Shown here piece by piece: positions 1 to 64,000 of a DNA stretch of 64,000 bases; positions within the stretch are counted from its first letter, which is position 1; every line of letters starts with the position of its first letter. Below the pieces are notes generated by a model. That model had not been told where the DNA came from and ran no database searches. It worked only from the letters and a program-made list of their open reading frames with translations. The DNA comes from Rickettsiales bacterium (GTDB taxonomy: Bacteria > Pseudomonadota > Alphaproteobacteria > Rickettsiales > RI-342): the NCBI GenBank assembly GCA_044368015.1, contig JBIPLF010000001.1, forward strand, positions 10,939 to 74,938, in the 5' to 3' direction. A program made the position numbers and the translations under genes.

Positions 1-218
1 GTGCCAAAGGCTTTGCCAAGGCGTATCGCCATCTCGGCTGTCACCCCGGTATGCCCATGGATCAGACGGGAAATGGTTTTCCGTTCAACGCCCAACCGTT
101 CAGCAACCGCCTTGATGGTAAGATCAAGCGGCTCCATATACAGCAGCTTCAGTGATTCTCCCGGATGCGGGGGATGATGCATCACACCGTCGCAGGGGAT
201 TTCACTTGTGTTGTTCAT
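1..218 (-). CDS. higA: HigA-family antitoxin (XRE helix-turn-helix), C-terminus cut by window edge
   Basis: The reverse strand from the ATG at 218-216 reads MNNTSEIPCDGVMHHPPHPGESLKLLYMEPLDLTIKAVAERLGVERKTISRLIHGHTGVTAEMAIRLGKAFG. It is collinear with the complete HigA at 27628-27972 (PPHPG..L......G......A..LGV.R.T.SRL.HGH......MA.RL.KA). It lies directly downstream of a higB-like frame. Confidence 0.8.
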   Translation of the reverse strand, partial: MNNTSEIPCDGVMHHPPHPGESLKLLYMEPLDLTIKAVAERLGVERKTISRLIHGHTGVTAEMAIRLGKAFG

Positions 219-228
219 TGTATGCTCC

Positions 229-506
229 TCAATGGTAATCGACATAATCCACGATGCGGGCATTCTCTGCCTCAAAAGCGAAGGTAATACGCCAGTTTCC
301 GCTGACTTTGACGGCCCATAACCCTTGCTTATCTCCCTTCAACGGATGCAGATCGGCCCCCGGAAACCCCATATCTCCGACCACCCGCGCTGTATTCAAT
401 TGGTCCAGAATCAACCGCCATTTACCTGCATGCTTGGCCTGTATGCCCGCCGTTGATCCTGTTTGAAAAAACGCTCCAGCCCCTTATGTGAGAAAGAGAG
501 AATCAT
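229..506 (-). pseudogene. higB: HigB (RelE/ParE superfamily) toxin gene, split by a 1-nt frameshift in an A6/T6 run at 466-471
   Basis: One frame from the ATG at 506 gives MILSFSHKGLERFFKQ.. and then stops. The frame offset by one base continues FFQTGSTAGIQAKHAGKWRLILDQLNTARVVGDMGFPGADLHPLKGDKQGLWAVKVSGNWRITFAFEAENARIVDYVDYH. Adding one T to the run restores a 92-aa protein collinear with the intact HigB at 27985-28263. Confidence 0.75.
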
Positions 507-573
507 GGGATCAACGTACCACAGCATGGTTCATGACACAACCCCCTCTCCCCCCTTGCCGAACCCGGCATAA

Positions 574-3000
<2,427 letters not shown>

Positions 3001-3044
3001 GGGGTGGTGTGGTATAGTGCCCCGGAAATAGATCATGGGAGGGT

Positions 3045-3278
3045 ATGTTCATGCACCATCTGTCCTTGCATGTACCGGATGCTTTGAATGCGCGCCTTGC
3101 CCTGATGGCAAAGGAAACACGGTGTAGCGAGAATGATTTGATTCTCCGCGCACTGGAAGAGTATCTGGAAGATATAGCCGACGCCGTGGAAATGCGGAAC
3201 GTGCAGGCAAGCTATGGACCAGAAGACCGTATTGCTCTGGAAGAGATAGAGCGTCGATACGGGCTGCACGATGACTGA
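3045..3278 (+). CDS. Ribbon-helix-helix antitoxin (RelB/ParD-like)
   Basis: 77 aa. The N-terminal LSLHVPDALNARLALMAKETRCSENDLILRALEEYLED is RHH-like. It overlaps the downstream toxin gene by 8 nt. Confidence 0.7.
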   Translation: MFMHHLSLHVPDALNARLALMAKETRCSENDLILRALEEYLEDIADAVEMRNVQASYGPEDRIALEEIERRYGLHDD

Positions 3279-3543
3279 GTGGCGGGTTTATTTCAGCCCC
3301 CATGCCGAGAAGCAATTTGCCAAACTTGATCCGCAAACGCAGCGGCTTATCCGCGATTTTTTACGGCACCGCGTGCTGGCATCTGGCGATCCGTTGCAGT
3401 TTGGGAAAAGCTTAACCGGAAGCCTCTCCGGTATCTGGCGCTACCGCGTTGGAAAATACCGTATCTTATGCGATGTTCAACGTCAGGAGATGACCATTGA
3501 GGTGATCACCATCGCCAAGCGCGACACCGTCTATACGCGCTAG
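3271..3543 (+). CDS. RelE/ParE-family type II toxin
   Basis: 90 aa: W.V.FSPHAEKQFAKLDPQTQRLIRDFL....GDPLQFGKSLTGSLSGIWRYRVGKYRILCDVQRQEMTIEVITIAKRDTVY. This is the typical RelE/YafQ-type layout. It is translationally coupled to the upstream RHH gene. Confidence 0.8.
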   Translation: MTEWRVYFSPHAEKQFAKLDPQTQRLIRDFLRHRVLASGDPLQFGKSLTGSLSGIWRYRVGKYRILCDVQRQEMTIEVITIAKRDTVYTR

Positions 3544-3747
3544 CTATCGGGCAAGATTGGTTACCAACTCCGCCACCTGTCGCGCTCCATCATTCACCAA
3601 GTCCACCACTTGCTCCACCGCCACCGTAACGGGATTGGTTGGTTGCCCGGCCGGCCATAAATCCGCAGGGGTGCTGTCGAATTGTCTGGCAACCTCTGCT
3701 TGCCGTTCGGTTAACTTCTGACCGCCCGTGGTTTGTAATGTTTCCAT
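3544..3747 (-). CDS. Hypothetical small protein (67 aa)
   Basis: Open frame only, with no recognisable motif. It converges on the relE-like gene. Confidence 0.35.
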   Translation of the reverse strand: METLQTTGGQKLTERQAEVARQFDSTPADLWPAGQPTNPVTVAVEQVVDLVNDGARQVAELVTNLAR

Positions 3748-3914
3748 CGTTTTATCCTTTGTGAGTGATTTTCAGGCGCACCGTATCACCCCCCCCGGCA
3801 GATAAAGACCTTAACTAAACTGTCATATAAAGAGACGCATAGCTTTCCTCATGGCTTTAGATAGAGACACGCTACGCTTTGACTTTCGCGTCACTCGCGC
3901 CTAGAGTAGAGGAT

Positions 3915-4466
3915 ATGCTCAAATCGCTTCCTAATTGGCTGACCGCCTCCCGCATCATTGTGATCCCGCTGCTGGTGGTGGTGTTTTTCATCCCTCATCC
4001 TTCCACACCCTGGATCACCTGGGGATTGTTTGTGCTGGCTTCCGTCACCGATTATGTGGATGGCTGGGTGGCGCGTGCCTTTTCGGCGCACACGGCGCTG
4101 GGACGCTTCATGGACCCGGTTGCCGATAAGCTGTTGGTTGCCAGTGCCTTGCTGTTGCTGGTGAGTGAACAACGCGCCCATGTGTTGCCGTCGATTGCCA
4201 TTCTGGGGCGAGAGATTCTGGTATCGGGACTTCGGGAATTCCTCGCCGAAGTACGGGTGAGCGTGCCTGTTTCCCACCTGGCGAAAATCAAAACCAGCGT
4301 GCAGATGACCGCCATCGCCACGCTGTTTCTGGCACCGGGCCTCCCTTGGCCGGTGACCATCGGCTGGCTGGGCAACCTCATGCTGTGGGGCGCGGCGGGG
4401 CTGACCGTCGTCACCGGCTATGCCTATCTGAAAACCGGCCTCGCCCATATGAAAGAAAGTGTGTAG
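3915..4466 (+). CDS. pgsA: CDP-diacylglycerol--glycerol-3-phosphate 3-phosphatidyltransferase
   Basis: CDP-alcohol phosphatidyltransferase motif D(Y)VDGWVAR....G.FMDPVADKLLV in a polytopic hydrophobic protein. The ATG at 3915 follows GAGGA; the TTG at 3879 in the ORF track is less likely. Confidence 0.88.
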   Translation: MLKSLPNWLTASRIIVIPLLVVVFFIPHPSTPWITWGLFVLASVTDYVDGWVARAFSAHTALGRFMDPVADKLLVASALLLLVSEQRAHVLPSIAILGREILVSGLREFLAEVRVSVPVSHLAKIKTSVQMTAIATLFLAPGLPWPVTIGWLGNLMLWGAAGLTVVTGYAYLKTGLAHMKESV

Positions 4467-4470
4467 CGTT

Positions 4471-5604
4471 CTACCCCTCCACGCACTTCCCCTCTTCCAC
4501 CCGCAACCGATAGGGAGTACCGGGAATGGCATCGAACAACCCCGCTTCCGTACCGGTCAGAAAGACCTGCACGCCGAGCGCCTGCAAGGACTGAAACAGG
4601 CTGGCTCTGCGCCCTTCATCCAGATGCGCCGCCACCTCATCAAGCAACAACACCGGCAATAATCCGGAATAGGCCCCTTGCGCCCGCGCCGCCGCCAGTA
4701 GAATCGAAAGCAGCAACGCCTTCTGCTCTCCGGTGGAGCAGTGCACGGCCTGCATCCCGGTGAGCGCAAATACCGCCTGTAAATCGCTGCGATGCGGTCC
4801 CTGAAGGGTACGGCCACGCATCCGGTCGGTATCGCGATGCTGCTCCCAATGCTCAGCACAGCGCCGCTCACTTTCCAGCGCGCTGCCTGCCGCCAGCCAG
4901 CCTTCACCACCACCGATAAGCGCAAGTTCCGCCTGCGGGAATCCCCCCGTCTGTTCCACAAGCGCGGCGTTGAGCATGCGCAGCGTCTCCGCTCTGGCAT
5001 GGAGGATGGCGATACAGGCCGCCGCCATGCGTTGCTCCAGCGCAGCAAACCATCCCGCCGCGCCCCCCTGCTGCAACAGCCGGTTGCGCTCGCGCATCGC
5101 CTTTTCATAGGCGTTCACCTGCGTGGCGTGACCGGGGAAGAATCCATAGGTGATGCGATCAAAAAACCGTCGCCGCTCGCTGCTACTATCAATAAATAAC
5201 CGATCCATCTGCGGGGTCAGCCACAACAGCTGCAATGCCTTTGATAGCTCTGCCTGCTGGCGCACAGGCTTGCCATTCAACCGCACCACCCGCTGCACGC
5301 GGCCTTCCTCGCGGCCCGTGGCGATGCTGGTGGCAATCGTCGCGTCACCCTGTATCACCTCGGCATACACACTCCAGGGGGATTGATTCCCCTGCTGTTC
5401 GAGATCGGTCAATGCCGCCCCCCGCAACCCCCGCCCGGGAATCAGCAGCGACATCGCCTCCAGCACATTGGTTTTACCGGCGCCATTGGCCCCCGTCAGC
5501 ACACAGAAACGGGTGTCAGGAACGTCTAAGGCCAGCTCCGCATAGTTGCGGAAACTGGCCAGACGGAGACGCGAAAGCCTGTAGTTGCTAAGGAGTAACG
5601 ACAC
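4471..5604 (-). CDS. recF: DNA replication/repair protein RecF
   Basis: N-terminus L.RL.L.SFRNY followed by Walker A LTGANGAGKTNVLEAMS, and C-terminal LLLDEVAAHLD. The start is placed at the GTG at 5604. The longer 416-aa frame would run deep into the upstream gene. Confidence 0.88.
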   Translation of the reverse strand: MSLLLSNYRLSRLRLASFRNYAELALDVPDTRFCVLTGANGAGKTNVLEAMSLLIPGRGLRGAALTDLEQQGNQSPWSVYAEVIQGDATIATSIATGREEGRVQRVVRLNGKPVRQQAELSKALQLLWLTPQMDRLFIDSSSERRRFFDRITYGFFPGHATQVNAYEKAMRERNRLLQQGGAAGWFAALEQRMAAACIAILHARAETLRMLNAALVEQTGGFPQAELALIGGGEGWLAAGSALESERRCAEHWEQHRDTDRMRGRTLQGPHRSDLQAVFALTGMQAVHCSTGEQKALLLSILLAAARAQGAYSGLLPVLLLDEVAAHLDEGRRASLFQSLQALGVQVFLTGTEAGLFDAIPGTPYRLRVEEGKCVEG

Positions 5605-6859
5605 TGTTATAGAAGATACGCGTTTCCAGAATACTGTTCCACATATTCTTCGTGTTACCATAACCCACGATCCGCACATAGCGTCCCAGAGGTGGTACAG
5701 TAGCCATCGGGTACACCTCAAACCCTGCTTTCTGCATCGTGGTACGTTTGGCTACCAGCGACTTATAGGTAGCAAAGTTAGGATCGTTTGAGATGCGCAC
5801 CTCGAAGGTTTGGGTGCGTTCGCTGCCCTTGTACCAGGCAACATCAATGTGCGAGAGCGAATAACTCTGCCCCATATCATACTGGATCCATGCACCATTT
5901 CCTTCGCCTGACCAACGAGTATCCAGTTTTCCATCAATACTATTTGCCGGAAGGTTTGCGTCACTGGTGCTGGCCTTGACAGCTTGAACCGTGACCACTT
6001 TATCCTGATCGGGAGAAGGTGGCGGCGGAGGAGGAGGTGGTGGTGGTGGAACAACATCCCCTCCATCCAGTACAATCCGATCAAACGCAACAACGGCCTT
6101 CCCTGTACCCACTGTCCCGGATCCCTTAGCCGCCGAACCAACCCCCAGATAGGCTCCGGCCTTGAAATACATGGAGTCACTCGTCCAATAAGATACAATC
6201 AGATCCGACGCCGTATAGGTAACGCCATTATGCTGAGCCGTGACCACAATCCGACCATTCTCGGTAGCGATGGTGTAACTGAATTTCTCGTTCAACGGGA
6301 TAGAGGTTTCCGCTCCAGACGCTGATTTCAGAAAGAAGTTCTTCTCACCACCCAGACTAGACACCTCATTAGCAAAATACAACTTCCCACCTTTATAATA
6401 CAAACGGCACAGCTCCTTGTCTGCACCATGAATCTGTCCCACAATCACCCGCGCTGGATTCTCTCCCTTGGTGACGGTCGGAACTTCCTTCACCGACAAA
6501 ACAGCAGAGAGTTTCCGGCGCTGAGACACCTTCCAAGCGGCCTTCACGCCGTTGGCACTATCCACCATTTCACGCAATTCTGAACGCGGATATTTAGAGC
6601 CACCAGTGGTTGCTCCTGTCGTCGGCGCACTGAAAATCAGAGAACCATTTGACATATAATAATAAGATGGGTGCGTATAACTTTCTGATAATGGCCTTAT
6701 CTCTATAGCGGAACCAGTATTACCACCACTACGATCAATGGGCAGCGTCAACTTCCATTTATTAAGTTCACCAATCACAGAATGTGCGTGAGCGGTTGCA
6801 CCACCAAAACCTAACCCGGAAACCAGCAACACAGCAGCAGCGCGTGAAAAAAACAACAT
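5588..6859 (-). CDS. Secreted polysaccharide lyase family 7 (alginate lyase-like) with poly-Pro linker and C-terminal F5/8-type C (CBM32-like) domain
   Basis: Signal peptide MLFFSRAAAVLLVSGLGFGGATAHA. PL7 signature blocks are RSELREM, VGQIHG and YFKAGAY. A PPPPPPPPPPPSP linker is followed by a discoidin-like tail (IDGKLDTRWSGEG..W.QYD......I.V.W). GC is clearly lower than in the neighbouring genes. Confidence 0.8.
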   Translation of the reverse strand: MLFFSRAAAVLLVSGLGFGGATAHAHSVIGELNKWKLTLPIDRSGGNTGSAIEIRPLSESYTHPSYYYMSNGSLIFSAPTTGATTGGSKYPRSELREMVDSANGVKAAWKVSQRRKLSAVLSVKEVPTVTKGENPARVIVGQIHGADKELCRLYYKGGKLYFANEVSSLGGEKNFFLKSASGAETSIPLNEKFSYTIATENGRIVVTAQHNGVTYTASDLIVSYWTSDSMYFKAGAYLGVGSAAKGSGTVGTGKAVVAFDRIVLDGGDVVPPPPPPPPPPPSPDQDKVVTVQAVKASTSDANLPANSIDGKLDTRWSGEGNGAWIQYDMGQSYSLSHIDVAWYKGSERTQTFEVRISNDPNFATYKSLVAKRTTMQKAGFEVYPMATVPPLGRYVRIVGYGNTKNMWNSILETRIFYNSVVTP

Positions 6860-7257
6860 AACAGACCCTCCTTTTTTTATTCAGTGTCTCTAAAAAAGTC
6901 AGCGACACCATTCCTGAAGAAGAGACTATTCCAGAAAAGTGCATGTTTTTGTGTCAAAAAGAGGTCGCACCATTAAAAAATGCTTTATTTTCAGGTGCTT
7001 GTTACAGAAATATTACTCCTGCCAGAAACAACAGCAAAACGGCACATACTCATATCAAACAGTATGTTGAATTGGAAAAACACTGTGTAATAAGTAAAAA
7101 TCAGGTTTATTACCTGACAGCGTCACAATTTGCTTACATTTAGCCCCATTTAAAATCCCCCTACCCTGAGCAGCAGAAACGCAACTTGGTAACATAACCG
7201 TAACATGCGCACGCTAGGATGTGAGGTAGCGTATTCTAACCATAGGTTTGTCAGCCG

Positions 7258-9108
7258 GTGAGTTTAGCCAACACCCAGAAAACCCTCAAAGCCTCTGCCG
7301 CCGCGGCATCCTCGCCGCCACCAGAGGAAGGAGAGGGTACCGTCTATATCTGGACCGATGAGCTGAGCAAAATCCAGTTTCTCCGCACCGCCTATAAGGA
7401 CAAGGAATGGTCGGCGACGGTGCTCGATAACCGCGAGCCGGGCCGCGCCAAACTTCACGAGGTCGAGAAAGCGCTCAAAAAAGAAGGCTTTGCCACCGAG
7501 CGCGGCGAGGAAGATGGCGTACCTGTGCTGCATATCCGCCAGTTTGGTGAAGAATCCCGCTTGCTCGATGTGATCCAGAAAAAGGGATTGGTGGCCGGCA
7601 CCCGCCACGCACTCAAAAATGCAGGCAAGCACATCGCAGGATGGATCAAAGGTACGACGAACTTCCTGATGGAAACCATGAAAGACCCCGCCCGTGCGGT
7701 TGGACTCTTCTATCTGGTGGGGGATATCGCCCTGATTCTTGCCGGTTCCTCGCATCAGGAGGAAGCCGCCACCAGCCTGCAAGGAAAGATTCTACAAGGT
7801 CTCCAGCGTTTTGTTCCGGGACGCGAACCGGAAGAATTCCTGAAATCCATGTCCGGCTATGCCGCTACGCTGCAATCGCTGATTTTCATGACCTTCGCCC
7901 GCGAGGGAAGCGACCCCATCCGCGATGAATTGCTGGAGAAAATCAAGCGCTCCGGCATCACACTGGAGAATGCTGATTTTGAAGCCATCCGCGACACCAT
8001 GCAGCAACCGACTCACCAAGCATGGTGGAAGCGCCCACTACAGGTCTTTAAGGACTACCCTATCCAAACAGGCGCTCTGGCCCAAAGTCTGGGCCGCACC
8101 ATGTGGGGTGCCGCCGGTGTGATCGGCGAGCGCAAAATGCGCGCCCGCATTGCCGAAGAAACAGAAGTGCTGGCCCAACTGGAACAACAACCGGATACCA
8201 CGCCGGAAATGCTCGCCGCCGCCAAAGAGCGGATCGAAACATGCCAGAAACGGGCGGAAGGGTTCCATGGCGACCAATGGACAGCGCTATTTTCCATCGC
8301 CGGTTGGGGATTCCTCGCCTATCAGGGGGAAGGGCTGATTCCCTCCGCCATTCTCACGGGTGCCAGCTTACAGAGCATTCACTCTGGCATCACGCAAGGC
8401 AATAAACAACAGGTGTTCGGAGAAAGCGCCTATGTGTTCGGAGACCTGGCCATCGCCCTCACCAAAACCGAAGATTATGGCAAAGGGGCATCGGCGCTGG
8501 CGGGCTATCTAGGAGAGGCCGCCGCGAAATTCATGCAGCATTTACCCTTTGCCCTTTCCGAACCGCAACGGCAACGGCTGATTGCCGATATGGCTGCTTC
8601 CATGGCATCAGAGAGCATGCCGAAAGAAGAGCCCCTCCGGAAAGAAGAAAGTAAGACCACTGAGCCCGCCGAAAAGCCGCTAAGCAAAGAGGAATTCACC
8701 CAGCTCATCATCCGCAATGCATCGGAACATGCGCGGAACTTCCCCGACCGCTTCGCGCATCTGTGCGATCACGCCGCCCGCGTGGTGGCGCTGTTACCCA
8801 CCGAAAAACGGCAGGAGGCCGCCTCTACCCTCTCGAAATACCTCTGCGAGTCCTCTCCCGGTATTCTGGCTGACGTACCGGATGTGGAAACGCAGATAAG
8901 CAAACGCCTGAAGCTCCACGCCCACCAGCACGAGCGGAACGGAAACGGGTTAGACACCCTCCAACACGCCATCGCCGATCTGCTGGAGCATATCCCCGGC
9001 AACACCAAGCCATCGAACGCACTGGCGCTGTATGATATTCTTGTCCCCCCTCGCAGACAGGCGCTTGCGGAAGTGGCGACGGGAAGTCGCGAGCATGGGA
9101 AGGGGTAG
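7258..9108 (+). CDS. Hypothetical protein, 616 aa, with several hydrophobic segments
   Basis: Long uninterrupted frame with native-like GC. Hydrophobic stretches (AVGLFYLVGDIALILAG, WTALFSIAGWGFLAY) sit in an otherwise charged, helical-looking sequence. No family was recognised. Confidence 0.55.
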   Translation: MSLANTQKTLKASAAAASSPPPEEGEGTVYIWTDELSKIQFLRTAYKDKEWSATVLDNREPGRAKLHEVEKALKKEGFATERGEEDGVPVLHIRQFGEESRLLDVIQKKGLVAGTRHALKNAGKHIAGWIKGTTNFLMETMKDPARAVGLFYLVGDIALILAGSSHQEEAATSLQGKILQGLQRFVPGREPEEFLKSMSGYAATLQSLIFMTFAREGSDPIRDELLEKIKRSGITLENADFEAIRDTMQQPTHQAWWKRPLQVFKDYPIQTGALAQSLGRTMWGAAGVIGERKMRARIAEETEVLAQLEQQPDTTPEMLAAAKERIETCQKRAEGFHGDQWTALFSIAGWGFLAYQGEGLIPSAILTGASLQSIHSGITQGNKQQVFGESAYVFGDLAIALTKTEDYGKGASALAGYLGEAAAKFMQHLPFALSEPQRQRLIADMAASMASESMPKEEPLRKEESKTTEPAEKPLSKEEFTQLIIRNASEHARNFPDRFAHLCDHAARVVALLPTEKRQEAASTLSKYLCESSPGILADVPDVETQISKRLKLHAHQHERNGNGLDTLQHAIADLLEHIPGNTKPSNALALYDILVPPRRQALAEVATGSREHGKG

Positions 9109-9113
9109 CAAAG

Positions 9114-9204
9114 CGTCATTGCGAGGAGGTGAAGCCTCCGAAGCAATCCAGCAAAGCATCCGTTTTCTGGATTGCCGCGCTCGCGTTGCTCGCTCGCAAT
9201 GACG
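9114..9204. repeat. REP/MITE-like palindromic element, family 1 (CGTCATTGCGAGG ... CAATCCAG / CTGGATTG ... CTCGCAATGACG)
   Basis: Arms are self-complementary. Near-identical copies lie at 47423-47513 and, split, at 59876-60210. A diverged relative lies at 57593-57662. Confidence 0.8.
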
Positions 9205-9267
9205 ACGGGCCAAGGGACAGCTCTCCAGACAGATTTCCCGCAGACGTAGGACTAGGAGGGAAGTACC

Positions 9268-10107
9268 CTACCCCCGGTCCTTCGCCGCCGGATAGGTCCC
9301 CAGCACATGCACTTTCTTGCAGAAGAACCCCAGCTCCTCAATCGCCAGCTGTACGGAACGCTGGCGCGGCGATCCCTCAAACGTAATGAAAAACTGCGCC
9401 TCCTGCGATTGCCCGGCAGGGATATAGCTCTCCAGCTTGACGATATTCACGCTGTTGGTGGCAAATCCGCCCAGCGATTTATACAGCGCCGCCGGGATGT
9501 TCCGCACATGGAATAGCAAGGTGGTGAGTACGGCCTCCGTTTCGGGATCAGGATCCAACGGCTCGCGGGAGATCGCCACGAATACGGTGATGTTATCCTG
9601 CGCATCCTGCATGTTGGCTTGCAACACCTGCAAACCATAGAGTTCGCCCGCAAGCGCCGACCCTAGCGCCGCTTTGGTGGGGTCGTTCCATTTGGCGACA
9701 TCGGCAGCAGCGGCGGCGGTGTTGGAATGCGGCTCCCGCGCCACCTTCAGCGCGACGAGATGTTCGCGGCATTGCATCAACGCCTGCGGGTGGGAATAGA
9801 CCGTGGTGACGCCTTCAAGCGTCGCGCCTTTTACCCCCAGCAAATGATGCTCCACCCGCTGAAAATGCTCCGCGACAAAATGCAGCGGTGTATTGGGCAG
9901 CAGATTGTGGATTTCCGCCACCCGCCCCGCCTGCGAATTGGCGATGGGGATCAGCCCCAGCTCGGCCTCGCCGGATTCCACGGCGCGGAACACGTCTTCA
10001 AAGCTCGCGCAGGGCAAGCTGTCCATATACGGATAATACTGGCGGCAGGCCATGTCGGAATGCGCGCCGGGACGCCCCTGAAAGGCGATGATATTGGATG
10101 TTGGCAT
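9268..10107 (-). CDS. pheA: Prephenate dehydratase
   Basis: 279 aa: IAFQG.PGA.S..A......M...PC.SFEDVF.AVE.GEA..G..PI.NS.AGRV, with a C-terminal ACT-like region (TLLF.V.N.PAALYK.LG.FA...VN..KLES). Confidence 0.88.
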   Translation of the reverse strand: MPTSNIIAFQGRPGAHSDMACRQYYPYMDSLPCASFEDVFRAVESGEAELGLIPIANSQAGRVAEIHNLLPNTPLHFVAEHFQRVEHHLLGVKGATLEGVTTVYSHPQALMQCREHLVALKVAREPHSNTAAAAADVAKWNDPTKAALGSALAGELYGLQVLQANMQDAQDNITVFVAISREPLDPDPETEAVLTTLLFHVRNIPAALYKSLGGFATNSVNIVKLESYIPAGQSQEAQFFITFEGSPRQRSVQLAIEELGFFCKKVHVLGTYPAAKDRG

Positions 10108-10229
10108 AATGATGTATTAGCCTATGCAGAGGATGAAATGCAATGGGATTCCCCCCTCTTGCATCTTTGGCATCCGCATGCCACAAGGCAGATGAATCAT
10201 ATATTAGCATCTGGAATGGTGAAATCCCC

Positions 10230-11354
10230 ATGACCACCCCCTCGCTCTCTCAGGAACTGGACACGCTCTTCGCGGAACTCCAGCACCACCGTCATACGAT
10301 GGTCGGCTACCCCTGCAACCAGAATTTCGATTACTCACCGCTCTATCGGTTTCTGCAATTTTCGATCAACAATATCGGCGACCCTTTCGCCACCAGCAAT
10401 CTGCGCATCAACAGCCACGCGCTGGAACGCGAGGTGCTGAGCGAAGCCGCGAAGCTCTGGCACGCACCGGAAGGGCAGTGGTGGGGCTACATCACCAATG
10501 GCGGTACGGAAGGGAATCTTTACGGCCTCTACCTCGCCCGCGAGATGATGCCCGGTGGGATTGTCTATTTCTCTGAGGACACGCATTACAGCGTCGCCAA
10601 GATCGTGCATGTGATCGACGCCCGCTCCATCATGATCCGCAGCCAGAAAAATGGCGAGATCGACTATGACGACCTGCGCGAAACCCTTCGCATCCACCGC
10701 GACGCGCCGCCGATCATCTTCGCCAATATCGGCACCACCATGACCGGGGCGATAGACGACCTGAATAAAATCAAAGCCATGATGAAAGAGCTGGCGATTA
10801 CTCGCTATTACATCCATGCCGATGCCGCGCTGTCGGGGATGATCCTGCCCTTTGTCGAGAACCCTCCCCCTTTCGATTTCGCAGCGGGTATCGACAGCAT
10901 GAGCGTCAGCGGGCATAAATTCATCGGCTCGCCCATTCCCTGCGGCTTTGCCATGGCGAAAAAATCGCATGTGGATCGTATCGCCCGCAGCGTGGAATAT
11001 GTCGGCGCGGTGGATACCACCATCACCGGATCGCGCAACGCCATCTCCCCGCTGATGCTGTGGTATGCGTGGCGTCAGGCCGGGGTAGAAGGCTTCCGGA
11101 AACAGGTAGGGGATTGCCTGACCATGACCGACTACGCGGTGGAACGCTTCCGCAGCATTGGGGTGGCAGCATGGACCAACCCGCACGCCAACACGGTGGT
11201 GTTTCCCCGCCCCAGTCAGGCGGTGATGGATAAATGGCAGATCGCTCCCTACAAGGAAATCGCCCATGTGATCTGTATGCCGCATATCACGAAAGCCGTC
11301 ATCGACGAACTCACCGAAGATATGCGGAACAACCCGCCGGAAACAGGGAGATAA
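10230..11354 (+). CDS. hdc: PLP-dependent histidine decarboxylase (Gram-negative group II type)
   Basis: Long collinear blocks match what I recall of enterobacterial HDC: FSINN.GD, WGYITNGGTEGNLYGLYLAREM.P.G..YFSEDTHYSVAKIV, NGEIDYDDL, PIIFANIGTTMTGAIDD, HADAALSGMILPFV and SVSGHKFIGSPIPCG (PLP lysine). The ATG at 10230 is preferred over the upstream extension. Confidence 0.85.
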   Translation: MTTPSLSQELDTLFAELQHHRHTMVGYPCNQNFDYSPLYRFLQFSINNIGDPFATSNLRINSHALEREVLSEAAKLWHAPEGQWWGYITNGGTEGNLYGLYLAREMMPGGIVYFSEDTHYSVAKIVHVIDARSIMIRSQKNGEIDYDDLRETLRIHRDAPPIIFANIGTTMTGAIDDLNKIKAMMKELAITRYYIHADAALSGMILPFVENPPPFDFAAGIDSMSVSGHKFIGSPIPCGFAMAKKSHVDRIARSVEYVGAVDTTITGSRNAISPLMLWYAWRQAGVEGFRKQVGDCLTMTDYAVERFRSIGVAAWTNPHANTVVFPRPSQAVMDKWQIAPYKEIAHVICMPHITKAVIDELTEDMRNNPPETGR

Positions 11355-11359
11355 CCACC

Positions 11360-11752
11360 ATGAAACACATCACCATCATCGTCCCCTATGAGAGCTTTGC
11401 CGTCGCGGATATCGCTACCCTCATGGGCGCGCAGAACATCAATATTCTGGATATTGAAGCCGAACCCTTCGGTGCCAAAGGCCTGATTATCCTTCAGGTA
11501 GACCGCTACGACGACGCCCTCAAAGCCCTGCGCGAAGCCGGGTTCGACGCCGTTCCGGAAGAAGCCATGCTGGTGAAGGTACCCGACGCCCCCGGTGCAC
11601 TGGCCAAAATCGCCTCGCGCTTCAAGGAGCATGGCATCATGATGCGCAGCCTGCGCATCGTTCGGCGCGAGGGCGGCGAGTGCTTCGTTGCCATTCAGGC
11701 CGACCGCACCCCTGAGGCTTTGGAGTTACTCAAAGATGTGTTAGTGTCGTAA
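11360..11752 (+). CDS. ACT-domain protein (two tandem ACT-like halves, 130 aa)
   Basis: It starts 5 nt after the hdc stop and is preceded by GGGAGA. It contains two repeats of a beta-alpha-beta-beta-alpha-beta-like pattern (ITIIVPYESFAVADIATLMG..NINILDIEAE and MLVKVPDAPGALAKIASRFKEHGIMMRSL). Confidence 0.65.
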   Translation: MKHITIIVPYESFAVADIATLMGAQNINILDIEAEPFGAKGLIILQVDRYDDALKALREAGFDAVPEEAMLVKVPDAPGALAKIASRFKEHGIMMRSLRIVRREGGECFVAIQADRTPEALELLKDVLVS

Positions 11753-11826
11753 AAACCATGACCTTTTGTGGTTTTGGGATGCAAAAAGACATTTTTTAAG
11801 GATACCATCCGAGGGCATATGAAAGG

Positions 11827-12588
11827 ATGTCTATGACGCGCTCTCAGAAACCAAAATCCCACATGCAGGGCTTCACCCTTGTCGAACTCTCCATTGTGCT
11901 CGTCATCATCGGCCTGATCCTCGGTGGTGTGATGGTAGGCCGCAGCATGATCCGCAGCAGTCAGGTGAATCGCGTCGCCTCAGACCTGCAATCCTATGAA
12001 GCGGCAATGAATATGTTTGTGGATAAGTATCGTGCCCTCCCCGGAGACATGACCAACGCCACTACCTTTTGGGCGAGTACCATCGTGGCCAATGGCGACG
12101 GCGACGGGCAGTTGGATTTATCAAGTGCAGCGAGCACTGCAGGTGAACGATTTGGCGCGTGGGAACAAATGGCGCTCGGCGGACTGATCAAGGGAACCTA
12201 TAACGGCCTGTCCGGATCCGGAGGGGCTGCGCATGCGGTTCCCGGCACCAACACACCAAAAGGATCTGTCTCCGCAAGCTCCTGCACTTGGTATTATATT
12301 GGAAATCAATCCGGGAACGCAGCGTATTACGATGGGTTTTATGGCAACGCCCTGTTCTGCGGCACCGCCACTACGGCCAGTGAACCAACCGCAGACGCCT
12401 ATACCCCTCAGGAGCTTATGGCGATCGATACCAAAATAGATGATGGTGTTCCTGGAATCGGGTCGGTACGATCTGCCCCCAATGACACCGCCTGTAGCAC
12501 GGGAACCCCTACCACAGGTGCCACCTCTACCTATGTCGCCACTTCCACCGCGATTGCCTGTTATCTGATCTTCATCAGTGGACTCTAG
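11827..12588 (+). CDS. Type IV pilin-like protein, paralog P1 (prepilin N-terminal cleavage/methylation domain)
   Basis: Short basic leader ending in G|[19 protein letters not shown] (class III signal, E at +5). A C-terminal Cys pair (ACSTG...IACYL) resembles a pilin D-region. It aligns end to end with the ORFs at 35858-36751 and 53342-54100. The start could be 11833. Confidence 0.85.
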   Translation: MSMTRSQKPKSHMQGFTLVELSIVLVIIGLILGGVMVGRSMIRSSQVNRVASDLQSYEAAMNMFVDKYRALPGDMTNATTFWASTIVANGDGDGQLDLSSAASTAGERFGAWEQMALGGLIKGTYNGLSGSGGAAHAVPGTNTPKGSVSASSCTWYYIGNQSGNAAYYDGFYGNALFCGTATTASEPTADAYTPQELMAIDTKIDDGVPGIGSVRSAPNDTACSTGTPTTGATSTYVATSTAIACYLIFISGL

Positions 12589-12595
12589 GCCCCTG

Positions 12596-12629
12596 CACTC
12601 CCGGCATTAATCAGCTTGGGAGTGTTTTT
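12596..12629 (+). terminator. Putative Rho-independent terminator after pilin P1
   Basis: CACTCCC, a 15-nt loop, GGGAGTG, then TTTTT, beginning 8 nt after the stop codon. Confidence 0.5.
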
Positions 12630-12678
12630 CTGGCCTCCATCATTGCGTGTGGCATACTGCTCTTGCTAGTATGCCCGC

Positions 12679-15600
12679 GTGGCTACCGGAATCGTGTTTC
12701 TTCTTGCAGGAGTGGCTGCCGCCGCGTGGGCGGCAACCCAGCCGCATGAGCCATTGGAATTTAAGGAGACCTTTCAGGCCCCTCTCTCGCATGTGCGGAT
12801 CGAAACCGAACCCACCGGCCCTGCCGATCGGGTGAGCTTCGCATGGGCGGACCCGGTGCAGTACCGCGTGTCCCGCGTGCATCCGCAAGCGGTGGTGGTG
12901 GAGTTCGACCATAACGCCATTCCACGCCTGCCCCCGATTGCCCGCACCGTCACCCCGCATCTGGAGCTGATGCGCAGCGAGAACGAGCAGGGCCGCCTTA
13001 CCATGGTGATCGGCACCGCTCCGGGAACGGACATCGCCTACCACCATGAAGGCAACACCGTGATGCTGGATGTGTTCCCCGCAAAGGAACGCCAGCAAAT
13101 GGCGGCCTATTGGCCCAAAGGCGACGAGGCCGAACGCACACAGCTTGCGATGGCAGAAGATGCTGGATTCAGGGGTCAGGATTCAGAAAATGGCATAGCA
13201 TTCACAGCCGGAAACAGGCAGATCGCCGCACCCGTGGCACCGGTGATGATCACCACCGTGGCGGAGGAAGTGCCGGAAGGCGCCGTGCAATCTGAAACCG
13301 CCGCAGACGCCATTGCCAAAGCCACCAGCGGCGAACCCTCCGCCCAGCCACCGATGGAAGTGCAGATTGCGCATAGCAGCGAAGCACTATCCCTCACCTT
13401 CCCCTGGCAGGAGAAGGTCAACGCCGCCGTGTTTGAGCGCGCCGGTGCGGTGTGGATGGTGTTTGACCAGCCCGCCAGCATTGCCATGTCGAGTCTGGGA
13501 GCCGTAGGCGGAAGCTGGGGCGTAGAGCAGCTTCCCCACAGCGGCAGCACCGTGCTACGCCTCACCGTGCCGGAAGGCTACCACCCCCACCGCGTCAGCA
13601 AAACCGGCAATGACTGGGTGGTGGAACTGGGCAAAGGCTACCGCCCGCCGGGGCATTCCACACCAGTGGAACGGAAAGCAGGAGATGAGAAGGAAGTCGC
13701 GCATCTGTGGCTTCCCGTCACCGATTACACCAGCCCCATCACCATCACCGACCCGGCAGTGGGCGACCAGATTGACGTGATTCCCCTACCGGAATCCGGG
13801 CAGGGCCTCTTCCCCGCACACCGCTATGTGGATGTGGAGTTGCTCACCAGCCATCAGGGGGTGGTGGTGCACGGACTCAGCGACCGCCTCTCCATGAAAC
13901 TGCGCCATGCAGGGGTGATGCTCACCGCCGAAAAAGGCCTGCAGCTTTCCACCGAAGTGCCGGAACTCACACCGCCTGCGGAGGCCCCTCATACAGACGA
14001 AACCACCGCCGCCCCTGCCGAGAGTGCTCCCACCCCGCCGGGTACCCTCCCCCGCTATCGCTGGCTGGAAAAACCCAGCAAATTTGCCTATGCCTATTGG
14101 CGGGGGGATCTGGCGCCCTCCTTCCTCAAGCAGCGCGAAACCCTGCAAGCGGCACTCGCCACCGAGATTGATGATACCAAGCGCTTTACCCATCGGTTGA
14201 GCCTCATCCGCTTCCTGCTGGCAGAAGGATTATACCGCGAGGCACGGGTGGAGCTTCGCACCGCACAAGCCGACCCGCAGGTCGCCACGCGTATACAGGC
14301 GATCGCCATGTATGAGGCGATCGCGAATGCGGAGGGCGAACGGTATGCCGAAGCCCTCACCGCGCTGGAAAAGGTCGGCATGGCGGAGGATCCGGAAATC
14401 TCCTTGTGGAAACGCGCACTCGCTGCGGCCGCCGGAACCGGCACCGAACCGGTGAAGCTGCTCGATAGCTGGGATGCCTATATCCGGCAATACCCGCCCA
14501 TCTGGCGCGAGATGCTGGGGCGCATCGCCGCCCGTCAGGCGGTGAATCTCGGCGCGGGCGACAGCGCCGAAGCGCTGATTGCCACCCTGCTGCAAGACCC
14601 GGAGATGAGCAGCAATGGCGTCAAGGAACTGACCTATCTGCGCGGCAAAGCCGCCGAACTGCGCGGTGACCGGGAGGCCGCGTTCGCCTATTTCAAACCG
14701 CTGCTGGAAGACTTTACCGAGCGCAAATACCGTGCCCGCGCCCAGCTTGCCTATATCCGCATGCTGCGGGAGGACGGCAAGCTCCCCGACGACAAGGCAC
14801 TGGACATGCTCGACCGCCTACGCAGCGTGTGGCGAGGCGATTTGCACGAGGCCGAGGTGCTACAGGATTACGGCATGATCGCGATCGCGCAAGGCAAACA
14901 TAAGGATGGCTTCAACGCCTGGCGTACCCTCGTCACCACCTTCGGCAAGGAGCCAATCGGCACGGAAACCGCGCAGGCGATGACCAGCAGCTTTATCGAC
15001 CTCTTCAACAAGGGCGGGGCGGATGCACTCTCGCCGCTGGAAGCGCTCAGCCTCTATTACGAATTCCGCGAGCTAACCCCGGTGGGCGAGGAAGGGGACC
15101 TGATGATTGAGAATCTGGCCGACCGCCTCGCCGCAATTGACCTGCTCGACCGCGCCGCCGCCCTGCTCACCCACCAGATCACCTATCGGCTGGAGGGGAT
15201 GCGGAAAGCGCAGGCAGGCGGACGCGTGGCCCTTCTCCACCTGCTCAACGAAAAGCCGGAAGATGCACGCTCCATTCTGCTCAGTACCGACATGCCGGAC
15301 CTCCCCGCCGAACTCGCCGAAACAAGGCGGCATCTGCTGGCGAAATCGCTGCTGGAACTCAACAAATACGACGACGCACTGGCCCTCCTCACCGGCGACA
15401 CCTCCGAAAGCGGCAATCTGCTGCTGGTGGACATCCTCTGGAAAAAAGGCGACTGGAAGGCCATCACCACCCATCTGGAAACATTGCTGGCAGGGAAGGA
15501 ATCCGGGAAGGAACCGCTCACCAAACGCGAGAGCGAGCAGGTATTACGCCTAGGGCTGGCCCATGTGTTCGCAGGGGATAACAACGCGCTTAGCGCCCTC

Positions 15601-15792
15601 AAAACCCGGTTCACCGCCCGCATGAAGGGAAACGAATACGAAAAAGCCTTCGCCTTCATCACCCGCGACGACCCGAATATCGACCATACCAATTTCGATC
15701 AGATCAACGGCGAGATCGGCGCGTTTGAAGGCTTCCTAACCGATTTCAAAACCAAAGTGGAAAAAGGCAAGCTGAGCAAAACGGTGAAGTAG
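12679..15792 (+). CDS. Large membrane-anchored protein with C-terminal TPR-like helical repeats (1037 aa)
   Basis: N-terminal hydrophobic anchor IVFLLAGVAAAAWAA. Two beta-rich modules share similar wording (..V.F.W...V...VF.R...VW.VFD). A long C-terminal half has TPR-like A/L/Y-rich repeats. The exact family was not recognised. Confidence 0.6.
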   Translation: MATGIVFLLAGVAAAAWAATQPHEPLEFKETFQAPLSHVRIETEPTGPADRVSFAWADPVQYRVSRVHPQAVVVEFDHNAIPRLPPIARTVTPHLELMRSENEQGRLTMVIGTAPGTDIAYHHEGNTVMLDVFPAKERQQMAAYWPKGDEAERTQLAMAEDAGFRGQDSENGIAFTAGNRQIAAPVAPVMITTVAEEVPEGAVQSETAADAIAKATSGEPSAQPPMEVQIAHSSEALSLTFPWQEKVNAAVFERAGAVWMVFDQPASIAMSSLGAVGGSWGVEQLPHSGSTVLRLTVPEGYHPHRVSKTGNDWVVELGKGYRPPGHSTPVERKAGDEKEVAHLWLPVTDYTSPITITDPAVGDQIDVIPLPESGQGLFPAHRYVDVELLTSHQGVVVHGLSDRLSMKLRHAGVMLTAEKGLQLSTEVPELTPPAEAPHTDETTAAPAESAPTPPGTLPRYRWLEKPSKFAYAYWRGDLAPSFLKQRETLQAALATEIDDTKRFTHRLSLIRFLLAEGLYREARVELRTAQADPQVATRIQAIAMYEAIANAEGERYAEALTALEKVGMAEDPEISLWKRALAAAAGTGTEPVKLLDSWDAYIRQYPPIWREMLGRIAARQAVNLGAGDSAEALIATLLQDPEMSSNGVKELTYLRGKAAELRGDREAAFAYFKPLLEDFTERKYRARAQLAYIRMLREDGKLPDDKALDMLDRLRSVWRGDLHEAEVLQDYGMIAIAQGKHKDGFNAWRTLVTTFGKEPIGTETAQAMTSSFIDLFNKGGADALSPLEALSLYYEFRELTPVGEEGDLMIENLADRLAAIDLLDRAAALLTHQITYRLEGMRKAQAGGRVALLHLLNEKPEDARSILLSTDMPDLPAELAETRRHLLAKSLLELNKYDDALALLTGDTSESGNLLLVDILWKKGDWKAITTHLETLLAGKESGKEPLTKRESEQVLRLGLAHVFAGDNNALSALKTRFTARMKGNEYEKAFAFITRDDPNIDHTNFDQINGEIGAFEGFLTDFKTKVEKGKLSKTVK

Positions 15793-15798
15793 AGCCTC

Positions 15799-17352
15799 TT
15801 ACCACACACCCAGCATCGCGGGGAGGAAGAACGCGCCAATCCCGGCAAGTGCTGTCAGCGAGAGGGCCAGCAGCATGAGGAAGTGGGCCCCCCTCTCCCT
15901 CTGTAACGCCTTCGGCATATCAGCCGAGGAGGTAAGGGCACCCTCTGAATCCTGAACCCTGAATCCTGAATCCCCCTCCCGCAACACCATCCAGAAGCGT
16001 AAGTAATAACCCGCGCTCATCAGAGAGGTAAAGAGCAACGCCGCCACCAGCACAAGATGCCCCTCCGCCACCAGCGCAGAGAGCATCTGCCATTTGCTCC
16101 AGAACCCATAGGCGGGGGGTAATCCCACCATCGAGAGCATCGCAAGACCAGCCATCGCGGCAAGTAAAGGGTGCTCGTGCGCCATCCCGCGCATCTCCGA
16201 AATCTGAGTGCGGTGCGTCACCGCATACAGATACCCGGCGACGAAAAACAACGTCAGCTTGGCCATGCCATGGGCGAGCATCTGCAAAAAGGCGGCGTGC
16301 AACCCAGCGGCGGTGAAAAGGCTCAGCATCGCCACCATCATTGCCAGTTGCGCGAGGGTGGAATAAGCGAGCATCCGCTTCAGATTCTCCTGCCGCCACG
16401 CCTGAAGGCTCGCCCATACCATGCTGATTCCGGCAAGCATCGGCAGCCACGCCCCGTTCCACCAGAAAGCATCTACCGCCCCCCGCAGCGCGTCCAGCCC
16501 AAACACATAGAGTGTCAGCTTGGCGAGCACGAAAATCCCCGCCTTGACCACCGCGACGGCATGGAGCAAGCCGCTCACCGGCGCAGGCGCGACCATCGCT
16601 GCGGGCAACCAGCGATGCAGCGGCATCAAAGCCAGCTTCGCCGTGCCGAACACACACAGGGCAAACATCCAGCCAATGAAGGCGGTGCTGGTATCCTCAC
16701 GCAACATCCCGCCGGGAGTAAATTCCAGCGTGCCGGTTGCCTGCCACAGCAGCAGCATCGCAGGCAGAAACAGCAGCAGCGAAGGAACCAGCAGACTGCG
16801 TAAATAGACACTCCCCGCTTCCTTCGTGCCATGGGTACGGCTATGCACCACCAGCGGAAAGGTGAGAAGCGTCAACCATTCATAGCCGATAAACAGGGTG
16901 AGGAGATTGGCCGCAAACGCCACCCACAACGCCGCCCCAACCGCCAGCGCCATCAGCGCATGGAACCGGCTGTGATGCTCCTCACGGTTTGCCCGCAGAT
17001 AGCCAATACTATAGAGCACCGTCACGGGCCACAGCGCCGCCACCAGCCCGGCGAACACCAGCCCCAGCGGCTCCAGATGAAAGGCAACGGAGAGTCCATC
17101 GGAAAAGGTAAACCACTCCCAGCGCGGGAAATGCACCGGCGGCATCCACAGTGCCATTTCCGGCGAACGATCCTGATGCAGCGCAGGCAGCAACCGCCAC
17201 ACCAGACAGGCCATCCCCCCCGGCAACAGCAGGGAAAGCGGCACCATCCCCAGATCGCGCAGCAGCGGCAAGCGACGCAGCAGCATCGCCCACAGCGCGA
17301 CCACGAGCGGAATCAACAGCAGCATCGGAATCAAATGCGCGGGGGTCATCAT
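15799..17352 (-). CDS. mnhD: Mrp/Mnh antiporter subunit D-like protein (NuoL/M/N proton-pumping family), second copy
   Basis: 517-aa polytopic protein with the Proton_antipo_M-type core (..GYEWLTL.., PLHRWLPAAMVAPAPVSGLLHAVAVVKAG). It has an ATGA overlap with the upstream paralog. The C-terminal region carries a repeat-derived hydrophilic insert. Confidence 0.8.
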   Translation of the reverse strand: MMTPAHLIPMLLLIPLVVALWAMLLRRLPLLRDLGMVPLSLLLPGGMACLVWRLLPALHQDRSPEMALWMPPVHFPRWEWFTFSDGLSVAFHLEPLGLVFAGLVAALWPVTVLYSIGYLRANREEHHSRFHALMALAVGAALWVAFAANLLTLFIGYEWLTLLTFPLVVHSRTHGTKEAGSVYLRSLLVPSLLLFLPAMLLLWQATGTLEFTPGGMLREDTSTAFIGWMFALCVFGTAKLALMPLHRWLPAAMVAPAPVSGLLHAVAVVKAGIFVLAKLTLYVFGLDALRGAVDAFWWNGAWLPMLAGISMVWASLQAWRQENLKRMLAYSTLAQLAMMVAMLSLFTAAGLHAAFLQMLAHGMAKLTLFFVAGYLYAVTHRTQISEMRGMAHEHPLLAAMAGLAMLSMVGLPPAYGFWSKWQMLSALVAEGHLVLVAALLFTSLMSAGYYLRFWMVLREGDSGFRVQDSEGALTSSADMPKALQRERGAHFLMLLALSLTALAGIGAFFLPAMLGVW

Positions 17353-18992
17353 CGTCCCTCCACCAGCGTTGCGGAGAGGGTGAATAGCCAGTCCTGAATC
17401 TCAGCGCCCCACAGCATCGGCAACCAGGAGAGCAGCAACGCTGCCCCCACACTGGCATAGAGGAAAGGGGAAACAGGAGGCGATTCCCCCTCAACCGGAG
17501 CCATCCACAGCGGTTGCATCCAGCGCAATACCACGCCCAGCGCCAGCAGATTGCCCAGAATCAGCGCCGCAAACAGGGCGTAATGCTCCGCCTCTATAAA
17601 CAGCAGCAGCGTTTGCCATTTGGCGAGGAAAGTCAGGCTGAGCGGCGCACCCAGAAACGCAAGCCACAACCCCACCACCATCCATCCAAACACCGGACGG
17701 GAATGGATACGCCACCCCCTGCCCGCTTCTAAACTCAGGAACAATCCGGTTTTACAAACCCCATCGGCCACCAGCAACAGCACCGCCGCCGCGATGGATG
17801 CCACACTCCCCATCCCCAGCAGCATCAAGGCCATGCCGGAAGTCGCCAGACTCGCCTGCCCCAGCGCACGCGCAGGCGTAGAGGCGCGCATTGCGAGCAC
17901 CCCACACCACAGCAGCGCCAACGCGCCACCCCATTGCATCACCTCCGGCAGGCTGCTTGCCTCCCATTGCTTGCTGCCGATCAGCGTAAACACCAGCCGC
18001 AACAGTAAACACCACACCGCTTTATGCGCGATACCGGAGAGCATCGCTGCGACAGGAGGAGCAGCCGATCCATACGCCCCCGGCACCCACAGCCCCAGCG
18101 GGAACACGCCCGCCTTGACGCATAATCCGAGCAGCATCGCAAGCCAGGCAGCGGTGATCGCGGGTGAACCCGGCAGGCTGTGCAGATGTTGCGCCACCGC
18201 GTCCAGCGTCAGGCTACCGGTGATGGCATAAAGCATCCCCACGCCCAACAGGTAAAACCCTGCCCCTAATGTATTGGAAAGCAGATAGGTAAAAGCGGCC
18301 TTCACCGCCCGCCGGTCCTGCGAGCAGGCTATCAGTGCCGTGCCCGCCAACCCGGCGATTTCCATACAGACAAAGGCATTGAAGAGATCGCCCGTGGCAA
18401 TCACTCCGCTCCACCCGGCGAGGAGGAGCAGGAAGAGGGAGGCTTTAAGGGAGTGGTGAGTGGTAAGTGGTAAGTGGTAAGTGTTGGACGCCCCCTCCCT
18501 ATCCCTCCCCCGCCTTGCGGGAGAGGGGACCGGATGCACCATCGCGTCCTGTATATCCGCGTTGCTTGCAAGGAGAGGCCGCTCCTCCGGTCCCCTCTCC
18601 CGCTTTAGCGGGGGAGGGATAGGGAGGGGGTGTACTGAATCCTGAACCCCGAACCCTGAACCCTGACTCCACGCCACCACCATCCCCATGCACCCAACCA
18701 GCAGCAGAAACACACTGCTAAGCGTGTCGATATGGAAGATGATCCCCATCGGGGCCACCCAGCCGCCAAAGCGATACCCCATCCCGCCATAGGTCCAGAC
18801 CATCGCGGCAAGGCACAGATTCACCACAAACACGAGCGTGGTGATAAGGCTCACCGCCCCCCACACCGCACGGGGTGAGCGCAGCCACAATAGCAGCGGA
18901 GCCAGCAGCAGCGGAATCAGCACCGGCAGCGCGGGCAGTTGCATCAGCGCCGCAGCCAGCCATCCGGTCGGGGTTGATAGAGTATGTTCCAT
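17349..18992 (-). CDS. mnhD: Mrp/Mnh antiporter subunit D-like protein (NuoL/M/N family), first copy, with a ~75-aa repeat-encoded insert
   Basis: 547-aa polytopic protein (DLFNAFVCMEIAGL, VPGAYGSAAPPVAAMLSGIAHKA). Residues ~109-185 are hydrophilic and are encoded by the composite repeat at 18453-18666. Confidence 0.8.
   Translation of the reverse strand: MEHTLSTPTGWLAAALMQLPALPVLIPLLLAPLLLWLRSPRAVWGAVSLITTLVFVVNLCLAAMVWTYGGMGYRFGGWVAPMGIIFHIDTLSSVFLLLVGCMGMVVAWSQGSGFGVQDSVHPLPIPPPLKRERGPEERPLLASNADIQDAMVHPVPSPARRGRDREGASNTYHLPLTTHHSLKASLFLLLLAGWSGVIATGDLFNAFVCMEIAGLAGTALIACSQDRRAVKAAFTYLLSNTLGAGFYLLGVGMLYAITGSLTLDAVAQHLHSLPGSPAITAAWLAMLLGLCVKAGVFPLGLWVPGAYGSAAPPVAAMLSGIAHKAVWCLLLRLVFTLIGSKQWEASSLPEVMQWGGALALLWCGVLAMRASTPARALGQASLATSGMALMLLGMGSVASIAAAVLLLVADGVCKTGLFLSLEAGRGWRIHSRPVFGWMVVGLWLAFLGAPLSLTFLAKWQTLLLFIEAEHYALFAALILGNLLALGVVLRWMQPLWMAPVEGESPPVSPFLYASVGAALLLSWLPMLWGAEIQDWLFTLSATLVEGR
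18453..18666. repeat. Composite repeat: (GTGGTRA)x4 + GC-rich inverted repeat (CCCTCCCTATCCCTCCCCCGC...GCGGGGGAGGGATAGGGAGGG) + (TGAAYCC)x4
   Basis: Read directly from the sequence. Related modules lie at 13164-13187, 15886-15985, 36598-36726, 39023-39144, 48818-48929 and 50989-51024. Confidence 0.85.
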
Positions 18993-19155
18993 TTATTCCA
19001 GCACGTCGTCCTGTATCAGATTTATGAATGCACGTAACAAACACACGATAGCGTTTTCGCTTTTCGTTTACGCTAGGAGCATGAGGCGACGTGTAGTTAA
19101 CCTACACGAGACGACACGCGACGAAGCGTAGGCGGAAATGGGAAATGCTATATGC

Positions 19156-19503
19156 TCAGGCGTCATCCGCATCATCCCATTGCTCGCTGTTCAAATGCCC
19201 ATAGCCCTTTTGCAACCGCAGCAGCAGCGCCAGCCCCAACCCCAGCGTCGCCGCGCCGACCACAATCGCGGTGAGCATCAACACCTGCGGCAGCGGATTG
19301 GCATAGAGGGTTTGGCTATAGGGCTCCAGAATCGGCGGCCTGCCGCCAATCACCTTCCCGGTGAGGAGAAAAAACACAATGATGCTGGTTTGAAACATCC
19401 CCAAACCCAGCAGTTTTTTAAGCGCATACGGGTGCAGCGCCATCAGCACCCAGCCAAGGGTCGCCAGTATCGCCACCGCCAGATAGGGAAGCTGGAACAT
19501 CAT
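19156..19503 (-). CDS. mnhC: Mrp/Mnh antiporter subunit C (NuoK-like)
   Basis: MMFQLPYLAVAILATLGWVLMAL...GLGMFQTSIIVFFLL.....NPLPQVLMLTAIVVGAATLGLGLALL. The start has an ATGA overlap with the mnhB stop at 19500. Confidence 0.82.
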   Translation of the reverse strand: MMFQLPYLAVAILATLGWVLMALHPYALKKLLGLGMFQTSIIVFFLLTGKVIGGRPPILEPYSQTLYANPLPQVLMLTAIVVGAATLGLGLALLLRLQKGYGHLNSEQWDDADDA

Positions 19504-20522
19504 ACCTCCTCCCTCCAGAAGGCGAGGAACATGCCGAACATTGCCGCCGCCACGGTCACGCATACCCCAATCTCCACCAGCAGAATACCAATGCGGTGGC
19601 CACGTGCGCTATCGGTCCAGCCAAGCCAGGTATAATTGAGGAATCCATCCCCGGCGAGCATCCCGGTGACTCCAATGAGCGCATACAAGCTCACCCCCAA
19701 CGCCCCCACTCGCAGCAGAGCATCCGCCCGTAACCAGCGATGCAGAGCGGCTTCGCCATGGGTGAACACATACAGCACGCCGCTTGCGGCCAGTATCACG
19801 CCTGCCTGAAATCCGCCCCCCGGACTCACCTCGCCATGCCATTGCACATAAGCGGCATAGAGCCACAAAAACGGCAGCAACAGCCGCACGCTCACGCGCA
19901 AAATGGGTGATACCTCCCCCTCACGCGGCGGCAGGGGAGTCGTATGCCCCGCCCGCAGCACCCCCACCACGGCGAGCAGCGCCACCAACACCACCAGCGT
20001 TTCGCCCAGCGTATCGAAGCCGCGATAATCAGCGAGCACCGCCGTGACGGTATTGGGAATGCCAATATCCACCGGCACCTGCTCCAGATAGCTGCGCCCC
20101 ACCCCAGCAGTCGCCGGATGCAGCAGACTCCCCAGCGGCGGCAGGGTGAGCAGCGCCACCATCAGCGTCAGTGCCAGCGGAAACCCGATCAGCCAGCCAG
20201 AGAGCGGACGAATCCGCATCATGGAAGCCTCTGGCAGCACCCGCAACGCCATGTTAAGCAGCAAGGTACCAGCCCCCGCCCCCACGGCGACCTCGGTCAT
20301 CGCCACATCCGGCGCGTCGAGGGTAAAATACAGCAACGCACTGCTCAGACTGAAACAACCGGTTGCCACCACCAGCGCACTATGGCTACGCGCAAAACAG
20401 ATGCCAACGCCAGAGGCCAGCAACAGCAGCAGCGCCACCCCCATCACCCAGGATTCGCGGTCCATCCCCCAGGAAGCGGCGAAGAGTTCAACCATGCGGT
20501 CCCTCCCCGCTGCGCTTGCCAT
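19500..20522 (-). CDS. mnhB: Mrp/Mnh antiporter subunit B fused to an MrpA-C-terminal-like (DUF4040-type) segment
   Basis: 340-aa polytopic protein. It contains YRGFDTLGETLVVLVALLAV and PGGGFQAGVILAA, blocks typical of MnhB. The start is ambiguous (20522 or 20495). Confidence 0.75.
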   Translation of the reverse strand: MASAAGRDRMVELFAASWGMDRESWVMGVALLLLLASGVGICFARSHSALVVATGCFSLSSALLYFTLDAPDVAMTEVAVGAGAGTLLLNMALRVLPEASMMRIRPLSGWLIGFPLALTLMVALLTLPPLGSLLHPATAGVGRSYLEQVPVDIGIPNTVTAVLADYRGFDTLGETLVVLVALLAVVGVLRAGHTTPLPPREGEVSPILRVSVRLLLPFLWLYAAYVQWHGEVSPGGGFQAGVILAASGVLYVFTHGEAALHRWLRADALLRVGALGVSLYALIGVTGMLAGDGFLNYTWLGWTDSARGHRIGILLVEIGVCVTVAAAMFGMFLAFWREEV

Positions 20523-20790
20523 CGCGATAGGCCATCCGCGCCATCAGATGCGTAGCGATGGGACTCATCACCAGCATGGCGAGCGCCAGCAACGCAAGCT
20601 TCAGACTCAGCAGAGAAAAACCGCTCTGCACGGCAAACCCGGCCAGCACCAGCGGCACCCCCAGCACATCGGCGATCCCCACCGCATGCAACCGGCAATA
20701 GACATCCGGCAGGCGCCACAGCCCCAGCACCGAGGTGAGGAGGAACACGCCCCCCGCCCCCCACAGGATCAGGGAGAGGAGATCACCCAT
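20488..20790 (-). CDS. mnhG: Mrp/Mnh antiporter subunit G
   Basis: MGDLLSLILWGAGGVFLLTSVLGLWRLPDVYCRLHAVGIADVLG: the RLPD.Y.R.HA motif is typical of MnhG/PhaG. Confidence 0.8.
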   Translation of the reverse strand: MGDLLSLILWGAGGVFLLTSVLGLWRLPDVYCRLHAVGIADVLGVPLVLAGFAVQSGFSLLSLKLALLALAMLVMSPIATHLMARMAYRDGKRSGEGPHG

Positions 20791-21055
20791 CGCTGACCGA
20801 TTCCGGATCGGCAGGGGTCGGCCAGCAGGCAAAGCCAAACACCCCCACCAATCCCAGTAAGGCATAGATCAACGCGCTATCCACCAGACTCGCGTCATTC
20901 ATCACAAAGGCGAGCGCCACCAGCACCAGCACCATCAGGCTATTAAGCAACCCCAGCGCCACCACCCGATCGTAACGGTTGCGCTTCCGCCAGCCAAACA
21001 CGGCCACCGAGAGGATCAACCCCAGCAATCCGGCCAATATCAGGCTGTAGGTCAT
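20783..21055 (-). CDS. mnhF: Mrp/Mnh antiporter subunit F
   Basis: 90 aa with three hydrophobic helices (RYDRVVALGLLNSLMVLVLVALA). It sits between the E and G subunits with overlapping stop and start codons. Confidence 0.72.
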   Translation of the reverse strand: MTYSLILAGLLGLILSVAVFGWRKRNRYDRVVALGLLNSLMVLVLVALAFVMNDASLVDSALIYALLGLVGVFGFACWPTPADPESVSDG

Positions 21056-21525
21056 GCCCGCCCCTCCGCTGCAAAACACTGCTGGACTTTGCCTTTCATC
21101 ACCTCGGTTTCCAGTGAGGCGATGTCCTCGCCGCGCAAGGCATGGATACGCAAAGCATCCCCCTCCTGCGCAACGGTCAGCGTGCCGGGGGTCAGGGTAA
21201 TGGAATGGGCATAGAGGGTCATCGCCCCCTCTTGCACCTGCCCGTGCGGTAGCGACAGTATCTGGGGCGACAGTGCACCACGAGACCAGATCAACCGGGT
21301 GACACTCCACGCCGCCTTCACCGCTTCGGCATAAAGCCACATCGCATAGGCCGGAAATCGTACCCAGACTCGCGGATGCAAGGGGTGATGCCGGTGCAGA
21401 TGCATCCAGCAGGCGGCAATTGCCAGCACCGAGAGCAGCCCCAGATACAGCAGCGGCATCTCAGCGGAGCCGGAAAGCACCCACCACAGCAACGCAAACC
21501 CCGCAACCAGCGCAGATGCAAACAT
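21052..21525 (-). CDS. mnhE: Mrp/Mnh antiporter subunit E
   Basis: 157 aa. Two N-terminal TM helices are followed by ITLTPGTLTV....L.IHAL, as in MnhE. It is the first gene of the cluster. Confidence 0.75.
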   Translation of the reverse strand: MFASALVAGFALLWWVLSGSAEMPLLYLGLLSVLAIAACWMHLHRHHPLHPRVWVRFPAYAMWLYAEAVKAAWSVTRLIWSRGALSPQILSLPHGQVQEGAMTLYAHSITLTPGTLTVAQEGDALRIHALRGEDIASLETEVMKGKVQQCFAAEGRA

Positions 21526-21590
21526 GCGCTACCCTCCCGTCATGTGTCTCATATTCAGGCCTCTCTTCTTTAGCGTAGCGTACCCTCGGT

Positions 21591-21737
21591 TTCACCTCCC
21601 CCTTGATGGGGGAGGTCGGTGAGCGGCGTGAGCATCACGAATCGCCAGCGAGACCGGGAGGGGATGACGCCCCGACGTCATTACCCTCCCCCGGAATCGC
21701 AAGCGATTCCGAGCCCTCCCATTCAGGGAGGGGTGAA
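21591..21737. repeat. MITE-like element, family 2, with terminal inverted repeats TTCACCTCCCCC / GGGAGGGGTGAA
   Basis: The ~147-bp element is ~85% identical by eye to 59985-60133. It contains internal palindromes (CCCCCTTGATGGGGGAGG; GGAATCGCAAGCGATTCC). Confidence 0.8.
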
Positions 21738-21751
21738 AGAAAGAAGCATCG

Positions 21752-21868
21752 TCATTGCCCCAGCCGCACCATGGTCAAGGCGAAGAACGCCGCCACTACG
21801 CCGAGTAGCACCACCAGCAACAGCCAGTTTTTACCACGTTGGGTACGATGTAATTCGCCGTAGGGCAT
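21752..21868 (-). CDS. Small single-pass membrane protein (38 aa), not in the supplied ORF track
   Basis: AAGGAGAA lies 5 nt upstream of the ATG. Translation is MPYGELHRTQRGKNWLLLVVLLGVVAAFFALTMVRLGQ*. It is downstream of ctaB on the minus strand, at the 3' end of the aa3 oxidase cluster. Confidence 0.55.
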   Translation of the reverse strand: MPYGELHRTQRGKNWLLLVVLLGVVAAFFALTMVRLGQ

Positions 21869-21942
21869 GGGGTTCTCCTTGAGGATGGATAACTGGAGAG
21901 AAGATGACTGGATCACTAGAGTTTAAGTCATCCATCATCCAG

Positions 21943-22863
21943 TCATCCCAACAATACATCTACGCATACTAACGCGGTGAGCGCAAAAAGATAGAGCATG
22001 GAGAACAAAAACATCGAAAGCGCGTGACGCGGGTTGTCACTGCGGTAGACCCGCACCGCATGCCACAGAAACACGGCATTCAGCAGCAGGGCAGGCACCG
22101 CATACCACATCCCCACCCCCGCCCACGCGACAGGAGCAAGCGCCAGCGCCGCCAGCACCAGCGTATAGACCAGTATCGCCCGTTTGGTTGCGGCCTCACC
22201 CGCCACCACTGGCAGCATGGGAATCCCTGCCTTGCGGTAATCCTCGGACTTATAGAGGGCCAACGCCCAGAAATGCGGCGGTGTCCAGAAAAAGGTCAGC
22301 GCAAACAGCCACCAGGGTTGCCACGCCAGCACACTCCCCGTCACAGCGGCCCAGCCAATCACCGGCGGGAGCGCGCCCGCCGCGCCACCAATCACGATAT
22401 TCTGCGGGGTATGACGCTTGAGGATCATCGTGTAAAACACCGCATAAAACCATATGGCAAAGGTGAGCCAACCCGCCGCCACCCAGTTGGTTGCAAGCCC
22501 CAGCAAACACACCGCCAGCACCGCGAGGATCAACCCAAAACATAAGGCGTCATCAGCCGCAATCCGCCCGGCAGGGATGGGGCGATTCTGCGTGCGACGC
22601 ATGATGGCATCAATATCGCGGTCGTACCACATATTGATCGCGCCACCAGCCCCCGACCCCAGCGCCACCGCAATCAGCACCATCCCTTGCAGCACGGGGT
22701 GCAAAGAGCCGGGTGCAATCCACATCCCCACCGCCGCGGTGAACACCACCAGCGACATCACCCCCGGCTTGAGGAGTGTGACATAGTCGCGCACCGTCGC
22801 AACAGAGGGCGCTCCCAAGGGAACGCCCTCCAACTCAGTGATAGGAGAGAGGCCGGTTACCAC
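21943..22863 (-). CDS. ctaB: Protoheme IX farnesyltransferase (heme O synthase)
   Basis: UbiA-family motifs (NMWYDRDIDAIMRRTQNRP, GGAAGALPPVIGW) and a position immediately downstream of ctaD. Confidence 0.92.
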   Translation of the reverse strand: MVTGLSPITELEGVPLGAPSVATVRDYVTLLKPGVMSLVVFTAAVGMWIAPGSLHPVLQGMVLIAVALGSGAGGAINMWYDRDIDAIMRRTQNRPIPAGRIAADDALCFGLILAVLAVCLLGLATNWVAAGWLTFAIWFYAVFYTMILKRHTPQNIVIGGAAGALPPVIGWAAVTGSVLAWQPWWLFALTFFWTPPHFWALALYKSEDYRKAGIPMLPVVAGEAATKRAILVYTLVLAALALAPVAWAGVGMWYAVPALLLNAVFLWHAVRVYRSDNPRHALSMFLFSMLYLFALTALVCVDVLLG

Positions 22864-22869
22864 CCGTGG

Positions 22870-25358
<2,489 letters not shown>

Positions 25359-25455
25359 CGCAGACTTTAAGTTGCGGTTTAGGTTAGCGGGGGACTATAA
25401 AAGTGTGAACCGCCCATGACAACCGAAAAACCGCTTTGCCGACGAAAGAACCACC

Positions 25456-26892
25456 GTGACCCAAGCGCAACCGTTTCCCAGCCCCGCTCCCTTCACCCCG
25501 CTCAGCGCCGCACAAAAGGCCGATATCACCCATCAGGCATTGCACGGCATGGAGGATGGCGAGTTGTTTTTGGAACACAGTCTGGCCGAAAGCCTTGTCT
25601 TTGACGATGGCAAACTGAAAACCGCCAGCCTCACCACCGAGCAGGGATTCGGATTGCGCGCCGTGGTGGGCGAGCGCACCGGTTTTGCCCATGGCAACGA
25701 CCTCTCCGCTCCCGCGCTGTACAAGGCCGTGCAATCGGTGCGCGCCGTGCGCAACGGCTACGAAGGTATTGCCGCGCCTTCTCCCGCCCCACTTCCCCGG
25801 CAGCGAGCGCTTTACGGCAGCGACAATCCGGTGGATGGCATACCCTTCACCGCCAAAGTGGTATTTTTGCAGCAGGTGGATGCCTATTTGCGCAGCAAAG
25901 ACCCGCGCGTACGGCAGGTGACCATTTCGCTCGCCTCCAGCTATCAGTGCATCGAAATTTGCAAGCCGGACGGTTTCAGCGCGCAGGATATCCGGCCGCT
26001 GGTACGGATCGACATCTCGGTGGTGGTAGAGGAAAACGGCCGCATGGAGCGCGGCTCCATGGGGCAAGGATCGCGTGGTGCGCTCACCCCCTATATCACC
26101 CCCGACATCTGGCAAAAACAGGCCGATGAAGCGCTGCGTCAGGCGCTGGTGAACCTCGCCGCCCTACCCGCCCCTGCCGGAGAGATGGAGGTCGTGCTTG
26201 GCCCCGGCTGGCCCGGCATCCTGCTGCACGAAGCAATCGGCCACGGGCTGGAGGGCGATTTCAACCGCAAAAAAACCTCGGCTTTCGCAGGGTTGCTGGG
26301 GCAGCGCGTCGCAGCCAAAGGGGTGACGGTGGTGGATGACGGCACCATCGAAAACCGGCGCGGATCGCTGACCATCGACGATGAGGGCACCGCCACCGAA
26401 TGCACCACGCTGATTGAAGACGGCATCCTCGTCGGCTACATGCAGGACCGGCTGAATGCACGGCTCATGGGCATGAACCCCACCGGCAACGGCCGCCGCG
26501 AGAGCTATTGCCACGCCCCCCTCCCCCGCATGACCAACACCTATATGCTGGGCAGAAACGCCTCGCCGGAGGAGATGATCCGTTCGGTCAAACGCGGCCT
26601 CTATGCGGTGAATTTCGGGGGCGGGCAGGTGGATATCACCTCCGGGAAATTCGTGTTCTCGGCCTCAGAAGCCTACCGCATCGAAGACGGCCGCATCACC
26701 TCACCGGTCAAAGGCGCCACGCTCATCGGCAACGGGCCGGATGTGCTCACCAAAGTGGCGGCGGTCGGCAACGATATGCGACTCGATAGCGGCATCGGCA
26801 CCTGCGGCAAGGCCGGTCAGGGAGTGCCTGTCGGGGTGGGACAACCCAGCCTGCTCATTCGCGGCATCACGGTGGGAGGCACCGAGATTTAG
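25456..26892 (+). CDS. tldD: Metalloprotease TldD
   Basis: 478 aa with LLHEAIGHGLEGDFNRKKTSAF and C-terminal GGQVD..SG.F.F...EAY.IE.G.I..PVKGATLIGNG. Confidence 0.92.
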   Translation: MTQAQPFPSPAPFTPLSAAQKADITHQALHGMEDGELFLEHSLAESLVFDDGKLKTASLTTEQGFGLRAVVGERTGFAHGNDLSAPALYKAVQSVRAVRNGYEGIAAPSPAPLPRQRALYGSDNPVDGIPFTAKVVFLQQVDAYLRSKDPRVRQVTISLASSYQCIEICKPDGFSAQDIRPLVRIDISVVVEENGRMERGSMGQGSRGALTPYITPDIWQKQADEALRQALVNLAALPAPAGEMEVVLGPGWPGILLHEAIGHGLEGDFNRKKTSAFAGLLGQRVAAKGVTVVDDGTIENRRGSLTIDDEGTATECTTLIEDGILVGYMQDRLNARLMGMNPTGNGRRESYCHAPLPRMTNTYMLGRNASPEEMIRSVKRGLYAVNFGGGQVDITSGKFVFSASEAYRIEDGRITSPVKGATLIGNGPDVLTKVAAVGNDMRLDSGIGTCGKAGQGVPVGVGQPSLLIRGITVGGTEI

Positions 26893-26951
26893 CTTGAGTT
26901 TGGGGTTAAAAACCATAGAATCTACTACATCTCGTTTTACAGAGCCTCATC

Positions 26952-27623
26952 ATGCCCAATACGCACACCATTTCCGCCTATGACCGCGAGCTGAAACAGC
27001 TCACCCACACCATTATCGAGATGGGTGATCTGGTCAAAGCCCTGCTGCGGATGGGGGTGGAAGGGCTGGACGCCCCGCGTCAGGATCTGGCCGAAAAAGC
27101 CGTCGAAACCGATAAACGCATCAACGCGCTGGATGCGAGTGTCGAACAACAGGCCACCGCGATGCTGGCGCTGCGTAATCCCATGGCGGTGGATTTGCGG
27201 CTCGTCACCTCGGCCATCAAAATGGCGGTGGTGTTTGAGCGCATGGGCGACATTGCGAAAAAAATCGTCAAACGCACCGTGAAGCTGGGTGATTACCGTC
27301 CCGCCCATGTGATGGAGCCACTGCACCTCATGGCAGAAATGGTTGAGAAAATGATCGACCAAGCGATGGACGCCATCGCCCGCTACGACGCCGAGGCCGC
27401 CCGTCAGGTGTTCGATCAGGACGACGCGGTGGATGAGCTGTATCAGGATATGCTCACCAACCTGCAACGCGACATGGTGGCCGACCCGCAGAACGCCGCC
27501 CCCTACACGCTGATGATCTTCCTCGCCAAAAACTACGAACGCTTAGGCGATTACGCGGCAAACCTCGCCAAATCGGTGAATTATGTGGCGTCCGGGGATC
27601 GTAGGTTTGGCGAAGGCGCGTAA
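26952..27623 (+). CDS. phoU: Phosphate signalling complex protein PhoU
   Basis: 223 aa. Duplicated PhoU repeat with E/D..I....D and ERMGD/ERLGDYA motifs. No pst genes are adjacent. Confidence 0.88.
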   Translation: MPNTHTISAYDRELKQLTHTIIEMGDLVKALLRMGVEGLDAPRQDLAEKAVETDKRINALDASVEQQATAMLALRNPMAVDLRLVTSAIKMAVVFERMGDIAKKIVKRTVKLGDYRPAHVMEPLHLMAEMVEKMIDQAMDAIARYDAEAARQVFDQDDAVDELYQDMLTNLQRDMVADPQNAAPYTLMIFLAKNYERLGDYAANLAKSVNYVASGDRRFGEGA

Positions 27624-27627
27624 CGCA

Positions 27628-27972
27628 CTACCCCCGCCATTCTGCCTGCGTCACATCCACAAAACACTCCACGGCAGAAAGGTCCAGCTCGCCGGATTGA
27701 GTGGCTTCCCACACATCATAGCCATGCTGCAATCCCAGCCATAGGTCGGGTGTCGTATTGAGTGCCTTACTAAGCCGCAGCGCCATCTCCACCGAAAGCG
27801 CCGCATGGCCATGCAGTAGACGCGAGAGCGTGGTACGGTCCACCCCCAGCTTCTCGGCAGCAAGGCTCACGGAAAGGCCAAGCCCTTCCATCAACACATC
27901 TTTCAACACCGCACCGGGATGCGGCGGCGCATACATCGGCTGGGTTACACTATATTCGTGGAGAGTATGCAT
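27628..27972 (-). CDS. higA: HigA-family antitoxin (XRE HTH)
   Basis: PPHPGAVLKDVLMEGLGLSVSLAAEKLGVDRTTLSRLLHGHAALSVEMALRLSKAL, directly downstream of higB. Confidence 0.88.
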   Translation of the reverse strand: MHTLHEYSVTQPMYAPPHPGAVLKDVLMEGLGLSVSLAAEKLGVDRTTLSRLLHGHAALSVEMALRLSKALNTTPDLWLGLQHGYDVWEATQSGELDLSAVECFVDVTQAEWRG

Positions 27973-27984
27973 CCTGAGGTTCCT

Positions 27985-28263
27985 CTAGTGATAATCCAGA
28001 TAGTCCAACACATAGGCATCGCCATCTTCAAAACGGAAGACCAGACGCCAGTTTCCATTCACCTTGACCGACCACAGCCCCTTCATATTACCCTTCAGAG
28101 GGTGTAAATCATACCCGGGCAGCGCGATATCCTGCACGGTTCTGGCACGATTCAATACCGCAAGCATCAGAGAAAGACGGGTGGCATGTTTGGCCTGAAT
28201 GCCTGCGGTGGATCCGGTTTCATAGAACTTCCACAGCCCTTTATGAACGAAACTCTTGATCAT
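27985..28263 (-). CDS. higB: HigB toxin (RelE/ParE superfamily, plasmid-maintenance killer type)
   Basis: MIKSFVHKGLWKFYETGSTAGIQAKHATRL......LPGYDLHPLKGNMKGLWSVKVNGNWRLVFRFEDGDAYVLDYLDYH. The start is at the MIKSF methionine (28263). Confidence 0.9.
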   Translation of the reverse strand: MIKSFVHKGLWKFYETGSTAGIQAKHATRLSLMLAVLNRARTVQDIALPGYDLHPLKGNMKGLWSVKVNGNWRLVFRFEDGDAYVLDYLDYH

Positions 28264-28320
28264 ACCGAGAATTGTAGCGCAGCACGCCACAGAACACAAG
28301 CATAAATGTAGCGTGACGCG

Positions 28321-30300
28321 CTACACCCGCAACTCCGCCTCTTCCAGTTCCTGAATCTGGTTGCGGAGGGTGGCGGCTTCTTCAAACCGTAGGTCGGCAG
28401 CGGCAGCGAGCATCTGTTTGCGTAAGGCATCCACCTTTTTGCGCAGTGCCGTGCCGGTGAGGATTTCCGCTTCAAACGCCGGGGCATCCGGCTCCGCCAC
28501 AGCATCATACAGCGACGCCCCCACCAGCTTCAGCACGCTGGTCGGCGTGATGCCATGTTCGGCATTATAGGCCTGCTGGATGGTACGCCGCCGCTCGGTT
28601 TCTTGAAGCGCCGCCCGCATGGAGGGCGTCTCCTTATCCGCATAGAGGATCACGCGCCCTTCCACATTCCGCGCCGCCCGTCCGATGGTCTGGATCAGCG
28701 CTGTTTGTGAGCGCAGAAACCCCTCCTTATCGGCATCCAGAATCGCCACCAGCGCGCATTCGGGAATATCCAGCCCCTCGCGCAGCAGGTTGATGCCCAC
28801 CAGCACTTCAAACACGCCACGGCGCAGATCGCGCAGGATTTCGATGCGCTCCAGCGTATCCACATCGGAATGCAGGTATCGCACCTTGAGTCCGGCATCG
28901 GTGAGGTAATCGGTCAGATGCTCGGCCATTTTTTTGGTAAGAGTGGTGACGAGCACCCGGAAGCCATCCCGCGTCACCGACCGGCATTCGGCGAGCAGAT
29001 CATCCACCTGTGTGGTCGCCGGACGGACAATGCACACCGGGTCCACCAGCCCCGTCGGGCGGATCAATTGCTCGGCCACCCGGCCTTCGCTACGCGCCAG
29101 TTCCAGCGCGCCGGGGGTGGCCGATACATAGATGGTTTGCGGGCGCAGCGCGTCCCATTCCTCAAACCGCAAGGGGCGATTATCCAGCGCCGATGGCAGG
29201 CGAAACCCATACTCCACCAGCGTGGTTTTGCGGGCGCGATCGCCGTTGAACATGCCGCCGATCTGCGGCACAGAAACGTGGCTTTCATCCACAAACAGCA
29301 GTGCATCGGGGGGCAGATACTCAAACAGGGTCGGCGGTGGATCACCCGCTTTGCGACCCGTCAACCAGCGGGAGTAATTCTCGATCCCCTTGCACATACC
29401 GGTTTCCTGCATCATCTCCAGATCGTACCGCGTGCGCTGCTCCAACCGCTGCGCCTCCACCAGTTTCTGCTCGCTATAGAGCCGCTCCAATCGGTCTTTC
29501 AGCTCAATTTTGATGCCCTTCATCGCCTGATCCAGCGCCGGACGCGGCGTGATATGGTGGCTGTTGGCGAACACCCGCACATGCTCCAGCTTGGCGAGGC
29601 TCTCGCCGGTGAGGCTATCGAACTCGATCATCTCCTCAATCTCGTCGCCAAACAGAGACACCCGCCAGGCGCGGTCGGCATAGTGGGCCGGGAAAATATC
29701 CACCGTATCGCCCCGCACCCGCACATCGCCCCGCTCAAACGACACGTTGTTGCGCTGATATTGCAGGGCGGTGAGGCTGCTGAGCAGCGCGTCACGGTTG
29801 CAGCGCTCCCCCACCCGCAGATTGAGCGTCATGCCGGAGTAATTCTCGGCATCGCCAATACCGTAAATGCAGGAAACCGAGGCGACGATCACCACGTCTC
29901 GACGCTCAAACAGCGCACGGGTCGCGGCGTGGCGCATCCGGTCGATCTGCTCGTTGATGGAGGAATCCTTCTCAATATACACATCGCTGCGCGGAATGTA
30001 GGCTTCCGGCTGATAGTAATCGTAATAGGATACAAAATATTCCACCGCATTATCGGGCAGGAACTCCTTCATTTCACTGTAGAGCTGCGCGGCGAGAGTT
30101 TTGTTATGCGCCATAATCAGCGCCGGACGACCAGAGCGTGCAATCACCTGCGCCATGGTGAAAGTTTTACCAGAACCCGTCACCCCCAGCAGGGTTTGAT
30201 CCTTATGGCCCTCTAGAACCCCCTGCACCAACTGGTCAATCGCCCGCGGCTGGTCACCGGATGGCGCAAAATCGGCTTTAATTTGGAACACTGGGGACAC
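28321..30300 (-). CDS. uvrB: Excinuclease ABC subunit B
   Basis: F.....[28 protein letters not shown], helicase motifs and a C-terminal UVR domain ([17 protein letters not shown]). The GTG start at 30300 (or 30291) overlaps the tadC stop. Confidence 0.96.
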
Positions 30301-31297
30301 TGGTGGGGGTATCTTCTCCTGTGAGCGATCCCATACCCATGACCTGAATCGCCGCAGGTGTCAAAATAATGATAAACAAGGCGGGTAGCAAGAACCCTAC
30401 CAGCGGCAGTGTGAGCAATGCCGGCAAACGCCCTGCTTTATTTTCGGCGATCATCAGCCGTGTGTAGCGGAAATCCTCAGAAAGTACCCGTAGTGTTTCG
30501 GCAAGGGAGGTCCCGAATTTCTCCGATTGCAACAAGGCGCTGACAAAAGAACGAAAGGCCATCATATCGGTGCGCTCTGCCAGACGTTTGAGCGCCAGCG
30601 TACGATCGTTGAGCAAGGTCAATTCCAGACGGGTTTTGTCCAATTCCTTGGTAATCACCGGATGGGCGTTTTTAAGCTCCCGACACACCCGTTGCAATGC
30701 AGCGTCCAGCGAAAGCCCAGCCTCCACGCACACCAGCACCAGATCGAGCGCATCCGGATAGGAACGCATCAGCTTGATCTGCCGTTTCTCTTTCTTTTTA
30801 TTGAGCACCAGATCCGCGCCCCGCATCCCCAACAGCCCCACCACAATCAGGACCAACACTCCCATCAGGAAGGAAGACCCCTGCTCCCCCTGTGAGTTAG
30901 CAAACACGATCGCCGCCACGGGCAAGGCCAGTATCCATCCCAGTTTCTTGAAAAAGAGGTAATAGATGGCGGCATTGGGGGCATCAATGCCCGATTGCAG
31001 TAATTTGAGATTCACCGTAGGGCGTAACGCATCCACATCAATCTTGAAGGTACGCATCAGACTGAGCAGGAACAACGGCAACCCACTCAGCATATCATCC
31101 GTGGCGACTACCCGGTCATAGGGACTGTCATCCGGCTGCTCAAGCACCTGCGTTACCTGCGTTTCACGGCGCAGTTTGCGAGTACGATGCTCTACCGATG
31201 GTTCGCGAGCGAGCACGTTCCACACGAGCATCGCCAGTGTAAACACCCCGACACTAACCCCCACCGCCAACAACAGAGAGGTTGCTGAAAGATCCAT
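30278..31297 (-). CDS. tadC: Tad pilus assembly inner-membrane protein TadC (T2SS-F family)
   Basis: 339 aa with an N-terminal TM. The T2SSF core is [25 protein letters not shown]....P....EL......L..G..R..AL. Two C-terminal TM helices follow. Confidence 0.85.
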
Positions 31298-31306
31298 ACG
31301 CCCTCC

Positions 31307-32287
31307 CTAAATATCAATTTTGATCAGTTTGCGGATCACAATTTGTGCCAGAATCACCAACCCCACCGCCACCCCCAGCATAAATCGACCGGTAGGATGC
31401 GTGAACATGGGGTCGATATATTCGGGACTGGAAAACTTCAGTGCCCCCAGCACAAAGAAGGGCAAGCCACCCACCATATAGCCGCTAATCCGCCCCTCGG
31501 CTGTCATCGCATGGATTTTCATGCGGAGCTGTTTACGTTTGCGAATGATGTTGGAGAGGTTGCTGAGTACCTCCGCGAGGTTACCACCGGTTTCCTGCTG
31601 CACCCCTACCACGACCACAAAAAAATTGACATCCTGCTGTCCAACACGCACCGCCATCCGGTACAGGGCCTCCATCAGCGTACGCCCATAGGTGATTTCA
31701 TCGACCACCTGCTGAAATTCGGTGGAAACCGGGTCTTCCATATTCTCTGCAATCATACGAAGCGCGGTGGAAAGCGGATGCCCCGATCGCACGCTCCGCA
31801 CAATCATATCAATGGCATCGGGAAACATATTAAGGAAGGTGGTATTGCGTTTCTCCACCTTCATTTCCAGAATCTTGCGTGCCCCCAGTACGGGCAGCAC
31901 CAGCCCCAGCAACACTCCCGCGATCCCCATGGGAAGCAGCAGGTAGATCGCCATCAGCGTCAGGAGCGCGATAACGGCCCAGAACCCCATAACATTGCTA
32001 ACCATACCGGAACGCGTAACCAGTAGCTGGGTCGAGCGCACCCCAGGGATCTTATGCAACAGCGCATTCAGGCTCTCGTTACGCGTAAAACTATAGGTAC
32101 GCAGCGCAACATCAAGCTTGGCATCCTCTTCGTCATCCTCAAAATTGGCCCAACCCAACTCCTGACTGTCTTTCAGGAGTTTCTTCTTGCGATCTGCCCC
32201 ATCGTTGGATTTAAGCGCCGGGAACAGCGCAAAGCAGAGGACAAACACCCCCACACTCGCAGCGATCGCAAGGAGTATAGGGGTCAT
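31307..32287 (-). CDS. tadB: Tad pilus assembly inner-membrane protein TadB (T2SS-F family)
   Basis: 326 aa: FPDAIDMIVRSVRSGHPLSTALRMIAE....P...EF..V..E...G......AL, followed by GGNLAEVL.NLS..IR.R. Confidence 0.85.
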   Translation of the reverse strand: MTPILLAIAASVGVFVLCFALFPALKSNDGADRKKKLLKDSQELGWANFEDDEEDAKLDVALRTYSFTRNESLNALLHKIPGVRSTQLLVTRSGMVSNVMGFWAVIALLTLMAIYLLLPMGIAGVLLGLVLPVLGARKILEMKVEKRNTTFLNMFPDAIDMIVRSVRSGHPLSTALRMIAENMEDPVSTEFQQVVDEITYGRTLMEALYRMAVRVGQQDVNFFVVVVGVQQETGGNLAEVLSNLSNIIRKRKQLRMKIHAMTAEGRISGYMVGGLPFFVLGALKFSSPEYIDPMFTHPTGRFMLGVAVGLVILAQIVIRKLIKIDI

Positions 32288-32293
32288 ACGTTC

Positions 32294-33853
32294 CTACCCA
32301 GAGACCATGTTACGACTGGCATTGAGTAAACACTGATCCAAATCATTGCCTAGGTTAAAATACATGGCTTGATCGTAGAACCTTGGTTTGATGCCTGTAT
32401 AGAAAAAATGGCCTGTGAGGATGCCGTTCTCATCCATTGGGCCGGGCTTATATCCAAAAAGCAACTGCGTGCTGATAATCTCGCCTTCCATCCCCACCAC
32501 TTCTTCAATATGGGTGATTCGCCGACGCCCATCCCGCATCCTCGATACCTGCACCACGATATTGATGGCGCTGGAAATTTGCTTCCGCATGGCGGTAACT
32601 GGCATGCTCAGCCCCGCCATGGCGATCAGGTTTTCCACACGCGACAAGCAATCGCGGGGGCTATTGGAGTGGATGGTCGCCATGGAACCGTCATGGCCGG
32701 TATTCATGGCGGAGAGCACGTCGATCACCTCATCGCCACGAATCTCCCCCAGAATGATGCGGTCAGGACGCATCCGCAGGGCGTTTTTCACCAGCATTCG
32801 CTGGTTGATCTCCCCCGTACCCTCATTATTGGCAGGGCGTGTTTCCATCCGTAACACGTGTGGTTGATGCAGTTGCAATTCCGCTGCATCCTCGATGGTA
32901 ATCACCCGCTCGCCGGGCGCAATATAGCCTGAAAGCGCATTCAGCAGCGTGGTTTTACCGCTACCCGTACCGCCGGAAATCAGCACATTCTGCCGGCACG
33001 CCGCGGCAATCCCTAGAAAAGCACACATCTCCTCGGTGATAGAACCGTAATTGAGATAGGCCGAGAGCGGCATCTTATTGGGTTTGAATTTCCGGATAGA
33101 GACCAGACTGCCATCCAGCGCCAGCGGCGGAATGATGGCGTTAAAACGAGAACCATCCGGCATCCGCGCATCCACCATCGGATTGGCCTCATCCACGCGC
33201 CGCCCTACCGGCGACACGATCTTCTGGATGATGTTAATCAGATGCGCTTCGCTGGCGAAGGTAATGTCGGTGAGGTAAATTTTCCCACCCTTCTCAATGT
33301 AAATCTGACGTGGCCCATTGACCATGATATCGGAAATATCTTTGTCGGCAATCAGCGCTTCCAGCGGTCCAAACCCAAGAATTTCGCGGACACTGGCTTC
33401 GCTCAGCAATTGATGCTGCTGATCGTTGAGCGGAATCGTGATTTCAGCCAGCAACTTCGTAGCGGATTCCCGTACCTTCTGCTTTTTAATCGTTTCCGGT
33501 AGATTGTTGAGCGCGGTAAAATCCAGTTTCTCCAGCAGATTTTCTATAAGCAGCCGTTTGGCCTTCAGGTAGTCTTCTGTCTCCAGCGTTGGATTGGTAT
33601 AAGGCAGCATGGCAGTGGCCGTTGTCATATGCCGGAAGAGTCCATCCCCCACACCGATCCCTTGCGGAATGCTGGTTGGCACTGCCAGTATGGGCTTGCC
33701 GGTACCTCCTTGTACGGGAGGAGTTTGCACGGCTGGTTTGGGAGTGTCAGATGCAGGAGCGGATACTTGCTTCTGTACGGGGGGTACGGCAACCGCAGCA
33801 GGACGCACGGGAGCAGCAACCGGTTCCGCTGATGGTTTCTTCCCGAATCCCAT
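32294..33853 (-). CDS. cpaF: Tad/Cpa secretion ATPase CpaF/TadA (VirB11-like)
   Basis: Walker A GGTGSGKTTLLNAL, ITIEDAAEL, ALRMRPDRIILGEIRGDE and AMNTGHDGSMATIHSNS. A long Pro/Ala-rich N-terminus is present. The ATG at 33853 follows GGGAGG; the GTG at 33862 is an alternative. Confidence 0.92.
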   Translation of the reverse strand: MGFGKKPSAEPVAAPVRPAAVAVPPVQKQVSAPASDTPKPAVQTPPVQGGTGKPILAVPTSIPQGIGVGDGLFRHMTTATAMLPYTNPTLETEDYLKAKRLLIENLLEKLDFTALNNLPETIKKQKVRESATKLLAEITIPLNDQQHQLLSEASVREILGFGPLEALIADKDISDIMVNGPRQIYIEKGGKIYLTDITFASEAHLINIIQKIVSPVGRRVDEANPMVDARMPDGSRFNAIIPPLALDGSLVSIRKFKPNKMPLSAYLNYGSITEEMCAFLGIAAACRQNVLISGGTGSGKTTLLNALSGYIAPGERVITIEDAAELQLHQPHVLRMETRPANNEGTGEINQRMLVKNALRMRPDRIILGEIRGDEVIDVLSAMNTGHDGSMATIHSNSPRDCLSRVENLIAMAGLSMPVTAMRKQISSAINIVVQVSRMRDGRRRITHIEEVVGMEGEIISTQLLFGYKPGPMDENGILTGHFFYTGIKPRFYDQAMYFNLGNDLDQCLLNASRNMVSG

Positions 33854-33873
33854 ACCGACCACCTCCCTTTATC

Positions 33874-35091
33874 CTATACTTTGCGTTGGAAAATACTACC
33901 CAGCCGTGAGCGTGGAGCATCATTGTCCTGTGCGTCCGCCACTTCTGCGACAGGCGTCTGCCCCATGATAACCCGGCCGACAAACTCACTCAATTGCCGA
34001 TTGAGCAGCGATTCCCCCATTTGCGATAAGGTTCTGCCCTGACTCTCTGCCGAGGCAATCAGCTTAATGTCATTGGCCAGAAATGCGCTGATCGGATGCC
34101 CGCAAATCGCTTCAAAATCACGGGCGGTGATCGCTTCCTTGAATTTCGCGCCGCTGCGGTTAATCATCACATGGCTGGTGGCCATATCCACCTGCGCTTC
34201 TTTCCAGGCTGCAAAAATCCGTGCTGTATGCGTCACCGAGCGCAACCACATCTGCGCAACCACGACATTATGGGTTGCAAGCCCGATCACATTCGCTACC
34301 CATGGCGCCCAGATATGGGGCAAATCCAACACAATCACATCATATTGCGAGGCAAGCGACGTCACCAGTCCCTTCACTGCTTCCGGCTGCACTTCTGGCC
34401 AGAATTTGAGCGCGGCAGGCGCCGAGATGATATCGAACGTATCCTGATACCGCACCGTCATACGACGGAGCAGGGTGTTGTCGATCACCCGACCGGAATC
34501 CTCCAGTAATTCTCTGATACCGTATGGGGAAGACACATCCAGATTGCGAGCCACCATCCCAAACTGGAAGTCCATATCCACCACAATCGTGCGCATCCGG
34601 TACTGCGTTGCCAGCAGATACGCCGTGTTCACCGCCACGGTACTGGCTCCATCACCCGATGCCGCACTGAGGAACGTGATCACCTTGGCAGACCCGGCTT
34701 TTTGTAAATCGCCTTCCTTACTCGCCGTCAGTACGTTACGGATATCGGTAATGCGCGCAGGACGCAGGAAATACTCCAAAATACCCTTATCCTTCAAGGC
34801 ACGGTAAAACTGAATGTCATTCACCGTACCAATCACCACCGCATGGGTATCGGCTGCGCAATGCTCGGCCACCCCATCCAGATAGGCGAGCACCTCTTCC
34901 GAAGCGCCGACTGTCTCAATTACCAGATAGAGTGGGGGAATCGGCCGCGCCGTCAGCTGTTGCAGAACATGCTCCGAAGAACCATAGACATGGTGAACGC
35001 TACCAAGATTCAGGGCCGTACGCAGCTGATCGGCGAAGGCTTCGCCGTCGGCGTCAACGCTGATCACTACCAGTGGACTATGCACTCCCAT
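33874..35091 (-). CDS. cpaE: CpaE/TadZ-like pilus localisation ATPase homolog (receiver-like N-domain + MinD/ParA-like domain)
   Basis: 405 aa with CpaE-like architecture and blocks (VVDMDFQFG, YDVIVLDLPH, INR..). The P-loop position reads SAASGDGAST instead of the usual (G/S)AKGGxG(A/K)(S/T)T. Confidence 0.78.
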   Translation of the reverse strand: MGVHSPLVVISVDADGEAFADQLRTALNLGSVHHVYGSSEHVLQQLTARPIPPLYLVIETVGASEEVLAYLDGVAEHCAADTHAVVIGTVNDIQFYRALKDKGILEYFLRPARITDIRNVLTASKEGDLQKAGSAKVITFLSAASGDGASTVAVNTAYLLATQYRMRTIVVDMDFQFGMVARNLDVSSPYGIRELLEDSGRVIDNTLLRRMTVRYQDTFDIISAPAALKFWPEVQPEAVKGLVTSLASQYDVIVLDLPHIWAPWVANVIGLATHNVVVAQMWLRSVTHTARIFAAWKEAQVDMATSHVMINRSGAKFKEAITARDFEAICGHPISAFLANDIKLIASAESQGRTLSQMGESLLNRQLSEFVGRVIMGQTPVAEVADAQDNDAPRSRLGSIFQRKV

Positions 35092-35252
35092 AGAATTCCA
35101 TAACCGTTGATGTTTGCCAAGCCCACAATGCGCCTCCGCCGTAGCTGGGAAAACGCATCCACGGTTTCACCCTACGCATCAAAGACTAAGAAAAAATGAA
35201 TGCGCGGGAACGTCACAACAAAAATCAGGGTTGTGGCAAAGAGGATACAGTA

Positions 35253-35801
35253 TTACGCGAATTCTGCAACTTGTTCAGGCAAAGTCAGGTTGTTCTTGGA
35301 GCCACGGGAGATCGCGGTCACCCCGGTTCGGCAGAGTTCGACCATCCCCAGAGGGCGCATCAATTCAATAAAGGCGGTCACTTTTTCCGAATCGCCGGAA
35401 ATCTCAAAAATAAAGGAATGGTGGGTGGCGTCCACCACTTTGGCGCGGAAAATATCGGCAATACGCAGCGATTCCACACGGGACTTCCCCTTCGCCGCCA
35501 CCTTCAACAGGGCGATCTCCCGCTCCACATACGGGCCGTGCTCGGTGAGGTCCAGCACGCTATGCACCGGCACCAACCGGTTGAGCAACGCCTTGATCTG
35601 CTCAATCACCATCCGCGACCCGGTGGTGACGATAGTAATGCGCGAGAGCTTCTGCTCGGCCTCCACCTCCGCCACGGTGAGGCTGGTGATGTTGTACCCG
35701 CGACCGGAAAAAAGCCCGATCACCCGTGCCAGCACGCCGAACTCGTTCTCCACCAGCACGGAGATGGTATGGGATTCAACGGTGGTATCGCGGGTGGCCA
35801 T
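35253..35801 (-). CDS. ilvH: Acetolactate synthase small (regulatory) subunit
   Basis: HTISVLVENEFGVLARVIGLFSGRGYNITSLTVAE......SRITIVT (ACT domain) plus the C-terminal AHAS small-subunit domain. The start is at MATRD (35801). Confidence 0.92.
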   Translation of the reverse strand: MATRDTTVESHTISVLVENEFGVLARVIGLFSGRGYNITSLTVAEVEAEQKLSRITIVTTGSRMVIEQIKALLNRLVPVHSVLDLTEHGPYVEREIALLKVAAKGKSRVESLRIADIFRAKVVDATHHSFIFEISGDSEKVTAFIELMRPLGMVELCRTGVTAISRGSKNNLTLPEQVAEFA

Positions 35802-35857
35802 GGAGGGATCATAAGACTGAGAAAGAGGGGATGCAAGCGTTGCGTAAAACGGCCCCC

Positions 35858-36751
35858 TTAAATACCAGGAACGAATATCAACCCACACGCCACCCCTGTG
35901 TAAGTAGCCGTGTTATAACTGGCTGTACTGCCAGCAGCGGCAGCACCAGTCACGCAGTTTGGATTGTAAACTGCATGAAATGATCGCACCACACCCGTGG
36001 CAGGAATGCCATCATCTATTTTCTGGTCTATCTGAAATGCTTCTGCGGGAGTCAGCACATTACCCTGTGTTTCTGCCGTAGCCACTTTGGAGCCAAAGTA
36101 GACATGGTTTCCATAAAAACCATCATAGTTATAAGGACTGCCGGACAGGGCACCGTAGTAGTACCATGAAAAGCCAGTACCAGACAGCCGTCCCGCGGGA
36201 ACATTACTTCCTATCACCGCATCATGCGTACTTCCCGAACCACTCAACCCTGAATAGACTCCTTTTATCATCCCCGCCAATGCCATCTGTTCCCACGCCC
36301 CGAAAATTTCTCCCGCAGCGCCAGACGCGCTGGCCACGTTTAATTGCCCATTTCCATTGCCATTAGCTACGGCGGCTCCCCAAAAAGTGGACGCATTCGT
36401 GATGTCCCCGGGCAAACCTTGATACTTGTCGATAAATGTCTGCGTGGCAGACTCGTACGCCTGCCAGTCTTGTGCAACAGCATTGACCTGCATCGAGCGA
36501 ATCATGCTGCGGCCCACCATCACTCCGCCGAGAATCAGGCCGATGATGACGAGGACGATGGAGAGTTCCACAAGGGTGAAACCGGGAGAGGCAAGAACCC
36601 TCCCCCTGTGGGAGAGGGCAGGGTGAGGGAGCTTCGACAGCGCATGAGCCTTTTCCCTCACCCCACCCCTCTCCCACAGGGAGAGGGAGCTACCCCCTAC
36701 CCTACTGGCAACTGGCAACTGGCAACACATCGTTCCTCCCGCATGGCGCAC
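35858..36751 (-). CDS. Type IV pilin-like protein, paralog P2, with an abnormally long repeat-derived 5' extension
   Basis: The mature part G|[29 protein letters not shown]... is collinear with P1 and P3. No ATG/GTG/TTG lies within ~45 codons upstream of the cleavage Gly. The only in-frame starts (36751, 36730) sit beyond the repeat at 36598-36726. Confidence 0.65.
36598..36726. repeat. Composite repeat: GC-rich inverted repeat (CCCTCCCCCTGTGGGAGAGGGCAGGGTGAGGGA / TCCCTCACCCCACCCCTCTCCCACAGGGAGAGGG) + (CTGGCAA)x3
   Basis: Read directly from the sequence. The same CTGGCAA tract and palindrome type occur at 39023-39144. A half-palindrome matches 50989-51024 almost exactly. Confidence 0.85.
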
Positions 36752-36886
36752 ACAACACGCCCATTTTACCCACCCGCCGTCTCAAAGTCATCTGTGTTTC
36801 CCGCCTCTCTCTGTAAACGCCGTTGCCATCGGTGCGGGACTGGGATAATTTGGCCACCATTCACCCTGTTTCAGGAGCCACTCCCC

Positions 36887-38305
36887 ATGCCAGAAGCCGT
36901 CCGTTCCCTTTCCTCCGATACCCGCACCGAAACCGATAGTTTTGGCCCGTTGCAGGTTGCATCCGACCGTTATTGGGGCGCGCAGACAGAGCGTTCGCTG
37001 GGGAATTTCAAAATCGGCGGCGAAACCATGCCCGTCCCGCTGATCCGAGCGCTGGGGATCGTGAAATACGCCGCCGCTGCGGTGAATATGAAGCTCGGCG
37101 TGCTGGATGCCACGATCGGCAAACCCATCCTGCAAGCCGCAAACGAGGTGATGGACGGCAAGCTGAATGACCATTTCCCGCTAGTGGTGTGGCAGACCGG
37201 TTCCGGCACGCAAACCAACATGAACGCCAACGAGGTCATCTCCAACCGCGCCATTGAACTGATGGGCGGGGTGATTGGCTCCAAAAAACCGGTGCATCCC
37301 AACGATCACGTGAATATGGGGCAATCCTCCAACGACACCTTCCCCACCGCGATGCATATCGCCGCCGGGGAACAGGTGGTGGCCTCCCTCATCCCCGCAC
37401 TGAAGCATCTGATGACCGCGCTCGCCGCCAAGCAGGAAGCGTTTAAGGACATCATCAAAATTGGCCGCACTCATTTGCAGGACGCCACCCCCATGACGCT
37501 GGGGCAGGAATTCTCCGGCTACACGGCGCAGATCCGCTACGGCATTGCGCGGCTGGAGGCCTGCCTGCCCCGCGTGATGATGCTGGCGCAAGGCGGTACG
37601 GCGGTCGGCACGGGGTTGAACGCCAAGGAAGGCTTCGCAGAAGGGTTTGCGGCGGAAGTCGCCAGCATCACCAAACTCCCCTTCATCACGGCGGAGAACA
37701 AGTTCGAGGCGCTCGCCACCCACGATACGATGGTGGAACTCTCCGGCGCCCTGAACGTGCTGGCGGTCAGCCTGATGAAAATCGCCAACGATATCCGCCT
37801 GCTGGGCAGCGGCCCGCGCTGCGGCATCGGCGAGCTGCTGCTACCGGAAAACGAACCCGGCTCCTCCATCATGCCGGGCAAGGTGAACCCCACCCAGTCC
37901 GAGGCCATGACCATGGTCTGCGCGCAGGTGATGGGTAACCATGTGGCGGTGACGGTCGCCGGTTCCAACGGGCATTTTGAGCTGAATGTCTTCAAACCCG
38001 TGATCATTTACAATGTGCTGCAATCCATCCGGTTGATTGCCGATGCCAGCCGTAGCTTCGCCGATAACTGCGTGGTGGGGATTGAGGCCAACCGCGAGCG
38101 GATCGACCGCATCATGCGCGAATCGCTGATGCTGGTGACCGCGCTCAACCCACATATCGGTTACGATAACGCCGCCAAAGCCGCCAAAAAAGCGCATCAG
38201 GAAGGCACCACCCTGAAAGAAGCCTGCCTGAGCCTTGGCCTCCTCACCGACGCGCAATTCGACGCATGGGTGCGGCCGGAAACCATGGTCGGCCCACGGA
38301 AATAG
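36887..38305 (+). CDS. fumC: Fumarate hydratase, class II
   Basis: [33 protein letters not shown] (the class II signature GSxxMPxKxN), 472 aa. The ORF-track N-terminal extension from 36344 runs antisense through the pilin and repeat region and is rejected. Confidence 0.95.
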
Positions 38306-38308
38306 GCG

Positions 38309-39718
38309 GTGGAGCCGGAAGCACTCCACGCCCGCCTCACCGCTCTGGAACAACGCGCCCGTACCGGCGGGTATGACCTGAAGCTCACCCGGATGCGGGA
38401 TTTGCTGGAGCGGTTGGGCAATCCGGAAGCACAGCTCCCGCCGGTGATTCATGTCGCGGGCACCAACGGCAAAGGTTCCACCATCGCGTATCTGCGGGCG
38501 ATGCTGGAGGCGTGGGGCAAGCGGGTGCATGTCTATACCTCGCCGCATCTGGTGCGGTTCAATGAGCGCATCCTCCTCGCCGGACAGGAGGTAGACGACG
38601 CCACATTGGAAGCCGAACTCGCCGCCATTCAGCCCGCAGTGGACGCCACCAACGCCAGTTTTTTTGAGGCCACCACGGCGCTGGCCTTCCGCCTGTTTGC
38701 GCGTGTTCCTGCCGATATCCTGCTACTGGAAACGGGGTTGGGCGGCAGGCTGGACGCCACCAATGTGATTGAGAAACCGCTCGCCACCATCATCACCCCC
38801 ATCGGCATGGATCACACCGCCTATCTGGGGGAGACGCTCGCCGCCATCGCAGGCGAAAAGGCGGGCATCATCAAGCCCGGCGTGCCGGTGATCCTCGCCC
38901 CGCAAGCCCCGAAAGCGGAGGCCGTGCTGGTGGAAAACGCAAATCGTCTGGGCGCGCCCTGTTATCGTTATGGCGTGGAATGGGGGATGGAGGGGAACAC
39001 ACTGTATTTTCAGCACGCAGAGTTCAGGATTCAGGATTCAGAAAGCCCCCTCCCCGGAGGGGGGAGGGAGGAGGCAGCGCCTCCAAGAGAGAAGATAACT
39101 GGCAACTGGCAACTGGCAACTGGCAACTCAACCCTCAACCCTCATCACGACACCCTCCCCCCTCCCGCCCTCCCCGGCGCGCATCAGTGGCAGAATGCTG
39201 GCACGGCAGTTGCTTGTTGTCTGGCGCTGTGGGGGAGCGCCTTTCCGCCCGCCGCCATGCAGGCCATTACCCATGCCCGGTGGCCTGCGCGGTTGCAGTG
39301 GCTTGTGCGCCTTCCCTATGGCATCGCGCTTCCGGAAACGGCGCGTGTCTGGCTGGATGGCGGGCACAATCCCCATGCGGCGGAAGCAATCGCCACCTTC
39401 CTGCGCGCAGACGGCAAAAATTGCCGGTGTGTGTTGGTGTGTGGTATGCTGGCGGATAAGGATGTGGAGGGGTTTCTTAACCCTCTGCGTGCTATACTAA
39501 GCCGATGTATTGCCGTACCGATTGCAGGTGCAAGTCAGGCGATAGCGCCGGAAGCGCTGGCCAGCATCGCGCAAGGGCTGGGTATCCCGGCGGTCGCGTG
39601 CGATAGTCTGGAAACCGGGCTGCGTGAGGCGGTGCAAACGCGGGACGATCCCCGGCCCCTGCGGCTGGTGATTGCCGGGTCACTTTATTTAGCGGGGGTG
39701 TGTTTACGCGATGCATGA
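38309..39718 (+). CDS. folC: Bifunctional folylpolyglutamate synthase / dihydrofolate synthase, carrying a repeat-encoded insert
   Basis: VIHVAGTNGKGST (P-loop), LETGLGGRLDATNV and AGEKAGIIKPG. The C-terminal domain is present. Residues around [42 protein letters not shown] are encoded by the repeat at 39023-39144. Confidence 0.9.
   Translation: MEPEALHARLTALEQRARTGGYDLKLTRMRDLLERLGNPEAQLPPVIHVAGTNGKGSTIAYLRAMLEAWGKRVHVYTSPHLVRFNERILLAGQEVDDATLEAELAAIQPAVDATNASFFEATTALAFRLFARVPADILLLETGLGGRLDATNVIEKPLATIITPIGMDHTAYLGETLAAIAGEKAGIIKPGVPVILAPQAPKAEAVLVENANRLGAPCYRYGVEWGMEGNTLYFQHAEFRIQDSESPLPGGGREEAAPPREKITGNWQLATGNSTLNPHHDTLPPPALPGAHQWQNAGTAVACCLALWGSAFPPAAMQAITHARWPARLQWLVRLPYGIALPETARVWLDGGHNPHAAEAIATFLRADGKNCRCVLVCGMLADKDVEGFLNPLRAILSRCIAVPIAGASQAIAPEALASIAQGLGIPAVACDSLETGLREAVQTRDDPRPLRLVIAGSLYLAGVCLRDA
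39023..39144. repeat. Composite repeat: (TTCAGGA)x2.7 + short GC palindrome (CCCCCTCCCCGGAGGGGGGAGGG) + (CTGGCAA)x4 + (CTCAACC)x2.5
   Basis: Read directly from the sequence. It lies wholly inside the folC reading frame. Confidence 0.85.
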
Positions 39719-40094
39719 CGGAATCGACGAAAGCCCGGAATTTACGCCCCTGCTACTGGCACAGCGTCGCTGGGTAGATCCGCCACGCCTCAAATACAAG
39801 GTGTTCATCAACAAGCAGGATTATGTGGTGGTGGAAGCCGATAGCGTGTCGCAGGCGCTCCGCCTGTGCGAGGTGCCACACCCCATCCGCGTGGAACCCT
39901 ATGTGGCGGATTACCAGCTCTTTGCCGAACCCGCCCTGATGACCGAAGTGGTGGGGAAATGCGTCTTCTCCCCGGTGGAAGGCCATCGCCGCTACGATCC
40001 GGTCGTCGATCACGACCGCATGACCACCATCACGCAGGCCTCCGGCATCCAGCGCGCCGATATTGGTGGCGGATGGGAACACAACAACGGTTAG
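39711..40094 (+). CDS. Hypothetical protein (127 aa)
   Basis: Its ATG overlaps the folC stop by 8 nt, which suggests coupling. No recognisable motif. Confidence 0.45.
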   Translation: MHDGIDESPEFTPLLLAQRRWVDPPRLKYKVFINKQDYVVVEADSVSQALRLCEVPHPIRVEPYVADYQLFAEPALMTEVVGKCVFSPVEGHRRYDPVVDHDRMTTITQASGIQRADIGGGWEHNNG

Positions 40095-40161
40095 GCATCA
40101 CCGGCGGAGTTTTAAGCCGGTGGGGGAGTATAAGATTCTTGCGTGAAAGCCATACCCCCTT

Positions 40162-40310
40162 TAGATGGTGTCGTCAAATTCTACTGTCATGGCCTACAAA
40201 CCGCAGCTTTCTGCGCTTCCGGCTTTCATGTATCACAAATACACTGGAACTTCCGGTTCTCGAAAACCGCCGTTTTCGGCACATATCAGCGAATTTGACG
40301 ACACCATCTA
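40162..40310. repeat. 149-bp element bounded by a perfect 20-bp inverted repeat (TAGATGGTGTCGTCAAATTC / GAATTTGACGACACCATCTA)
   Basis: The arms were read directly from the sequence. The interior has a CGAAAAC-CGCC-GTTTTCG hairpin and a CTTCCGG direct repeat. It ends 29 nt before the small gene at 40339. Confidence 0.75.
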
Positions 40311-40338
40311 GGAACAAGGAAAAAAAACAAACAGGGAG

Positions 40339-40569
40339 ATGAAGATGGCTCAGCAAACAGTAACCGTTACTTATCCTACGAGAGATCCACACGGAAACCG
40401 CAGAGTTGTCGAGACGGTTGCCGCGTCCCTTACCGGTGTCGAACCCGTACACGTGTATGCCAACCTCAGGGCGGGTACCGTGGCGATTGCGGTTCCACAA
40501 GATACAGACCCCCAGGAAATCGCCAAAGCTTTATTACAAGGCGCTGACTATCAGTACACCGTCGGTTAA
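40339..40569 (+). CDS. Hypothetical small protein (76 aa)
   Basis: GGGAGA precedes the ATG. The region has lower GC. A degenerate paralogous copy lies at 58513-58735. Confidence 0.5.
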   Translation: MKMAQQTVTVTYPTRDPHGNRRVVETVAASLTGVEPVHVYANLRAGTVAIAVPQDTDPQEIAKALLQGADYQYTVG

Positions 40570-40692
40570 CACATAATCATCAAATTTTTCGCTAAATGTG
40601 AATACTTCCCGGCCAGTTAAGTGGCTTTTCTCTGGATTTTTATCGGGTTTGTGCCAAGCATAATCGAGATGATTCAGGAGAAACGCTCCCCC

Positions 40693-41823
40693 ATGCCCCT
40701 CACCCTTGCCCAGGCCCTGATCCGCTGCCCCAGCATCACCCCGGAAGATGCCGGCGTGCTTGGCGTACTGGAAGCCGCCCTCACCCCGCTGGGATTCACC
40801 TGCCACCGCGTGCGATTTGAGGAAACCGGCACACCGCCGGTGGAGAATCTCTACGCACGCTGGGGGACGGCCTCGCCCAACCTTTGCTTCGCCGGACATA
40901 CGGATGTGGTGCCGGTAGGCGATGCAAGTGCCTGGACTTACCCGCCCTTCAGCGCCACGGTGGCGGATGGCGTGCTCTACGGGCGCGGTGCAGTGGATAT
41001 GAAGGGCGCGATCGCCGCTTTTGTTAGCGCCTGCCGGGAGGTCATCGCCAACTCCCCTCCCCAAGGCAGCGTCAGCCTGCTCATCACCAACGACGAAGAA
41101 GGCCCGGCGATCAACGGCACCCGCAAAATGCTCGACTGGTTGCGCGGGCGCGGCGAGCGGATTGACGCCTGCATCGTGGGCGAACCCACCAACCCCGATC
41201 AGATGGGGGAAATGATCAAAATCGGCCGCCGGGGAAGCCTCTCGGCACATCTAACCATCCACGGCACGCAAGGACACGCCGCCTACCCGGACCGCGCCGA
41301 TAATCCCGTGCGGCGGATGGTGCATCTACTCCACGCCCTGCAAACACATGGGCTGGATAAGGGCACGGATTACTTCGACGCTTCACGGCTGGAAATCACC
41401 AGCGTGGATGTGGGAAATCCGGCCAGCAACGTCATCCCCGCCAAGGCGGAGGCGCGGTTTAACATCCGCTTTAACGACCGGCACTCATCGGTGGGGCTGA
41501 TCGCCTGGCTGCATGAGGTGATCGCTCGCCATGCGCCACGCTATGATTTACGCCCCCATGCGAGTGGCGAGGCCTTCCTCACCCCACCCGGCCCGTTGAG
41601 CGAGCTGGTGGCCAGTAGCGTGGAGAAAATCACCGGTACGCGCCCGGTCCTCAGCACCAGCGGCGGCACCTCCGATGCCCGGTTCATCAAAGATATCTGC
41701 CCGGTGGTGGAATGCGGTCTCATCAGCCGCACCGCCCACCATATCGACGAATGCATCCGCGTGGACGAGCTGGAAATGCTAACGCGGGTGTATGTGGAAG
41801 TGCTGCTGGGGTATGGGGGATAG
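40693..41823 (+). CDS. dapE: Succinyl-diaminopimelate desuccinylase
   Basis: LI..PS.TP.D.G, FAGHTDVVP.GD...W..PPF, GRGA.DMKG..AAF, DEEG.A.NGT and GGTSDARF. The start is at MPLTLAQ (40693). Confidence 0.92.
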   Translation: MPLTLAQALIRCPSITPEDAGVLGVLEAALTPLGFTCHRVRFEETGTPPVENLYARWGTASPNLCFAGHTDVVPVGDASAWTYPPFSATVADGVLYGRGAVDMKGAIAAFVSACREVIANSPPQGSVSLLITNDEEGPAINGTRKMLDWLRGRGERIDACIVGEPTNPDQMGEMIKIGRRGSLSAHLTIHGTQGHAAYPDRADNPVRRMVHLLHALQTHGLDKGTDYFDASRLEITSVDVGNPASNVIPAKAEARFNIRFNDRHSSVGLIAWLHEVIARHAPRYDLRPHASGEAFLTPPGPLSELVASSVEKITGTRPVLSTSGGTSDARFIKDICPVVECGLISRTAHHIDECIRVDELEMLTRVYVEVLLGYGG

Positions 41824-41839
41824 CCTCTGCTTTGTCGCT

Positions 41840-42793
41840 TCAGCGGGAGCAGGCTCCGAAGGTAGGGGGCTTCACCGCAAGCATGGGAGGGGGGGGGAGG
41901 CGAAGAGGACCATCACCCTGCGCCATAACATCAAACTGCCCTTGTGGGATGCCTGCCGCCAAAAGCGCCATGTGTAACTGCTCCGGCTGGACATTGTGTG
42001 CCAGAGCAGCTGCTGTAAATTCACTCGGTAGGACACCTGCGTCGATGGCAACCTTGGCGGCTTGATCCAGTGTAAAGGGCAGTGGTGCGACGGGTGCGGC
42101 GACGGGTTCGGTTGATACAGAATGTATGACCCCTGCGATTGCTTTAGCCGATCCTCCAAAGGCAGAAAACTCGATAGGATACCCCGCAGCCTCGGATACG
42201 AGTGCGACCCCGTCCCGCAACAAGGCTCCTGCGGGAGTTCCGCCACCTATTCCTACCTCTAACAGAGTGGCCGTACTGGCAAGAAGCGCTTCAGCATATT
42301 TCCCTTCCTCCAGATACCCATACACCTCTACCCCCCCTCCCGCCGCGGCGCAAACAATTCCCACTCCGGGCAAAAAGTGCAGAGCGATTTTACCACCCGA
42401 CTTTTCACAAATTTCCATCAGGCACTGGCGGACGGCTGGTGTCTCAAGCGCTCCTCCTACTGCGCTAGATGCATCGGCAATGGCACCTCCGATATTTCCG
42501 TTACTGGCATTAATATAGGCGGAAATCGCATCGGATGCCACGCCAGCGGAGAGGGGTTTTGTTATTGTGCTGCCTGCTTGTGCGCTTGCCAGTATTGCTC
42601 CAAGCAATACCGATGCCTGATCTTCCAGTGGCAGGTCCTGCGATATCTCTATGGTTGCGATTTCATATCCGAGATCGGACGCAACCGTGATGCCAATCAT
42701 TGAGGATGCAGTGATGGCGGCGGCGGTGAAGGGATCCGCGCCCTCACCCGCATTGGGTGCCGGATTTGTTAACGGTTCAATATCGCCACCCAT
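41840..42793 (-). CDS. Hypothetical Ala/Gly-rich protein (317 aa)
   Basis: Long open frame with no signal peptide or known motif recognised. It is followed by an AT-rich patch (42795-42888). Confidence 0.45.
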   Translation of the reverse strand: MGGDIEPLTNPAPNAGEGADPFTAAAITASSMIGITVASDLGYEIATIEISQDLPLEDQASVLLGAILASAQAGSTITKPLSAGVASDAISAYINASNGNIGGAIADASSAVGGALETPAVRQCLMEICEKSGGKIALHFLPGVGIVCAAAGGGVEVYGYLEEGKYAEALLASTATLLEVGIGGGTPAGALLRDGVALVSEAAGYPIEFSAFGGSAKAIAGVIHSVSTEPVAAPVAPLPFTLDQAAKVAIDAGVLPSEFTAAALAHNVQPEQLHMALLAAGIPQGQFDVMAQGDGPLRLPPPPMLAVKPPTFGACSR

Positions 42794-42888
42794 AGACCTA
42801 CCTCAGGAGTTGTTTCCTGATGATAGGTTAATGCACGGCCGTTAAGTATTAATTAATGGGCGGCGGTTAAAAATTTATTAATTATGGT

Positions 42889-44049
42889 CTACCCCAGCCA
42901 CGCCACCAGACGGCGCATCGCCTCTTCGACGGAAGCACGGGTGCCGGCATAGGAAAATCGCACATACTTCCCACCATTCACCGTGTCGAAATCATGGCCG
43001 GGGACTGCGACCACCTGCGTATTCTCCAGCATCTGGCGACAAAAAACCGCACTATCGCCTGCCAGTTTACCGATGTTGGCGTAGATGTAGAATGCTCCCT
43101 CCGCTGGGGAAAGCTGCGAGAAACCGGCTTTCGGCAGGGCCTCCAGCATGATTTTACGGTTGGTGTCGTACTCCTGCACCGTGGCGTCCAGCTCGTCGAT
43201 GCAATCGAACACTTTGAGCGCCGCATGTTGCGGCAGCGCAGGCGGCGAGACAAAAAAGCTTTGTAGCAGCGACTCGTAAGAACGCACGAGATCGGGCGGG
43301 GAGACCACCCATCCCAGCCGCCAACCGGGCATCAGATAATATTTGGAGAAGCTGTTGATGATGATGCTCTCGTTGGAGAGGCTGCGGGCCGAAGGGGTTT
43401 TCACTCCATCATACACCATGCCGTGATAGATTTCGTCGGAGATCAGCCGCACATCCTGCGCCTTACACCAATGGGCGATTTCCTCCATCCGCTCAGCCGA
43501 AAGCAGCGTGCCCGTGGGGTTGGAGGGACTTGCCACAATCAAACCCTGAATGGGTGTGTCGAGTGCGCGGATGTCGTTCAGATCCGGCTGGAAATTATTC
43601 GCAAACGTGCCACGCAGCAGCACCGGCTCCAGACCCATTGCCACCAGCATGTTGCGGTAGGCGGGGTAGCAGGGTTCCACCAGCGCCACACGGTCTCCGG
43701 CATCGAACGCCGCCAGTAGCGACATCGCAAACGCAGCGGAGGAGCCAATCGTGATGAACACCTGCTGCCAGGGCACCAGCACGCCATAACGTTCGTAATA
43801 CATGCGGCCGATCCGCTCGCGCAGGGCGCGCATCCCGGAGGCCTCCGTATAGCCCAGCGGATCGCCGCTTTCCAGCCAGCGCTTGGCCTCTTCAATCACC
43901 GCAGCGGGTGCGCCCTTCCCCGGTTGTCCGAGCGAGAGGTGAACCGCATCGCCGCCGGTTTGGGCAATGTATTCATTGGCCTCGCGTAAGGCTTCCATAA
44001 CCAGAAACGGGGATATCGCGCCCCGGCGCGCTGCATGTAGTGCCATCAT
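42889..44049 (-). CDS. Class I/II PLP-dependent aminotransferase (aspartate/aromatic-like)
   Basis: SPSNPTGT, DEIYHGMVYDG and NSFSKYYLMPGWRLGWVV (PLP-lysine motif SxSK...GxR.G). Confidence 0.85.
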   Translation of the reverse strand: MMALHAARRGAISPFLVMEALREANEYIAQTGGDAVHLSLGQPGKGAPAAVIEEAKRWLESGDPLGYTEASGMRALRERIGRMYYERYGVLVPWQQVFITIGSSAAFAMSLLAAFDAGDRVALVEPCYPAYRNMLVAMGLEPVLLRGTFANNFQPDLNDIRALDTPIQGLIVASPSNPTGTLLSAERMEEIAHWCKAQDVRLISDEIYHGMVYDGVKTPSARSLSNESIIINSFSKYYLMPGWRLGWVVSPPDLVRSYESLLQSFFVSPPALPQHAALKVFDCIDELDATVQEYDTNRKIMLEALPKAGFSQLSPAEGAFYIYANIGKLAGDSAVFCRQMLENTQVVAVPGHDFDTVNGGKYVRFSYAGTRASVEEAMRRLVAWLG

Positions 44050-44125
44050 GCATTATGTATATCTATTGCAGCGCAGCATCTCAAGAGGGAAGTGAGGGGC
44101 ACAGGGCAAAGTCTATTCTTCTGGC

Positions 44126-44551
44126 TCATACACCGAAGATACCCGGAGCATCTGTACCTCGCGAGGTGGCTAGAACCACCGATGCGCGAGCATCGTCTGG
44201 AGTAGTGTTCGCAACAGCCAGTGTAGGATAGGAATCTAAGCTACCCAGACTACTAATCAGGCTGTAGGCTTGGCGGAACTCAACTTTAAATTTGTTTAGG
44301 TCGCCGACATCCAACTGTCCGTTGATTGCGCTTTCCACCACGGATTCAAGGTAGTCACGCAAGCCGCCTACCGTGGTGATTTGTTTCAATCCTTCAGGGT
44401 TATCCTGCACGAGATTCAGAAGAGCTGCCCCCCCCCCGCTTAATTCCAAGTCATTTCCGTACTGTGCGATGAGCTTATCCGCCAGTGCTTTCGTGACACT
44501 AAGCGAATTTTCGTAGGTAATTGGTTTGTTTTTAGTCTCTTCCCAGCTCAT
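44126..44551 (-). CDS. Hypothetical protein (141 aa), low-GC
   Basis: Open frame preceded by GGAGAGAG. No family recognised. Local GC is clearly below the window average. Confidence 0.45.
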   Translation of the reverse strand: MSWEETKNKPITYENSLSVTKALADKLIAQYGNDLELSGGGAALLNLVQDNPEGLKQITTVGGLRDYLESVVESAINGQLDVGDLNKFKVEFRQAYSLISSLGSLDSYPTLAVANTTPDDARASVVLATSRGTDAPGIFGV

Positions 44552-44652
44552 GGCTCTCTCCTTGTGAAAGACTTTATCAATATCAGATCACCATTCTGAC
44601 AGATAAACTTTAAGGTTTGATGAACGTTCTGCTGAGTCATCCGTTATCCTGC

Positions 44653-45786
44653 TTATCCCACATAGCGCTTCTGCACCCTGCCGCCGAGACGGGTGAGGAG
44701 TTCATACGCCACCGTGCCGATTTGGCTGGCGAGCAGGTCGGCCGGGCAATGCGGGCCAATCAGCTCCACTGCTGTTCCGGGTCGCAGCAGATCGGTTGGA
44801 ACCTCGGTGACGTCCAGTGTGACGAGGTCCATCGAGCCACGCCCCACGAGCGGGACGTGATACCCCGCCACCCATGCTTTGCCGGTATTGCCGAGCGCTC
44901 GGAAATAGCCATCGGCATATCCGGCGGCGACAATCGCCAACCTGCGCGGTGTGTCGGAGCTGTAGGTCGCGCCATACCCCACGGCTTCATCCGCCGGGAG
45001 GTCGCGCAGTTGCAAAATCGGCGCGGTGAGCACTGCCACCGTCTCCACCGGGCTGTGATGCTGCGGGGTGGGATTGATGCCATAGAGCGCCGCACCCGGA
45101 CGCACCATGTCGAAATGCGTGTGATCGCCGAGGAACATCCCCGCCGAGTTGGCCAGGCTCTTCCGCACGCCCGGAAAGCCAGCGATCATCCGTTCAAACC
45201 GGCGTTGTTGCAGCAGGTTGCGGGCGTTTTCGGGTGTGTCGGGACATGCGAGGTGGCTCATCACCAGCGTGAGGTCAATCCCCGACAGCAGGGTTGCATC
45301 TGCCTGAAGGGTAGCGAGATCGGTTTCGCTAAGGCCCAGACGGTTCATGCCCGTATCCAGTTGCAGGGCGGCGGGCAGCGGTTTGGCATGGATCGTCGCT
45401 TCCTGCCGCCAGATCGCGATTTGCTCCAGACTGGAAAGGACGGGGGTGAGCGCAAACGCCCGAATTGCCGCTACATCGCGCAAATGCGGGCCAAAGAGGA
45501 TGTAAATCGTGACATCCTCCTGCATCAGGGCGGCGCGGATTTCCACGCCCTCCTCGATGGTGGCGACGAAGAAGCTCCGGCAACCGGTTTCATAGAGCGC
45601 TTTGGCAAGCGGCACGGCGCCCAGACCGTAGGCATCGGCCTTCACCACGGCGGCGCATTCGGTTTGCCCGATGCGACGCGAAAGCGCCCGGTAATTGCGC
45701 TGCACGGCGCGAAGATCCACCGTCAGGACGGGGTATTCCTCCAGAAGCGCCGGAATGGCACGGGTGGGGTAACATGCATCGCCCAT
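44653..45786 (-). CDS. alr: Alanine racemase
   Basis: AVVKADAYGLGAVPLAKAL (PLP-lysine motif VVKA.AYGHG-like), the C-terminal YGATY....R.A.V..GYADG and G.VSMD-like (GRGSMDLV). The start at 45786 avoids overlap with dnaB. Confidence 0.9.
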   Translation of the reverse strand: MGDACYPTRAIPALLEEYPVLTVDLRAVQRNYRALSRRIGQTECAAVVKADAYGLGAVPLAKALYETGCRSFFVATIEEGVEIRAALMQEDVTIYILFGPHLRDVAAIRAFALTPVLSSLEQIAIWRQEATIHAKPLPAALQLDTGMNRLGLSETDLATLQADATLLSGIDLTLVMSHLACPDTPENARNLLQQRRFERMIAGFPGVRKSLANSAGMFLGDHTHFDMVRPGAALYGINPTPQHHSPVETVAVLTAPILQLRDLPADEAVGYGATYSSDTPRRLAIVAAGYADGYFRALGNTGKAWVAGYHVPLVGRGSMDLVTLDVTEVPTDLLRPGTAVELIGPHCPADLLASQIGTVAYELLTRLGGRVQKRYVG

Positions 45787-45790
45787 AGGA

Positions 45791-47266
45791 TCAGGCGTAT
45801 GCGCTGCGTTCGAGGTCGCCAAAAGCTGTAACATCGGATGTAAACTGTAGTTGAACGGTTCCTATAGGGCCATGCCGTTGCTTGGCCACGATGACATCGG
45901 CGATGCCATGCACTTTTTCCATCTCCTGTTGCCAGGTGAGGTGCGCGTCGGTGCCTTCGCGCGGTTCTTTACGGGCAAGGTAGTATTCGTCACGGTAGAC
46001 GAACATCACCACGTCGGCATCCTGCTCAATGCTCCCCGATTCCCGCAGGTCGGAAAGCTGCGGGCGTTTGTCGTCGCGCTGTTCCACCGCCCGCGAAAGC
46101 TGGGAAAGCGCAATCACCGGAATCTGCAACTCCTTGGCGATCGCCTTGAGGCCTTGCGTGATTTCGGAAATTTCCTGCACGCGGTTTTCGCCGGTATTCA
46201 CCGATCCGCGCATCAGTTGCAGGTAATCGACCACAATCAGCGACAGGTTATTCTGCCGTTTCAACCGCCGCGCCCGCGTCCGCATGGCGGAGATGGAAAG
46301 GGCGGGCGTGTCGTCGATAAAGAAGGGAAGCTGCGACAGTTCGCGGCTTTTCTCCAGCAGGGTTTGGAATTCATGATCCTGCAAATTGCCGCGCCGCAGC
46401 TTGGAGGAATTGATGCGCGTCGCAGAGGCGAGAATACGGCCAGCGAGCTGCTCAGACGACATTTCCAGCGAGAAAAACCCCACCGATGGCGCTTTGCCGG
46501 ATCCATTCTGCGAGCCATGTTTTTTGTGCAATGCCTGACAGGCATTATAGGCCATGCAGGTGGCAAGCGCCGTTTTACCCATGGAGGGCCGCCCGGCCAG
46601 AATCACCAAATCGGAATTCTGTAATCCGCCTAACAGCTTATCCAGATCGATAAAGCCGCTGGTGACGCCATTCACCATCCCGGCATTTTTCCACGCCGCC
46701 TCGGTACGCTCCATGGATTCGGATAGCGACACGCTGAGCGGTTGAAAGCTGCGGTCGCTCTGGCCGGTGACGGCAAGGGCAAAGAGCTTCTGCTCCACCT
46801 GCTCTAGTTGCTCGGTGGCGGTGCTGCCGGTTTTGGCATCGTAGGCGTGGTTCACGACCTCCTCGCCAATGCCGATGAGCTGACGCTTGATCGCCAGATC
46901 CTGCACAATCCGCGCATAATGGCCGCTATCGAGGATGGTGCTTGCCGCGCCCGCCAGCTTTACCAGATAATGCGCGCCGCCGAGGGTTTTCAACGCCTCA
47001 TCCTGATCGAACATGGGTTTCAGGGTAATGGGGTTGGCAATCAGCCCCTTATTCACGCAATGCTCCACGGCCTTGAACAGGCGTTGATGCACCGGCTCGA
47101 AGAAATGCTCCGGAACCAGCACATCCCCGACCTGATTCAGCACTTCGTTATTGATGAGCATGGAACCAAGAAGCGCTTGCTCTGCCTCAATATTCTGCGG
47201 CAACTCGCGATAGCCCAGCGGCGTATCGGTATCGGCATTCGCAGCGGTGAGCGGGGCAGTGACCAT
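45791..47266 (-). CDS. dnaB: Replicative DNA helicase
   Basis: PQNIEAEQALLGSML, Walker A AGRPSMGKTALA, VVDYLQLM, and LSQLSRAVEQR and RESGSIEQDAD. Confidence 0.96.
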   Translation of the reverse strand: MVTAPLTAANADTDTPLGYRELPQNIEAEQALLGSMLINNEVLNQVGDVLVPEHFFEPVHQRLFKAVEHCVNKGLIANPITLKPMFDQDEALKTLGGAHYLVKLAGAASTILDSGHYARIVQDLAIKRQLIGIGEEVVNHAYDAKTGSTATEQLEQVEQKLFALAVTGQSDRSFQPLSVSLSESMERTEAAWKNAGMVNGVTSGFIDLDKLLGGLQNSDLVILAGRPSMGKTALATCMAYNACQALHKKHGSQNGSGKAPSVGFFSLEMSSEQLAGRILASATRINSSKLRRGNLQDHEFQTLLEKSRELSQLPFFIDDTPALSISAMRTRARRLKRQNNLSLIVVDYLQLMRGSVNTGENRVQEISEITQGLKAIAKELQIPVIALSQLSRAVEQRDDKRPQLSDLRESGSIEQDADVVMFVYRDEYYLARKEPREGTDAHLTWQQEMEKVHGIADVIVAKQRHGPIGTVQLQFTSDVTAFGDLERSAYA

Positions 47267-47422
47267 GCCCTCCCCTATACACGAAAAACCACTGCCTGCC
47301 TATGGGGAAAGAAAGGGTAAAGAAATAATTTATGTCCACACGCCAATCAACAAGCGGTAGCATGTGCGGTAGGTAGCCCCTAAAAAACGAGACACTTACC
47401 AGGAGGATGCTTCCGCAGGTTC

Positions 47423-47513
47423 CGTCATTGCGAGGAGGCGTAGCCGACGTGGCAATCCAGCCAAAGAGCCGTTTTCTGGATTGCCGCGCTCGCGCTGCTC
47501 GCTCGCAATGACG
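47423..47513. repeat. REP/MITE-like palindromic element, family 1
   Basis: CGTCATTGCGAGGAGG...GGCAATCCAG..TTTTCTGGATTGCCGCGCTCGCGCTGCTCGCTCGCAATGACG. The right half is nearly identical to 9160-9204. Confidence 0.8.
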
Positions 47514-47571
47514 AAACCTACCATGCCTCCGTTACAAAATTCTACATTTCTACCATTCTGAAATTCTGACC

Positions 47572-48783
47572 TCACACCCGTCCCGCAATCCGCAGGCGCA
47601 ACGCGTTCAGCTTAATGAAGCCTTCGGCGTCGTGCTGGTCATAGACCTGATCTTCCTCGAAGGTCACATGCGCGGCGCTGTAGAGGCTTTTCGGCGCTTT
47701 GCGGCCGGTGACCGACACATTCCCCTTATAGAGTTTCAGCCGCACGGTGCCGGTGACGGGATGCTGGCTGGCGTCGATCAGGGCTTGCAGCATCTCCCGT
47801 TCCGGCGCAAACCAGTAGCCATTGTAAATCAGCTCGGCGTAGCGCGGCATCAGGCTGTCCTTCAAATGCGCGGCCTCGCGGTCGAGGGTGATGCTCTCCA
47901 GCGCCCGGTGCGCCTCCAGCCACACCGTCCCGCCGGGGGTTTCGTACACGCCGCGGGATTTCATCCCCACATACCGGTTTTCGACCAGATCAATCCGCCC
48001 AATGCCATGCCGCCCTGCGATTTCATTCAGTTTGGCGAGCAGCGAGGCCGGGCTATAGCCCACACCGTTGATCGCCACCGGGTCGCCCCGCTCAAAATCC
48101 ACCGTGATGGTTTCCGCTGCATCCGGCGCCTCTTCCGGCGAGACACTGCGGCGGAACATGGCGGGATTGGCCTCCTGCCAGGGGTCCTCTAAGTCTTTCC
48201 CCTCATAGGAAATATGCAGCAGATTGGCATCCATGGAATAGGGCGGTTCGCCGCGCTTGCTTTCCGGCACAGGAATCCCGTGCGCTTCGGCATAGGCGAG
48301 CAGGCTGGTGCGGGAATTCAATTCCCACTCCCGCCAGGGGGCGATGACGCGAATATCCGGGGCGAGGGCGTAATAGGTAAGTTCAAACCGCACTTGGTCG
48401 TTGCCTTTGCCGGTCGCGCCGTGGGACACGGCGTCCGCTCCCGTTTGGCGAGCGATCTCCACCTGTTTTTGCGCAATCAGCGGGCGGGCGATGGAGGTGC
48501 CGAGCAGATATTTCCCCTCATAGAGCGTGTTGGCGCGGAACATGGGGGCAACAAAATCGCGTACGAAGGTTTCGCGTAAGTCTTCGATGAAAATCTCCTT
48601 CACCCCCATGCTGAGGGCTTTCTGCCGTGCGGGTTCCAGTTCCTCGCCCTGCCCGATATCGGCGGTGAAGGCCACCACTTCGCACGCGTAGGTATCCTGC
48701 AACCATTTGAGAATAATGGAGGTATCCAGCCCACCCGAATAGGCAAGCACGACTTTTTGGACGGGTTTAGCGGATGATTTCAT
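47572..48783 (-). CDS. argG: Argininosuccinate synthase
   Basis: [24 protein letters not shown] and [13 protein letters not shown]; 403 aa. Confidence 0.96.
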
Positions 48784-48817
48784 GGTTTGGTTCCTTTGTG
48801 TTCAGGCATTTCCACAT

Positions 48818-48929
48818 CTCTCCCCTCCCGCTTGCGGGAGGGGGCAGGGGGAGGGTGTTCTTTCAATAACAAAGTATCATTTGTTTGCGACACCCCCTCC
48901 CTAACCCTCCCCCGCAAGCGGGAGAGGGA
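48818..48929. repeat. GC-rich inverted repeat of the CCCTCCCGC..GCGGGAGGG type (intergenic copy)
   Basis: CTCTCCCCTCCCGCTTGCGGGAGGGGGCAGGGGGAGGGTG ... CACCCCCTCCCTAACCCTCCCCCGCAAGCGGGAGAGGGA flanks an AT-rich 33-bp spacer, between argG and the tauE-like gene. Confidence 0.8.
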
Positions 48930-48969
48930 ACTGTGCCGTGCAATTTGGAAAATACGATATATGCGTTCC

Positions 48970-49737
48970 TTATGAAAACTTCCCAAAATAATAGGCGCTG
49001 AGCAGAAACCCAATCGCCACCACAATACGTTTGAGTACCGGCTTAGAAAGCCGTTTCGCCATGCGTGCACCGGTATAGCCGCCCAGAATCGTTCCGCAAG
49101 CCACAATCAGCGCCGCGTGCCAATGCACCAGCCCGGCGATGGTAAACGACACCAGCGCGATGAGGCTCACCAGCATGCCGATCCAGTTTTTGACGGCGAT
49201 CATCAGATGCATATCGCGCATGCCGGAAAAGGAGAGGCTCGCCATCAGCATCACCCCCAGCCCCGCGCCGAAATACCCGCCATAGATTGCCACCAGCAGG
49301 TTGAGGGCGATCAGCCCCCTGTCGCGGAAGGCGAGGCTCGTGCTTCCCCATTCGCGTTGCTGTAACCGGGTAATCAGCGGATCGGCGCTTAAAAACAGGA
49401 GGGTCGCAAACAAAATCAGCCATGGCACCTGTGCCTGAAACGCGGCGTCATCCACCACCAGCAGCAGCAGCGCACCCAGCAACCCGCCACCAAGGGCAAT
49501 CAGGCTGTGCTGCCTCAAATGGGCGCGGTACGCCCATAATTCCCGACGGGCGGCAATCACCCCGGCGATATTCCCCGGCCAGACGGCGATGGTGCTCGAC
49601 GCATTAGCAGCGATGGAGGAAAGCCCCGCGCCCATCAGGGCGGGAAAGGTGAAAAACGTGCCCCCACCGGCGACGGCGTTCACCAGCCCGGCGGCAAAGC
49701 CGGAGGCCACCAACAGGAGGATAGTGAGAAAGCTCAT
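48970..49737 (-). CDS. TauE/SafE-family sulfite/anion exporter
   Basis: 255-aa polytopic protein. It shows the duplicated G..AG.....GGGG.....P motif (GFAAGLVNAVAGGGTFFTFPAL; GGYFGAGLGVMLMA). Confidence 0.8.
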   Translation of the reverse strand: MSFLTILLLVASGFAAGLVNAVAGGGTFFTFPALMGAGLSSIAANASSTIAVWPGNIAGVIAARRELWAYRAHLRQHSLIALGGGLLGALLLLVVDDAAFQAQVPWLILFATLLFLSADPLITRLQQREWGSTSLAFRDRGLIALNLLVAIYGGYFGAGLGVMLMASLSFSGMRDMHLMIAVKNWIGMLVSLIALVSFTIAGLVHWHAALIVACGTILGGYTGARMAKRLSKPVLKRIVVAIGFLLSAYYFGKFS

Positions 49738-49821
49738 AGGGTTCCGGGTAGCATCCGGAACGGGTGACAGGCAAGGGGAATATGGGGACGCTACATATAT
49801 ATGGTACGATATTGAGGAGTT

Positions 49822-50097
49822 CTAGGGATTAAAGAAGCCTACAAAATGGTCGTATAAAAGACATCCTATGGCAAATGTCATAAAAACGGTTGCGATAGCG
49901 AAATCAAACCATACCGCGAACAAAAATAGTCTGGGATATTGGCGGCGATGAATAGTGCGCGTACCCCTGAAGCCACGTACACAAATGCTTTTTCTTCTCA
50001 GATCTTTTTTGCTTTCGAGGAACAGCATCACAGCGATGGGGGAGCAGAGAAGAACGATAATCAGTAGCGGTTCAGAAATGGATTTAAGAGGTTGCAT
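49822..50097 (-). CDS. Hypothetical small membrane protein (91 aa), low-GC
   Basis: Two or three hydrophobic segments in an AT-rich pocket between nadE and the tauE-like gene. No family recognised. Confidence 0.35.
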   Translation of the reverse strand: MQPLKSISEPLLIIVLLCSPIAVMLFLESKKDLRRKSICVRGFRGTRTIHRRQYPRLFLFAVWFDFAIATVFMTFAIGCLLYDHFVGFFNP

Positions 50098-50106
50098 GAA
50101 GAGAAC

Positions 50107-51873
50107 CTACCCCCGCGCAATCGGATAGCGCCAGTCGCGGCCAAAGGCGAGGTCTGACACCTTAATCCCCGGCGCGGCCTGACGGCGCTTATATTCCGCA
50201 CGAATGAGCATCTGCGCGGTGCGTTCCACGGTGGCGCGGTCGAAGCCTTCCTCCACCAGCCTATCGACGGATTTCGATTCCTCGATCATGCCATAGAGCA
50301 GGCGGTCGAGCAGCTCGTAAGGGGGGAGGGTATCCTGATCCGTCTGCCCCGGCTTCAGTTCGGCGGAAGGGGCCCGGGTCAGCACCCGTTCCGGAATCAC
50401 TCCCGCCTTGCCCACACCGATATGCGAGACGCCATTGCGCCAGTGGGCGAGCGCATAGACTTCCGTTTTATACAGGTCCTTCAGCAGGTTCAACCCGCCG
50501 CACATATCGCCATAGAGGGTGGCATAGCCCATCGCCATTTCCGATTTATTGCCGGTGGTGAGCAGCAAACTCCCCTCCTGATTACTCACCGCCATCAGCA
50601 ACAACCCGCGCAACCGCGATTGCAGATTCTGTTTGGTGAGGTCGGATAGTGCGGTGTCAGAGGTCGGCGCCAGCACGGGCGTGAGTAGATCGGCTGCCCA
50701 CTGCATCCCCTGTTGAATGGGGAGGCGGTGATAACGTATGCCGAGTATGTCGGTCAGCGTGCGCGCATCTTCCTTGCTGTCCACGCCGGTATAGGGCGAG
50801 GGCATCATCACGGCGTGGACCTGCTCCGGCCCCAGCGCATCGGCGGCAAGCACCGCGGTGAGCGCGGAATCAATCCCGCCGGAAAGCCCCAGCACCACCT
50901 TCCTGAAACCGGTCTTGCGGCAGTAATCGCTGAGGCCAAGCAGGAGGGCGCGGTACGTTTCTTCTAGGGGGGCGGAGGAGGAGGAACGCTCCCTCTCCCT
51001 GTGGGAGAGGGCCGGGGTGAGGGAATCATAAGCGCCGGAGTCTTCCCACACCCAGCCCACACCCACACGGAGAGGGTTCACACGCCCCTCAAGGGGGGGG
51101 CAAAGAACGAGCTGCGCCCCCTCCTCATTCGCCGTAAAATCCACGGCTGCATGGCAGGACTCAAAGCAGGGCAGCATCACCGGATCCTGCGCCTCGCCAC
51201 CGGCGAAATCGATACAGAACGATCCGCCATCGAATACCAGTTCATCCTGCCCCCCCACCTGATTCACATAGATCAGCGGCACGTTGGTCACGGCGACATT
51301 CTCCTGCGCCCTCAGCACCCGTTGCGCGGCTTTGTGGCGTGTGTAGGGCGAGGCGTTGAGGCAAATGAGCAATTCCGCCTCGCGGTCGGCATAGTGTTCG
51401 GCGAGGTCGGTTTCCCACATATCCTCGCAGATGAGAATCCCCAACCGCACGCCGCGCACCACTACCACGGCGGCTTCCGTGCCAGGCGTAAAGACCCGTT
51501 TTTCGTCAAACACGCCGTAATTAGGCAGGTGATGCTTCACATGCAGGTAATGGATCACTCCGCGATCGAGCAACAGCGCGGCATTGTAAAGATTCTGCCG
51601 CTGCACCCATAAGCCTCCCACCAGCAGGGCGGGGCCGCCGTCTTTGGTGATCTCCGCCAGATCGCGGATGGCCTGTATCGCCTGTTGCTGGAAATGCGGG
51701 CGCAGCACCAGATCCTCTGCCGGATAGCCGGTGATCGCCATTTCTGGCGTGACGACCAGACTCGCCTCTGCGTCGCGCCCCGCCTCCCACGCGGCGCGGA
51801 TGAGGGCGCTGTTACCCGCAATATCCCCCACCGTGGGGTTGAGTTGCGCCATCAGAATGCGGAAGGGGGTCAT
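50107..51873 (-). CDS. nadE: Glutamine-dependent NAD+ synthetase, carrying a repeat-encoded linker insert
   Basis: N-terminal CN-hydrolase domain (ICEDMW) and C-terminal synthetase domain ([30 protein letters not shown]). The interdomain segment ..[29 protein letters not shown].. is encoded by the repeat at 50989-51024 and its flanks. Confidence 0.92.
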
Positions 51874-53270
51874 ACACCCTCCCGATAGTGTAACCTTTCC
51901 ACACTCTTCTCCCTCCCCAATGCGACCAGTATTTCAAACACGCTGGGGGAGACGGTGGAGCCGGTGAGCAGCACGCGCAGGATCGCCGCCATGTCGCCGA
52001 GCTTCTTACCCTGCGTTTCGGCATGGTGTTTCACCGCATCGTGCAGCGCGGTTTGCGACCAGTCGGTGTGTGCGGAAAGGAGGTTCACCAATGCCTCCCG
52101 GTCGGCGGCCTGTGCCTCCAGAATCGCCTGCGCTTTGGCGCCCATCGGCAGGGGGAGGGGGCGGACATAGAACCGGGCATTTTCTGCCAGTTCCATCAGC
52201 GTTTTGGCGCGTTGGCGGAGCCCTTCCAGCCCGCGCTCCAGCACGTCGCGCTCGGACGCGGTGAGGGTACGCCCTTCGAGCGCCTCCAGAAAGGGCGTGA
52301 GTCGTTCCACAATCACTTCCGGCGGCAAGCTGCGCAGGTAATGGCCGTTTAAATGCTCCAGCTTGGTGAGGTCAAACCGCGAAGGCGAGCGGCCAATGCC
52401 ATCGGTGGTGAACCATGCAATCGCCTGCTCGGTGGAGATGATTTCCTCGTCGCCATGCGCCCATCCCAGCCGCAGCAGGTAGTTACGCAGCGCCTCCGGC
52501 AGAAATCCCATCTCGCGGTAGGCTTCCGCCCCCAGCGCCCCATGACGTTTGGAGAGCTTCGCCCCATCCGCCCCATGGATCAGCGGAATATGCCCGAAGG
52601 CGGGAATCTCCCACCCGCAGGCGCGGTAGAGGAGGCTCTGCCGGAAGGCGTTGGTGAGGTGATCGTCACCTCTGAGCACATGGGTGATGCCCATATCATG
52701 GTCATCCACCACCACCGAAAGCATATAGGTGGGGGTGCCGTCGGAGCGGAGCAGCACCATATCATCCAGCGTGCTGTTTTGCACCGTCACCCGGCCCTGC
52801 ACGAGGTCTTCCACCACCGTCTCGCCGGTCAGTGGCGCTTTGAGCCGGATCACGGGGGGGATGCCCTGCGGTGCATCACTGGCAGGCCGGTCACGCCAAC
52901 GGCGATCATACCGGAACATCTCGCCCCGCGCTTCCGCTTCGGCCCGCATCGCCTCCAGCTCCTCCGCCGTGCAGTAGCAGTAATAGGCCTCGCCTTTTGC
53001 TACCAGCTCATGCGCCACTTCGGCATGGCGGGCGGCGCGGGCGAATTGATACACCACCTCACCATCCCAAGCGAGGCCCAGCCATTGCAGACCGTCCAGA
53101 ATGGCGTCGATGGCGGCCTGGGTGGAGCGCTGCCGGTCGGTATCCTCAATCCGAAGGTAAAATTCGCCGCCGTGATGCTTGGCGAACAGCCAGTTAAACA
53201 GCGCGGTGCGCGCCCCGCCAATATGCAGAAACCCCGTGGGAGAAGGCGCAAAACGCACGCGAACGGTCAT
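51870..53270 (-). CDS. gltX: Glutamate--tRNA ligase
   Basis: [25 protein letters not shown] (HIGH) and KLSKRHG (KMSKS). It has an ATGA overlap with nadE. Confidence 0.95.
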
Positions 53271-53341
53271 GGCGTCAACCTGTGGATGGAAAAGGGCGCT
53301 ACCATGCCATGCGATACGGATTTATGCAAGGATGAGGGGAG

Positions 53342-54100
53342 TTAGAGGCCGGTGATGAAGAGAATTGGACAGGTAACCGCAGTAGAGGTGGTCAGATAGG
53401 TGGAGGTGGTTCCTGTGGTGGCCGTTCCGGTATTGCAGGTGGTGGCAGTATGTGTGGCGCGCAGGTTTCCCGTACCCGGAACGCCGTCATCCATCTTCAG
53501 GTCAATGGCGTAGGCTTCACTCGGCGTCAATGCGTTTCCGTAGCTTGGTCCATTGGTGGTAGCAAGACCAAACCATAAGAAGTTTCCATAGTAGCCATTG
53601 TAGTAGTCGGCATTGCCAGACAGATTACCATAGTACAGCCACGAATATCCTGAAGCAGATAAAGGGCCTCTGGGGGCGTTGGTTCCAGGCACGACATGCT
53701 CCGCACTACCTGCCCCTGCTAAGCCATTGTAAACCCCTTTGATTAAGTCCGCTTGAGCCATCTGTTCCCAAGCGCCCAGTTTCTCTCCAGCAGCATTAGC
53801 TGCCGAGGCGGAGTCCATCTGCCCATCACCATCACCATTGGCCACAATCGTGCTAGACCAGTAAGTGGTGGCGTTGGTGATGTCTCCGGGTATCCCCCGA
53901 TATTTATCGACAAACATCTGGGCGGCAGAAGCATACGCTTCCAAATCAGACGCCACGCGATTTACACCCGCGCTACGAATCATGCTGCGTCCCACCATCA
54001 CCCCGCCGAGGATCAGGCCGATGATAACGAGCACAATGGAAAGCTCCACGAGGGTGAAGCCCCGGCTGGACCGGTAGGAAACGGGAAAAGGGGTGGACAT
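53342..54100 (-). CDS. Type IV pilin-like protein, paralog P3
   Basis: AAGGAA precedes the ATG at 54100. The leader MSTPFPVSYRSSRG|[19 protein letters not shown] is followed by a C-terminal Cys pair. It is collinear with P1 and P2. Confidence 0.85.
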   Translation of the reverse strand: MSTPFPVSYRSSRGFTLVELSIVLVIIGLILGGVMVGRSMIRSAGVNRVASDLEAYASAAQMFVDKYRGIPGDITNATTYWSSTIVANGDGDGQMDSASAANAAGEKLGAWEQMAQADLIKGVYNGLAGAGSAEHVVPGTNAPRGPLSASGYSWLYYGNLSGNADYYNGYYGNFLWFGLATTNGPSYGNALTPSEAYAIDLKMDDGVPGTGNLRATHTATTCNTGTATTGTTSTYLTTSTAVTCPILFITGL

Positions 54101-54150
54101 GAGGGATTCCTTTCTTGTCAATTGTCCATAACCATAGCAACTTATCCCCC

Positions 54151-56208
54151 ATGCGCAAGATGCCAACGCTCACCGACCTCTTCCCCCGTGAACGCTGGGT
54201 GCTGTGGTTGCCGGTAGGACTCGGTATCGGGGCAGGGGTGTTTTTTACCCTTCCCGCAGACCCGCCACCTGCGTGGTTCTGGGCGCCACTGCCCTTGCTG
54301 CTGCTGGCGGTGATCGGCTGGCGGCGCATTCCGGTGCGGCTCGTGGGGCTGCTGCTCCTTTCGCTGACGCTCGGATTTTCCGCCGCCATGCTCCGCACCG
54401 AACGGCTCGCCACGCGGACGCTCGCCGAACCGCTCGGTCCGGTGACGCTCTTTGGCACGGTGGTGGATACCGTCCCGGCGCTGGAAGGGAAGGGGGATCG
54501 CCTGATCCTCACCGATATCTGGCTGCCGGAGATGTCAGAGGAACTCCGCCCCCAGCAGGTGCAGGCGAAGCTGAGAGGCGACAAAACCGCCTTTCCGCCG
54601 GGCACGCGGGTGAAGGCGCGGGTGAAGCTCTTTCCCCTGCCGCGAGCAGCACTCCCCGGAGGGTTTGATTTTGCGCGCAATAGCTGGTTCAAGGGCATCG
54701 GCGCGGTGGGATTTGCCTACGGCATGCCCGTGCAGGTAGAATCGAAATATCCGGTAAACCCAAGCCTTACCGATCGGTTCACGGGTATCCGCCAGCGTCT
54801 CACCCAGCGGATTGTGCAGGTGTTGCCGGGAGCGGAAGGGAGCATTGCCGCGGCGCTCATGACCGGCGAGCGCGCCCATATCCCGGACGCACAAAACGAG
54901 GCACTGCGGGTGGCGGGGCTGTCACATATCCTCTCCATTTCCGGGCTGCATATTGGTCTCGTCACCGCTGCCGTGTTTTTCGGCTTCCGCCGGATGCTGG
55001 CGCTGATCCCCGCTGTGGCGCTGCGTGTGGATAGCAAAAAAGCCGCGAGCGTGCTGGCGGCGGTGGCGAGTTTTTGCTACCTGATGCTCGCCGGGATGCC
55101 GGTGCCGGGGGTGCGTGCCTATGCCATGGCCTGTTTTGTACTGCTGGCGGTGCTGCTCAGCCGCAGCGTCACGCCGATCCGCATCCTCGCCTGGGCGGCG
55201 GTGCTGATTCTGCTACTGGTGCCGGAGAATATCTGGAAACCGAGCTTTCAGCTTTCCTTTGCGGCGACGCTCGCCATCCTCGCGCTCTATGACCGGGACA
55301 GGGAGCCGTTTGAGGAGCCTCCGGCCTTCTGGATCGGCAAGCTGTGGCGGTTTGGCTCCCGCTATTTCAAGGGGATTGTGCTGACCTCGCTGGTGGCGGG
55401 ATTCGCCACGCTGCCCATCACCCTCTACCATTTCCGCACCATGAGCCTCTATGGCGTGTTGGGGAATCTGGTGGGGCTACCGCTCACCAGCCTGTGGATC
55501 ATGCCCGGTGCGATGCTCACCTTCCTGCTGATGCCCTTCGGCAAAGAGGCGCTCGTGCTGCCCTGGATGGGCGAGGGGATCGCCACCCTGCTGCGCATCA
55601 CGGAATGGATCGCGGGCCTGCCGCTCGCCACGCTGTCGCTGCCTGCGCCGAGCCTTGCGGGGGTACTCGTCACAACCTTCGGCGGGTTATGGCTAATGCT
55701 ATGGACCGGGTGGGTGCGGTGGTTTGGTATCGTGGCTATCCTGCTCGGCATGGCGACCGGTTGGGAGCAGCACCCGCCGAAAATGCTGGTGGGTGAAAAA
55801 CACATCGCCCTGCGGCTGGAAGCGGGAGACTGGCTGTGGATCACCCCCGGGCGGCGCGGATTCGGCGAGCAGCAATGGGAGGAGTACTACACCCCTGCGC
55901 TCTTCCGCAAGGCAAAGGAAGATAAAAGCGGGGTGGTGACCTGTGACAAAACCCACTGTACCGTCACCGATGGTCCCACGCAGTGGTGGATACAATGGAA
56001 AGGGGATACCCCCGCCGCGACTGCCTGTAGTCATCACCGGATTGTGCTGGGCCCCAAGGTTTCAGGAGAGATTCCCTGCGGGATACAGGTCACCGAATCC
56101 ATGCTCCGGGTAAATGGCACCCATGCGTTGTATTGGGAGAATGCGAGCGGCGTTTCTATTCGCACCACCAGAGAAGAAACAGGCGCCCGTCAATGGCATC
56201 AAGAATAA
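54151..56208 (+). CDS. comEC: ComEC/Rec2-family DNA internalisation channel protein (no C-terminal metallo-beta-lactamase motif seen)
   Basis: Polytopic protein with the competence-domain block GLSHILSISGLHIG. The N-terminal region resembles the OB/DUF4131 type. No HxHxDH motif occurs in the C-terminal ~130 aa. Confidence 0.82.
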   Translation: MRKMPTLTDLFPRERWVLWLPVGLGIGAGVFFTLPADPPPAWFWAPLPLLLLAVIGWRRIPVRLVGLLLLSLTLGFSAAMLRTERLATRTLAEPLGPVTLFGTVVDTVPALEGKGDRLILTDIWLPEMSEELRPQQVQAKLRGDKTAFPPGTRVKARVKLFPLPRAALPGGFDFARNSWFKGIGAVGFAYGMPVQVESKYPVNPSLTDRFTGIRQRLTQRIVQVLPGAEGSIAAALMTGERAHIPDAQNEALRVAGLSHILSISGLHIGLVTAAVFFGFRRMLALIPAVALRVDSKKAASVLAAVASFCYLMLAGMPVPGVRAYAMACFVLLAVLLSRSVTPIRILAWAAVLILLLVPENIWKPSFQLSFAATLAILALYDRDREPFEEPPAFWIGKLWRFGSRYFKGIVLTSLVAGFATLPITLYHFRTMSLYGVLGNLVGLPLTSLWIMPGAMLTFLLMPFGKEALVLPWMGEGIATLLRITEWIAGLPLATLSLPAPSLAGVLVTTFGGLWLMLWTGWVRWFGIVAILLGMATGWEQHPPKMLVGEKHIALRLEAGDWLWITPGRRGFGEQQWEEYYTPALFRKAKEDKSGVVTCDKTHCTVTDGPTQWWIQWKGDTPAATACSHHRIVLGPKVSGEIPCGIQVTESMLRVNGTHALYWENASGVSIRTTREETGARQWHQE

Positions 56209-56267
56209 ATGCTGCGGCTCCGCATCATTATTGTTTACAAAACTGTCATAATTGGGTATAGAGGCGC

Positions 56268-56541
56268 AGGTTCTGTTTAGGGAATAGTTCAAGGTTTCGT
56301 CGCTGGCTAACCTGCTTGATCCACAAGAAGAAGCGCGCCGGTCGTAGTGGTGCTACGTTCAAGCGCTTCGACGCGGTGGGCGAGGAGGTTAGCCGCAACC
56401 CGCAGGGCCATGGCTGATTTTGCCGCATAACGGCGGAAAATTTTGTGAACGTACATCCGGGTATGCCCACAAAATTCTCCTTGTTCTTCCGCAAAATCAG
56501 GCTCATGGCGAAATCCTTGAACTACTTCCTAAACAGAACCT
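56268..56541. repeat. 274-bp structured element bounded by 27-bp imperfect inverted repeats (AGGTTCTGTTTAGGGAATAGTTCAAGG / CCTTGAACTACTTCCTAAACAGAACCT)
   Basis: The arms match at 25 of 27 positions. The interior has nested helices (GGCTAACCT/AGGTTAGCC; GAAGCGC/GCGCTTC; CGTAG/CTACG; AATTTTGTG/CACAAAATT). It lies in low-GC intergenic DNA upstream of the mucR-like gene. Confidence 0.7.
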
Positions 56542-56571
56542 AATTTCAACCAACAAAAAACGGAGGGGCTC

Positions 56572-57045
56572 GTGCCTAAGAATAACAATAATATCGTTGC
56601 CAACAATAACACTCCTGAGATTGATGCCGATACCAATCTTGCCCTCATTGAAATGACCTCTGCCATTGCGGCTGCCTATTGCGAAGGCAATAACGTGAAT
56701 GCGGAAGCTGCCGCTCACTTCATTCAAACCACTTATCAGACGTTGCGTGGCCTGACGACGGGCAACGCCAACACGACGTCGGAAGAATCCCGTCCGCTGA
56801 AGCCTGCGGTGCCGGTGAATAAATCCATCGCCAATGACTACATCATCTGTCTGGAAGACGGCAAGAAGCTGAAAATGCTGAAGCGTCACCTGAAAGCGTC
56901 CTACGACATGACTCCCGATGACTACCGCAAAAAATGGGGTCTGGCCGCTGATTATCCGATGGTGGCTCCCAACTACGCCGCGCATCGCAGCTCGCTTGCC
57001 AAACGGATTGGCCTTGGTACGCGTGGCCTGAAGCAAGCCAGCTAG
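56572..57045 (+). CDS. mucR: Ros/MucR-family zinc-finger transcriptional regulator
   Basis: The C-terminal block is I.CLEDGKKLKMLKRHL...Y.MTPDDYR.KWGL..DYPMVAPNY...RS.LAK..GLG. The start is GTG, preceded by GGAGGGG. Confidence 0.9.
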   Translation: MPKNNNNIVANNNTPEIDADTNLALIEMTSAIAAAYCEGNNVNAEAAAHFIQTTYQTLRGLTTGNANTTSEESRPLKPAVPVNKSIANDYIICLEDGKKLKMLKRHLKASYDMTPDDYRKKWGLAADYPMVAPNYAAHRSSLAKRIGLGTRGLKQAS

Positions 57046-57119
57046 GCTCTCACCAATGATTCCCCTCCCCAGATGCCGGTTCTTGTGCTAACAACGCCGT
57101 CTGACTGGGGAGGCTTTCC

Positions 57120-57539
57120 ATGACATCGACCTTAGAACAGCGCTGTACCGAAAAAGGCCTGAAGATGACCGAGCAGCGGCGCGTGATCGCCCGCGTGCTG
57201 TCTCAGGCGCAGGACCATCCGGATGTCGAGGCGTTGTATGTGCGTGCATCCGCCATTGATCCCCGCATCAGCATTGCCACCGTCTACCGCACCGTGCGCC
57301 TGTTTGAGGAGGCGAATATCATCGCCAAGCATGATTTCGGCGACGGGCGTGCACGGTATGAGGAAGCTACCCTCGACCATCACGACCATCTGATCGACCT
57401 GCGCAGCGGTAAGGTGCTGGAATTCTATAATGAAGCGCTGGAAGCGCTCAAAACGCGGATAGCAGAAGAATTAGGGTTCCGTTTGGTGGGGCATCGGCTG
57501 GAACTCTACGGCCTGCCGCTGGAAGGGGTGAAGGAGTGA
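57120..57539 (+). CDS. Fur-family transcriptional regulator (Irr/Fur-like)
   Basis: L...GL+.T.QRR.I..VL......H..VE.LY......DPRISIATVYRT++LFEE..I.....F.DG.ARYE, with an HHDHLIDL metal-site region. There is no C-terminal CxxC pair, as in Irr-type proteins. Confidence 0.85.
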   Translation: MTSTLEQRCTEKGLKMTEQRRVIARVLSQAQDHPDVEALYVRASAIDPRISIATVYRTVRLFEEANIIAKHDFGDGRARYEEATLDHHDHLIDLRSGKVLEFYNEALEALKTRIAEELGFRLVGHRLELYGLPLEGVKE

Positions 57540-57592
57540 CCCGTATGAGAGGCTTTTCCATGCGTGTGTATGGGTACGGAACATTTCCTCCT

Positions 57593-57662
57593 CGTCATTC
57601 CAACGAAAGTTGGAATCCGGTTTTTCTGTTGGTTCTGGATCCCAGCTTGCGCTGGGATGACG
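57593..57662. repeat. Palindromic REP-like element (CGTCATTCCAACGAAAGTTGGAATCC ... GGATCCCAGCTTGCGCTGGGATGACG)
   Basis: It has the same terminal CGTCAT/ATGACG ends as family 1 but different internal hairpins. Confidence 0.65.
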
Positions 57663-57678
57663 CCAGAACGATGCGTGT

Positions 57679-58512
57679 GTGCTAGCTAACCTGCGTGATG
57701 CAAAGGCGTCCTTTATGGTAATTCCTCAAGAAGACACACACACCGCCCCCCTCCCGTGGGTGCCCTTTCCCATGCAGTCGTCCGATGGTCGGTTCATGAT
57801 CGACATCGTGCGGGATGACGCAACCCTCACCGATATCCGCGCCTTGCGACGCACGGTGTTCTGCGAGGAAATTGGCACACCGCCGGAAACATTGGCGCAG
57901 GACCCGGCCATGGACGCCATCGCCGACCATCTGATTGTGCGCGACCTCACCACGCCGGAGCATCGGTTGATTGGCGCGTACCGGGTGATCCGCAGCAACG
58001 CGCTGCCAGAGGGGATGCCCTTCCTCACCGAATCCGAATTCGATATAACGCCGCTGAAGACCTTCCCCGGCGTGATTGCCGAATTCAGCCGTAGTTGTAT
58101 TGCCGCTGAGCATCGCAATGGCCGGGTGATTCAACTCCTGTGGCGGGCGATTTCCGCCTATGTCACCCATTACGATGTCGGGTTACTGTTTGGCTGTGCG
58201 AGCTTTGTTGGCACCGATCCCACCCCCCATGCCGAGGCGATGGGGTATCTGGCCGCACACCATTTGGCGCCGGAACCCTTCCGCCCCACGGCGCGGGCGA
58301 ATGCCCACCGCGTGACCCTCACCCCCCGTCCCGAAGTGGAAATGGCGGCGATTTTCCCCCATCTGCCGCCGCTGATTAAGGGCTATCTCCGCGCTGGCAC
58401 CTGGATCGGGCAGGACGCGATGATCGACCCCGATTTCAACACCACCGATGTCTGCATCGTCCTCCCCCGCGAGCGCATCGCAGACCGGTATCGCCAGCGG
58501 TTTATGATTTAG
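57679..58512 (+). CDS. olsB: GNAT-family acyl-ACP-dependent N-acyltransferase, OlsB-like (lyso-ornithine lipid synthase / 'hemolysin-like')
   Basis: R..VF.EE.G........D.D..DH.L+V.D.......+GAYR, F.TESEFD, AEFSRSC+..E.R and PPLIKGYLR.G. The start is the GTG at 57679 or the ATG at 57715. Confidence 0.78.
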   Translation: MLANLRDAKASFMVIPQEDTHTAPLPWVPFPMQSSDGRFMIDIVRDDATLTDIRALRRTVFCEEIGTPPETLAQDPAMDAIADHLIVRDLTTPEHRLIGAYRVIRSNALPEGMPFLTESEFDITPLKTFPGVIAEFSRSCIAAEHRNGRVIQLLWRAISAYVTHYDVGLLFGCASFVGTDPTPHAEAMGYLAAHHLAPEPFRPTARANAHRVTLTPRPEVEMAAIFPHLPPLIKGYLRAGTWIGQDAMIDPDFNTTDVCIVLPRERIADRYRQRFMI

Positions 58513-58735
58513 TTAACCGACGGTGTATGGATGGTCGGCGCCTTGTAATAAATCGGCGGCGATTTGCTCAGGAGCCATACCCTTCGGAACGATAATAAGC
58601 TGGACCGCTTACAATGCGCGTGATGTGTCAGAATTCCACCACGAACGCATGAAGAAAATCCAGCCTTCCATCCCCTGCACAATCACCCGCGCTTCCGCGC
58701 CCTGATGGGATGGAAATAAGGGCCAGATAAGAAGA
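58513..58735 (-). pseudogene. Degenerate paralog of the small gene at 40339-40569 (in-frame TAA, no start codon), abutting the tRNA-Lys 3' end
   Basis: The last 41 nt including the stop match the end of 40339-40569 at 37 of 41 positions. Translation is ..PSHQGAEARVIVQ......SRAL*AVQLIIVPKGMAPEQIAADLLQGADHPYTVG*, compared with ..DPHGNRRVVET......LRAGTVAIAVPQDTDPQEIAKALLQGADYQYTVG*. Confidence 0.55.
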
Positions 58736-58738
58736 GGC

Positions 58739-58814
58739 TGGTGATCCGGGCGGGGCTCGAACCCGCGACAACCTGATTAAAAGTCAGGTGCTCTACCAAC
58801 TGAGCTACCGGATC
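58739..58814 (-). tRNA. tRNA-Lys (anticodon UUU)
   Basis: The reverse complement folds as a full cloverleaf: GATCCGG-TA-GCTC-AGTTGGTA-GAGC-A-CCTGA-CTTTTAA-TCAGG-TTGTC-GCGGG-TTCGAGC-CCCGC-CCGGATC-A-CCA. Confidence 0.93.
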
Positions 58815-58973
58815 ATGAGAGGCAAAAGGTCGGCCCTCTTAGCATTCATGAGGGGTGGCGTCAACTATCCTGTTCCCCTGCCCTACGCCTACCCCCCAAA
58901 AACGGGAACCCATAAAAATCCCCCCATGCAGGGCATGGAGGGACCGGTAACCAAACCAATGGAGTATGCGAGC

Positions 58974-59165
58974 TTACCCCGCAGAAGAACTCGGCAATGC
59001 CTGCTCTCGGTACAGGGCAATTTGCTGTTTCATGGCGAGCTTTTGCTTTTTCAACTCGGTGATGCGCGCAAAGTCGGGAAGGGGACGCTTCATTTCTTCC
59101 ATGATTGCCGTTTCAAAATCGCCGTGTTTCTGCAGAAGACGTTGCAGATATGCAAAAGACGCCAT
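58974..59165 (-). CDS. DUF465 (YdcH-like) small protein
   Basis: AAGGAGGAA precedes the ATG at 59165. MASFAYLQRLLQKHGDFETAIMEEMKRPLPDFARITELKKQKLAMKQQI fits the DUF465 pattern (H..L...I.......D...+..LK+.KL.+K..I). Confidence 0.7.
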   Translation of the reverse strand: MASFAYLQRLLQKHGDFETAIMEEMKRPLPDFARITELKKQKLAMKQQIALYREQALPSSSAG

Positions 59166-59297
59166 ATGTTCCTCCTTGGGATGTAGAATAGAAAACTGAT
59201 GCCAAAAGGCCACACGCAAACACTTTCGGTGCACCTTGGAATCAGGTTGAATATTACAACTTTACAGGGCATGCTTCAACGGTAATTTGGGGGATTT

Positions 59298-59855
59298 TTG
59301 AAAATCATCGTCGGCATCAGCGGCGCATCTGGCGCGATCTACGGGATTTCCATGCTGAAAGCCCTGCGAACGCTGGGGGTAGAAACGCATCTGGTGATAA
59401 GCCCCGCCGGTGCCATGACCATTCATGCCGAAACACCCTACACGCTCACCGAGGTAGAAGCGATGGCCACCCATACCTACCCTGCACGGGATATCGGCGC
59501 ACGCATCGCCAGCGGCTCCTTCGCCACCGCCGGGATGGTGGTGGCCCCCTGCTCGGTGAAAACGCTGGCGGAGATCGCCTGCGGGACCACCGGGAGCCTC
59601 CTCACCCGCGCCGCGGACGTGACCCTCAAGGAGTGCCGCCGTCTGGTGTTGATGGTGCGCGAAACACCACTCCATGCAGGACATCTGGAAAATATGCTGA
59701 AATGCGCAAGGCTGGGTGCGGTGATTGCTCCTCCCGTCCCCGCTTTTTACACGCAGCCGGACAGGCTGGAGGACATCATCGCCCACAGCATTGGCCGGGT
59801 GCTGGATTTGTTTGGGCTGGAGAGCGGGACGGTGAAACGGTGGGAGGGGCTGTAA
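59298..59855 (+). CDS. ubiX: Flavin prenyltransferase UbiX
   Basis: +[14 protein letters not shown]..+L..L......THLV+S.AG, VAPCS.KTLA.IA.G and +RE.PL; 185 aa with a TTG start. Confidence 0.9.
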
Positions 59856-59875
59856 TCCCCTCCCATAGCAGGAAA

Positions 59876-60210
59876 CGTCACGGCGAGGAATCGCAGACGA
59901 CGACCCGCTGCGCCAGCGCTAGCGCGGCGAGAGCAATCCAGAAAAGCATCTGTTCTCTATTACTTTCTACACCGCTCTGAGCGTTTCACCTCCCCCTCTG
60001 ATGGGGGAGGTCGGCGAGCAGCGTGAGCATCGCGAATCGCCAGCGAGACCGGGAGGGGGTGACGCAATGGTAGCAGTCACCCTCCCTCGGAATCGTGGAC
60101 GATTCCGCCCCCTCCCATTCAGGGAGGGGTGAAGAGAGGAGTCTGACAATCATCAGAAAACACTATATTTGCTGGATTGCCGCGCTCGCGTTAGCTCGCT
60201 CGCAATGACG
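59876..60210. repeat. Nested repeat: family-1 palindromic element whose loop is occupied by a family-2 MITE-like element (59985-60133)
   Basis: The left arm is CGTCACGGCGAGG...GAGCAATCCAG (59876-59941). The right arm is CTGGATTGCCGCGCTCGCGTTAGCTCGCTCGCAATGACG (60172-60210). The interior 59985-60133 matches 21591-21737. Confidence 0.75.
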
Positions 60211-60228
60211 GTTCGCTAACCCACCCCG

Positions 60229-61527
60229 TTACGCCGCTTTGCGCTTAGAAACCGGCTCATAGGAGCGCGGCTCAGACCCGGTAAAGAGCTGACGCGGACG
60301 ACCAATTTTCTGCTTTGGATCCTCCATCATTTCTTTCCATTGTGCCACCCAGCCAACGGTACGCGCCACCGCAAACAGCACGGTGAAGAGTTCGGTGGGG
60401 ATGCCCATCGCCCGGTAGATGATACCGGAATAGAAATCCACATTCGGGTAGAGCTTGCGTTCGATGAAATACTCGTCTTCCAGTGCAATCCGCTCCAGCT
60501 CCATAGCGATGTCGAGCAGCGGCTCGTTTTTGATGCCCAATTCGCTGAGCACCTGCTTGCAGGTTTCGCGCAACACGTTGGCACGCGGATCGTAATTCTT
60601 ATACACACGATGCCCAAAACCCATCAGGCGGAAGGGGTCGTTCTTATCCTTCGCCCGCTTGATGCAATCGGCGACATTATCCTTATGCCCGATCTCGGTG
60701 AGCATCTTAATCACCGCTTCGTTGGCGCCCCCATGCGCCGGTCCCCACAGCGAGGCGATCCCCGCCCCGATACAGGCAAAGGGATTGGCTCCCGAAGAAC
60801 CCGCCAGCCGCACGGTGGAAGTAGAGGCGTTCTGCTCGTGATCGGCGTGGAGAATCAGCAGCTTATCCATTGCATCGGCCAGCACCGGACTCACCTTATA
60901 CGGCTCGCACGGCGTGGAAAACAGCATATGCAGGAAGTTCTCGGCAAAGCCCAATTCGTTACGCGGATAAATGAAGGGCTGACCAATGGAATATTTGTAG
61001 CACATAGCGGCGAGCGTCGGCATTTTGGCGATCATGCGATAGGCGGAAAGTTTCCGCTGTTCCGGATCCGCAATGTCCAGACTGTCGTGATAGAAGGCGG
61101 AAAGCGACGCGGTCGCCCCTACCAGAATCGCCATCGGATGCGCCCGGCGAGGGAACCCACGGAACATGAATTGCAACTGCTCATGCACCATCGTGTGCAG
61201 GGTGATTTCACGGTCAAAACTGGTTTTGGTTTTCGCATCGGGCAGATCGCCATAGAGCAGCAGGTAAGCCACTTCCAGAAAATCACTCTTTTCCGCGAGG
61301 TCGGCGATGTCATAGCCACGGTAACGCAAAATCCCCTCATCGCCATCGATATAGGTAATGGCCGACTCGCAGGACGCCGTGGACAGGAAACCGGGATCAT
61401 AGGTAAAATGCCCCGTTTCGCCATACAGCTTGCTGATGTCAATGACGCTGGGGCCTTCGACCGCATCATAGATAGGGAAATCGTAGGATGCGCTTCCAAT
61501 ACTCAAGGTTGCTTTTTTCTCGCTCAT
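60229..61527 (-). CDS. gltA: Citrate synthase (type II, hexameric class)
   Basis: 432 aa with [25 protein letters not shown] and [15 protein letters not shown]. Confidence 0.96.
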
Positions 61528-61685
61528 GGCGGTGCCTCTTTAACGCTGGGTTAGGCGGCGACCATGCAACAGGCCACCGTGATAATGGCACTATAGGCAT
61601 CAGAATGTTAAGGAGAAGTAAAGGCGGCTTTTTGCCTGTGTTGCATCGCACAATGGGGCAGGCAGCGTGGCGGGAAGGATGCAAA

Positions 61686-62240
61686 TTAGCCCAGCATCAT
61701 CCCTGTTCCGGCCTCAGCATCGGAGAGCAACGGAAACCGGCGGCTGTCAAACAACTGATAATGCCACCATTCATTGCGGTAGAAATCCCACCCCGCCGCC
61801 GACATGATGCCGAGCAACAGAAAGCGGTTTCGTTGCGCCTCCGGTGACACCTCCGTATTGCGATGGTGCGACAGCGGGGTGAAGGCATCGAACGGCGTTC
61901 CCATATCCAGCTCCACCCCGTCGGGTGTGGCGAGCGTCAGATCCACCGCCACCCCGCGGGAATGCGGTGATCCGCGGTTGGGATCGGCGAGGAATTCGGG
62001 ATCCGGCGTGTGCTCCCACAATTTCCACTGCGCTTCGGTCGGGCGATAGGCATCGAAAATCAGCAGCTTCAGCCCCAGCGCTGACGCGGAATCCCGCGCA
62101 CGCAGCAGGGCTTCCGCTGCCTCTGGATGCAGATAACACCCCGCCCGCGCATAGACGGGCTTACCGGTGAAATTATCGGGCGTCGCATAGGCGATACGGA
62201 TGAAGAGATCGTGATCGGATTCGGTGAGCGGGGTGAGCAT
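61686..62240 (-). CDS. ddpX: D-alanyl-D-alanine dipeptidase (M15D, VanX/DdpX-like)
   Basis: L.IFDAYRP, SPHSRGVAVDLTL and E.WHY; 184 aa. Confidence 0.85.
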   Translation of the reverse strand: MLTPLTESDHDLFIRIAYATPDNFTGKPVYARAGCYLHPEAAEALLRARDSASALGLKLLIFDAYRPTEAQWKLWEHTPDPEFLADPNRGSPHSRGVAVDLTLATPDGVELDMGTPFDAFTPLSHHRNTEVSPEAQRNRFLLLGIMSAAGWDFYRNEWWHYQLFDSRRFPLLSDAEAGTGMMLG

Positions 62241-62379
62241 AAGGGACAGAGTTTCGGAATCTTAGAATTTTGGGTGTGTGGAGCATCAGTATCGGACTGG
62301 AAATGACGTATCTCTGAGGTTCCTGTCCTTTTCACGGATATAAAAACCTCCTATTCTAAATCTCCAAAATTCTAAAATT

Positions 62380-63045
62380 CTAGCGCCCCTGCGCTCCCGC
62401 CGCCTTCACCAGCTTGGCGACTTTGGTTTCCATGCGCTCGATCAGGTAATCCACCCCCTGACGCGCCGCCACAGAGGTAAACTCCGAACGTTGTGTGGTC
62501 AACTGGCTAATGCCCTCCACCACCACGTCATACACCTTGAACCCACCCTTGGGCGTCATCCGCAGCAGGTACAGCACCACCAGCGGCTGTTGCCCTTTAC
62601 GCAGAATACGGGTCTCCACCTGATACTCTCCGGCGCGCAACGGCTTGGTCTGCCCCATCTCGAAGGTTTCGCCGGTATATTCCACAAAGCGCGACGCATA
62701 GGTGCGCGCCAGAAACTCCGGATAGGTTTGCATGTAGCGGGTTTTTTGCGCCTCGCTGGCGGTGCGCCAATACTGACCCAGTACAAATTTGCCAATCCAG
62801 GGCGTATCGACATGGGTGCGGAACATATCGACCAGCGTTTCTTCCTTCGCGGCATCGGTCATGCTCTGGGTATTCAGCACGTCCAGAATGCGATGTCCCA
62901 TCGTGTCGATAAAGCGTCCGGCATCCTTACCCTGCGTCGTCACCGGCGCAGCAAAAGACGCTCCGGCCAGCAGCGAGCCACAGAACAAGGTCAAAGCGAG
63001 GAAAACAACCCTAGCGAGAGACAGGAGCGGAAACCGGGTTCCCAT
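62380..63045 (-). CDS. mlaC: MlaC/Ttg2D-family phospholipid-binding periplasmic protein
   Basis: Signal peptide, then F.D......+...+LG.YWR.AS..Q...+...F..+L...Y...+..Y.GE.F, then YL+R....G+KVYDV.VEG+S. Confidence 0.8.
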   Translation of the reverse strand: MGTRFPLLSLARVVFLALTLFCGSLLAGASFAAPVTTQGKDAGRFIDTMGHRILDVLNTQSMTDAAKEETLVDMFRTHVDTPWIGKFVLGQYWRTASEAQKTRYMQTYPEFLARTYASRFVEYTGETFEMGQTKPLRAGEYQVETRILRKGQQPLVVLYLLRMTPKGGFKVYDVVVEGISQLTTQRSEFTSVAARQGVDYLIERMETKVAKLVKAAGAQGR

Positions 63046-63718
63046 TGCGAATCATACTTTCCCGATATTGGTGATACCCGCTGCGAATGGTTGCATACGG
63101 ATCGAGGGAGGTTTCCTCGATTTCGTCGAGAATGTCAAGCACCTGCACACGCCCATCCACCACCTCTACCCCCTTACGCGCAACCTGAAATTCCCAGTGC
63201 CCCGCATAGGAGAAGGGGTCCATCAATGAATCGGCCACCTTGCCCACCAGATCACGTCCGTTGGACGGCCCAAGCAGCGGCAACACCAGATACGGCCCAC
63301 TGCCGATCCCGTGCGCCCCGAGTGTCTGGCCAAAATCCTCTTTCCGTGCTTGCAAGCCGCCATCTTTCGCGACATCCAACACCCCGGCAAGCCCTACCGT
63401 GCTGTTGATGGTGAACCGCCAGAAAGCCCCAAACGCATTTTCCACATCGCCCTGAAGCAAACTATTAGCAAACACCAGTGGAAGCGCCAGATTGCCCACC
63501 GCATTATGCACACCGGTTTGCACCGGCTTCGGCAACACATCGCGATACACCACCGCCACCGGACGCACCACCGCCTTATCCACTGCCATGTTGAAACGGT
63601 AAATGCCCCGATTCACCGTCTCCAGCGGATCATAGGCTTCGTCCACGGTGCCGCAGCCTGCCAGCAGGAATCCCGCCAGCACCATTCCTGTATAACGCGC
63701 ACAAAAAGCTTTCATCAC
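63011..63718 (-). CDS. mlaA: MlaA/VacJ-family outer-membrane lipoprotein
   Basis: Lipobox LLAGCG, then DPLE..NR..+.FN...D......P+A..Y....P......V.N...NL..P....N.LLQG. Confidence 0.85.
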   Translation of the reverse strand: MMKAFCARYTGMVLAGFLLAGCGTVDEAYDPLETVNRGIYRFNMAVDKAVVRPVAVVYRDVLPKPVQTGVHNAVGNLALPLVFANSLLQGDVENAFGAFWRFTINSTVGLAGVLDVAKDGGLQARKEDFGQTLGAHGIGSGPYLVLPLLGPSNGRDLVGKVADSLMDPFSYAGHWEFQVARKGVEVVDGRVQVLDILDEIEETSLDPYATIRSGYHQYRESMIRNGNPVSAPVSR

Positions 63719-63831
63719 ATCGGCTACCTATCACGGGTTTAAACGCCTGCCAAGCATGAAGCGAAATTGCTTGACAAAGCCTTAACAAAAACCACCCTTC
63801 GCGTGCTAAAATCACCACAGAGGGTTTTCTA

Positions 63832-64000
63832 ATGTTGCCGATACTCCTCATCCCCGCCCGCCTCGCCGCGCAACGCCTTCCCAACAAACCACTCGCTGAT
63901 ATCCACGGCAAGCCGATGATTCAGCATGTGTGGGAGCGGGCCGTGGCCGCCGATGTCGGCCCAGTAGCGGTGGCCTGCGGTGACCGCGAGATTGTAGACG
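63832..64000 (+). CDS. kdsB: 3-deoxy-manno-octulosonate cytidylyltransferase (CMP-KDO synthetase), N-terminal fragment at window edge
   Basis: MLPILLIPARLAAQRLPNKPLADIHGKPMIQHVWERA matches the KdsB N-terminus (IPAR..S.R.P.KPL..I.GKPMI.HV.ERA). Confidence 0.85.
   Translation, partial: MLPILLIPARLAAQRLPNKPLADIHGKPMIQHVWERAVAADVGPVAVACGDREIVD

Follow-up and report, generated by a model that had tools for sequence, protein, structure and literature searches.

A composite of REP hairpins and heptamer tracts read in frame within an alphaproteobacterial mnhD gene, with relatives in other genes

In a 64-kb stretch of DNA (referred to below as the window) from an environmental, high-GC, deep-branching, uncultured alphaproteobacterium, a gene for an MnhD/MrpD-like antiporter subunit contains a selfish-looking 215-bp repeat in which a long, GC-rich palindrome is flanked by tracts of tandem heptamers, and the gene remains open throughout. 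The segment likely belongs to a family of dispersed mosaic repeats, non-coding and non-autonomous and similar to REPINs and MITEs, that survive in genes only where read-through is allowed. The novelty lies in the combination with heptamer tracts; the principle of in-frame palindromes has already been described, in Rickettsia palindromic elements (RPEs) and intragenic REPs, as have heptamer microsatellites.

A hairpin core between two heptamer tracts

The composite element occupies window positions 18452-18666 and comprises, from first to last, (AGTGGTA)x4.6, an inverted repeat of 47/48 nt around a 51-nt spacer, and (CTGAAYC)x4.6, with both heptamer tracts standing outside the inverted repeats. 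The sequence itself, Tandem Repeats Finder and an inverted-repeat search thus all bear out the initial annotation, which had described heptamer tracts and a GC palindrome at about 18453-18666. The first tract (18452-18483, minus strand; Tandem Repeats Finder: period 7, 4.6 copies, 96% matches, unit AGTGGTA) is (TACCACT)n on the coding strand, where it gives the peptide ..TYHLPLTTHH..; its plus strand has TAA stops, while the coding orientation has none. The last tract (18635-18666, minus strand; period 7, 4.6 copies, 88%, unit CTGAACC) is (CAGGRTT)n on the coding strand and gives QGSGFGVQDS. Between the tracts lie two REP units, each with an 11-bp hairpin of its own: arm 1 (18488-18534), which has the form ACGCCCCCTCCCTATCCCTCCCCCGC-CTT-GCGGGAGAGGGGACCGGA and an internal hairpin at 18503-18527 (CCCTCCCCCGC-CTT-GCGGGAGAGGG), and its inverted partner, arm 2 (18586-18633), with an internal hairpin at 18593-18618 (CCCTCTCCCGC-TTTA-GCGGGGGAGGG). 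The outer 26 nt of the two arms are 96% complementary, and the 146-bp core as a whole (18488-18633) is predicted to form a single stem of ~47 bp. The spacer (18535-18585), read as ..EERPLLASNADIQDAMVH.., has no second copy elsewhere in the 64-kb window.

This structure is far beyond chance: a 231-nt stretch folded as RNA reached -137.6 kcal/mol, as compared with -90.4 +/- 4.8 in 200 shuffles (z = -9.9), and when it was folded as DNA the z score was likewise -9.9. When Rfam was applied at the gathering threshold, only one tRNA was found in the window; at a permissive threshold, the element gave only generic long-hairpin (miRNA precursor) matches, far below the threshold.

The element lengthens the TM3-TM4 loop of MnhD

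The host ORF (P0001; 17349-18992, minus strand; 547 aa; Pfam Proton_antipo_M, E = 4e-25) lies next to last in an mrpEFGBCDD' cluster, which is complete as judged from Pfam and the neighbouring genes. The whole element lies within this ORF without breaking its frame, just as had been claimed for the 547-aa mnhD-like reading frame. Between the invariant residues D89 and G201, the query has 111 residues, compared with 48-57 in 83 homologs, and the loop between TM3 and TM4 is longer by ~59 residues than in these homologs and in solved MrpD structures. In the alignment with the solved MrpD 6z16_D, residues 19-103 of the query correspond to residues 4-89 of the chain and residues 185-497 to residues 111-432; the alignment with PDB 6u8y_H likewise places the segment as an insertion relative to the family. 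An AlphaFold2 model of the 547-aa protein (pLDDT 87.5, pTM 0.88) shows a confident fold except in the insert, which is modelled as a loop of low confidence: the 10-residue blocks over ~111-180 average pLDDT 50-64, the blocks next to the insert reach means of 94 and 96, and most other parts exceed 90. The composition of the insert is also unlike that of the remainder of the gene, with a GC3 of 0.66 versus 0.77 and 0.73 in its flanks. It has 8 positive and 8 negative residues, so that the positive-inside rule is uninformative as to the membrane side on which the TM3-TM4 loop lies.

The initial annotation had expected only a short loop at this position and had considered the segment not to be ancestral; its absence from all 83 homologs agrees with both points. 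The variable length of the loop in the family (48-57 residues) would give some room to a lineage-specific functional MnhD loop, whether ancestral or adaptive, that is not a repeat copy. We nevertheless find this reading extremely improbable, as the segment is missing from every homolog, has a composition that differs from the rest of mnhD, is palindromic at the DNA level and recurs as the same sequence in thrB, qor and an inositol-monophosphatase (IMPase)-family gene. We give equally little credence to an intervening sequence that is removed from the RNA (intron-like) or from the protein (intein-like), even though conserved genes that are interrupted without a break in frame would suit it. At 72 aa the segment is far below intein size and has no Cys/Ser/Thr...His-Asn boundaries, no Rfam family matched it, and a spliced-out segment would need no selection for an open frame; size, boundaries and frame together led us to reject both versions.

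Full copies in unrelated genes and mosaics elsewhere in the window

A phmmer search with the 86-aa insert against 1.84 billion protein representatives matched only P0001 itself, P0241 (E = 1.7e-17, query 5-77), P0242 and P0243. A chimeric probe that joined the peptides of all inserts scored no match in a word-indexed protein search. The last three carry colinear, in-frame copies of the composite in thrB, qor and the IMPase-family gene, respectively. Other long contigs of the same sample encode P0241 and P0243, and P0242 stems from NCBI assembly GCA_041447055.1; the three copies belong to the same metagenome-assembled genome as the mnhD copy. The four full copies can be aligned colinearly between QGSGF and the second heptamer peptide (P0241-P0243 being compared as protein), and all open with the left-tract peptide QGSGF..., in the same length and phase. 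The spacer is recognisably conserved in the thrB copy, P0241, and no two full copies have the same second heptamer (TACCACT in mnhD; CATCCCT, as deduced, in P0241). As the peptides of the full copies are only 41-60% identical, any mobility of the element may not be recent.

The expectation that the genome holds further copies was thus borne out, by these three genes and also by other loci in the window. Related modules are present at six such loci, in line with the six or more of the initial annotation; however, only four of the six, rather than five, lie inside real genes, and the remaining two (36584-36726 and 48818-48927), which are intergenic or in a 5' leader, are covered only by over-extended ORFs. 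In the second MnhD paralog (mnhD2, 517 aa), the segment at 15880-15975 (minus strand) consists of (CAGGRTT)x4, a small hairpin and half a REP, and is read as GDSGFRVQDSEGALTSSADMPKALQRERGAHF. A heptamer tract alone (13159-13190, plus strand; GGATTCA-like, x3) is read as DAGFRGQDSE within a 1037-aa ORF. The insert in folC (39018-39176, plus strand) is a 159-nt mosaic of (TTCAGGA)x3, a GC hairpin, (AACTGGC)x4.6, (CTCAACC)x3 and a C-rich half REP, and adds ~40 aa in an alignment with nine FolC homologs. In nadE, a REP variant (REP_B) with a CCCACAC-type short repeat (50985-51068, minus strand) is read in frame in the interdomain linker, where query residues 248-305 correspond to residues 265-282 of the chain in PDB 4f4h. 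The in-frame inserts of folC, nadE and mnhD2 all fall in loops or linkers. Of the two loci outside genes, that between a pilin-like gene and fumC (36584-36726; intergenic or 5' leader) has a REP_B doublet and (ACTGGCA)x3, whereas the intergenic one between argG and tauE (48818-48927) has a doublet of the same REP units as the mnhD core in the opposite, tail-to-tail order, around an AT-rich spacer unrelated to that of mnhD. The genes affected are central ones (folC, nadE, thrB and a subunit of the Mrp antiporter), and one of the inserts is in a polytopic membrane subunit.

No two loci in the window agree in the order and content of their modules, which bears on how the composite came about. REP units and heptamer microsatellites might be separate entities that were joined in place into BIME-like mosaics, adjacent to each other either through slippage that hairpins promote or through targeting of one kind by the other. 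Besides the varying order and content, this local accretion would account for the reversed units and unrelated spacer of the doublet at 48818, for the lone heptamer tract at 13159-13190, for the second heptamer that varies among full copies (TACCACT; CATCCCT in P0241), and for the cores without heptamers in Azospirillum (see below). We regard it as possible but not probable, since the copies in four unrelated genes agree in their left tract and its phase, in both arms, in a spacer that is still recognisable and in the order of these parts, and since the junction between REP and heptamer, GGGAGGGGG-N4-CTGAATCCTGAA, is common to the mnhD element and the folC insert. The differing module order and second heptamer are as compatible with local accretion as with the transposition of a unit, and a moving unit and ever-changing flanks may both be at work.

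In the reading that we prefer, that of a dispersed repeat family, the core would be a REP doublet in which two 47-nt units in inverted orientation, with an 11-bp hairpin in each, enclose ~50 nt of spacer. In this lineage, one flank of the core would be a constant (CAGGRTT)~4.6 tract and the other a heptamer tract that varies. To spread, the family would most likely rely on an enzyme that acts in trans and recognises the hairpins in single-stranded DNA, in the manner of REPIN/RAYT or IS200/IS605 systems; slippage of the polymerase at the base of the stable hairpin would most likely create the heptamer tracts and alter them. Copies would land anywhere, with selection presumably removing all but a subset: those with a length that is a multiple of three, a stop-free strand and frame, and a site in a linker or loop that would probably tolerate a disordered peptide rich in Pro, Gly, Arg and Ser. 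No transposase gene was found among the ~45 ORFs of the window.

The reading frame is kept open through the inserts

Only one of the six frames of the element is free of stop codons, namely that used by mnhD. Furthermore, every TGAAYCC tract that lies in a gene is translated as GF(R/G)xQDS, the opposite strand having TGA in every unit; at least eight genes keep their frame through such inserts, and at least seven housekeeping genes besides mnhD in the same genome have in-frame sister copies. From the open frames and the Rickettsia precedent, we infer that the element is read through into protein. However, a perfect RNA duplex of ~47 bp could be a target of RNase III and thus costly to the mRNA, which is a point against tolerated read-through. 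The peptide GFGVQDSVHPLPIPPPLK is an example of one that spans an element junction.

The copy in the IMPase-family gene, P0243, is in another frame between the two hairpin loops and regains the first frame, by paired indels, before a stop codon; its peptides AGEGTGG.ASP...RDGASGPLSR match frame 0 of the mnhD element. This switch and return of frame suggests that the open frame and the palindrome are preserved, and not the amino acids. The encoded peptide would thus be a passenger, and the copies constitute natural evidence on what selection preserves, an open frame and a DNA palindrome rather than a peptide. Such inserts inflate protein lengths and introduce spurious Pro/Gly/Arg-rich "domains" into annotation and protein clustering.

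An open frame might also be due to chance in host genes that are dying, in which case the insert would mark a pseudogene under weak selection. The high intragenic share (four of the six other loci) resembles that of reductive genomes such as Rickettsia, and P0001 is very divergent, having no more than 41% identity to any homolog. We nonetheless consider decay improbable: the frame in use is the sole open one of six, at least eight genes have frames that are intact through their inserts, and paired indels restored the frame in P0243. Moreover, the 547-aa MnhD retains E211, K293 and K414, which are invariant or nearly so in the family, and has a coding-type composition and a confident AlphaFold2 fold.

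Another possibility, that the element is a functional device, could take the form of a switch based on heptamer slippage (phase variation) or of a long hairpin that regulates mrp at the mRNA level. One heptamer unit more or less does shift the frame by one, heptamer repeats are mentioned as contingency loci in Haemophilus (PMC8262952), and the predicted mRNA hairpin is very stable (-137.6 kcal/mol). However, the tracts are short (4.6 units) and imperfect, the equal length and phase of the left tract in all four copies argue against frequent slippage, on/off switching makes little sense in housekeeping hosts (folC, nadE, thrB), and a promoter and terminator scan found no such signal inside the element; we therefore deem a device of this kind improbable as well.

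The hairpin core in other genomes

The 21-mer of arm 1 recurs in at least 120 stretches of DNA from other genomes, which range over Alpha-, Beta- and Gammaproteobacteria, Desulfuromonadales, Abditibacteriota, Elusimicrobiota, Chloroflexota and Actinomycetota. In Azospirillum, the core matches at 203 places in 35 replicons; these matches are limited to query positions 46-186, and therefore the heptamers are absent there. Judged by sequence likeness, the core belongs to a REP-doublet family that is abundant in Azospirillum and present across several phyla, while the heptamer flanks appear to be specific to the lineage of this alphaproteobacterium. The core is also in frame in real genes of other alphaproteobacteria. 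A GTAG or CGTC tag is not conserved in the copies of the window or in 123 copies from other genomes. A metagenome scan for the junction GGGAGGGGG N2-8 CTGAAYCCTGAA gave seven matches, nearly all due to chance and in unrelated low-GC contigs, and these were discarded.

The breadth of the hairpin unit across phyla contradicts the usual picture of REPs as lineage-specific. A bolder proposal, which we find doubtful, is that the unit belongs to a horizontally spreading, pan-bacterial REP family that is mobilised by an enzyme and routinely colonises coding sequences, with the heptamers resetting the frame (7 = 1 mod 3). If this were true, the composite would be a self-correcting colonist of coding sequences with a built-in frame reset in its heptamer arrays. 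Within the dispersed repeat family as we envisage it, the gain or loss of one heptamer could also restore a broken frame, because 7 = 1 mod 3.

Relation to known repeat systems

A close parallel in kind is with the Rickettsia palindromic elements RPE-1 to RPE-8 (Ogata et al. 2000; cited in PMC3184786 and PMC3733652), a comparison that the initial annotation had drawn and that gains support from the long palindrome, the dispersed copies, and their in-frame position outside the conserved fold. At 146 bp and z = -9.9, the core is a palindrome of RPE size (~105-146 bp, within ~100-150 bp) with a stable predicted hairpin; it has many dispersed copies in an alphaproteobacterial host, and is inserted in frame into housekeeping genes that remain unbroken. 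The genes with such inserts outside the conserved fold are mnhD, thrB, qor, the IMPase-family gene, folC, nadE and mnhD2. In contrast, no sequence relation to RPEs was apparent, as judged from the tags; RPE-4 and RPE-6 are CGTC-tagged REPs, whereas the arms of the core have no conserved CGTC or GTAG tag; RPEs are not known to have heptamer tracts; and the host is not Rickettsia.

The host is also not evidently a reduced genome of the Rickettsia type. It has a G+C content of 58% and carries respiratory, pilus and competence genes; FolC homologs are consistent with an alphaproteobacterial origin, the best named relatives (44-47% identity) being from free-living alphaproteobacterial genera. The phenomenon of protein-coding palindromes extends beyond Rickettsia, to an environmental, high-GC, deep-branching alphaproteobacterium. 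While the novelty of joining a palindrome to heptamers, put forward in the initial annotation, holds, in-frame palindromes themselves are also found outside Rickettsia: in many species, REPs have been described inside genes as singles, dimers and clusters that encode 20-82 aa (Di Nocera et al. 2013, PMC3733652), and an annotated gene of Azospirillum oryzae has a member of the present hairpin family in frame.

As in REPINs, the REP doublets associated with RAYT transposases (Bertels and Rainey 2011, PMC3116915), two inverted REP hairpins surround a short spacer and form one long hairpin; as among REPs generally, singles, head-to-head dimers and tail-to-tail dimers are all found. Unlike in REPINs, however, the GTAG/CGTC tag is missing and the flanks are heptamer tracts. 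No cognate RAYT (Y1/HUH) gene flanked by REPs was seen among the main ORFs of the 64-kb window. REPs are mostly extragenic, whereas five of the seven loci in the window, the mnhD element included, are intragenic, and REP motifs are reported to differ between taxa (PMC12306157), whereas this core spans classes and phyla.

The window contains eight heptamer tracts in 64 kb, with at least three tandem copies at many loci. Four of its tandem runs are perfect with period 7, as against none in 50 dinucleotide shuffles, and no enrichment of other periods from 4 to 12 was found in the window. The units (CAGGRTT, TACCACT, AACTGGC and CTCAACC) presumably differ in sequence from those of the cyanobacterial STRR repeats, to which the tracts would then not belong, and the host is alphaproteobacterial rather than cyanobacterial. 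Heptameric microsatellites have been reported as STRR in cyanobacteria, GGGAATC in Xanthomonas, GGGGAYT in Nostoc and TAACTGA in Beggiatoaceae (PMC4692102, PMC4679880), and those described here resemble them in being short 7-nt arrays at many loci, with several unit types per genome and some intragenic arrays. Paired inverted arrays, which occur in Xanthomonas, are present here as well (L029, L039, L071 and L121). The units themselves are different, however, and most of the arrays adjoin a REP hairpin and lie in translated frames, a link between microsatellite and palindromic element that is not described in PMC4692102 or PMC4679880. This link between REP hairpins and heptamers is a testable lead on the origin of such microsatellites.

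Intragenic bacterial MITEs are known as well, namely the enterobacterial RU-1/2/3 (PMC2759123) and the Coxiella QMITEs (PMC5896051). Like these, the element is short and non-autonomous and has inverted ends (terminal inverted repeats of 47-48 nt in an element of 215 bp, within the 50-500 bp range, and no ORF of its own), and some MITEs carry open frames and extend proteins. No parent insertion sequence is known for it, and no direct repeat indicative of a target-site duplication is evident at the flanks of the mnhD copy, the sole full copy examined as DNA. The E. coli BIMEs are likewise mosaics of REP units and other short motifs, but here the partners in the mosaic are heptamer arrays.

The composite repeat and its host gene

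The element at window positions 18452–18666 comprises, read on the + strand, a heptamer tract, (AGTGGTA)x4.6 (18452–18483); a 47-nt REP-like unit, ACGCCCCCTCCCTATCCCTCCCCCGC-CTT-GCGGGAGAGGGGACCGGA (18488–18534); a 51-nt spacer (18535–18585), whose sequence has no second occurrence within the 64-kb window; the inverted partner of the unit (18586–18633); and a further heptamer tract, (CTGAAYC)x4.6 (18635–18666). Each unit contains an 11-bp hairpin, and both units pair into a single stem of about 47 bp. The RNA fold of the 231-nt stretch reaches -137.6 kcal/mol, compared with -90.4 ± 4.8 in shuffled sequences (z = -9.9), and z for the DNA fold is also -9.9; the description in the initial annotation, of heptamer tracts around a palindrome and its inverted partner, is accurate. 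Perfect period-7 runs number four in the window and zero in 50 dinucleotide shuffles, and other periods between 4 and 12 are not enriched in the window relative to such shuffles.

The host ORF (17349–18992, minus strand; 547 aa; Pfam Proton_antipo_M, E = 4e-25) belongs to an mrpE-F-G-B-C-D-D' cluster adjoined by cytochrome oxidase genes. Its exact protein, encoded on a 178,945-bp contig, is recorded both for JGI sample 3300059473 and at NCBI, and no relative above 41% identity was found among 5.8 billion proteins. From the invariant D89 to G201 it has 111 residues, compared with 48–57 (median 52) in 83 homologs. The insert residues are missing from these homologs and from the solved MrpD structure 6z16_D, in which chain residues 4–89 and 111–432 correspond to query residues 19–103 and 185–497. 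In an AlphaFold2 model built from an 84-sequence alignment (pLDDT 87.5, pTM 0.88), the insert forms a low-confidence stretch between TM3 (helix 90–109) and TM4 (helix 176–199), with 10-residue blocks across approximately 111–180 averaging pLDDT 50–64 and most others exceeding 90. By alignment and model, the element is an insertion into a predicted loop of the MnhD-like protein.

Of the element's six reading frames, a single one lacks stop codons, and the host gene uses that frame. The flanks of the insert have GC1/GC2/GC3 values of 0.64/0.47/0.77 and 0.63/0.50/0.73, matching the other genes of the window, compared with a flatter 0.68/0.53/0.66 in the insert, which also breaks the AT skew of the gene. 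The modeled host fold is intact, and E211, K293 and K414, invariant or nearly so across the family, are retained; judged by sequence and model, the gene still looks functional.

Sister copies and the preserved reading frame

An exhaustive phmmer comparison of the 86-aa insert region with 1.84 billion cluster representatives matched four proteins: the query itself; P0241, a type II homoserine kinase (E = 1.7e-17; query 5–77, residues 239–312); P0242, an NADPH:quinone reductase, qor (query 6–69, residues 10–78); and P0243, an inositol-monophosphatase family member (query 5–77, residues 131–202). P0241 and P0243 come from the host gene's own sample (JGI 3300059473), on other long contigs of 194,445 and 202,215 bp, and P0242 from a contig of 63,695 bp in NCBI assembly GCA_041447055.1.

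All four inserts can be aligned end to end, and each consists of QGSGF(G/R)xQ(D/G)..., encoded by a (CAGGRTT) tract; PLPIPPPLxRERGPEE, encoded by the first unit; a spacer peptide recognizably related between copies; HPVPSPAxRGRDREG, encoded by the second unit; and a peptide bearing the 7-residue signature of a further heptamer array. The last of these is TYHLPLTT in the target and HPSSLIPH in P0241, which by back-translation would be encoded by (CATCCCT)n. The arms are more conserved than the spacer, and the flanking sequences beyond the insert limits are unrelated. On this sequence evidence, the target is one copy of a dispersed, multi-copy composite. The qor copy, which belongs to the same genome as the target, is a larger, N-terminal mosaic of about 95 aa, in which six extra residues interrupt the first arm and an added unit resembling the variant REP_B (ALTPPLSQRERE) comes after; one gene caller places the qor start behind the insert (P0245, 296 aa).

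Between the two hairpin loops, P0243 reads QAGEGTGGEASP...RDGASGPLSR, which is the neighboring frame of the target (frame 0), and it rejoins the common frame at the second loop, immediately ahead of a stop codon present in frame 0. Paired changes in loop length have therefore kept the frame open while altering the peptide. Because P0243 changes frame and returns, this copy argues that the preserved feature is an open frame together with the DNA palindrome, rather than the amino acid sequence. Intragenic TGAAYCC-type tracts (in the target, the second MnhD paralog mnhD2, folC and a 1037-aa ORF) always present GGRTTCA on the coding strand, translated as GF(R/G)xQDS; on the reverse strand, every unit contains TGA.

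Related loci within the window

Related modules occur at six other loci, of which four, not five as first noted, lie in real genes, since the ORFs spanning the intergenic or leader loci at 36584–36726 and 48818–48927 are over-extended (residue 202 is the first of the FumC domain, and residues 57–78 hold the pilin methylation motif). The remaining loci are a 159-nt folC mosaic that combines three heptamer types with GC hairpins (39018–39176); a variant unit in the interdomain linker of nadE (50985–51068; query 248–305, 4f4h residues 265–282); a heptamer tract with a small hairpin and half a unit in the mnhD2 loop preceding the last helices (15880–15975); and a lone heptamer tract in the 1037-aa ORF (13159–13190). 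Module order differs at every locus. One pilin-like gene, whose likely start and leader peptide (VLASPG|FTLVE) are overlapped by the end of a REP variant (36581–36623), may owe part of its signal peptide to the repeat.

The loop that receives the folC insert is short in nine homologs and is lengthened here by about 40 residues; the junction of this insert, GGGAGGGGG-N4-CTGAATCCTGAA, is identical to that of the target (inverted repeat I7). Two FolC homologs from other organisms, P0123 and P0174, bear REP-like peptides of their own (SPIGGGLGWG...PPPNLPPNGEG and PPQAREGRVGAAEAG) in the same surface loop, which suggests recurrent colonization of one permissive site. The named relatives of the window's FolC (Amphiplicatus, Oceanibacterium, Kordiimonas and Variibacter, all Alphaproteobacteria) are only 44–47% identical, which points to a deep-branching, uncultured alphaproteobacterium as the source.

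The hairpin core in other genomes

At least 120 stretches of species-representative genomes contain the 21-mer CCCTCCCTAWCCCTCCCCCGC (L001–L120; also L128 and L129). Among the matches listed, it is almost always followed by a loop and GCGGGRGAGGG, often in the same head-to-head doublet as in the target; about 85 stretches are alphaproteobacterial, and roughly one-third of the total are from Azospirillum. The other hosts among these matches include Pseudomonas, Steroidobacter, Lysobacterales, Thiothrix, Betaproteobacteria and two Pasteurellaceae isolates, as well as Desulfuromonadales, Abditibacterium, Elusimicrobiota, Anaerolineales (Chloroflexota) and Acidimicrobiia. The Pasteurellaceae isolates (L045, L092) are AT-rich. 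To judge by these matches, the core belongs to a very widespread family, and few REP motifs range so broadly across phyla.

Comparison of the target with 72,556 plasmid records gave matches at 203 places in 35 Azospirillum replicons, the longest single-piece matches covering only positions 46–186, that is, the core minus the heptamer tracts. Core loci of other genomes contain about eight heptamer arrays in 897 kb, compared with eight in the 64-kb window; the heptamer flanks therefore appear specific to the source lineage. Among 123 copies from other genomes, at least seven are in frame within ORFs having the codon-position GC pattern of real genes. In-frame copies in other alphaproteobacteria include those of L023, L053, L090, L099, L116, L118 and L128 (1501–1625). 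By sequence, one such ORF resembles an E2 acyltransferase, with the copy in an apparent linker; another resembles a ribonucleotide reductase and has its copy at an identical site in two genomes. The annotation of an Azospirillum oryzae TPR protein runs straight through a doublet.

Comparison with known repeats and a possible mechanism

The first in-frame palindromic repeats to be described were the palindromic elements of Rickettsia (RPEs; Ogata et al. 2000, as cited in PMC3184786 and PMC3733652). RPE-4 and RPE-6 are CGTC-tagged REPs, and REP singles, dimers and clusters encode 20–82 aa inside ORFs of many species (Di Nocera et al. 2013, PMC3733652); REPINs are REP doublets acting as replicative units (PMC3116915). 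An excess of heptameric microsatellites is known from many bacteria, with examples described in Xanthomonas, Nostoc, Calothrix and Beggiatoaceae; these include paired inverted arrays, and some arrays lie inside genes. One proposed cause is that 7 nt equals the polymerase footprint, favoring slippage (PMC4692102, PMC4679880). By structure the target qualifies as a REPIN or MITE, and in its behavior it resembles an RPE, but it lacks the tag of the REP families and does not share their extragenic location; no cognate RAYT (REP-associated transposase), as expected of tagged REP families, was found in the 64-kb window. The literature compared on REPs, RPEs and heptameric microsatellites describes neither a physical link between a heptamer array and a REP doublet nor such a composite translated through in genes.

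We propose that the composite spreads by means of a trans-acting, hairpin-recognizing enzyme, with purifying selection as a filter that would let only in-frame, stop-free copies in loops survive. The heptamer arrays would arise and be remodeled by slippage beside the hairpin, possibly helping to reset the reading frame, and the insert would be translated into a disordered loop.

Additional repeats

A second repeat family, CGTCATTGCGAG...CTCGCAATGACG, has three intergenic copies (9114–9205, 47423–47514 and 60168–60227), including 92-nt palindromes that are 88% alike, and fits into the superfamily of CGTC-tagged REPs (Di Nocera et al., PMC3733652); in L001, a GC hairpin copy is nested within an element of this type and divides it in two. 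Two intergenic sites (21598–21737 and 59993–60133) hold copies, 87–92% alike, of a third repeat, which spans about 140 nt and has three GC hairpins. In MAGs of Lysobacterales and Steroidobacter and in a soil contig (L029 2894–3036, L039 4709–4852, L071 3641–3802, L121 100–270), intergenic segments of 80–150 nt are bounded by paired inverted heptamer arrays; the soil contig has the CTGAACC unit of the target. In L100 (3709–3838), an 18-unit AGCGGTT array adjoins a REP doublet. Finally, three paralogous pilin-like genes with N-terminal methylation motifs (11827–12588, 35858–36751 and 53342–54166), which adjoin tad/cpa-type pilus genes and comEC, explain the long 70–74% inverted and direct repeats of the window (I1, I2 and D3; 11869–12275 versus 53655–54062 and 36379–36583).
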